This document shows, in pieces, positions 1 through 31,379 of a stretch of DNA of 31,379 nt. The notes beneath the pieces were generated by a model. The model searched no databases. It was given only the letters and a program-made list of their open reading frames with translations, and was not told where the DNA came from. Source of the DNA: Chloroflexota bacterium (GTDB taxonomy: Bacteria; Chloroflexota; Dormibacteria; CF-121); contig VBFX01000026.1 in the NCBI GenBank assembly GCA_005889395.1, forward strand, positions 1 through 31,379. Reading direction: 5' to 3'. The translations under genes were made by a program, and so were the position numbers. Positions within the stretch are counted from its first letter, which is position 1. Every line of letters begins with the position of its first letter.

Positions 1-47
1 TGGCATATGTTGTGGCCAGCACTGTCGGGAAACCCTACGGGCTGTGG
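1..47 (+). promoter_or_regulatory. Tandem NrdR boxes upstream of nrdJ (first box cut by window edge)
   Basis: ATATGTTGTGG (5-15) and ACCCTACGGGCTGTGG (32-47) resemble the NrdR box (acaCwAtATaTwGtgg). They are 32 bp apart, matching the known 31-32 bp spacing, and sit directly upstream of an RNR gene. Confidence 0.65.
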
Positions 48-53
48 TAAAAT
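45..53 (+). promoter_or_regulatory. Extended -10 promoter element of nrdJ
   Basis: TG-G-TAAAAT at 45-53, overlapping the second NrdR box. Confidence 0.6.
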
Positions 54-120
54 GCTTGACAGGCTTCATCCTACGGCATACGATGTGGGCCGCTCTCCAC
101 CCCACCCACGGAGGTTCACG

Positions 121-2727
<2,607 letters not shown>

Positions 2728-2735
2728 GCAATAAG

Positions 2736-2764
2736 GAGGAAGAGACCCGCGTGGTTTCTTCCTC
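2736..2764 (+). terminator. Stem-loop after nrdJ
   Basis: GAGGAAGAGACC-cgcgt-GGTTTCTTCCTC, a 12-bp stem with one G-U pair; no clear U tail. Confidence 0.45.
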
Positions 2765-2780
2765 TCGACCCTTGGAGGCC

Positions 2781-2921
2781 ATGCAATCGCATCCGTCGTG
2801 GTCGCATGAGGGGCCCGAATGTCCGTGCGGAGGTGCGACGGACTGGGATGGACGGAAATTTCGTTGTCGTGGATGTGGTCTCTATTACGAAACTTGCTGC
2901 GACGGCGGTCGCTGTCCATGA
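2781..2921 (+). CDS. Small Cys-rich zinc-finger-like protein (46 aa), not in ORF track as such
   Basis: MQSHPSWSHEGPECPCGGATDWDGRKFRCRGCGLYYETCCDGGRCP, with GGAGG at 2774-2778 and CPC / CxxC / CC motifs. Confidence 0.65.
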   Translation: MQSHPSWSHEGPECPCGGATDWDGRKFRCRGCGLYYETCCDGGRCP

Positions 2922-2982
2922 TCGCGAAAAAATTCTGAAAAATTCTGCTCACTGACCCGCCCGCGGCCGTCAGCACCGCCGC

Positions 2983-3036
2983 TCGCGAAAAAAATTGGGC
3001 CGAGAGTATGCAAAGCGGCTCAATTCATGCTATGGT
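2983..3036 (+). promoter_or_regulatory. Sigma70-type promoter with upstream A-tract
   Basis: ATGCAA (3008-3013), 17 bp spacer, TG-C-TATGGT (3028-3036); A7 tract at 2988-2994. Predicted start about 3043-3044. Confidence 0.55.
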
Positions 3037-3043
3037 CGCACTT

Positions 3044-3204
3044 AATGAGCGCGCAGCCGCGCTCTGATCGTCGCGTTGATCAGGGCGAGGGACTGAAGAA
3101 GGGCAACAGTCAAAGAACTCCGCGGACCACATCGATGAACGTCGACGTGTGGCTGTGCGGATCCCGAGGGTCGATCGCGACGCGCCGTCGCTCCCCTCGT
3201 TTTT
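3044..3204 (+). ncRNA. Candidate structured ncRNA or riboswitch-like leader, family not recognised
   Basis: Helices 3047-3053/3058-3064, 3060-3069/3078-3087, 3091-3095/3107-3111 and about 3120-3160. Ends in hairpin 3165-3199 followed by TTTTT. No convincing protein in this stretch. Confidence 0.45.
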
Positions 3205-3340
3205 CTCTCTCCACTTTGCTTCCGGCACCCGGCCTCGCCGGCGCCCGCGCGTCCACGGTACCCGTGGCGCTCACGCGCGTTTGGCGGCGGCGTCCAAGCG
3301 GCCGACCGGGGGAATCTCGCTAAGAAGGAGGTGAGCCCGG

Positions 3341-3406
3341 ATGGCCGCAAAGAAGAAAGCAGGCGGAAAGAAGAAAGCCGCGAAGAAGTCGTCGAAGAAG
3401 AAGTAG
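3341..3406 (+). CDS. 21-aa lysine-rich micro-protein (MAAKKKAGGKKKAAKKSSKKK)
   Basis: AAGGAGGTGA SD at 3325-3334; 11 of 21 residues are Lys; followed by its own terminator. Confidence 0.75.
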   Translation: MAAKKKAGGKKKAAKKSSKKK

Positions 3407-3431
3407 GTTAGCTTTTAGAGCTGACTTCAGA

Positions 3432-3461
3432 TACAGCCGGTGCCTTCGGGCGCCGGCTGTA
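3432..3461 (+). terminator. Strong stem-loop with UUCG tetraloop
   Basis: TACAGCCGGTGCC-TTCG-GGCGCCGGCTGTA, a 13-bp stem with one G-U pair. Confidence 0.7.
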
Positions 3462-3474
3462 GCATTTGTGGGCG

Positions 3475-3882
3475 ATGATCGATCTCGAGCGCGCCCGTCA
3501 TTTCCTGAAGGTCCGGCATGACGGCATCCTGGCCACCATCAAGCGTGATGGTCGCCCCCAGCTCTCCAACATCCTCTATTTCGTGGACGACGACGGCCGC
3601 GTAAAGATCTCCGTCACCCAGACCCGCGCCAAGACCCACAACCTTCGGCGCGACCCGAGGGCCAGCCTGCACGTCCAGGGTCGCGACCGCTACGAGTACT
3701 TAGTGGCGGAGGGGACGGCGCAGCTGATCGAGGGCGACGGGCTCGCAGAGGCGCTGCGCCACTATTACCGCAAGGTCCGCGGCGAACACCCCGACTGGGC
3801 CGAATACGACGCCGCCATGATCGCGGACCAGCGGCTGCTGCTCGCGATCTCGGTCGAGCGCGCCTACGGCTCGCTTCGCTAG
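3475..3882 (+). CDS. PPOX-class F420-dependent oxidoreductase (pyridoxamine 5'-phosphate oxidase family)
   Basis: GILATIKRDGRPQLS and KTHNLRRDPRASL motifs, about 135 aa. Confidence 0.85.
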   Translation: MIDLERARHFLKVRHDGILATIKRDGRPQLSNILYFVDDDGRVKISVTQTRAKTHNLRRDPRASLHVQGRDRYEYLVAEGTAQLIEGDGLAEALRHYYRKVRGEHPDWAEYDAAMIADQRLLLAISVERAYGSLR

Positions 3883-4110
3883 CTAGCGGACGGCCAGGCA
3901 GGTGACGGTCTTGAAGACGCCGTCGATCTTCTGGATCTTCTCGACGATGACCGATCCGATCCCGGCCACGTCGGGCGCCTCGACCGCGGCGATCACGTCA
4001 TATTCGCCGGTGATGGCGTCGGCCAGCTCGATGCCTTTGACGCCCTGAAGAGACCTGGCCACCTCGATCGCCTTTCCCGCCGACGCGTTGATGAGCACAT
4101 ACGCCCGCAT
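3883..4110 (-). CDS. Stand-alone Lrp/AsnC ligand-binding domain protein (75 aa)
   Basis: MRAYVLINASAGK...ITGEYDVIA...IQKIDGVFKTVTC with GGAGGG SD. This is the C-terminal part of track ORF 3883..4941. Confidence 0.85.
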   Translation of the reverse strand: MRAYVLINASAGKAIEVARSLQGVKGIELADAITGEYDVIAAVEAPDVAGIGSVIVEKIQKIDGVFKTVTCLAVR

Positions 4111-4173
4111 GACACCCTCCTGGTCGAATTTCCACCTCAGGATACGGGTTTGGCCGCCGCTAAGATGAAAGCC

Positions 4174-5217
4174 ATGACGTCCATGACGGCAGTGGTGAAA
4201 GCCGCTGCCGGTCCGGGCGCCGAGATCGACCAGGTCGACGTCCCCGAGCCGAAGGGCGCGGACGTCTTGATCGAGGTCGCGGCCTCCTCCATCTGTGGCA
4301 CCGACGTCCACATCTTCGACTGGAACGAGTGGGCCCAGCGCCACATCCATCCGCCGCGGGTGTTCGGTCACGAGATGTCGGGGCGGATCGTGGCTACCGG
4401 GCCAGACGTCAAAGCGCTCGCGTCCGGGACCTTCGTCGCCGCCGAGACCCATGTCGTCGACCACACCTGCCGCCAGTGCCGGCGTGGCCTCTACCACCTC
4501 TGCGAGAACACGCGGGTGCTCGGCGTCGATCGGGACGGGTCGTTCGCTCGCTACGTGCTGCTGCCTGCGGAGAACTGCTGGCGGAACGCCCCGGGGCTGA
4601 GCCCCGAGGTGGCCGCCCTGCAGGAGCCGTTCGGCAACGCGGTCCATGCCGCCACGGCCGGTGCGCTGAAAGACAACGCGGTGGCGATCTTCGGGCTGGG
4701 TCCCATCGGTCTCTGCGCCGTCGGCATCGCGCGCGCGGAGGGTGCGGCGGCGGTTTACGGCGTCGAGCCCAACCCCTACCGGAGGGAGCTGGCGGAGCGC
4801 ATGGGTGCCACGGCTGTGCTCGCACCGTCGACCTCGACGGTCGAGGACATTCGCAAGCTCAACGGTGGGGTTGGTGTGGATGTTGTCCTGGAAATGTCGG
4901 GCCATCCGGTGGCGATCGAGCAGGGGCTTCAGGTCCTCCACCGCGGGGGATGGATGAGCCTACTCGGCATCGGTGACCGGCCGGTCACGCTCGACCTCAA
5001 CGACCTGGTGGTCACGAAGGGAATCACGATTTACGGCATCTTCGGCCGGCGCATCTGGGACACATGGGAACGTACCTCGAGCTATCTCAGCACCGGCAAG
5101 GTCGACGTCTCGCCGCTCATCACCCACCGCTTCCCGCTCGACGACTTCCAGGAGGCGATGGCCCAGATGAAGAGCGGTCGATCCGGGAAAGTCGTGCTGC
5201 TGCCCAACGGTGGTTAG
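4174..5217 (+). CDS. tdh: L-threonine 3-dehydrogenase
   Basis: SICGTDVHI, GHE, AETH, EPFGNAVH, GIFGRRIWDTW motifs; directly upstream of kbl. ATG 4174 lies 7 nt after TAAGAT (alternative starts 4165 and 4183). Confidence 0.92.
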   Translation: MTSMTAVVKAAAGPGAEIDQVDVPEPKGADVLIEVAASSICGTDVHIFDWNEWAQRHIHPPRVFGHEMSGRIVATGPDVKALASGTFVAAETHVVDHTCRQCRRGLYHLCENTRVLGVDRDGSFARYVLLPAENCWRNAPGLSPEVAALQEPFGNAVHAATAGALKDNAVAIFGLGPIGLCAVGIARAEGAAAVYGVEPNPYRRELAERMGATAVLAPSTSTVEDIRKLNGGVGVDVVLEMSGHPVAIEQGLQVLHRGGWMSLLGIGDRPVTLDLNDLVVTKGITIYGIFGRRIWDTWERTSSYLSTGKVDVSPLITHRFPLDDFQEAMAQMKSGRSGKVVLLPNGG

Positions 5218-5226
5218 GAGGGTCAG

Positions 5227-6414
5227 ATGATCACTGAAAAGAAAACCCAGTTCCTTCTTGACGAGCTGGAGCAGTTGCGGCAGCAAGGGCTCTTCCGGCC
5301 CCTGCGGGTGCTGGGCTCGGCGCAGGACACCGAGGTCGTCGTCGATGGCAAGCACGTCCTCAACCTCTCGTCGAACAACTACCTGGGACTGACGACCCAC
5401 CCCCGGTTGAAGCAGGCCATGATCGAGGCCACCGAACACTGGGGCGCCGGCTCGGGCGCTGTTCGGACCATCGCCGGTACCATGACCGTCCACGAGGACC
5501 TGGAGCGCCGCCTCGCCGAGTTCAAGCACACCGAGGCCTCGCTCGTCTTTCAATCGGGCTTCACCGCCAACCTCGGCGTGCTCCAGTCGCTCGTCCGCGA
5601 AGGCGACGTCATCATCAGCGACGAGCTGAACCACGCCTCGATCATCGATGGCATCCGCCTGTCCAAAGCCGAGCGGTCGATCTTCAAGCATCGCGACATG
5701 GATGACCTCGAGCGGCATCTGGAGAAGCACCGCGACAAGCGGGTCAAGCTGGTGGTGACCGACGGTGTCTTCAGCATGGACGGCGACATCGCGCCACTGG
5801 CCGCGATCGTCGAGCGGGCCGAGCGCTTCCAGGCGCTGGTGATGGTCGACGACGCGCACGCCAGCGGCGTCCTGGGGGCGAATGGGCGCGGCTCCGTCAA
5901 CCACTTCGGCCTCGACGGACGGGTCGACCTCCAGATCGGGACGCTCTCCAAGGCGATGGGGGTGCTGGGCGGTTACGTCGCCGCCCCGCAAGCCGTTCGG
6001 GACTTCCTGATCCATCGAGCTCGGCCGTTCTTGTTCAGCACCTCGCATCCACCGGGGGTCGCGGCCGCCTGCATCGCCGCGATCGAGGTCCTTCTGGCCG
6101 AGCCGGAGCGCATCGAGCGGCTGTGGAAGAACACGGCTCGCTTCAAGGACGGTCTCAAACGGATCGGCTTCGAAACCGGCGCCAGCGAGACGCCGATCAC
6201 GCCCGTCATCGTGGGCAAGGGCTCGGTCGCCATGGAGTTCTCCGACCGCCTCTTCAAGCTGGGCGTCTTTGCCCAGGGAATCGGCTTTCCGACGGTGGCC
6301 GAGGGGCGGGCGCGGATCCGCACCATCGTGACCAGTGTCCATACGGAAGAGCAGCTCGACCGGGCGTTGGAGGCCTTCGCCACGGCCGGCAAGGAACTTG
6401 GCGTCATCGCGTAA
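5227..6414 (+). CDS. kbl: Glycine C-acetyltransferase (2-amino-3-ketobutyrate CoA ligase), PLP-dependent
   Basis: [33 protein letters not shown] and GTLSKA motifs; paired with tdh. Confidence 0.88.
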
Positions 6415-6454
6415 CCTTCACCACGCAAGGTACATATATGAATAGGTCAGCCGC

Positions 6455-7015
6455 GTGACCGAACGTTCGGCAGCGGAGCTGCAAGACGAGGCGCGCTTGA
6501 TCGAAGCCGCCAAGCGGGACCGCAAGGCGTTTGCCACCCTCTACGACCGCTACTTCGATCAGATCTACTCGTACTGCTACTACCACTCCGGCCGGCGTGA
6601 GGAGGCGGAGGACCTGGCAAGCGAGACGTTCCAGCGAGCGCTGGAAGGCCTCGACAATTTCGAATGGCGAGGAATTCCATACTCAGCATGGCTCTACAAA
6701 GTCGCGTCCAACTTGATGTCGAAGCGGCGGCGCCGGCCGCCCTGGATCGAGCTCCCCGACCCGATCGCGGGGAGCGGCGAGAACGATCCCGAGCGGCTCT
6801 GGCTGCGCCGGGAGCAGGGCGATGAGCTGCACAAGGCGGTCCGCAAGCTGCCCCTCGACCAGCGCGAGGCCGTGCTCCTCAAGTTCGAAGGCCGGCTGCG
6901 GAACAAGGAGATCGGTTTGATCATGAGCCGCAGCGAGGGCGCCGTGAAACTGCTGCTCTTCCGCGCCGTCCACGGCCTGCGCCGTCGCCTGAGCGAGCAG
7001 GAGAAGGGGCGATGA
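6455..7015 (+). CDS. ECF (sigma70 group 4) RNA polymerase sigma factor
   Basis: Region 2 (LYDRYFDQIY, EAEDLASETF, AWLYKVASN) and region 4 (LPLDQREAVLL, KEIGLIMSRSEGAVK). Confidence 0.92.
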   Translation: MTERSAAELQDEARLIEAAKRDRKAFATLYDRYFDQIYSYCYYHSGRREEAEDLASETFQRALEGLDNFEWRGIPYSAWLYKVASNLMSKRRRRPPWIELPDPIAGSGENDPERLWLRREQGDELHKAVRKLPLDQREAVLLKFEGRLRNKEIGLIMSRSEGAVKLLLFRAVHGLRRRLSEQEKGR

Positions 7016-7404
7016 ATCCGCGGCCGGAAGACGTCGACGCCCTCGCCCGCGCGATCGACCGCGTCGTCTTCGCCGAGACGGGTGGTCCCCGACGGCCCGA
7101 GACCCAATCGGCGTCGCTGGCTCTGATCTCCTACCTCAACGACAGCTTCCCGCGCGTCACGGTGGCTGCAGGCCGCCGCGAGCGGCTGCAGCGGCGGCTG
7201 ATCCGAGCGCTGCGCGTTCCCAGCACCCCGGCCTCCCCCGGCTGGCTTCGGCTCGAGGCGGAGATGAACCGGCGCCTCGGGAATCTCGATCCCCGGTGGA
7301 CGCCCGTCGTGGGCGGCGCCGCCCTGGTGCTGCTGGGCGTCGTCGGCTTCGCCTTCTGGCGCCAGCGCGGTTCGGTGAAGCCGGCAATCGCCAGCCTTCG
7401 CTAA
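7012..7404 (+). CDS. Putative membrane anti-sigma factor or hypothetical protein
   Basis: ATGA overlap with the sigma gene; single C-terminal TM (VVGGAALVLLGVVGFAFW); no HxxxCxxC ZAS motif. Confidence 0.65.
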   Translation: MNPRPEDVDALARAIDRVVFAETGGPRRPETQSASLALISYLNDSFPRVTVAAGRRERLQRRLIRALRVPSTPASPGWLRLEAEMNRRLGNLDPRWTPVVGGAALVLLGVVGFAFWRQRGSVKPAIASLR

Positions 7405-7416
7405 GCGGCGCGCGCT

Positions 7417-7584
7417 GTGAGTCGAGACGACGAGCTTTCGCCCAAGGAAGCCGCCCGCCTACGCGCCCGGGAACGGAAGGCCCGTCCGCCGAAGATGGTG
7501 GTCGATAATGCCGGCGTCAAGCGCATCCAGCTGGCACTCCGCGATCGCTCGACGAGCAAGAAGGTAAAGAAGCCCAAGCAGTAG
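7417..7584 (+). CDS. Small basic hypothetical protein (55 aa), not in ORF track
   Basis: GTG-start ORF MSRDDELSPKEAARLRARERKARPPKMVVDNAGVKRIQLALRDRSTSKKVKKPKQ that fills the gap before galU. Confidence 0.6.
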   Translation: MSRDDELSPKEAARLRARERKARPPKMVVDNAGVKRIQLALRDRSTSKKVKKPKQ

Positions 7585-7596
7585 AGTTAGAAGACC

Positions 7597-8478
<882 letters not shown>

Positions 8479-8505
8479 TGCTAGGAGAACCGGCGCAAGC
8501 GAGCC

Positions 8506-8511
8506 TATAAT
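8506..8511 (+). promoter_or_regulatory. -10 element upstream of the 8556 gene
   Basis: Perfect TATAAT in the intergenic region. Confidence 0.5.
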
Positions 8512-8555
8512 GAGGGGTCTGTTGAAAGGCTTTAGCTACGGTTTTGGGTCCAGAG

Positions 8556-8810
8556 ATGGCAGTTTCAGGGAGACGCAGATCCGACGAGGACCGGGTCGTT
8601 CGGTATTTGAATACCGAGGGCGACTTCGAGGTCGAGGTGTCGCACACATTGAACAAGTGGTGCGTCACCGTCTTTCAGCTACCCTCGAAACAGGTCGTAG
8701 CTCAGGACTTTTTCCCCGAGCGGTGGAAGGCGCTGGCGCGGGCGCAGGACTTCGTGCGCATCCTTAACACGCGCAACAAACCCCAACCGGAGACGGACGA
8801 AGAGCCCTGA
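8556..8810 (+). CDS. Hypothetical protein (about 84 aa)
   Basis: Protein-like sequence (YLNTEGDFEVEVSHTLNKWCVTVF) filling the intergenic space. ATG 8556 is preferred over TTG 8544. Confidence 0.65.
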   Translation: MAVSGRRRSDEDRVVRYLNTEGDFEVEVSHTLNKWCVTVFQLPSKQVVAQDFFPERWKALARAQDFVRILNTRNKPQPETDEEP

Positions 8811-9181
8811 TCCGTAACTCGTCGAGGGCCTTCTGGCTCCGTGAATGGGGTGCGCTTGCCTTCGTGGTGACGGTCATCGTTGGCCTGTTCGTGGTGCCGG
8901 CCGCATTGTTGCTCGAAGGCGGCAACAGGGCGGCATCGCCCACCAACCTCACGCTGTTGGCGCCCACGCCCGCCCCCAGCTTCTGCGTCGCGGCGGCGAC
9001 ACCGACGCCGTCCGGCTCGGCGACTGCGAAGCCCAGCCCGACCCCGACCCCGACACCGTCGGCATCGGGCAGCCCATCGGGGACGGCGATCGCCAGCGCC
9101 TCGGCGACTCCCTGCCCATCGCCGTCGGCGACCGCATCACCGTCGCCGAGCGGCAGCGCGAAACCCTCGGCCTCGCCTTAG
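8807..9181 (+). CDS. Membrane-anchored Pro/Ser/Thr-rich protein
   Basis: TM segment WGALAFVVTVIVGLFVVPAALLL followed by a PST-rich tail. The frame is open to CTG 8807, which overlaps the upstream TGA; track start is 8864. Confidence 0.6.
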   Translation: MIRNSSRAFWLREWGALAFVVTVIVGLFVVPAALLLEGGNRAASPTNLTLLAPTPAPSFCVAAATPTPSGSATAKPSPTPTPTPSASGSPSGTAIASASATPCPSPSATASPSPSGSAKPSASP

Positions 9182-9852
9182 GCCCGCTGTAGCAGTCGTT
9201 CGAATCCGTCTAGGAGTAGATCCAGGGCGAACTCGAACTCGTATTGATCGTCGCAACCCGGGCCGACGACCGACGCTTCTTCGTGGGAAGCCGCCGTGGC
9301 GATCGCCAGGACGTTGGGAAACTTCGGTCCCAGCTCGCGCATCATGGCCGCCGCGACCTCCGGATCGATCGTTGATGAGTCGTTGAAGAGCTCCTGGCTG
9401 AACCCCAACACACGGCTGCCGATGGTGTGCATCACATGATGGGTGAGGTTGACGGAGAAGCCGCCGGCCCTGAAGAGTCCGATCATCGTGTCCATGTACG
9501 CCAGCACTAGCGGCGTGGGGTTCTGCTTCGACTCCATCACCTGCGACGCCCAGGGGTGACGTAACAGCGCCCGTCGCGCGGAGAGGATCCGTTGGCGAAC
9601 CGCGCTTTTCCAGCCCGCTCCGGCGACAGGTGGATCGATCTCGCCGACGACCACATCGATCATTCCGTCGAGGAGCTCTTCCTTGTTGGCCACATGCTTG
9701 TAGAGGGCCATGGGCACGACCCCCAGCTCCTCAGCGAGCCTCCGCATGCTGAGCGACTCGATCCCGGCCTTGTCGGCGCGGGCGACGGCGGCACGTAGCA
9801 CGCGGTCCCTGCTGAGAGGGGCCCGTCGCGGAGCCTCGACCTTCTGAGCCAA
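9178..9852 (-). CDS. TetR/AcrR family regulator with TetR_C domain
   Basis: HTH LSMRRLAEELGVVPMALYKHVANKEELLDGM and C-terminal FEFALDLLLDGF. TTG 9852 follows a purine-rich SD. Confidence 0.92.
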   Translation of the reverse strand: MAQKVEAPRRAPLSRDRVLRAAVARADKAGIESLSMRRLAEELGVVPMALYKHVANKEELLDGMIDVVVGEIDPPVAGAGWKSAVRQRILSARRALLRHPWASQVMESKQNPTPLVLAYMDTMIGLFRAGGFSVNLTHHVMHTIGSRVLGFSQELFNDSSTIDPEVAAAMMRELGPKFPNVLAIATAASHEEASVVGPGCDDQYEFEFALDLLLDGFERLLQRA

Positions 9853-9866
9853 ATCTCTACGTCCTC

Positions 9867-9920
9867 TTGACAAGTGTACGCCGTACACCTAGAATCTGCA
9901 TCACGGTGTACGGTGTACAC
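9867..9920 (+). promoter_or_regulatory. Consensus promoter with two TetR operators (GTGTAC-N3-GTACAC)
   Basis: TTGACA 9867-9872, 17 bp spacer, TAGAAT 9890-9895; palindromes at 9874-9888 and 9906-9920. Confidence 0.85.
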
Positions 9921-9969
9921 TGGGCAGGGACACTATGGCGCCGCCCACGTTGAGGAGGAGGAGAAACGA

Positions 9970-10971
9970 ATGAAGGCGATCGCATACGAGGCGTACGGCT
10001 CAGCCGATATTCTCGAGGTCAAGGACGTTCCCAAACCCGACGTCGACGGTGACCGGGTTCTTATTCGGGTTCGCGCCGCGTCCGCGAATCCCTACGACTG
10101 GCACTTCATGAGGGGCTTACCGTTGATCGCCCGCACGTCAATGGGACTGCGCAAGCCGAAATACTCACTTCTGGGCAGCGACGTGGCGGGCGAGGTCGAG
10201 GTGGTCGGCGACGCCGTGACACGGTTCCGGCCCGGCGACCACGTCTTCGGGTTTGTCGGGTCGGGTGGCTTCGCGGAGTTCGTATCGGCCCCGGAAAAAC
10301 TTCTGGCGTTGATGCCCGACAACCTGAGCTTCGAGCAAGCGGCGACGGTCCCGCTCGCGGCGGTGACCGCGCTGCAAGGCCTTCGTGATGCCGGAGAGCT
10401 CCAGTCGGGGCAGAAGGTACTGATCGTCGGAGCGTCGGGAGGAGTGGGGACGTTCGCGGTGCAAATCGCGAAGTGGTACGCCGCGGATGTGACCGGTGTG
10501 TGCAGCACCAAGAATCTGGAAATGGTCCGCTCGATCGGCGCCGACCGCGTCATCGACTACACCCGAGAGGACTTTACCCGGAATGGTCAACAGTACGACC
10601 TGATCTTTCAGCTCGCGGGTACCACCTCACCGTCCGCCTGCCGACGCGCCCTCACACCGAAGGGCCGGCTCGTCCTCAGCAGCGGTGACTCCCCCGGTCG
10701 CATCATCGGGCCGGTCGGTCGGATCTTTAAGGCCCTCCTGTTATCACCATTCGTCGGCCAGACGCTCCGTCCGTTTGTCGCGAAGTCGAGTAGCGACGAC
10801 CTGCAGTTCCTCCGCGAACTGATCGAGGCCGGCAGGGTCACACCGGTCATCGACCGGACATATCCGCTGCGCGAATCAGCCGACGCGATCCGCTATCTCG
10901 AAACGGGCCATGCTCGAGGAAAGGTTGTCATCTCAGTGTCGGCCAACGGCCAGGTCAAAGGGAGCGACTGA
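9970..10971 (+). CDS. NAD(P)-dependent alcohol dehydrogenase / quinone-reductase-like MDR enzyme (zinc-independent)
   Basis: SANPYDW, GSDVAGEV, VLIVGASGGVGTFAVQIAK and ARGKVVI motifs; strong SD. Confidence 0.9.
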   Translation: MKAIAYEAYGSADILEVKDVPKPDVDGDRVLIRVRAASANPYDWHFMRGLPLIARTSMGLRKPKYSLLGSDVAGEVEVVGDAVTRFRPGDHVFGFVGSGGFAEFVSAPEKLLALMPDNLSFEQAATVPLAAVTALQGLRDAGELQSGQKVLIVGASGGVGTFAVQIAKWYAADVTGVCSTKNLEMVRSIGADRVIDYTREDFTRNGQQYDLIFQLAGTTSPSACRRALTPKGRLVLSSGDSPGRIIGPVGRIFKALLLSPFVGQTLRPFVAKSSSDDLQFLRELIEAGRVTPVIDRTYPLRESADAIRYLETGHARGKVVISVSANGQVKGSD

Positions 10972-10974
10972 GGC

Positions 10975-11384
10975 CTACGCGTCGCGGTCGGCGTCGCCCA
11001 GCATGATCGAACCGTTGCGCGGCACGATCTGCAGGCGGTGCAATTCGAGCTCGGCCATGACGCGGCTGTTGTCAAGGACCGCCAGCACGATGTTGTCGCG
11101 CAGTGCAAGCTCGCCGATCCGCACGCAATCCTTCAAGAAAGGGAAGCCAAGCGGCCGCACCAGCTGTAGGCTTCGCCGGGCGCGTCAGGAATCAGGGTCC
11201 GCTTCTGCCGGAAGAGTTCGAGTCGGGATTGCAGGCGGCGCATCGGACCCGGCGGGCCTTCGATGAAGAAGGGGACGTCCTTGAGCGGGGCCTGGGCCGG
11301 CTGGGCGGGATAACGGGTGGAGAAGCCGATGTCGGCTCGGCCCAGGAAAGGGGCCGGCACCTTGATCACGAGCTCCTGAAGCAT
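10975..11384 (-). pseudogene. Hypothetical protein split by a frameshift near 11160 (track ORFs 11133..11384 and 10975..11160)
   Basis: Two consecutive protein-like fragments in different frames. The first has TATAAT and an AAGGAG SD; the second has no SD of its own. Confidence 0.55.
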
Positions 11385-11430
11385 TCGCCAGAGTCTCCTT
11401 CTGCTCTTGATTATATCGGCGCTATCACGT

Positions 11431-13057
11431 TCAACGTAAATTCCCGACGGCTCTTGCTGCTTTTTCCCGGCAAAACGCCAGCACGCCCTCCGGGTCCCGC
11501 GTATTCAGGACCCGATCGGGGGTCAAGCCGGCCCGGCGTCCGATGGCGCACCCGTAGCGAACGTAGTCGTATTCAGCCGGGTAGTGGGCGTCGTTGTCGA
11601 TCGCCAGGAGGGCACCCGCCTCCCGGGCCTTGCGAGCCCAGCTGTCGTTCAGGTCGAGGCGGAAGGGGCTGCTGTTGATTTCCAGCGCAGTCCCCGTTTT
11701 CACAGCCTCGGCGATCACCGCCTCGACATCGAGGCTGGTCTCCCCGCGGCGGTCCAGACGTCGAGACGTTGGGTGGGCGTAGACGTCCACGTGCGGCGAT
11801 CGTAGCGCGGTCAGAACCCGCTGTGTGATCACATCTTTAGGCTGGTCCTGCGCCACATGGACCGAAGCAACGACCAGGTCGAGGGAGGCCAGGGTTTCGT
11901 CGGGAAGGTCGAGGCTGCCGTCGGGCAGGATGTCGACCTCGGCCCCGTTCAGGACCCGCGCCAGGCCGGGTCGGGCATTGACGGCCGCGATCTCGGCGGC
12001 GCGAGCTCGAAAACGCGCGGGTGTCAGCCCCTGGGCGATCTGCAGCGACTGCGTGTGGTCGGTGAGGACGATGTAGTCATAGCCGTGCTCTTTTGCCGCT
12101 CGCGCCATCTCGGCGATCTCATTGCGCCCGTCGCTCCAGTTGCTGTGCGTGTGCAGGTCGCCACGCAGGTCTTGCTGTTGCATGAGGCGGGGAAGCCTGC
12201 CGCTGGCCGCCAGCTCGATCTCGCCCCGTCCCTCGCGCAGCTCCGGTGGGATCCAGGCGCAGTCGAGCGCGGCATAGACCTCCTCTTCTGTTGCGCCGGC
12301 GATGGCCCTGCCCATCTTCTCGGCCCGGGCGCGCAGTTGGAGGTTGTGCGCTGGCGAGCCGGTGAAGGTCACCCAGGCCGCACCGAAACCGTCCGGCTTC
12401 ACCGCCCGCAGGTCGACCTGCATTCCGGAGCGCACCCTGATGCTGGTCGTGGCGCCATCCTGGGCGATCACCTCGTTGACCTGCGGCAGGCGGCCGAACT
12501 CGGCGCGCAGCGCGTCCGGGTCGTCGCCGGCCACTAGCAGATCGAGGTCGCCGACCGTTTCGCTCGCGCGCCGCGCGCTGCCGGCCATCTCCGCCCGCGC
12601 CACGCCCTTCAGAGCGCGCAGCGTGGCCAGCATCGAGTCGGCCAGGATCCAGGCTTCAGGGAAGTAGATGCGGCCCTCGGTCCGCTTGAGCATGGCAATG
12701 CCTTTGAGGATGTTCTCCTCGGTCTTGGCTTTGATGCCGCGGACCGAGAGCAGCCGGTGGGTTCGCGCGGCGTCCTCGAGCGCGTAGCAGGGCCGGGGGG
12801 ATCTCGGCCTCGAGGCGCGTGAGGAACTCCAGCTGCCCGGTGGTGACGTACTCGACGATCTTCTTCTCGATCGCCTCGCCGATGCCGGGAACGTCCTTGA
12901 GCCGGCCTTCTTTGATCATGTCCTCGACCTCGGTGGTGAGGTTATCCAGCTGCCGGACCGCTTCCCGGTAGGCGCGGATCTTGAAGAAGTTCTCGCCCCG
13001 GATCTCCAGCAGGTCGGCAACCCGGTTGAGCATTGCCGCGACGTCGGCATTCCGCAC
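11431..13057 (-). pseudogene. polX: DNA polymerase X / PHP 3'-5' exonuclease, apparently frameshifted near 12785 (probably an assembly gap)
   Basis: N-terminal ADLLEIRGENFFKIRAYR and VPGIGE HhH; GS..R..ETVGDLD; VDLR; FTGS; PHP motifs DLHTHS, TDH, SVH, AHP, DNDAH. The frame switches at IPPALL|ALEDAARTHRLL. Confidence 0.9.
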
Positions 13058-13062
13058 GCCAG

Positions 13063-13069
13063 TAACCTA
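13063..13069. promoter_or_regulatory. Overlapping divergent -10 elements for leaderless polX and CoA-transferase
   Basis: TAACCT (+, 13063-13068) is 8 nt before ATG 13077; TG-C-TAGGTT (-) is 6 nt before GTG 13057. Confidence 0.5.
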
Positions 13070-13076
13070 GCAGGCG

Positions 13077-13988
13077 ATGTTGCTCGACGGCGTCCGGGTT
13101 CTCGATCTCTCCCGGCTGTTGCCCGGCGGCTACTGCACCCAGCTGCTGCAGGCACAGGGCGCCCAGGTGACGAAAATCGAGCCGCCCGCCGGCGACCCCA
13201 TCCGGGCGCTCCCCGGCGGCAACACCTACTTCGATGCACTGCACGGCGGTAAGCAGCTGCTCACGCTCGACCTGCGCACCGAGACGGGTCGCGACGCGCT
13301 GCGGGAGCGAGTCGTCGAGGCCGATATCCTCGTCGAAGGGTTCCGTCCCGGCGTGATGGAACGGATGGAGCTCGGGTACCCGGCGCTGGCGGCGATCAAC
13401 CCCGCGCTGGTGTACTGCGCGATCACCGGCTACGGGTCGGATGGGCCCATGGCCGGCCGCGCCGGCCACGACCTCAATTATCTGGCGCGCAGCGGGGCGC
13501 TGTCATTGATGCCGCTCCGCGAGGGCACTCCCACTATTCCGGGACTCCAGGTTGCCGATATGGCGGGCGGGCTTCACGCCGCCTTCTTGATCGCTGGCGC
13601 GCTCGTCGCCCGGGCGCGATCCGGACGAGGCTCCCGAGTCGAGGTCTCGATGACCGACCTGATGCGAAGCTGGACAGCCTTACCCCGGCAGGCTCGGCGA
13701 GCCGGTCTCCCCGGCCTCCCGTTGACCGGCGAGATCCCTTGCTATCACGTCTACGCGGTGGCCGACGGGTTCCTGACCGTGGCCGCGCTGGAGCCCGATT
13801 TCTGGGCGGCCTTCTGCCACGCAATCGATCGAGAGGACTTGAAAGACCGCCAGTTCGATCCGGCGGCGATCGAGGCGGTCCAGGCGACGCTGCGCCCCGC
13901 CAGACGAGCCGAATGGGCGGCCCGCTTTGGCGACCAGGACGTCTGCGTGGAGCCGGCCCTGCAACTCGAGGAATCGGAAGCGGACTGA
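13077..13988 (+). CDS. CaiB/BaiF (class III) CoA transferase, racemase-like, short form
   Basis: RVLDLSRLLPG, VEGFRPGVMER, ITGYG and GHDLNY (catalytic Asp) motifs. Confidence 0.9.
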   Translation: MLLDGVRVLDLSRLLPGGYCTQLLQAQGAQVTKIEPPAGDPIRALPGGNTYFDALHGGKQLLTLDLRTETGRDALRERVVEADILVEGFRPGVMERMELGYPALAAINPALVYCAITGYGSDGPMAGRAGHDLNYLARSGALSLMPLREGTPTIPGLQVADMAGGLHAAFLIAGALVARARSGRGSRVEVSMTDLMRSWTALPRQARRAGLPGLPLTGEIPCYHVYAVADGFLTVAALEPDFWAAFCHAIDREDLKDRQFDPAAIEAVQATLRPARRAEWAARFGDQDVCVEPALQLEESEAD

Positions 13989-14013
13989 GGCGGCGCGGTC
14001 CGCCGCCTCAGTC
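13983..14013. terminator. Bidirectional hairpin between convergent genes
   Basis: GACTGAGGCGGCG-cggtc-CGCCGCCTCAGTC, a perfect 13-bp stem. Confidence 0.7.
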
Positions 14014-14020
14014 ACGGCTG

Positions 14021-15011
14021 TCAGCTGCCGGCGTTTGTGATGGTGCCGAACAGCCCGTCCTGCTCGCCATTGATCCCGGCCGTGAAGTAGACAGCATTCG
14101 GGTCACCACCATTGGGGGCGGGCCCGCCGTTCCCGACGCGCAGCGCCCACAGGCCATCGATCGTGATCGGGTTGCCGGTCACCACATCTTGGAGCTCCGC
14201 CCTGAAATTGCCCTTGTCCAGCGTGTAGGCGTTGATGTGCCCATCCCCAAAGTTCCCGACCAGCAGGTCACCGGCCAGTGGTCCGAAGCTTGCTGGGGCG
14301 ATCGCCAGGCCCCAGGGTGAATTGAGGCGGCCATGTGACACCAGGCGAGCCAGCAAATTGCCGTGCAGGTCGAAGGCGTCGACAAAGCCATGCCCCTGCC
14401 CGGCCACGTCATCGTGCCTGTTCGCATCCTGTTTGGCGAACGTCACGTAAAGGACGCCGCCAAGGTTCTGGACATTGAAGGGCGCATAGCCGTCCGCGAC
14501 TTTGGAGTCGGTGAACGACGGCCCCTGGCTGAAGTCGGCGTTGAACACGTCGACCGTGCCGAAGCGGAAATTGGCGGTATAGAGATGGTCGGCGACGCCG
14601 TCAAAGCCGATCGCCAGGCCCTTGTACACAGCACCTGGCGGTGGTGTGGAGTTATCGACTTCGGTGGTCGCCACGGTCCCTACGCCTTTCCAGCCGGCGA
14701 TGGTGCCATCCTCCGTGGCGAACAGGAACCGGTCACCACGAAACTCGGTGCCGTTGCCGTTGAAAACCGTCCCGGTGGGGGTGCCGGACGTGCCAGCGGG
14801 GCTTCCTGCTCCCGGTGGGATGGTGACGGTCAACGGCACTTTTGAGCCATTCCGGATCGGTGAATGCCGCCATCCCGGGGATGTTCGACACGAGGTTCGT
14901 CTGTCGGAACGAGTTCGTATCGGATCCGGCCTGAGCGCCAACCGCGGCCAGGGCGAGTGCGACCGCCGAGGCGACCGTGAGCCCAACCGTCAATAGTCTG
15001 CGTGCGTACAT
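14021..15011 (-). pseudogene. TIGR03118-family secreted protein, apparently frameshifted near 14852 (probably an assembly gap)
   Basis: Signal peptide followed by FRQTNLVS; later FLFATEDGTIAGW, YAPFNVQ, LNSPWG, LVGNFGDG and YFTAGINGEQDGLFG. The frame switches at AFTDP|NGSKVP. Confidence 0.85.
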
Positions 15012-15116
15012 GCGCGATCCTCCTTGCTAGTCCCCGTTTCGTGGGCGGAAATGGCCTCTCTAGACTGTTACGGAAAGGGTTACGGCTGGTCCGTTGAGAT
15101 CGGGAATTTCATCGAC

Positions 15117-15144
15117 TTCTTGCCGGCTTCTCAGGCTCTTCTAA
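15117..15144 (+). promoter_or_regulatory. Three 11-bp-period direct repeats (OmpR/PhoB-type site candidate)
   Basis: TTCTTG 15117, TTCTCA 15128, TTCTAA 15139. Confidence 0.45.
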
Positions 15145-15197
15145 TGGGCGTTCGGCACGATATAGGGGTCGTTAACCCCCAGGAAGGAAGGTCACCT

Positions 15198-15905
15198 ATG
15201 AAGTTGAAGCGTTGGATCGTGCTGCCGGCCGCCGGCCTGGCTGCCGTGATCATCGGCGTGGCCGCCGTTGAGGCGGCGCCGTCGCCGTCCGCATCGCCGA
15301 CCGGTTCCAAGAACTACGCGCAGGTCTTTGTCGACAAGCTCGCGGGGATCCTGCACCTGACGCCGACCCAGACGCAGGATGCGCTCAAGCAGGCGCAGCT
15401 TCAGACCGTCGACCAGATGCTCGCCGACGGCAAGATCACCAAGGCGCAGGCGGATGCGATGAAGGCGCGCATCAACGCCGGCCAGGGGCTTGGCGCGATT
15501 GGCGGCTTTGGCCGCCACGGTGGCTTCAAGGCCGATATGACGCTGATGCGGGATCTCAAGACCGCTGAACTCAACGCGGCGGCATCGGCCCTGCATATGA
15601 GCACCGCCGATCTGCAGAGCGCTCTTCGATCCGGAAAGTCGTTGAGCGACCTCGAAACGCAGCAGAAGGTGAGCGACAGCGCCGTCAAGGCTGCGATGAA
15701 GAGTGCGGCCAAAGGCGTGCTCGACAAGGCCGTGAAGGCCGGGACCATCACGCAGGCCCAGGCGGACGCGATCCTTTCCAAGGTCGGTTCGGGCCTGGGG
15801 CGGTTCGGGCACAAGCCCGCGCGGCCGCAAACGCCTGGCGGGTCGGCTCCTTCGACATCACCGACGCCCGGAACATCGCCGGCGGCGTATTACTCCAGCA
15901 TCTAG
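15198..15905 (+). CDS. Secreted alpha-helical hypothetical protein
   Basis: Signal peptide, duplicated G(K/T)IT(K/Q)AQADA helix motif, PST-rich tail, AGGAAGG SD. Confidence 0.8.
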   Translation: MKLKRWIVLPAAGLAAVIIGVAAVEAAPSPSASPTGSKNYAQVFVDKLAGILHLTPTQTQDALKQAQLQTVDQMLADGKITKAQADAMKARINAGQGLGAIGGFGRHGGFKADMTLMRDLKTAELNAAASALHMSTADLQSALRSGKSLSDLETQQKVSDSAVKAAMKSAAKGVLDKAVKAGTITQAQADAILSKVGSGLGRFGHKPARPQTPGGSAPSTSPTPGTSPAAYYSSI

Positions 15906-15928
15906 ACGCGGTTAGCGACGACTTCGCG

Positions 15929-15972
15929 ACGAAGCGGGCACCAGCCGGCGACGGTTTGGTCGCCCGCTTCGT
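15929..15972 (+). terminator. Long hairpin with GNRA loop
   Basis: ACGAAGCGGG/CCCGCTTCGT outer stem plus inner stem capped by GCGA. Confidence 0.55.
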
Positions 15973-16027
15973 GGTTGTAGGGTTGCGCACCTAATCTGGA
16001 TCTCGGGAGGAGTGGCTTCCGCAAGCC

Positions 16028-16459
16028 ATGAGGTTGAACTGGCTTACCTTTGTCCTGGCCGTGCTGGAGTTACCGCCGAACCCCAGGGAGCGCCACTTCT
16101 GGGGCCGGCTGGCGACGCTGCACCTGATCTATTCGCTTGCCGGGCTGGTCTTCGGGCTCGCCTGCATCGCGGGGGGCATCCTGCTCTTCTTCCACGGCGT
16201 GTCGGGTTCGAGCAGCTGGGTTGGCGAGTTCATCGGCGTGAAGACCAAACTCTCGGATGCCGCCCCGGGCACCGTGTTGTTCGTCGTCGGCCTCGTGGTC
16301 GTCTGGCTCACCCGCTTCGCCGTCCGCGTCAGGCAGCCGATCGACATCGAGCTGCGGGCGCGTGCGAAGCTCGCTGAAAACCGCGAGCCCGAACGGCTCG
16401 AGCACGAGCGGCGCGAGCACGAGCGGCGCGAGCACGAGCGGCATCGCAAGGCCGGCTGA
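16028..16459 (+). CDS. Hypothetical membrane protein with EHERR-repeat tail
   Basis: Two to three hydrophobic segments and a charged C-terminus LEHERREHERREHERHRKAG. Confidence 0.7.
   Translation: MRLNWLTFVLAVLELPPNPRERHFWGRLATLHLIYSLAGLVFGLACIAGGILLFFHGVSGSSSWVGEFIGVKTKLSDAAPGTVLFVVGLVVVWLTRFAVRVRQPIDIELRARAKLAENREPERLEHERREHERREHERHRKAG
16400..16442 (+). repeat. 15-nt tandem repeat GAGCACGAGCGGCGC (about 2.9 copies)
   Basis: Read directly from the sequence; in frame and encodes EHERR. Confidence 0.9.
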
Positions 16460-16461
16460 CC

Positions 16462-17058
16462 CTAGGTCGTCGGGGCGAACCGCCGGTAGATCGCCTCGAC
16501 CTGCCGGCGGGTGTTCTCTCGACTCCCGCTGTTGTCGATTACCAGATCGGCCCTGGCGCGCTTCTCGTCGAGCGGCATCTGAGCGGCGATCCGCTGGCGG
16601 GCCTCCTCGGCGGTGAGCCCGTCGCGCTCGATGAGCCGTCGCAATTGCGTCTTGGGGTCGACCCAAACCACGATGACGCTCTCGACGGTGCCGGTGCGGT
16701 CGTTCTCGTAGAGCAACGGAATGTCCACGATCAGCACGCCGGGCCGCGACCCGCGGAGCAGCATCTCGGTAGCCATGCGTTCCTGAATGCGCGGGTGGGT
16801 GATGGCATTGAGCCTGGCGCGGGCAACCGGGTCAGCGAAGATGATTCGGGCGAGCTTGCCGCGATCGAGGCGCCCATCCGGCATCAGGATGTCCCGGCCG
16901 AAGGCGGTCGCGATCTCCTCGAGCGCCGGTTGCCCTGGCTCGACGACCTCGCGGGCCAGCTGATCGGCATCGATGACGTCAGCCCCCAGCTCGGCGAACA
17001 TCGATGCCACCATCGACTTGCCGGAACCGATCCCCCCGGTAAGGCCCAGGACCTTCAC
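16462..17058 (-). CDS. coaE: Dephospho-CoA kinase
   Basis: GLTGGIGSGKS, IDADQLAR, LNAITHPRI and AQMPLDEK motifs. Confidence 0.95.
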   Translation of the reverse strand: MKVLGLTGGIGSGKSMVASMFAELGADVIDADQLAREVVEPGQPALEEIATAFGRDILMPDGRLDRGKLARIIFADPVARARLNAITHPRIQERMATEMLLRGSRPGVLIVDIPLLYENDRTGTVESVIVVWVDPKTQLRRLIERDGLTAEEARQRIAAQMPLDEKRARADLVIDNSGSRENTRRQVEAIYRRFAPTT

Positions 17059-17081
17059 TTCAGACCGTACGATTACCGGAG

Positions 17082-19014
17082 ATGACGCTGATCAAGTCGA
17101 TTGCCGTACTGGCCGTCTTGCTCGCCGCCATCGTCTACTTCTCCATCCGGGCGCGCCAACTCTATCGGATCTTGCGCCTGGGTCCCCGCGAGAACCGCTT
17201 CGACCACATCCCGGAACGCATTAGCGGGGTACTGAGCTACGTCGGCCTCCACACTCGCATGTTCCGCAACGTCTATTCGGGCACGCTTCACCTCTTCATC
17301 TTTTACGGCTTCGTCGTCCTCCTCACGGCAATCATCCAGGCCTTCGGCGAGGGCATCTTCCCCGGCTTCAGCCTGGCGCTCATCGGCGGCACCACCTGGA
17401 TCGCCTTCCTCCAGGACCTGTTCGGCGTCCTGGTGCTGGTCGGCGTGCTGATGGCGCTGGTGAACCGGTTGATCATCCGGCCGCGCCAATTTCACGAGAG
17501 CAACGAAATCGACGCGCTGATCATCCTCGGGCTGATCGCCACCATCATGATCGGGATGCTGGGCCAGAACGCGGCCCGTGTCGCGCAGGGTGGCGATCCG
17601 TCGGCGGCGTGGCGGCCGGTGTCCTCGCTGATCGCGCACGCCTTCGAAAGTTTCGGCTGGCAGGGGACCGCCGCGATCCCGGCGCACGAGGTCTTCTACT
17701 GGATGCACATCCTCGCGGTGCTGGCCTTCCTCGTGTACATCCCGAGCTCTAAGCACCTGCACATCATCGTCGCCATCCCCAACGTCTTCTTCCGCAAGCT
17801 GCCGCCCAAGGTGGGCGCGGCCCTTGCGCCGATCGACCTCGAGCACGCCGAGCATTACGGCGTGAGCGCGGTCACGCAGTGGTCATGGAAGAACCTGCTC
17901 GATCTCTACTCCTGCACCGAATGCGGTCGCTGCCAGGAGCAGTGCCCGGCCTTCCTCACCGGCAAGCCCCTCAACCCCAAGATGATCATCGTCGACGCCC
18001 GCGAGAACCTCTTCAAGACCGTCCGCGACGCGCCACCCGAGCAGCGGCGCGCGCCGCAACAGTCGCAGAAGCTGATCGGCGAGGCGATCAAAGAGGACGA
18101 GATCTGGTCGTGCGTCGCCTGTGGCGCCTGCCAGCAGGAATGCCCGGTCCTGATCGAGCACGTGCCCAAGATCATCGATATGCGCCGCAGCCTGGTGCTG
18201 GAGGAGAGCAAATTTCCCAAGGAGGCGCAGGGCGCGCTGCGCAGCATCGAGACCCAGGGAAACCCCTACGGCCTACCTCGAGCGCAGCGCATCGACTGGG
18301 CGCAGGGCCTCGGTGTCAAAACGATTGAGGAGAAGCCCGACGCCGAGTATCTCTACTTCGATCCTCGGCCGGTCAGAGACCTGTAACGGCGACCCGGCGC
18401 GGCGCATCGGCAACGAGTACCTGTACCAGACCCAGGCCCAGGCCAACATCGAGGCGATGAACGCCGCCAGGGTTCGGAAAGTGATCGCCACCTGCCCGCA
18501 CTGCTTCAACACCATCAAGAACGAGTTTCCCCAGTTCGGCGGCAACTACGAGGTCATGCATCACACCCAGCTGCTGGCCCGCCTGATCAAGGAGGGCAAG
18601 CTGAAGCCGAGCAAGGCGATCGAAGGAAAATTCACGTACCACGATTCCTGCTACCTCGGCCGCTGGAACGACATCTATGACCCGCCCCGTGCGGTCGTCG
18701 AGGCCATCCCGGGCACGCAGCTCGTCGAGATCGAGCGCCATCACAAGCGTGGCTTCTGCTGCGGGGCGGGCGGCGGCCGCATGTGGATGGAGGAGAAGAT
18801 CGGGACGCGCATCAACCACAACCGCGTCGAGCAGACACTGCGGACCCAGGCGCCGCGGGTGGCGACCGCCTGTCCCTTCTGCCTGACGATGTTCCGCGAT
18901 GGAATCTCCGCAAAGGGCGCAGAGTCGCAACTCCAGGTGCAGGACCTCGCCCAGTACCTGGCCGACGCCATGGACGGGACAACCTCGGAATCAGCGGTGT
19001 CGGGGCCGGTCTAA
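17082..19014 (+). pseudogene. Membrane-bound Fe-S oxidoreductase (FadF/HdrD/GlpC-like), apparently frameshifted near 18360 (probably an assembly gap)
   Basis: Multi-TM N-terminus; CTECGRCQEQCP and CVACGACQQECP; CCG domains (ETCNG, TCPHC, FCCGAGG, TACPFC). The frame switches at EYLYF|ILGRSETC. Confidence 0.88.
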
Positions 19015-19024
19015 GTAACGTTAC

Positions 19025-20302
19025 TCACGCGGATCGGGCATTCGTCGGAACTCGATGACCCGGCGGCCTGGTGACCCAGCGGCCGTCCTTTCGTTCCAGC
19101 GTCCAGCCCTCTTCGTGCAACATCCGATGGTGGCGGCCGCAGACGAGGGCCAGGTTGGGAAGCGCGGTCTTGCCACCTCGTGTCCACCAGACCAGGTGGT
19201 GCCCATCACACCAGATCGCCGGCCGGTGACAGCCGTTGAAGACGCAGTCGCGATCGCGGGCGACCAGGGCCCTGCGGGTGGCCGCGGGGATCTGCCTGTG
19301 GGCGTCGCTAGCGGACTCGCTCTCAAGCTCCGCCTGACCCAGCAGCCAGCTGACCGTCGGATCGCATGCGAGCCGTTGCGCCGTCTCCATGGGAATCGGT
19401 CCGACGCCGGCCATCTCAGCGGGTGGCGCCCCCTTGAGTCCCAGCAATGTCTCGGCGCTGGCCGTGATGAGCAGGTGCGGGCGCTGGCCGCCGACAGTCC
19501 CGAGCTTGCTGCCATCGAGCGGGCGCCGCGCGAGGTCGACCAGTGCGTCGATGCGTCGCTGACCCGGCGTCCGGTCGTCGTCGTTCGCTGGTGGTGGCAT
19601 CAGCGCGCTGAGCGCCGCCTTCAGTGTCGCCCCGCCCTCGAGATCCAGCATCCCGTCCAGCCGGACCATGCCGTTCTGCGGCTCGCTCAGGTGCAAATAC
19701 CGTCGCTCGTACGCGTGATTGGCCTCGAGTAAGGCGGCCGCGGCATCCACCCGGTGCTCAAAACCCTTGGCCACGGCGGCAAAGCGGCCCGGGTCCATCG
19801 TTTGCGCCGCCTTGAGCAAGTTCTGCTCTTCCTTTTGCACTGGCGCGCTGCCGACGTTCTCCGCGGCTCGAGCGATCAGCGCGACATGCTGGTACCCGAC
19901 GTTGCCTTTGGCGAGGGCCTTTTCAATCTGTGGGAGCGTCTCGAGCTGGCGCGCGACGTTGACCCGTTCGGCGGCGGCCCCACCCGACAAATTGCACCGC
20001 TCGCGCACCCAGGCCACTGCCGAGAGGGCGCCGTCGGCTTTGTACTCACCCGACTTATCAAACCGACGCAGCCCTTTGGCAAAGACCGCTTCCAGCGGGT
20101 CGATCCCGACTTCCCGGATCTGGATCAGCCCTTCACCAAGCTCGGCGGCATCAGCTGCCCGAATGCAGGTGGCCATACGCTGCACGGCGATCTTGAGGTC
20201 TTCCGCGGCCCCCTGAAGTTCGGACTTTGCAGGCTCTACGAGCATCCCTAACGCGGCCATGCTTGCATCGTGAGGCATACCTTTGAAAGCTGTCTGTCGC
20301 AA
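19025..20302 (-). CDS. DUF222-domain HNH endonuclease
   Basis: RIDALVDLAR, QRPHLLIT, LACD motifs; C-terminal RDRDCVFNGC...CDGHH...GGKTALPNLALVCGRHHRMLH. True start is probably 15-20 codons downstream. Confidence 0.88.
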   Translation of the reverse strand: MRQTAFKGMPHDASMAALGMLVEPAKSELQGAAEDLKIAVQRMATCIRAADAAELGEGLIQIREVGIDPLEAVFAKGLRRFDKSGEYKADGALSAVAWVRERCNLSGGAAAERVNVARQLETLPQIEKALAKGNVGYQHVALIARAAENVGSAPVQKEEQNLLKAAQTMDPGRFAAVAKGFEHRVDAAAALLEANHAYERRYLHLSEPQNGMVRLDGMLDLEGGATLKAALSALMPPPANDDDRTPGQRRIDALVDLARRPLDGSKLGTVGGQRPHLLITASAETLLGLKGAPPAEMAGVGPIPMETAQRLACDPTVSWLLGQAELESESASDAHRQIPAATRRALVARDRDCVFNGCHRPAIWCDGHHLVWWTRGGKTALPNLALVCGRHHRMLHEEGWTLERKDGRWVTRPPGHRVPTNARSA

Positions 20303-20384
20303 CCTGCGTCCGACGAAATATTGTTGTCTAGGTCGGCCTCGCGTCAGCCATCAACCCGGAACGTCCACAAAGGCGACAGTCGGG

Positions 20385-20413
20385 TTGACTTCGATCGGCT
20401 GGTCGGGTACTGT
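20385..20413 (+). promoter_or_regulatory. Sigma70 promoter of the ABC operon leader
   Basis: TTGACT, 17 bp spacer, TACTGT. Confidence 0.7.
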
Positions 20414-20419
20414 ACGGAG

Positions 20420-20536
20420 GCTATGAGGCACCGCTTTCTCACAGGCACGCCCGCGACCTTCAGGGGCGGAGCCTGCCTAGCACGGGCCTCACAGTATTGA
20501 AAGCAAAGTAACTTAGACCCCGACGCGAGCGCTTTC
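20420..20536 (+). promoter_or_regulatory. Structured 5' leader (candidate riboswitch/attenuator) containing a possible 25-codon leader ORF
   Basis: Nested stems 20424-20433/20483-20491, 20443-20447/20474-20478 and 20448-20452/20464-20468. GAAAGC (20499) can pair with GCTTTC at 20433 or 20531. Confidence 0.5.
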
Positions 20537-20537
20537 G

Positions 20538-20567
20538 ACCGTGTGGCCCTCAGGCCCACGGTTTTTT
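20538..20567 (+). terminator. Intrinsic terminator upstream of the ABC start codon
   Basis: ACCGTG-t-GGCC-ctca-GGCC-CACGGT followed by a T run. Confidence 0.75.
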
Positions 20568-20601
20568 GTTGTTCTGCGCAATTCATCGAGGAGTTGAGAT
20601 C

Positions 20602-21447
20602 ATGGCGATCCACAAGAGCGAATTGAATACCGCGGCTGTCGAGGTGGAGAGCATCTCGAAGCGCTTTGGCGAGGCTGGCCGCCCGAATCGGCTGATGCCC
20701 TGGCGGAAGGTGAAAAAGCCGAAGCTGGCGCTCGACCAGGTGTCATTGCACGTCGAGACCGGTCGGATCACCGGCATCCTGGGGGCGAACGGCAGCGGCA
20801 AGTCGACGCTGATCCGCATCCTGGCGACCTTGCTCACACCCGATGAGGGCAGCGCGTCAGTCTTCGGCTACGACGTGGTGTCGCAGGCTGACGCCGTGCG
20901 CCGCCACATCAACCGCGTCTCCGTGGAGGCCTCGTTCTTCAAAGAGATGAGCCCCTGGGAAAACATGCTCTACGCCGGGCGGCTCTATGGCAGCGGCGGC
21001 GACGGAACGCGGGATCGGGTCGAGGCGATGCTGGAGCGGCTCGGCCTGCCGCTCGACACCCTCGACAAGCCGATGAAGCAGCTGTCGCGTGGCCAGCAGC
21101 AGAAAGTCGCGATCGCCCGCAGTTTCCTGACATCGCCGTCGCTGCTGCTGATGGACGAGCCGACCACCGGCCTGGATCCGCGCTCCAAGCGCGAGGTCCA
21201 GGAACTGGTGCGGTCGATCCGGCGGGACCGCGCGGCCACCGTACTGCTCTGTACCCACGACCTGCAGGAGGCGGAGGTCCTCTGCGACCGCGTCGTCGTC
21301 ATCGACCAGGGCCGGGTGCTGGCGGACGGCACGCCCACCGAGCTGATCCGCATGCATGCCGGCAAGACCGACGGCAGCCTGGAAGACGCCTTCATGGCGC
21401 TGACCGGGAAGCGGCTCGAGGAAGACGAAGAGGAGAAGGAAGAATGA
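20602..21447 (+). CDS. ABC-2 type (DrrA-like) exporter ATP-binding protein
   Basis: GANGSGKS, LSRGQQQK, LLMDEPTTGLDP and THD motifs; GAGGAG SD. Confidence 0.92.
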   Translation: MAIHKSELNTAAVEVESISKRFGEAGRPNRLMPWRKVKKPKLALDQVSLHVETGRITGILGANGSGKSTLIRILATLLTPDEGSASVFGYDVVSQADAVRRHINRVSVEASFFKEMSPWENMLYAGRLYGSGGDGTRDRVEAMLERLGLPLDTLDKPMKQLSRGQQQKVAIARSFLTSPSLLLMDEPTTGLDPRSKREVQELVRSIRRDRAATVLLCTHDLQEAEVLCDRVVVIDQGRVLADGTPTELIRMHAGKTDGSLEDAFMALTGKRLEEDEEEKEE

Positions 21448-22280
21448 CCGGAAATACCCTTCGCTGGGAGCTGAACGCCTTCGTCGGTTTCATCGAAAGG
21501 CAGAAGAACCTCTACCGACGCTACTGGGCATGGGAGGCGGTCTGGCTGCTCTACAACCTGGTCAGCGTGCTCAGCATCGGCTACCTCGCGGCCGGCCTAT
21601 CGACGCTCGGGCTCGAGCAGGGACAGGCAAACCTGCACCAGACGCAGCTTTACCTGCTCGTGGGGGCGCTGCTCTGGACCTATCTGTCGCTGGTGTTCTT
21701 CGAAATCGCCTTCGCCATCACCTGGGAGCGTTGGGAGGGGACGATCGAGTACACCTTTATGGCGCCCATCAAGCGGCTCACCCACCTCCTGGGCGTGTCG
21801 GCCGCCTCATTGCTCTATGGGATGGCGCGCACAGCGATCATCGGCATCGGCGTGGTCCTGCTTTTCAGGATCGATTTGTCGCACGCCAACTGGCTGACGG
21901 CGCTGGCGATCTTCGCGGCCGCGACCCTCCCATTGCTCGGACTTGGCATCTTCACCTCGATCCTGCCGCTCCTGTCGCCGGAGAAGGGTGAGCAGATGGC
22001 GTTCGCGGTCCAGGGCGTGCTGCTCCTTATCTCGGGGGTCTACTACCCGATCACCGTGCTGCCCGGGCCGCTCCACCTGGCCGGCATCCTCTCGCCGCTC
22101 ACCTACACATTGGACGGGATCCGCGAGTCACTGCTCCATGGGCTCTCCCTGGCGGGCGCCCTACCCGACATCGGCATCCTACTGTTGATGGGCGTGATCC
22201 TGGTGCCTGCGTCGGTCTACTTTTTCCGGCGGGCGGAGATCCGGGCCAAAAGGTTGGGGTTGCTAAAGCGAAGCGGCTAG
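21444..22280 (+). CDS. ABC-2 type permease
   Basis: ATGA overlap with the ATPase; about 6 TM segments; ERWEGTIE and SGVYYPITVLP motifs. Confidence 0.9.
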   Translation: MTGNTLRWELNAFVGFIERQKNLYRRYWAWEAVWLLYNLVSVLSIGYLAAGLSTLGLEQGQANLHQTQLYLLVGALLWTYLSLVFFEIAFAITWERWEGTIEYTFMAPIKRLTHLLGVSAASLLYGMARTAIIGIGVVLLFRIDLSHANWLTALAIFAAATLPLLGLGIFTSILPLLSPEKGEQMAFAVQGVLLLISGVYYPITVLPGPLHLAGILSPLTYTLDGIRESLLHGLSLAGALPDIGILLLMGVILVPASVYFFRRAEIRAKRLGLLKRSG

Positions 22281-22289
22281 ATTACGACC

Positions 22290-22778
22290 ATGCCAAAAAT
22301 CTATTCGCCCACCCTGCATCCCCGGATCGAACAACGCAAACGGCAAGGCCCCGTCAAAGTCCGCGACGTCATGAAGAAGGATAGCCCGATCGCCCGCTTC
22401 AACACCTGGCTCGCCGTCAAGGTGACCAACGGCGTCGGCACGATGTGGTGTGCCTACGCCTTCGCAGCTCTGGCGATCGTCTCGCTTCCCGCGGCGATCG
22501 CGTCGGGTAACCCAGTCCTCATCGTCTCGTGGATCAGCCAGACCTTCCTGCAGCTCGTCCTGCTCAGCATCATCATCGTCGGCCAGAACGTGCTCGCTGC
22601 TGCCAGCGATAAGCGATCCGAGGCGACCTACGAGGACGCCGACGCCGTGCTGCATACGGCGCTCCAGATCCAGGACCACCTCCTGGCGCAGGACCTCGGT
22701 AGTCGACCCGGTTCCAGCCGCCACCCGGCACGCCCCACCAGTTCATCTCTGACACCACGAAGGAGCCGTCCGGATTGA
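22290..22778 (+). CDS. DUF1003-like membrane protein; C-terminus after about 22695 is probably artefactual
   Basis: VGTMWCAYAF, SQTFLQLVLLSIIIVGQN and DKRSEATYEDA. The tail is antisense CHAP sequence. Confidence 0.75.
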   Translation: MPKIYSPTLHPRIEQRKRQGPVKVRDVMKKDSPIARFNTWLAVKVTNGVGTMWCAYAFAALAIVSLPAAIASGNPVLIVSWISQTFLQLVLLSIIIVGQNVLAAASDKRSEATYEDADAVLHTALQIQDHLLAQDLGSRPGSSRHPARPTSSSLTPRRSRPD

Positions 22779-23298
22779 CCGACTCGACATAGGCGACGTG
22801 CCCCTGTGGCGACGTGGCGCTGATGCCCATCACCATGACGGCGCCCGCTCGGGGCGTGGCTCCCTCGGCGAAGCCGAAGGGCCGGGCGTTCCACCACCAT
22901 TGCGCGGCGTTCCCCCGCCATGGGATGTAGCGCTTGTGCGCCACCCACCAGGTGCAGTAGCCATAGCTGAATCCGTTGGCCCCCGACGCGGGAGCCGCCG
23001 CTGCCGAGGGAACGCGTGCCATCGTCCGCACCATGGGTCGCCCGACCAGTGGCTGCGCTGCCGCGACGGTCGGGCTTGGTTCCGGCGTCGCCAGGACGTA
23101 GATCATGACGGCGACGCGCGCCTGGTGCGGTATGGGCTCGTCCAGAGGTTCGATCGGACTGGAGGGCGGGACGACGGCGGCAGCGGCTGCCGCCGGAAGC
23201 GGGGGTTGCGGCATCGACGCGAGTGCACCGAAGCCGAACGCGAAGATCGCTCCTCCCCCGACCGTCAGACGCAGGGTCGCACCAACGGTGCGATTCAC
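22573..23298 (-). CDS. CHAP-domain peptidoglycan hydrolase; C-terminus past about 22697 is probably artefactual
   Basis: N-terminal signal/TM segment, GYCTWW (catalytic Cys), WRGNAAQW, GHVAYVE (His) and SEMNW. Confidence 0.85.
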   Translation of the reverse strand: MNRTVGATLRLTVGGGAIFAFGFGALASMPQPPLPAAAAAAVVPPSSPIEPLDEPIPHQARVAVMIYVLATPEPSPTVAAAQPLVGRPMVRTMARVPSAAAAPASGANGFSYGYCTWWVAHKRYIPWRGNAAQWWWNARPFGFAEGATPRAGAVMVMGISATSPQGHVAYVESVNPDGSFVVSEMNWWGVPGGGWNRVDYRGPAPGGGPGSGAPYAARRRRPRRSPRIAYRWQQRARSGRR

Positions 23299-23409
23299 GG
23301 TCCAACCTCCTTCCCTCAGTTGGATCAGATGCGCCGTCTACCGCTGGCCGTAGAGGACGCCGAGTAAAGAGAGGGGGTCGTACCGTTACGTAACTAGCCG
23401 TGGTCAACC

Positions 23410-23437
23410 CTACTACAAAGGGTCCATACCTTGTCAA
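23410..23437 (-). promoter_or_regulatory. Promoter of the CHAP gene
   Basis: Minus strand TTGACA, 16 bp spacer, TG-TAGTAG. Confidence 0.5.
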
Positions 23438-23473
23438 GTCGTATGGGAAATGACGCGGCTTAGAATCAACGCC

Positions 23474-23890
23474 ATGCTGAGCCGGATCGACCATGTCGGG
23501 ATCGCCGTCCGCGATCTCGATGAGGCGATTCGGATCTACGAGCGGCGGCTGGGATTGCGGTCGACAGGACGGGAGCGCCTCGAGCGTGAAGGTATCGAGA
23601 TTGCGATGATCCCGATCGGGGAGAGCCGGATCGAGTTGATCATGCCGATCGATCCGGACTCGCGTGTGGAAAAGTTCCTCCAGGATCGCGGCGAAGCGGT
23701 GCACCACGTCGCCTATGCCACCGATGATGTCCGGGCTTCCCTCGAGCAGGCGGGCGCCGCCGGCGCGCAGCTGCTCGACGAAGTGGCTCGGGCGGGCGCG
23801 CACGGGACCCGGATCGGATTTGTCCATCCCAAGAGCGTCTGCGGCGTACTGACTGAGTTCGTGGAAGCGGATGGCCACTCCGGCGCCTAA
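23474..23890 (+). CDS. mce: Methylmalonyl-CoA epimerase (VOC family), probably leaderless
   Basis: IDHVGIAV, RGEAVHHVAY, FVHPKSVCGVLTEFVE motifs; TAGAAT 7 nt before ATG. Confidence 0.92.
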   Translation: MLSRIDHVGIAVRDLDEAIRIYERRLGLRSTGRERLEREGIEIAMIPIGESRIELIMPIDPDSRVEKFLQDRGEAVHHVAYATDDVRASLEQAGAAGAQLLDEVARAGAHGTRIGFVHPKSVCGVLTEFVEADGHSGA

Positions 23891-25472
23891 GCCCGCCGCC
23901 GACCATCCGTCCGAGCCCGCCACCGACAGCGGTCTGCCGCTCAAGCCCGTCTACCAGGCGGCCGACGCCGGGGCGGAGGCACCACCGCCGGGCGAGTACC
24001 CGTTCACCCGCGGCATTTACCCCGAGATGTATCGCCGTCGCCCCTGGACGATCCGCCAGTATGCCGGGTTCGGCAGCGCGGCCGAAACCAATCGCCGCTT
24101 CCGCTACTTGCTGGAACGAGGCCAGACCGGGCTCTCGGTCGCCTTCGACCTGCCGACCCAGATCGGGCACGACGCCGATGCCCCGATGGCGAGGGGCGAG
24201 GTCGGCAAGGTCGGCGTGTCGATCTCCTCGCTTAAAGACATGGAGACGCTGCTCGCCGGAATTCCGCTGGACCAGGTCAGCACCTCGATGACGATCAACG
24301 CCCCGGCCGCGATCCTGCTCCTGCTCTACGAGCTCGTGGCCGAGCAGCAGGGGGTGGCGGGCAGCCGGCTGAACGGCACGGTGCAGAACGACATCCTCAA
24401 GGAGTACGCGGCGCGGGGCACCTACGTCTTTCCGCCCCGCCCGTCGATGCGGCTCGCCACCGACCTCTTCGCCTATTGCAAGGACCGGCTACCGAACTGG
24501 AACACGATCTCGATCTCCGGCTACCACCTGCGGGAGGCCGGCGCCACGGCGGTGCAGGAGCTGGGATTCACTATGGCGCACGCCGTCGCCTATGTCGACG
24601 CCGCCCGGGCCGCGGGGCTCGCGGTCGCGGACTTCGCCCCGCGCATCTCCTTCTTCTTTGCCGTCTTCTCGGACTTTTTCGAAGAGGTGGCGAAGTTCCG
24701 TGCCGCCCGGCAGCTCTGGGCGCGCCTGATCAAGGACCGGTACGGGGTCAGCGACCCGCGGGCGCAGACGCTCCGATTCCACACCCAGACCGGGGGCAGC
24801 ACGCTGACGGCGCAGCAGCCCCACAACAACATCGTGCGGGTCGCCCTCCAGGCGCTGAGCGCGGTGCTGGGCGGAACGCAGAGCCTGCACGCCAACTCCT
24901 TCGACGAGGCGCTCGGACTCCCCTCCGAGATGGCGGCGACGCTCTCCGTGCGAACGCAGCAGATCATCGCCAACGAGACCAACGTCGCCAGCGTTGCCGA
25001 CCCGATGGGTGGGAGCTACCTGATCGAAGCCCTCACCAGCCAGTTGGATGCCGGGGCGAGCGCGCTGATCGCCGAGGTCGACCGGCGCGGCGGTGCCATC
25101 GCGGCGATCGAGACCGGCTTCACCCAGGATGCCATCCAGGAGAGCGCCTATCGCTTCCAGCAGGCGGTGGAGACGGGGCGTCGCGTCGTGGTTGGGGTCA
25201 ACCGCTTCCAGGGCGACGACGAAGTCGTCGAGATTGTGAAGATCAGCCCGCACCACGAGCGCGAGCAGGTCGAGGCCCTCAAGCGCCTGCGGGCGGAGCG
25301 CGATGCTGGGCGAGTCGAGGCGTCTCTCCAGGGCGTGCGCCAGGCCGCCGAGGGTACGGCGAATTTGCTACCGCCAATGCGGGAGGCGCTGCGGGCCTAT
25401 GCCACCATAGGAGAGGTGTGCGGCGTGTTGCGCGACGTGTTCGGTGAGTACCGGCCGGGGTCGCGCAGCTAG
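23871..25472 (+). CDS. mcmA: Methylmalonyl-CoA mutase, large (substrate-binding) subunit without B12-binding domain
   Basis: [19 protein letters not shown] (Tyr specificity residue), [25 protein letters not shown] and FHTQT motifs. Confidence 0.93.
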
Positions 25473-25475
25473 GTC

Positions 25476-26958
25476 ATGGCAACCCGGGCCCCCAAGGACG
25501 CTACACCCTCACCCTCGGAACGCCAGATCAACATCCTGCGCAAGCGCAAGTACGACGCCATGCACCGGGGCGGCGCTTCGCCGTCCATCGCACCGAAGCG
25601 TTCGGCATGGGGGAGAAGAAGATCGCCGGCGATGGCGTGGTGACCGGCTACGGGACCGTCGACGGCCGCGAGGTCTTCCTCTTCTCCCACGACGCGAGCG
25701 TCTTCGGCGGCTCGCTCGGCGAGGTGTTCGCCGAGAAGGTCTGCAAGGTCATGGACCTCGCGGTCCGCGCCGGCCGGCCCTGCGTGGGCATCAACGACTC
25801 CGGCGGCGCCCGCATCCAGGAAGGGGTCGTCAGCCTGGCCGGCTATGCCGACATCTTCCTTCGGAATGTCCAGTCGTCTGGCGTCGTGCCGCAGATCTCG
25901 GTCATCGCCGGGCCCTGTACCGGGGGCGCCGTCTACTCGCCGGCAATCACGGACTTCGTCTTCATGGTCGAGCACCTCGGCTACATGTTCATCACCGGGC
26001 CGGAGGTGGTCCGGGTGACGACCGGTGAGCAGGTCGGCTTCGACGAGCTCGGCGGCGCCGAGGTCCACAACATCCGCAGCGGCGTCGCCCATTTCCTCGA
26101 CGAGTCGGAGGCCGAGGCGTTTAGCAGCGTGCGCCGGCTCCTCTCCTACCTGCCGGGCAGCAATCGGGAGCGACCACCCGCGATCACGCCGGCTGACGAT
26201 CCGCAGCGTCGCGACCGGATGCTGCAGTCACTCATCCCGGAAAATCCGAACCAGCCCTACGACATGAAGGCGGCGATCGGGGCGGTGGTCGACGACGGCA
26301 GCTTCATGGAGGTCCAGGAGCACTTCGCCCAGAACCTCGTCGTCGGCTTTGCCCGGCTGGATGGCGAGGTGGTCGGGATCGTCGGCAACCAGCCGCGCAT
26401 CCTCGCCGGGGCGCTCGACATCAATGCCTCCGTCAAGGGCGCTCGCTTCGTCCGCTTCTGCGACGCCTTCAATATCCCGCTTGTCACGTTCGTCGACGTT
26501 CCCGGGTTTCTTCCCGGCACGGCCCAGGAGTACAACGGGATCATCCGGCACGGTGCCAAGCTGCTCTACGCCTTTGCCGAAGCGACCGTGCCGAAGCTCA
26601 CCGTCATCACGCGCAAGGCCTACGGCGGCGCCTACGACGTCATGTCGTCGAAGCACATTGGTGGAGACTTCAACTATGCCTGGCCGGCGGCCGAGATCGC
26701 GGTCATGGGACCCCAGGCCGCGGTCAACATCATCTTCAAGCGCGAGATCGCGGCGGCCAAAGAGCCGGCAAAGAAAGCCGAGCAGCTGGTCGACGACTAC
26801 AAGGAAAAGTTCGCCAACCCCTACGTCGCGGCGGAACGCGGCTTCCTGGACGACGTCATCGAGCCCCAGGACACGCGGCCGACGCTGATCCGCTCGCTGC
26901 ACCTGCTCAAGGAGAAGCAGGTCGACCGCCCGCATCGCCGCCACGGAAATATCCCTTT

Positions 26959-26962
<4 letters not shown>
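25476..26962 (+). pseudogene. pccB: Acyl-CoA (propionyl-CoA) carboxylase carboxyltransferase subunit, apparently frameshifted near 25577 (probably an assembly gap)
   Basis: [33 protein letters not shown] and RKAYGGAY motifs. The N-terminal piece from ATG 25476 switches frame at MHRGGA|[10 protein letters not shown]. Confidence 0.88.
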
Positions 26963-28088
<1,126 letters not shown>

Positions 28089-28092
<4 letters not shown>

Positions 28093-28985
28093 GCATCCTC
28101 CTGACGCGCGAAAGCCGCGTCCTCGTGCAGGGTCTGACCGGGCGCGAAGGCAGCTTTCACACCGAGCAGATGAGGGCCTACGGAACCAACGTCGTCGCCG
28201 GTGTGAGCCCGGGCAAGGGGGGCACGACCCACCTCGGCATCCCCGTCTTCGACACCGTCGCCGATGCGAGGCGGGAGACTGGCGCCGACGTCGGCGGCAT
28301 CTTCGTGCCGGCGCCTTTCGCGGCTGACGCGATCATGGAAGCCGCCGCGGCCGGCATCGGGCTGATCGTCTGTATCACGGAGGGCATCCCGCTCTACGAC
28401 ATGGTGCGCGCGCGCGCCTTCGTCGTCGATGCCGGGGTCAAGCTGATCGGGCCGAACTGTCCCGGGTTGGCGACGGCGGGCGAAGCGAAGGTGGGCATCA
28501 TCCCCAACCACATCACGACCCCGGGATCCGTCGGCATCGTCTCGCGCAGCGGCACCCTCACCTACGAGGTGATCCAGGGATTGAGCCAGGCTGGCGTGGG
28601 CCAGACCACGTCGGTGGGGATCGGCGGCGATCCGATTCTCGGCCTCTCCTTCAGCGACGTCCTGCGGCTCTTCAAGGATGATCCGGCCACAACAGCGGTG
28701 GTGGTGATCGGCGAGATCGGCGGCAGCGACGAGGAAGCGGCCGCTGAACAGGTGATTGGCCGGGGCTTCGGCAAGCCGGTGATCGGCTTCATCAGCGGAC
28801 GCACCGCTCCGCCCGGAAAGCGGATGGGCCACGCAGGCGCGATCATCTCGGGCAACACCGGCACCGCGGCGTCGAAGCTGCTGGCGTTGAAGCGGGCGGG
28901 GGCGCAGGTGTGCGACACCATCGAGGAAGTGGTGGCGGCCGCGGGGGCCGCCCTGGGCCAACCGTCAAGCGCCGCGCACCGCTAA
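28089..28985 (+). CDS. sucD: Succinate--CoA ligase alpha subunit
   Basis: [41 protein letters not shown] and MGHAGA (phospho-His) motifs. Confidence 0.96.
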
Positions 28986-29050
28986 GCCGCCGAGACCGGC
29001 AAGCCCGGCCCCAACCCGCGCCCCGTACGCGACGACGGCGCTTTCCCCGA

Positions 29051-30448
29051 CTGCGCCGCGCCGGCCTCGTGCTGCTGCTCGTCGTCATTGTCCTCACGGT
29101 CGTCGCATATTTGCCGGCGGGCAGCCTTGCGGCGGCGGTCCCGCCGGCGCACTATGGCGAATCGTCGATGAGCTGGCTGCGGACCAGCGGCGGCCAGATC
29201 GTCGACGGTTCCGGGCGCAAGGTATTGCTGCGCGGTTTCAATGACGCCGCGCTCGTCTCCTATCCGAACAACCCACCCCCGCCGCTCGACGAGATGGATG
29301 CGACCCTGATGCAGCACACCGGCGTCGACGTCGTCCGCCTCGGCATCGACTGGTCGCAGCTCGAGCCGGAACGCGGTCACATCAACCAGGTTTACCTCGA
29401 CCGTGTCGCCGAGGCGGTCTCCATGATGAACCGCCACGGCCTCTACGTGATCCTCGACATGCATTTCCGTCTTGGATGGAGCCCGCGCTTCGGCTACTCC
29501 GGCGCACCAGGTTGGGCGACCATCGGTGTTCCCAACTGGAATCCCTTGCACGAGTCCTGGAGCCCAGCGCTCTCGCCCGCCGCCTTTACGTCCGACACCT
29601 ATTTCTGGCTGTCGTCGGACTGGAAAAAGGACTTCTACCTGACCTGGCAGGCGGTCGCGGCGCGCTTCAAGGACAATGCCGGGTTGGCCGGTTACGACAT
29701 CTTCAACGAGGCGCATCCGCTGCCGATCCCGCCCCGCATCTTCGAGAAGTTCTACCTCTTTCCAATGTTCAAAGAGGCGATCGAGGCGATCGGCCGCATC
29801 GACTCGAATCACCTCTTCTTCATCGAGGGCATCCTGTTGCTGACCATGAACACGGCGGTCGTCCACCTCAAAGCGCCGAACCTCGTCTACGGCACACACG
29901 TCTACGAAGGTTCCCTGGTCCCGCCCCACTGGGACGGCGATCCCACGTTTCTCCGTTCGCGGTTTCAGCAGCGCGCCAAGGAAGCCGCCGAAGTGCCGGC
30001 GCCGCTCTGGGTGGGCGAGCTTGGCTACGATCTGGGCGCGCCGGGGGCAACCACGTACATTGACGCGGCCCTCGACGAGGCCGATGATCTTGGCATCGGC
30101 TGGGCGTGGTGGCAATGGCGCGAGAGCCGCTGGTGGGGCATGGTGGACCGCGGCGGCCAGCTGGTCAATCGGGATGTGCTGCGGCACCTCGCGCGTCCCT
30201 ACGTCATCGCGGCGCCCGCTGGTGTCCATCCCGGTCGCGGCGACGGAGTCCGTGGAGCCCTCACGATCCGGGTGGACGCCGGACACGCGGACCAGCCCAT
30301 CGTCATCGGCTGGTCGGCGCTCACGCTGACGGCGCCGGTCGCCAGCGGGACGTGTTTGGCGAGCTCGCAGTGGGACGCCACCGCCGGGCGGCTCACCTTG
30401 CAGGTAGATTCGGGGAAGGGATGTCAGGTGACGCTTCACGCCGGGTAG
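29051..30448 (+). CDS. GH5 glycoside hydrolase (endoglycoceramidase-like), secreted or membrane-anchored; start uncertain
   Basis: VRLGIDWSQLEP, VILDMH, YDIFNE (acid/base), THVY and WVGELG (nucleophile); N-terminal TM segment. Candidate starts are CTG 29051 and GTG 29069. Confidence 0.85.
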   Translation: MRRAGLVLLLVVIVLTVVAYLPAGSLAAAVPPAHYGESSMSWLRTSGGQIVDGSGRKVLLRGFNDAALVSYPNNPPPPLDEMDATLMQHTGVDVVRLGIDWSQLEPERGHINQVYLDRVAEAVSMMNRHGLYVILDMHFRLGWSPRFGYSGAPGWATIGVPNWNPLHESWSPALSPAAFTSDTYFWLSSDWKKDFYLTWQAVAARFKDNAGLAGYDIFNEAHPLPIPPRIFEKFYLFPMFKEAIEAIGRIDSNHLFFIEGILLLTMNTAVVHLKAPNLVYGTHVYEGSLVPPHWDGDPTFLRSRFQQRAKEAAEVPAPLWVGELGYDLGAPGATTYIDAALDEADDLGIGWAWWQWRESRWWGMVDRGGQLVNRDVLRHLARPYVIAAPAGVHPGRGDGVRGALTIRVDAGHADQPIVIGWSALTLTAPVASGTCLASSQWDATAGRLTLQVDSGKGCQVTLHAG

Positions 30449-31059
30449 GCACGCTCGCCCCTCCCTGGCTTCGGTATGGGCTGATCGCCGGGATCGTCGC
30501 GTTCAGCGGTACACTGGCCGCCAACCTGGCGGTCACCTGGATGTCGCCGGCCGAACTCTGCCGTGCGGGCCCGCTGATCATTCCGCTGTTAAGCCTCGGC
30601 GCGATGTTCATCTTCGTCGTGATGTCCGCCGCAGCGGGATTTGCCACCGGTCGTACGGTAAGTTCCGGACCCGACTCGGCACTGGCCGGGTTGCTGGTGG
30701 GGGTGTTGGGTGGCTGTGCCGTGCTTGTGCTTCTCCCATTCGTCCCAAGCGCCCAGCACCGCTTCCAGGAACTCGCTTCGGTTTGCTCTGGGACGGGTTC
30801 AACCTTCTTCTTCGGCTTTGGGTCACCGCCGCCAGGCTTCGTCTTTGGGTCACCGCCGCCAGGCTTCGTCATTCCGACACCCCCTCCGGAGGCATTCGCG
30901 ACTCCGCCGCCCGAGGTCCTGGCTCCCCCCTCCGGCTCTGCTGCCACGGTGTTGGAACTGCTCGGGATGATGGTCACGATCGTCATCGGAATCGGCATCG
31001 CTGTTGGCGTGGCTGCGGTAGCAGGGCTGGTCGGCCGAGCGACGCGATCCGAGGCCTAA
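30421..31059 (+). CDS. Hypothetical multi-pass membrane protein with Pro-rich loop
   Basis: About 4 hydrophobic segments; ATG 30421 follows GGGAAGGG and overlaps the GH5 end. Confidence 0.7.
   Translation: MSGDASRRVGTLAPPWLRYGLIAGIVAFSGTLAANLAVTWMSPAELCRAGPLIIPLLSLGAMFIFVVMSAAAGFATGRTVSSGPDSALAGLLVGVLGGCAVLVLLPFVPSAQHRFQELASVCSGTGSTFFFGFGSPPPGFVFGSPPPGFVIPTPPPEAFATPPPEVLAPPSGSAATVLELLGMMVTIVIGIGIAVGVAAVAGLVGRATRSEA
30817..30870 (+). repeat. Perfect 27-nt tandem duplication (FGSPPPGFV x2)
   Basis: TTTGGGTCACCGCCGCCAGGCTTCGTC occurs twice in tandem. Confidence 0.95.
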
Positions 31060-31073
31060 GCGGGCGAGGTGCG

Positions 31074-31379
31074 CTACCCGGCTCGGCGGTAGGCGCCCTC
31101 GAACTGCTTCGCGATCACGGCGTAGCCCTGGCTGCTCGGATGAAACCCATCGGCGCTGATCCATTCGGGGTGCTGCGCGATCTGGCTGTCATTGAGATTC
31201 AAGTCAACCAGGGTGGCCCCTTCCTTGGTGGCGGCGTCGCTGATGGCGGCGTTGTAACCGGCGACGGCCGCGCCGACCGCCTGCGGGGTCGGCATCAACC
31301 CCGCGGGGATCAGGCACGTGGGTCCGCCGGTTGGCGCGTTCGGCAAGCAGGCACGGTAGGCGGGAAGCTGGGCGAGGTC
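31074..31379 (-). CDS. SGNH/GDSL hydrolase family protein, C-terminal part (5' end outside window)
   Basis: YNAAI, LVDL and DGFHPSSQGY (DxxH); frame open to the window edge. Confidence 0.85.
   Translation of the reverse strand, partial: DLAQLPAYRACLPNAPTGGPTCLIPAGLMPTPQAVGAAVAGYNAAISDAATKEGATLVDLNLNDSQIAQHPEWISADGFHPSSQGYAVIAKQFEGAYRRAG

Follow-up and report, generated by a model that had tools for sequence, protein, structure and literature searches.

In the window, by which we mean the whole 31,379-nucleotide (nt) stretch of contig VBFX01000026.1 from a Chloroflexota bacterium of the Dormibacteria, the interval 2922-3461 lies between nrdJ and the gene for an F420-dependent PPOX-class oxidoreductase. 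An earlier note had described it as a self-contained unit consisting of a strong promoter, an unrecognised structured RNA, a 21-residue Lys-rich micro-protein and a terminator. When the sequence was re-read, the A-tracts, the extended -10, the Shine-Dalgarno sequence (SD), the micro-ORF and the UUCG hairpin were all found where the note had placed them (Table 1). The nrdJ-PPOX synteny proposed for collecting homologues also holds, since the order nrdJ, unit, PPOX and Lrp/AsnC-type gene (minus strand) is conserved in 5 of 5 genera of the window's Dormibacteria family, hereafter f1. The 549-nt unit is present in 27 of the 29 genomes of the genus and in 34 of the 36 of the family. The unpublished genomes G018, G110 and G127 are counted in the unit, pattern, rod-model and HU tallies, and no conclusion hangs on them; the G018 locus (L005), which is a row in alignments A2 and A3, has a unit sequence identical to that of the public record L072.

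Table 1. Positions of the features in and around the unit, in window coordinates.
Feature	Position	Strand	Remarks
nrdJ, class II ribonucleotide reductase	7-2727		Pfam
Cys-rich ORF	stop at 2919-2921		upstream of the unit
Two tandem AAAAATTCTG copies	2926-2947	+	right after the stop of the Cys-rich ORF; kept within the genus (alignment)
A-tracts	2927-2932, 2938-2942, 2988-2994
A7 tract	2988-2994	+	about 14 nt 5′ of the -35-like hexamer; A/T-rich block kept in genus relatives
Putative promoter	3008-3036	+	-35-like ATGCAA 3008-3013, TG 3028-3029, -10 TATGGT 3031-3036
Variable 5′ leader	3044-3216	+	MFE fold; competing helices at about 3048-3090
Hairpin followed by U5	3165-3199, U5 3200-3204		inside the variable 5′ leader
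CU-rich tract	3200-3217		complementary to the purine-rich SD and ORF
Rod hairpin	3217-3315	+	six stacked helices, 32 bp; CUUCCGG 3219-3225 pairs with CCGGGGG 3306-3312
Shine-Dalgarno AAGGAGGTGA	3325-3334	+	6 nt 5′ of the ATG
Microprotein gene	3341-3406	+	ATG 3341, 21 codons, stop TAG 3404-3406; product MAAKKKAGGKKKAAKKSSKKK
7-bp hairpin	3407-3425	+	directly 3′ of the stop codon (sequence, fold)
13-bp hairpin	3432-3461	+	GC-rich, UUCG loop; identity 95% in genus, 78% in family
F420-dependent PPOX-class oxidoreductase gene	3475-3882	+	TIGR03618 subfamily, NCBIfam 118 bits; Pfam PNPOx_N
Lrp/AsnC-type regulator gene		-	adjoining on the far side of PPOX

Coding evidence and distribution of the micro-ORF

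The predicted peptide is rich in Lys and Ala, with Lys at 12 of the 21 residues. The 16S rRNA 3′ end of a genome of the same family reads GGATCACCTCCTTT, and the SD in front of the ORF is therefore its perfect complement over 10 nt; the motif AGGAGGT is invariant and lies ahead of the ORF in every homologous unit. Among the 11 distinct 21-codon versions found in f1, the variable sites at codon positions 1, 2 and 3 number 2, 1 and 9, and an identical 21-mer is encoded by nine distinct nucleotide versions. The f1 ORFs measure 66, 69 or 72 nt, with indels solely in threes. ORF identity is 97% in the genus and 86% in the other f1 genera, and the peptide is the same in almost all members of the genus, with only conservative changes elsewhere. 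By this pattern of change the Lys-rich micro-ORF is a real, conserved protein-coding gene, and the micro-protein gene claimed by the earlier note is borne out by the excess of third-position sites, the synonymous versions and the lengths in multiples of three. Across f1 and a second Dormibacteria family with a homologous gene (f3), we collected 24 peptide variants, each of 20-27 codons, in which conservation extends to the non-Lys residues and to their spacing, and the KKK/KK spacing is kept.

An HMM built from the peptide alignment was too insensitive, missing even the window's own gene, and for this reason genomes were surveyed with a DNA pattern consisting of SD, start codon and an Ala-Lys-Lys-Lys motif, the reversed pattern serving as control. 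Matches were obtained in 38 of 42 f1 genomes and 96 of 159 f3 genomes, in none of the 117 genomes of family f2 or the 44 of f5, in 1 of 11 of f4, and in 1 of 134 from the rest of the phylum; the reversed pattern had zero matches in all groups. The lone f4 match (G070) was rejected as false, there being no Lys-rich short ORF at that place. According to this survey, the gene family is represented in two Dormibacteria families, f1 and f3. With its 20-27 codons the gene falls under the usual gene-caller minimum and so escapes annotation; standard gene callers do not see genes of <30 codons. Pfam and NCBIfam gave no match up to E 10 for three peptide variants, none of six variants looked up exactly was present in a collection of 15 billion proteins, and our literature search found no description of the present gene. 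Few sequences in this neighbourhood are as well conserved as the peptide, and the lineage concerned is an uncultured one that is abundant in soil.

The homologous unit of f3 does stand free, as the earlier note had supposed for the unit of the window. Its gene, of which MAAKKKAAKKPAAKKAAKKSAKKK is an example, is monocistronic. It comes with a conserved promoter of its own (TTGACG-N18-TATCAC) and a leader of 147-255 nt that is likewise conserved; 3′ of the gene, a GC hairpin precedes a T-run. The gene is often present in 2-3 copies, some of them in tandem, 330-450 nt apart, and every copy has a promoter and a U-tailed terminator to itself; the neighbours, an alpha/beta hydrolase gene and a DAO-type oxidoreductase gene, lie on the opposite strand. 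Because f3 units have no downstream gene to regulate, we regard the peptide as a product and not as a regulatory ORF. The arrangement in f3 argues for a product whose dosage is relevant.

Transcription of the unit and the 3′ hairpin

The promoter block has a mean identity of 93% within the genus, and TATGGT is conserved in 4 of the 5 f1 genera at a fixed position before the leader. Transcription most likely starts near 3043-3045 from this predicted extended -10 promoter, and the A7 tract at 2988-2994 is possibly an UP element. Thus the extended -10 is present and conserved, but the strength that had been ascribed to the promoter is not seen by consensus, because the -35 agrees with it at 3 of 6 positions and a consensus scanner run over 2600-3900 called zero promoters; it called zero terminators as well.

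The second boundary of the unit, the UUCG hairpin described as a terminator, is present and has the GC-rich stem-loop of an intrinsic terminator, but what follows the stem is only UUU, within GCAUUUGUGGG, and contigs from RNA libraries cross it. Since no longer U-tract follows and the next ATG, that of PPOX, is 14 nt on, the hairpin would be at best a leaky terminator, or else an intercistronic stabiliser. In all f1 genera the PPOX start is located 129-145 nt past the ATG of the micro-ORF, corresponding to 8-24 nt past the hairpin, which leaves no space for a separate PPOX promoter. PPOX is probably co-transcribed with the unit by read-through, and the unit in the window genome is probably not self-contained: the unit has a conserved -10 block of its own, as independent transcription would predict, but the claimed isolation probably fails at its 3′ side.

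Six RNA libraries contain parts of the stretch, and contigs from four of them were compared with it; these contigs are assembled and come from relatives at 90-95% identity. Contigs of the leader and ORF were found in four metatranscriptome runs, and the presence in RNA libraries is what the earlier note's call for a transcript would predict. Two contigs, X15 rec5 (3214-3789) and X17 rec20 (3229-3616), lead from the rod described below through the ORF and the hairpin into PPOX, which fits read-through. Some contigs also span 2967-3022, 5′ of the predicted start, and for this reason independent transcription is not established. The contig depth on the unit equals that of the flanking genes, with no excess, and DNA carry-over or read-through from nrdJ may account for the RNA-library contigs.

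Structure and conservation of the leader

The leader of about 300 nt had been said to hold no credible protein. This agrees with the present data, since the long ORFs inside it (3027-3323 on the plus strand and 3042-3350 on the minus strand) had no Pfam match, and the indels of 1, 5, 6 and 7 nt seen in relatives indicate that it is not coding. Its predicted fold is more stable than expected from composition (MFE -202.5 versus -174.6 kcal/mol for shuffles; z = -4.5; none of 100 shuffles as stable), consistent with the stacked hairpins reported earlier, but these are not all equally real, because conservation past the genus is limited to 3217-3315. This segment, the rod, shows 95% identity within the genus and 81% in the other f1 genera; the corresponding values for the 5′ leader (3041-3216) are 82-87% and 36-41%. 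The rod is thus the sole part of the leader conserved throughout f1, and it ends 10 nt before the SD. The upstream hairpin at 3165-3204 was considered as an internal terminator and rejected, as its U-run decays to CU in many relatives and is missing in other genera.

A covariance model of the rod (R1) scored 111 bits in the window and was matched as a single copy per genome in 37 of 42 f1 genomes, where the match always adjoins the peptide gene on its 5′ side; 108 genomes of other families gave no credible match. The fold was obtained with RNAalifold over 3219-3312. Conservation of the leader in relatives, which the earlier note had asked for together with covariation, is strong in the rod, but covariation is nil: compensatory changes were found at 0 of 32 pairs, 99.8% of the cells being paired, and covariation therefore cannot prove the fold. 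The distribution of the substitutions was informative in another way. Six of the 64 paired columns vary versus 22 of the 35 unpaired ones (Fisher p = 3e-8, with relatedness uncorrected), and in 5 of these 6 stem columns the change produces a G-U wobble pair. Insertions of 5-7 nt in relatives lie in the apical and internal loops. Unlike the other loops, which vary, a 5-nt bulge (CGCUC) and the single bulged bases show no change. This pattern is compatible with the predicted structure.

Rfam at the gathering threshold returned no family in the window or in 8 related loci, filtering by E-value likewise gave nothing, and the best sub-threshold match, sX6 (17.6 versus 40 bits), fell on the ORF and terminator, off the leader; the leader RNA, which the earlier note had not recognised, belongs to no Rfam family. 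The f3 leader, for which Rfam gave no match either, differs in sequence from that of f1 and has conserved hairpins of its own, including one whose ACCACAGA loop is invariant, and compensatory changes at 5 of its 24 pairs. Because the rod covariance model finds no f3 homologue, the f1 and f3 leaders cannot be regarded as one RNA family. As judged from the sequences compared, f1 and f3 have in common the protein and the layout of the unit, with its promoter, its long structured leader, a maximal SD, the micro-ORF and a hairpin, but not the RNA.

Candidate functions of the peptide and its leader

We consider it moderately probable that the unit gives rise to the mRNA of an unannotated Lys/Ala polycation gene, and that the product is a nucleic-acid-binding microprotein under leader-mediated control, a function that we infer. 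According to this scheme, transcription from the promoter near 3044 would yield a leader of about 300 nt whose last 99 nt form the stable rod before an SD of maximal strength. The rod and the pyrimidine tract 5′ of it would jointly set the accessibility of the SD or the processing of the mRNA, which would make the leader a cis-regulatory 5′ UTR rather than a separate RNA gene. The peptide would bind polyanions generally (DNA, RNA, polyphosphate), as the Lys/Ala tails of histone-H1-like proteins do, and may feed back on its own leader through helix stabilisation. In f1, the 13-bp hairpin would stop or stabilise the majority of transcripts, and the remainder would read through into PPOX. If this is correct, the 99-nt rod is a candidate for a new cis-regulatory motif; and if the peptide is a ligand of the nucleoid, the ribosome or polyphosphate, it would add to the polycationic proteins of bacteria a class that is both new and minimal.

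Histone-H1-like Lys/Ala proteins of bacteria have 100-350 residues or form the tails of folded domains, and bind DNA or polyphosphate through charge. The suggestion of the earlier note that the peptide belongs with them is in keeping with its composition, which resembles H1 tails especially in f3, where variants read AAKKPAAKKAAKK; no family model matches, however, and there is no folded domain. The short-period AKK/PAKK repeats of AlgP, Hc1/Hc2 and the C-terminal tail of mycobacterial HupB/MDP1 have their counterpart in the AAKK/PAAKK periodicity of the peptide. Unlike these proteins, the peptide is free-standing and 5-15 times shorter, with its own promoter, structured leader and terminator, and neither a long repeat array nor an attached DNA-binding domain was found, the ORF having 20-27 codons in 24 of 24 variants. 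AlgP of Pseudomonas is described as associated with polyphosphate granules (PMC9239181), and Hc2 of Chlamydia as containing lysine-rich pentamers (PMC2848022).

Alternatively, the peptide could be a ribosomal or ribosome-associated microprotein specific to the lineage, with the rod as an autogenous operator through which excess peptide blocks its own translation. We think this unlikely. Annotation missed bS22 and bL37 until ribosome structures were available, according to the accounts in PMC6133939 and PMC10085706, and the peptide resembles bS22, bL37 and Thx (21-33 residues) in being tiny, very basic and below gene-caller thresholds. The maximal SD, the invariance of the peptide within the genus and a conserved structured leader abutting the SD, as in many ribosomal protein operons, point in the same direction. 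Nevertheless, the peptide differs from these three proteins in consisting of Lys and Ala only, in being repeat-like and in varying in length and copy number across two families of one class; the drift in length, repeat number and copy number (1-3) in f3 is unusual for a ribosome component. Moreover, no NCBIfam or Pfam ribosomal protein model matches it, the survey did not detect the gene in three sister families, and the f1 and f3 leaders are unrelated though the peptide is common to both. Mimicry of rRNA by the leader was rejected as well, because the best local score of the rod against 16S and 23S rRNA of a same-family genome was 25, and 10 of 200 shuffles reached this score.

Control by the leader could also be of a different kind, in that the leader is an independent sensor, such as a ligand or cation riboswitch or an RNA thermometer, that gates translation by pairing of the CU-tract with the SD. 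In every f1 genus the rod is preceded by a pyrimidine tract that stays complementary to the SD despite sequence turnover, and in partition-function folds the SD pairs with this tract or with bases just 3′ of the rod (P = 0.84-0.91). The mean pairing probability of the SD was 0.91 versus 0.82 with the upstream sequence shuffled, and 33 of 41 homologues exceeded their own control. Sequestration of the SD by the leader, as predicted by these folds, is plausible; since the shuffled control nearly equals the observed pairing, it is not demonstrated. The f1 leader resembles ribosomal protein leaders and fourU/ROSE thermometers in having a stable structure directly next to the SD and a pyrimidine tract able to pair with the SD, and differs from them in belonging to no Rfam family and in its small excess of SD pairing over shuffles. 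The invariance of the CGCUC bulge and of the single bulged bases would suit a sensor, whereas the conservation of stems with most loops and junctions free to vary is the reverse of a typical aptamer, and the single occurrence per genome differs from metabolite riboswitches, which usually control several genes. An independent sensor has little probability in our judgement.

A further version of the polycation reading assigns the peptide to the nucleoid. In f3, a search for the HU family PF00216, extended to E <=0.01, found no match in 40 of 41 genomes with a completeness of at least 90%, and the peptide gene has 1-3 copies; in f1, 41 of 43 genomes had a divergent PF00216 match of about 35 bits, and the peptide gene is single copy. 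HU was canonical (60-114 bits) in 15 of 15 f2 genomes and 3 of 3 f5 genomes, both families being without the peptide gene. This pattern, drawn from four or five lineages, is a weak hint of a nucleoid role; many f3 genera without HU are also without a match to the peptide-gene pattern. The seeming absence of HU from f3, which carries 1-3 copies of the gene, poses the question of what organises the DNA there. It is conceivable, if distinctly improbable, that the peptide is a principal polyanion counter-ion or nucleoid protein, partly replacing HU, and that a polycation-sensing leader sets its level. In that case the peptide or the total polycation load would stabilise the helix at the rod base that hides the SD; such charge-homeostatic feedback, if true, would be a regulatory principle undescribed for bacterial chromatin proteins. 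That the peptide is a detached HU tail was considered and rejected, as the HU of f2 and f5 has short basic tails only. The HU-family genes of the class are located away from the peptide gene.

Because Lys accounts for 12 of the 21 codons, the ORF could also be an attenuator leader peptide, in which ribosome speed senses lysyl-tRNA and the 13-bp hairpin gates PPOX. The nearby PPOX ATG behind a hairpin in all f1 genera, the contigs that bridge this hairpin and the neighbouring Lrp/AsnC-type regulator gene fit such an arrangement. We nevertheless regard it as very unlikely, because the f3 ORF has no downstream gene on the same strand (a convergent gene follows), ends in a U-tailed terminator and occurs in tandem repeats, and conservation also covers the positions other than Lys, with their spacing. 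Furthermore, PPOX has no known lysine link and is not an amino-acid operon, no antiterminator alternative is evident, and a maximal SD with a 300-nt leader is atypical of attenuator peptides.

Finally, a chiefly non-coding or dual-function RNA with an incidental or secondary ORF, which the transcript of about 420 nt recalls in that just 63 nt are coding, as in the dual-function RNAs RNAIII/hld and SgrS/SgrT, and in that the rod is conserved as much as the ORF, is hardly to be expected given the clear protein-coding substitution pattern of the ORF and the fact that f1 and f3 share the peptide but not the leaders, which makes the protein the conserved item across the deepest split.

The region 3′ of the stop codon also contains CUGACUUC, which is located after the 7-bp hairpin and is complementary to the last Lys codons of the ORF. 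A related CUUCUUC motif was observed 3′ of the stop codon in 22 of 25 f3 units.

HU and tandem micro-ORF units in Dormibacteria

HU is, to our knowledge, near-universal among bacteria. When the HU/IHF family (PF00216, E ≤ 0.01) was sought in genomes at least 90% complete of f3, the second Dormibacteria family with the micro-ORF (genomes G053, G074 and G161, for example), it was absent from the results in 40 of the 41. The sister families f2 and f5, in which the micro-ORF was not found, carry canonical HU, and in f1, the family of the window, HU is present and divergent.

At several f3 loci (L081, L082 and L083-L087) the micro-ORF unit occurs as a tandem pair with a spacing of 330-450 nt. Each member of the pair has its own TTGACG/TATCAC promoter and conserved leader, and the terminator stems are near-identical, with the loop TTCTGTGG. 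Some f3 genomes possess a third copy of the micro-ORF, located elsewhere.

Conserved RNA elements of the units

The loop of the hairpin in the f3 leader (see the table) is almost invariant among f3 genera and paralogues, the first position being G in 2 of 20 leaders, and we regard this hairpin as a candidate recognition site. At the other end of the unit, the CUUCUUC/ACUUC motif was found at most 30 nt after the stop codon of the micro-ORF in 22 of 25 f3 units and 24 of 37 f1 units; together with the last Lys codons, it can form a hairpin enclosing the stop codon.

Features of the units and of the region downstream of nrdJ (A4, alignment of f3 leaders)
Feature	Position	Strand	Description
Cys-rich ORF, 56 codons	window 2751-2921	+	GTG start, own AAGGAGG; separate ORF after the nrdJ stop (2727)
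6-bp hairpin with 8-nt loop ACCACAGA	A4 columns 31-51, f3 leaders, e.g. L083 1752-1939	-	
CUUCUUC/ACUUC motif	window 3419-3428; in f3 units directly 3′ of the stop codon		complementary to the last Lys codons

The Cys-rich ORF and possible rearrangements in the genus of the window

The product of the Cys-rich ORF contains CxC and CxxC motifs and has the C-terminal end ...CRGCGLYYETCCDGGRCP. Differences among relatives in the alignment fall mostly in third codon positions, and a Pfam search with the product gave no match. It resembles the C-terminal tail of class II RNRs, a zinc finger rich in Cys, but encoded here as a stand-alone gene.

Two possible rearrangements were noted in the genus of the window. 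In L050 (genome G001), the nrdJ match is interrupted at residue 167 by approximately 1.2 kb, which may be an intein or other insertion. In L007 (positions 900-2000; G006:C14), approximately 495 nt occur twice in tandem, which could be either a genuine duplication or an artefact of assembly. The repeated segment runs from the end of the Cys-rich ORF through promoter and entire leader to nt 11 of the micro-ORF. The junction is ATGGCCGCAAA|TTCC; therefore, the start codon of copy 1 is joined to a foreign frame.

Follow-up and report, generated by a model that had tools for sequence, protein, structure and literature searches.

The window, by which we mean the whole 31,379-nt stretch of DNA that was analysed, carries a leader and a Lys-rich micro-gene between nrdJ and the gene for a PPOX-class oxidoreductase (Table 1). 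Judged by its sequence, 3044-3204 is the front, least conserved half of a leader of about 297 nt that precedes the gene for a 21-aa Lys-rich peptide (3341-3406). The order nrdJ, Cys-rich ORF, leader plus peptide gene and oxidoreductase gene was kept in five of five genera of the family. Within one Ca. Dormibacterota family, 40 of 43 genomes carry the segment 3150-3470, among them 13 of 13 near-complete ones; it is single-copy in the source genome. The bearers of the 3044-3470 element are uncultured soil bacteria, and a literature search returned no description of this leader/peptide element. Three unpublished genomes (G018, G062 and G063) were used only in occurrence tallies and in one alignment row (L010), which has a 2-nt deletion and an early upstream ORF (uORF) stop and was excluded after the initial alignments; none of the conclusions depends on these genomes. 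The homologous leaders compared are kin, and hence not independent.

Table 1. Features of the leader/peptide unit and its neighbours, by position in the window.
Feature	Position	Strand	Remark
nrdJ	7-2727		5' neighbour side of the unit
Small Cys-rich ORF, 46 aa	2781-2921	+	Directly 3' of nrdJ
A-tracts, UP-element-like	2927-2996	+	From sequence; similar tracts in most homologues and the sister family
Putative promoter: -35-like ATGCAA, 17-nt spacer, extended -10	3008-3036	+
5'-terminal (leaderless) uORF, 92 codons	3045-3323	+	Stop TAA 3321-3323; predicted to be regulatory, product unconstrained
5' hairpin	3047-3053/3058-3064	+	Transient; overlaps start codon of uORF; mutually exclusive with helix A
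Helix A, 10 bp	3060-3069/3078-3087	+	Dominant after transcription
Upstream CGAGGG, proposed antiterminator	3086-3091	+	Private allele
Variable domain	3092-3164	+	Insertions up to about 140 nt, without stops in uORF frame
Second CGAGGG copy	3165-3170	+
Hairpin B, proposed terminator stem, interrupted	3165-3199	+	-11 to -20 kcal/mol across homologues
CCCTCG	3194-3199	+
TTTTT	3200-3204	+
Pyrimidine-rich linker, including U5 run	3200-3217	+	Can pair with Shine-Dalgarno
Core hairpin, 94 nt, 32 consensus pairs	3219-3312	+	Near-invariant
Shine-Dalgarno AAGGAGGT	3325-3332	+	Predicted to be occluded by 3316-3320 or linker
Lys-rich micro-gene, 21 aa, 11 Lys	3341-3406	+	Unannotated
Probable 3' end: 13-bp GC-rich stem, UUCG loop, short U tail	3432-3467	+	Kept in all five genera
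PPOX-class oxidoreductase gene	3466-3882		3' neighbour of the unit

The putative promoter has an extended -10 element, with TG at 3028-3029 and TATGGT at 3031-3036. TATGGT is kept in four of the five genera, with a weaker box in the fifth; a consensus promoter scan did not call this promoter. Its position places the likely transcription start at about 3044-3045, and the A-tracts upstream may act as an UP-like element. Jointly with the coupling model set out below, we consider it probable that 3044-3470 is a single transcription unit. Promoter and full leader recur as a partial duplication in tandem at L005 1008-1369 (genome G006, contig C14), where the peptide ORF is fused to unrelated sequence after four codons; this duplication is either real or an assembly artefact.

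Several observations concern the surroundings. The Cys-rich ORF contains two CxxC-like pairs and one CC and is 55-97% conserved across all five genera, with broken copies in L039 and L076; it had no NCBIfam match and was absent from the protein collection searched. Internal segments present in relatives, one of them immediately ahead of the 'EGWRMGLK' motif, are apparently missing from the nrdJ translation, possibly through assembly deletions. Farther downstream (3883-6414), a stand-alone Lrp/AsnC ligand-binding gene (3883-4110, minus strand) is divergent from a zinc dehydrogenase and PLP enzyme pair that resembles tdh-kbl. A search for tRNA and tmRNA genes returned none.

Helices in the front half of the leader

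The initial annotation had described competing helices in 3044-3204, and a sequence check confirmed all the coordinates it gave for helices and repeats. The competition between the 5' hairpin and helix A is real in silico. When the growing transcript was folded, the 5' hairpin had a probability of 0.98 up to nt 3080, and helix A took over (0.83-0.97) once 3087-3095 had been made. Homologues of three genera fit both helices, with 98.7% of cells paired for the 5' hairpin and 99.2% for helix A. A two-sided pair change was found in helix A only, not in the 5' hairpin, and helix A folded better on the plus strand in 30 of 31 homologues.

A further proposal was that the two CGAGGG copies compete for CCCTCG, making the region either a terminator/antiterminator switch that controls the peptide or a free sRNA of about 160 nt ending at 3204. 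We found this competition in the isolated 161-mer of the source sequence, in which the two folds lie only 1.6 kcal/mol apart (-64.3 kcal/mol and 16% for antiterminator pairing, vs -65.9 kcal/mol and 79% for the terminator), but not in longer transcripts or in homologues. Once the transcript extends beyond 3230, antiterminator pairing falls below 0.1% (0.01-0.04%). Of 69 distinct leaders, 4 have the upstream CGAGGG, and these 4 are nearly the same in sequence as the source leader; the usual allele is CGAGGA. The U5 tail occurs in 32 of the 69 and in none from the other four genera sampled. Two rows of the switch test (L038/L039) are invalid, their sequence windows overlapping. The 161-mer was no more stable than its shuffles (z = -1.06), a terminator scan made no call at hairpin B plus U5, and the predicted probability that the 5' end pairs at long range with the CGCUC bulge of the core was 0. 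Speaking against a free sRNA, 3044-3204 is only 32-84% identical to its homologues and its length ranges from 80 to 295 nt, there is no second -10 box between 3204 and the peptide gene, and the conserved core falls downstream of 3204. Both versions of the proposal now appear extremely improbable, a caution that an attractive switch seen in one genome can hang on one private base. The region resembles intrinsic terminator/antiterminator attenuators and riboswitch platforms in having, in this genus, a GC hairpin followed by U residues; it differs from them in that its antiterminator strand and U tail are unconserved and no Rfam aptamer matched. What survives, on the modelling presented here, is the broader idea that the region is a structured RNA likely to control the downstream peptide, though by a mechanism other than the CGAGGG switch; the initial annotation had overlooked the 5'-terminal uORF and the conserved core.

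The core hairpin and the peptide gene

Behind 3204, identity to homologues is 86-97%. In the core hairpin 99.8% of cells are paired, the stems and the CGCUC bulge are near-invariant in sequence, z-scores run from -1.6 to -3.8, and the plus strand folds better in 31 of 31 homologues. The pair-preserving changes seen in the core were five one-sided wobble changes and no two-sided, compensatory one, so that the predicted fold rests on energy, strand bias and z-scores rather than on covariation. At gathering and E-value thresholds, Rfam gave no match to the leader or core. The only sub-threshold match, to sX6 (17.6 vs 40 bits), lies over the peptide gene and terminator, and we rejected this identity because Lys codons plus the terminator explain the weak score. 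A covariance model of the core, searched against 151 genomes of the phylum under strict filters, 17 candidates being scored in each genome, matched in this family only.

The micro-gene is conserved with synonymous and in-frame changes. Its peptide is devoid of a hydrophobic stretch, had no Pfam, NCBIfam or PDB match and was absent from the protein collection searched. Very basic, low-complexity sequences are known from histone-H1-like Lys/Ala-rich proteins and tails (Chlamydia Hc1/Hc2, the HupB tail) and from the tiny ribosomal proteins bS22, bL37 and bTHX. The peptide shares this composition but differs in its length of 21 aa and in matching no profile or PDB entry; it is probably a histone-H1-tail-like, nucleic-acid-binding polycation. 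The source genome has a separate gene, which we take to be bS22-like, on contig C253. A second Lys-rich micro-gene, of 19 aa, lies on contig C256 of G000 (minus strand, near plus coordinates 4400-4460) and also occurs in G010; it has a strong Shine-Dalgarno sequence (SD) and a terminator of its own, and its leader is short, at about 60 nt.

Folding predicts that the leader hides the SD of the 21-aa peptide gene. The predicted probability that the SD is unpaired is 0.13 here (family mean 0.22), compared with 0.71 (mean 0.66) when the leader is forced single-stranded and 0.33 with a shuffled leader. Occlusion exceeded that in shuffles in five of six tested leaders and was absent in L039; for the source leader it is borderline, 5 of 40 shuffles being equally occluded. 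The predicted occlusion is modest and its partner differs among homologues: the linker, whose duplex with the SD region has -6.7 to -13.1 kcal/mol, is the main partner in several, and both it and 3316-3320 lie inside the uORF.

An upstream frame that stays open

The uORF begins with an ATG eight bases past the -10 box, at the presumed transcription start, and stops 2 nt ahead of the SD core and 20 nt before the peptide start. Leaderless genes leave a signature in the source genome, in which TANNNT stands 6-9 nt before 1.2-2.1% of ATGs, vs at most 0.22% internally. Across homologues the uORF has 74-139 codons. Its frame is open in 27 of 29 genome leaders, where shuffles predict 10.8 and the other two frames are open in one each; the distinct stop sites in these leaders number 0 in the uORF frame and 12 and 14 in the others. 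Further leaders from metagenomes gave the same pattern, with the uORF frame open in 39 of 40 (other frames 0 and 4) and the stop 8-21 nt before the peptide start codon in 38 of 40. On a tree, two stop gains were counted in the uORF frame vs 17.1 expected, and 25 and 17 in the control frames vs 19.0 and 24.9. Since the GC-rich core is nearly free of stops in any frame, this stop-avoidance signal stems from the 5' half. Multiple-of-three indels were dropped as main evidence, as several 1-2-nt shifts exist.

The frame is kept by several routes. Insertions of up to about 140 nt leave the uORF stop in place, and genus g3 retains the uORF exactly. All five genera read through the core, in different frames. 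In g2 the core is read in another frame with a stop at -8, from an ATG that was chosen after the fact, and in g5 the frame changes in the apical loop, again with a stop at -8. In g4 a first ORF ends after 41-42 codons at a stop that overlaps a new ATG (TGATG in L036, ATGA in L037), and the second ORF crosses the core and stops at -16. Overlapping stop and start codons are the usual signature of translational coupling (PMC6728339). Three leaders have a uORF that overshoots the peptide start codon (+8, +41 and +80).

It is very improbable that the uORF specifies a genuine protein, disordered and evolving fast. The frame does survive in-frame insertions in g1 and g3, and dN/dS is 0.62 in the N-terminal part, but over the whole uORF it is 0.95, genera differ in the frame in which they read the conserved DNA, and no family, cluster or Atlas match was found; we rejected a protein-coding reading on the overall dN/dS and the lack of family matches. 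We also rejected an amino-acid attenuator leader peptide, because the core frame differs between genera and no regulatory codon run is conserved. The uORF would be a clear natural case of an ORF selected to stay open while its product is unselected, and one in which a frame once broken is rescued by a stop/start relay.

Probable translation of the leader and alternative readings

We consider it probable, on the basis of modelling, that a ribosome on the uORF melts the structure that occludes the SD and so couples synthesis of the Lys-rich peptide to its own passage. In this model a 70S ribosome would start at the 5'-terminal AUG (3045), cross helix A and hairpin B and then the linker and the 94-nt core as it reads the 92 codons, and terminate beside the peptide SD. 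The pairings that hide the SD would be melted, and translation of the peptide would begin either de novo or by reinitiation. How much peptide is made would then depend on leaderless initiation and on ribosomes elongating across a very stable hairpin, and the exchange between the 5' hairpin and helix A, which overlaps the uORF AUG, may gate or time access to the start. Translation of the uORF, the direction of the coupling and the signal sensed are all inferred. Binding of 70S ribosomes at a 5' AUG is a described initiation route (PMC9031893, PMC4965119), as is the coupling of translation through unfolding of the RNA or through reinitiation (PMC12548453). Because the core is more invariant than melting alone would require, it may have an additional ligand or partner. 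On this reading, an apparently non-coding 300-nt RNA becomes a testable translational control device, and its leader may offer a handle on when widespread, unannotated poly-lysine micro-proteins are made.

Translational coupling between a leader ORF and a downstream gene that is locked by structure is known from tap/repA of plasmid R1 and from mok/hok (PMC4393325). As in those systems, translation of the upstream ORF apparently outweighs its product, and the ORF is kept open and ends at the downstream RBS; here occlusion of that RBS is predicted in most homologues, weakly relative to shuffles in some of them. The small size of the downstream product is shared with hok. The present locus differs in being chromosomal, in its long (74-139 codons) and leaderless uORF, in that an antisense RNA was not found, and in having as its product a Lys-rich polycation rather than a membrane toxin or Rep protein. 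5'-terminal uORFs have been described in E. coli 5'-uAUG mRNAs (PMC4965119), in mycobacterial polycysteine leaderless sORFs (10.1101/834739) and in M. tuberculosis B12-riboswitch uORFs (PMC11260477). The likeness to these lies in an AUG where an SD-led mRNA is presumed to begin and in a probable effect on the downstream cistron. Here, however, no conserved amino-acid-sensing codon run, known riboswitch or Rho was found, and the uORF crosses a near-invariant 94-nt hairpin over which the frame can change or be relayed. A search of five genomes, of which four are 94-95% complete, returned no Rho (PF07497), and the uORF is therefore unlikely to mask Rho sites.

Other mechanisms could draw on the same features. 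In translation-controlled attenuation, hairpin B and the U/C-rich linker would be a weak intrinsic terminator that the uORF ribosome blocks, an RNA of about 160 nt being released without translation. Hairpin B is indeed kept across the family and followed by U5 in 32 of 69 leaders, the g4 uORF stop/start junction sits on its 5' strand, and this lineage's terminators may have weak tails, the real 3' hairpin of the unit having a short U tail likewise. Such attenuation would be compatible with the coupling model. Yet four of five genera lack a U-run, among them g3 with its exact uORF, the stem of hairpin B has interruptions and falls far short of the 3' terminator in strength, and a uORF that runs about 120 nt past hairpin B to the SD is left unexplained; we regard attenuation as unlikely. 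It is decidedly unlikely that the core is itself the functional RNA, with the peptide, RNA polymerase or some other protein as its partner and with uORF translation switching its fold or protecting the transcript. Its near-invariant stems and CGCUC bulge would suit such a role, and the role may be vacant, as 6S RNA was not found in six genomes and Ms1 was not found in five genomes searched (the genomes for these and the Rho searches were drawn from G000, G006, G033, G035, G050 and G053). However, the core has no large central bubble, it always lies directly upstream of the peptide SD, and it is family-specific, whereas the peptide and the uORF layout reach a sister family with a different leader. 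With neither a model match nor such a bubble, we rejected 6S/Ms1 identity for the core. Control of translation by a cis-antisense RNA over the leader, in the manner of type I toxin-antitoxin loci, has mok/hok as a precedent and is hardly credible here: no minus-strand -10 box is conserved (best 15/31), and helix A and the core fold better on the plus strand. A type I toxin-antitoxin locus was rejected on the peptide, which has 11 Lys in 21 residues and no hydrophobic stretch, and on the lack of a conserved antisense promoter.

The coupling model was also compared with the sister family, f3, in which a pattern of SD plus peptide start was found in 53 of 73 genomes, with none in three other families. 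Most fetched f3 leaders are 130-250 nt long, structured and unrelated in sequence to the leader described here. An ATG lies 3-10 nt past the predicted start, and in 35 of 39 leaders its frame has no stop until 30 nt or less before the peptide start; this support is weak, because one control frame is open in 24 of 39 and the control frames have about half of the expected stop gains. The comparison is supporting, not strong, for a uORF layout shared with f3, some of whose peptide genes have short leaders without that layout. It is conceivable, though doubtful, that poly-lysine micro-genes of two Dormibacterota families follow one logic behind sequence-unrelated leaders, in which a long leaderless uORF, under selection for openness only, would drive a ribosome across structured RNA to the RBS, the polycation would follow the supply of free 70S ribosomes, and the invariant core would be where the peptide or some other ligand feeds back.

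In family f3, Lys-rich micro-genes frequently come in tandem (L098, L100, L101, L109 and L123), every copy under a separate promoter and with a separate leader and terminator. The f3 leaders L084-L117 represent a distinct leader RNA, conserved and structured, in which some changes are compensatory and to which no Rfam family matched; it is a candidate new motif.
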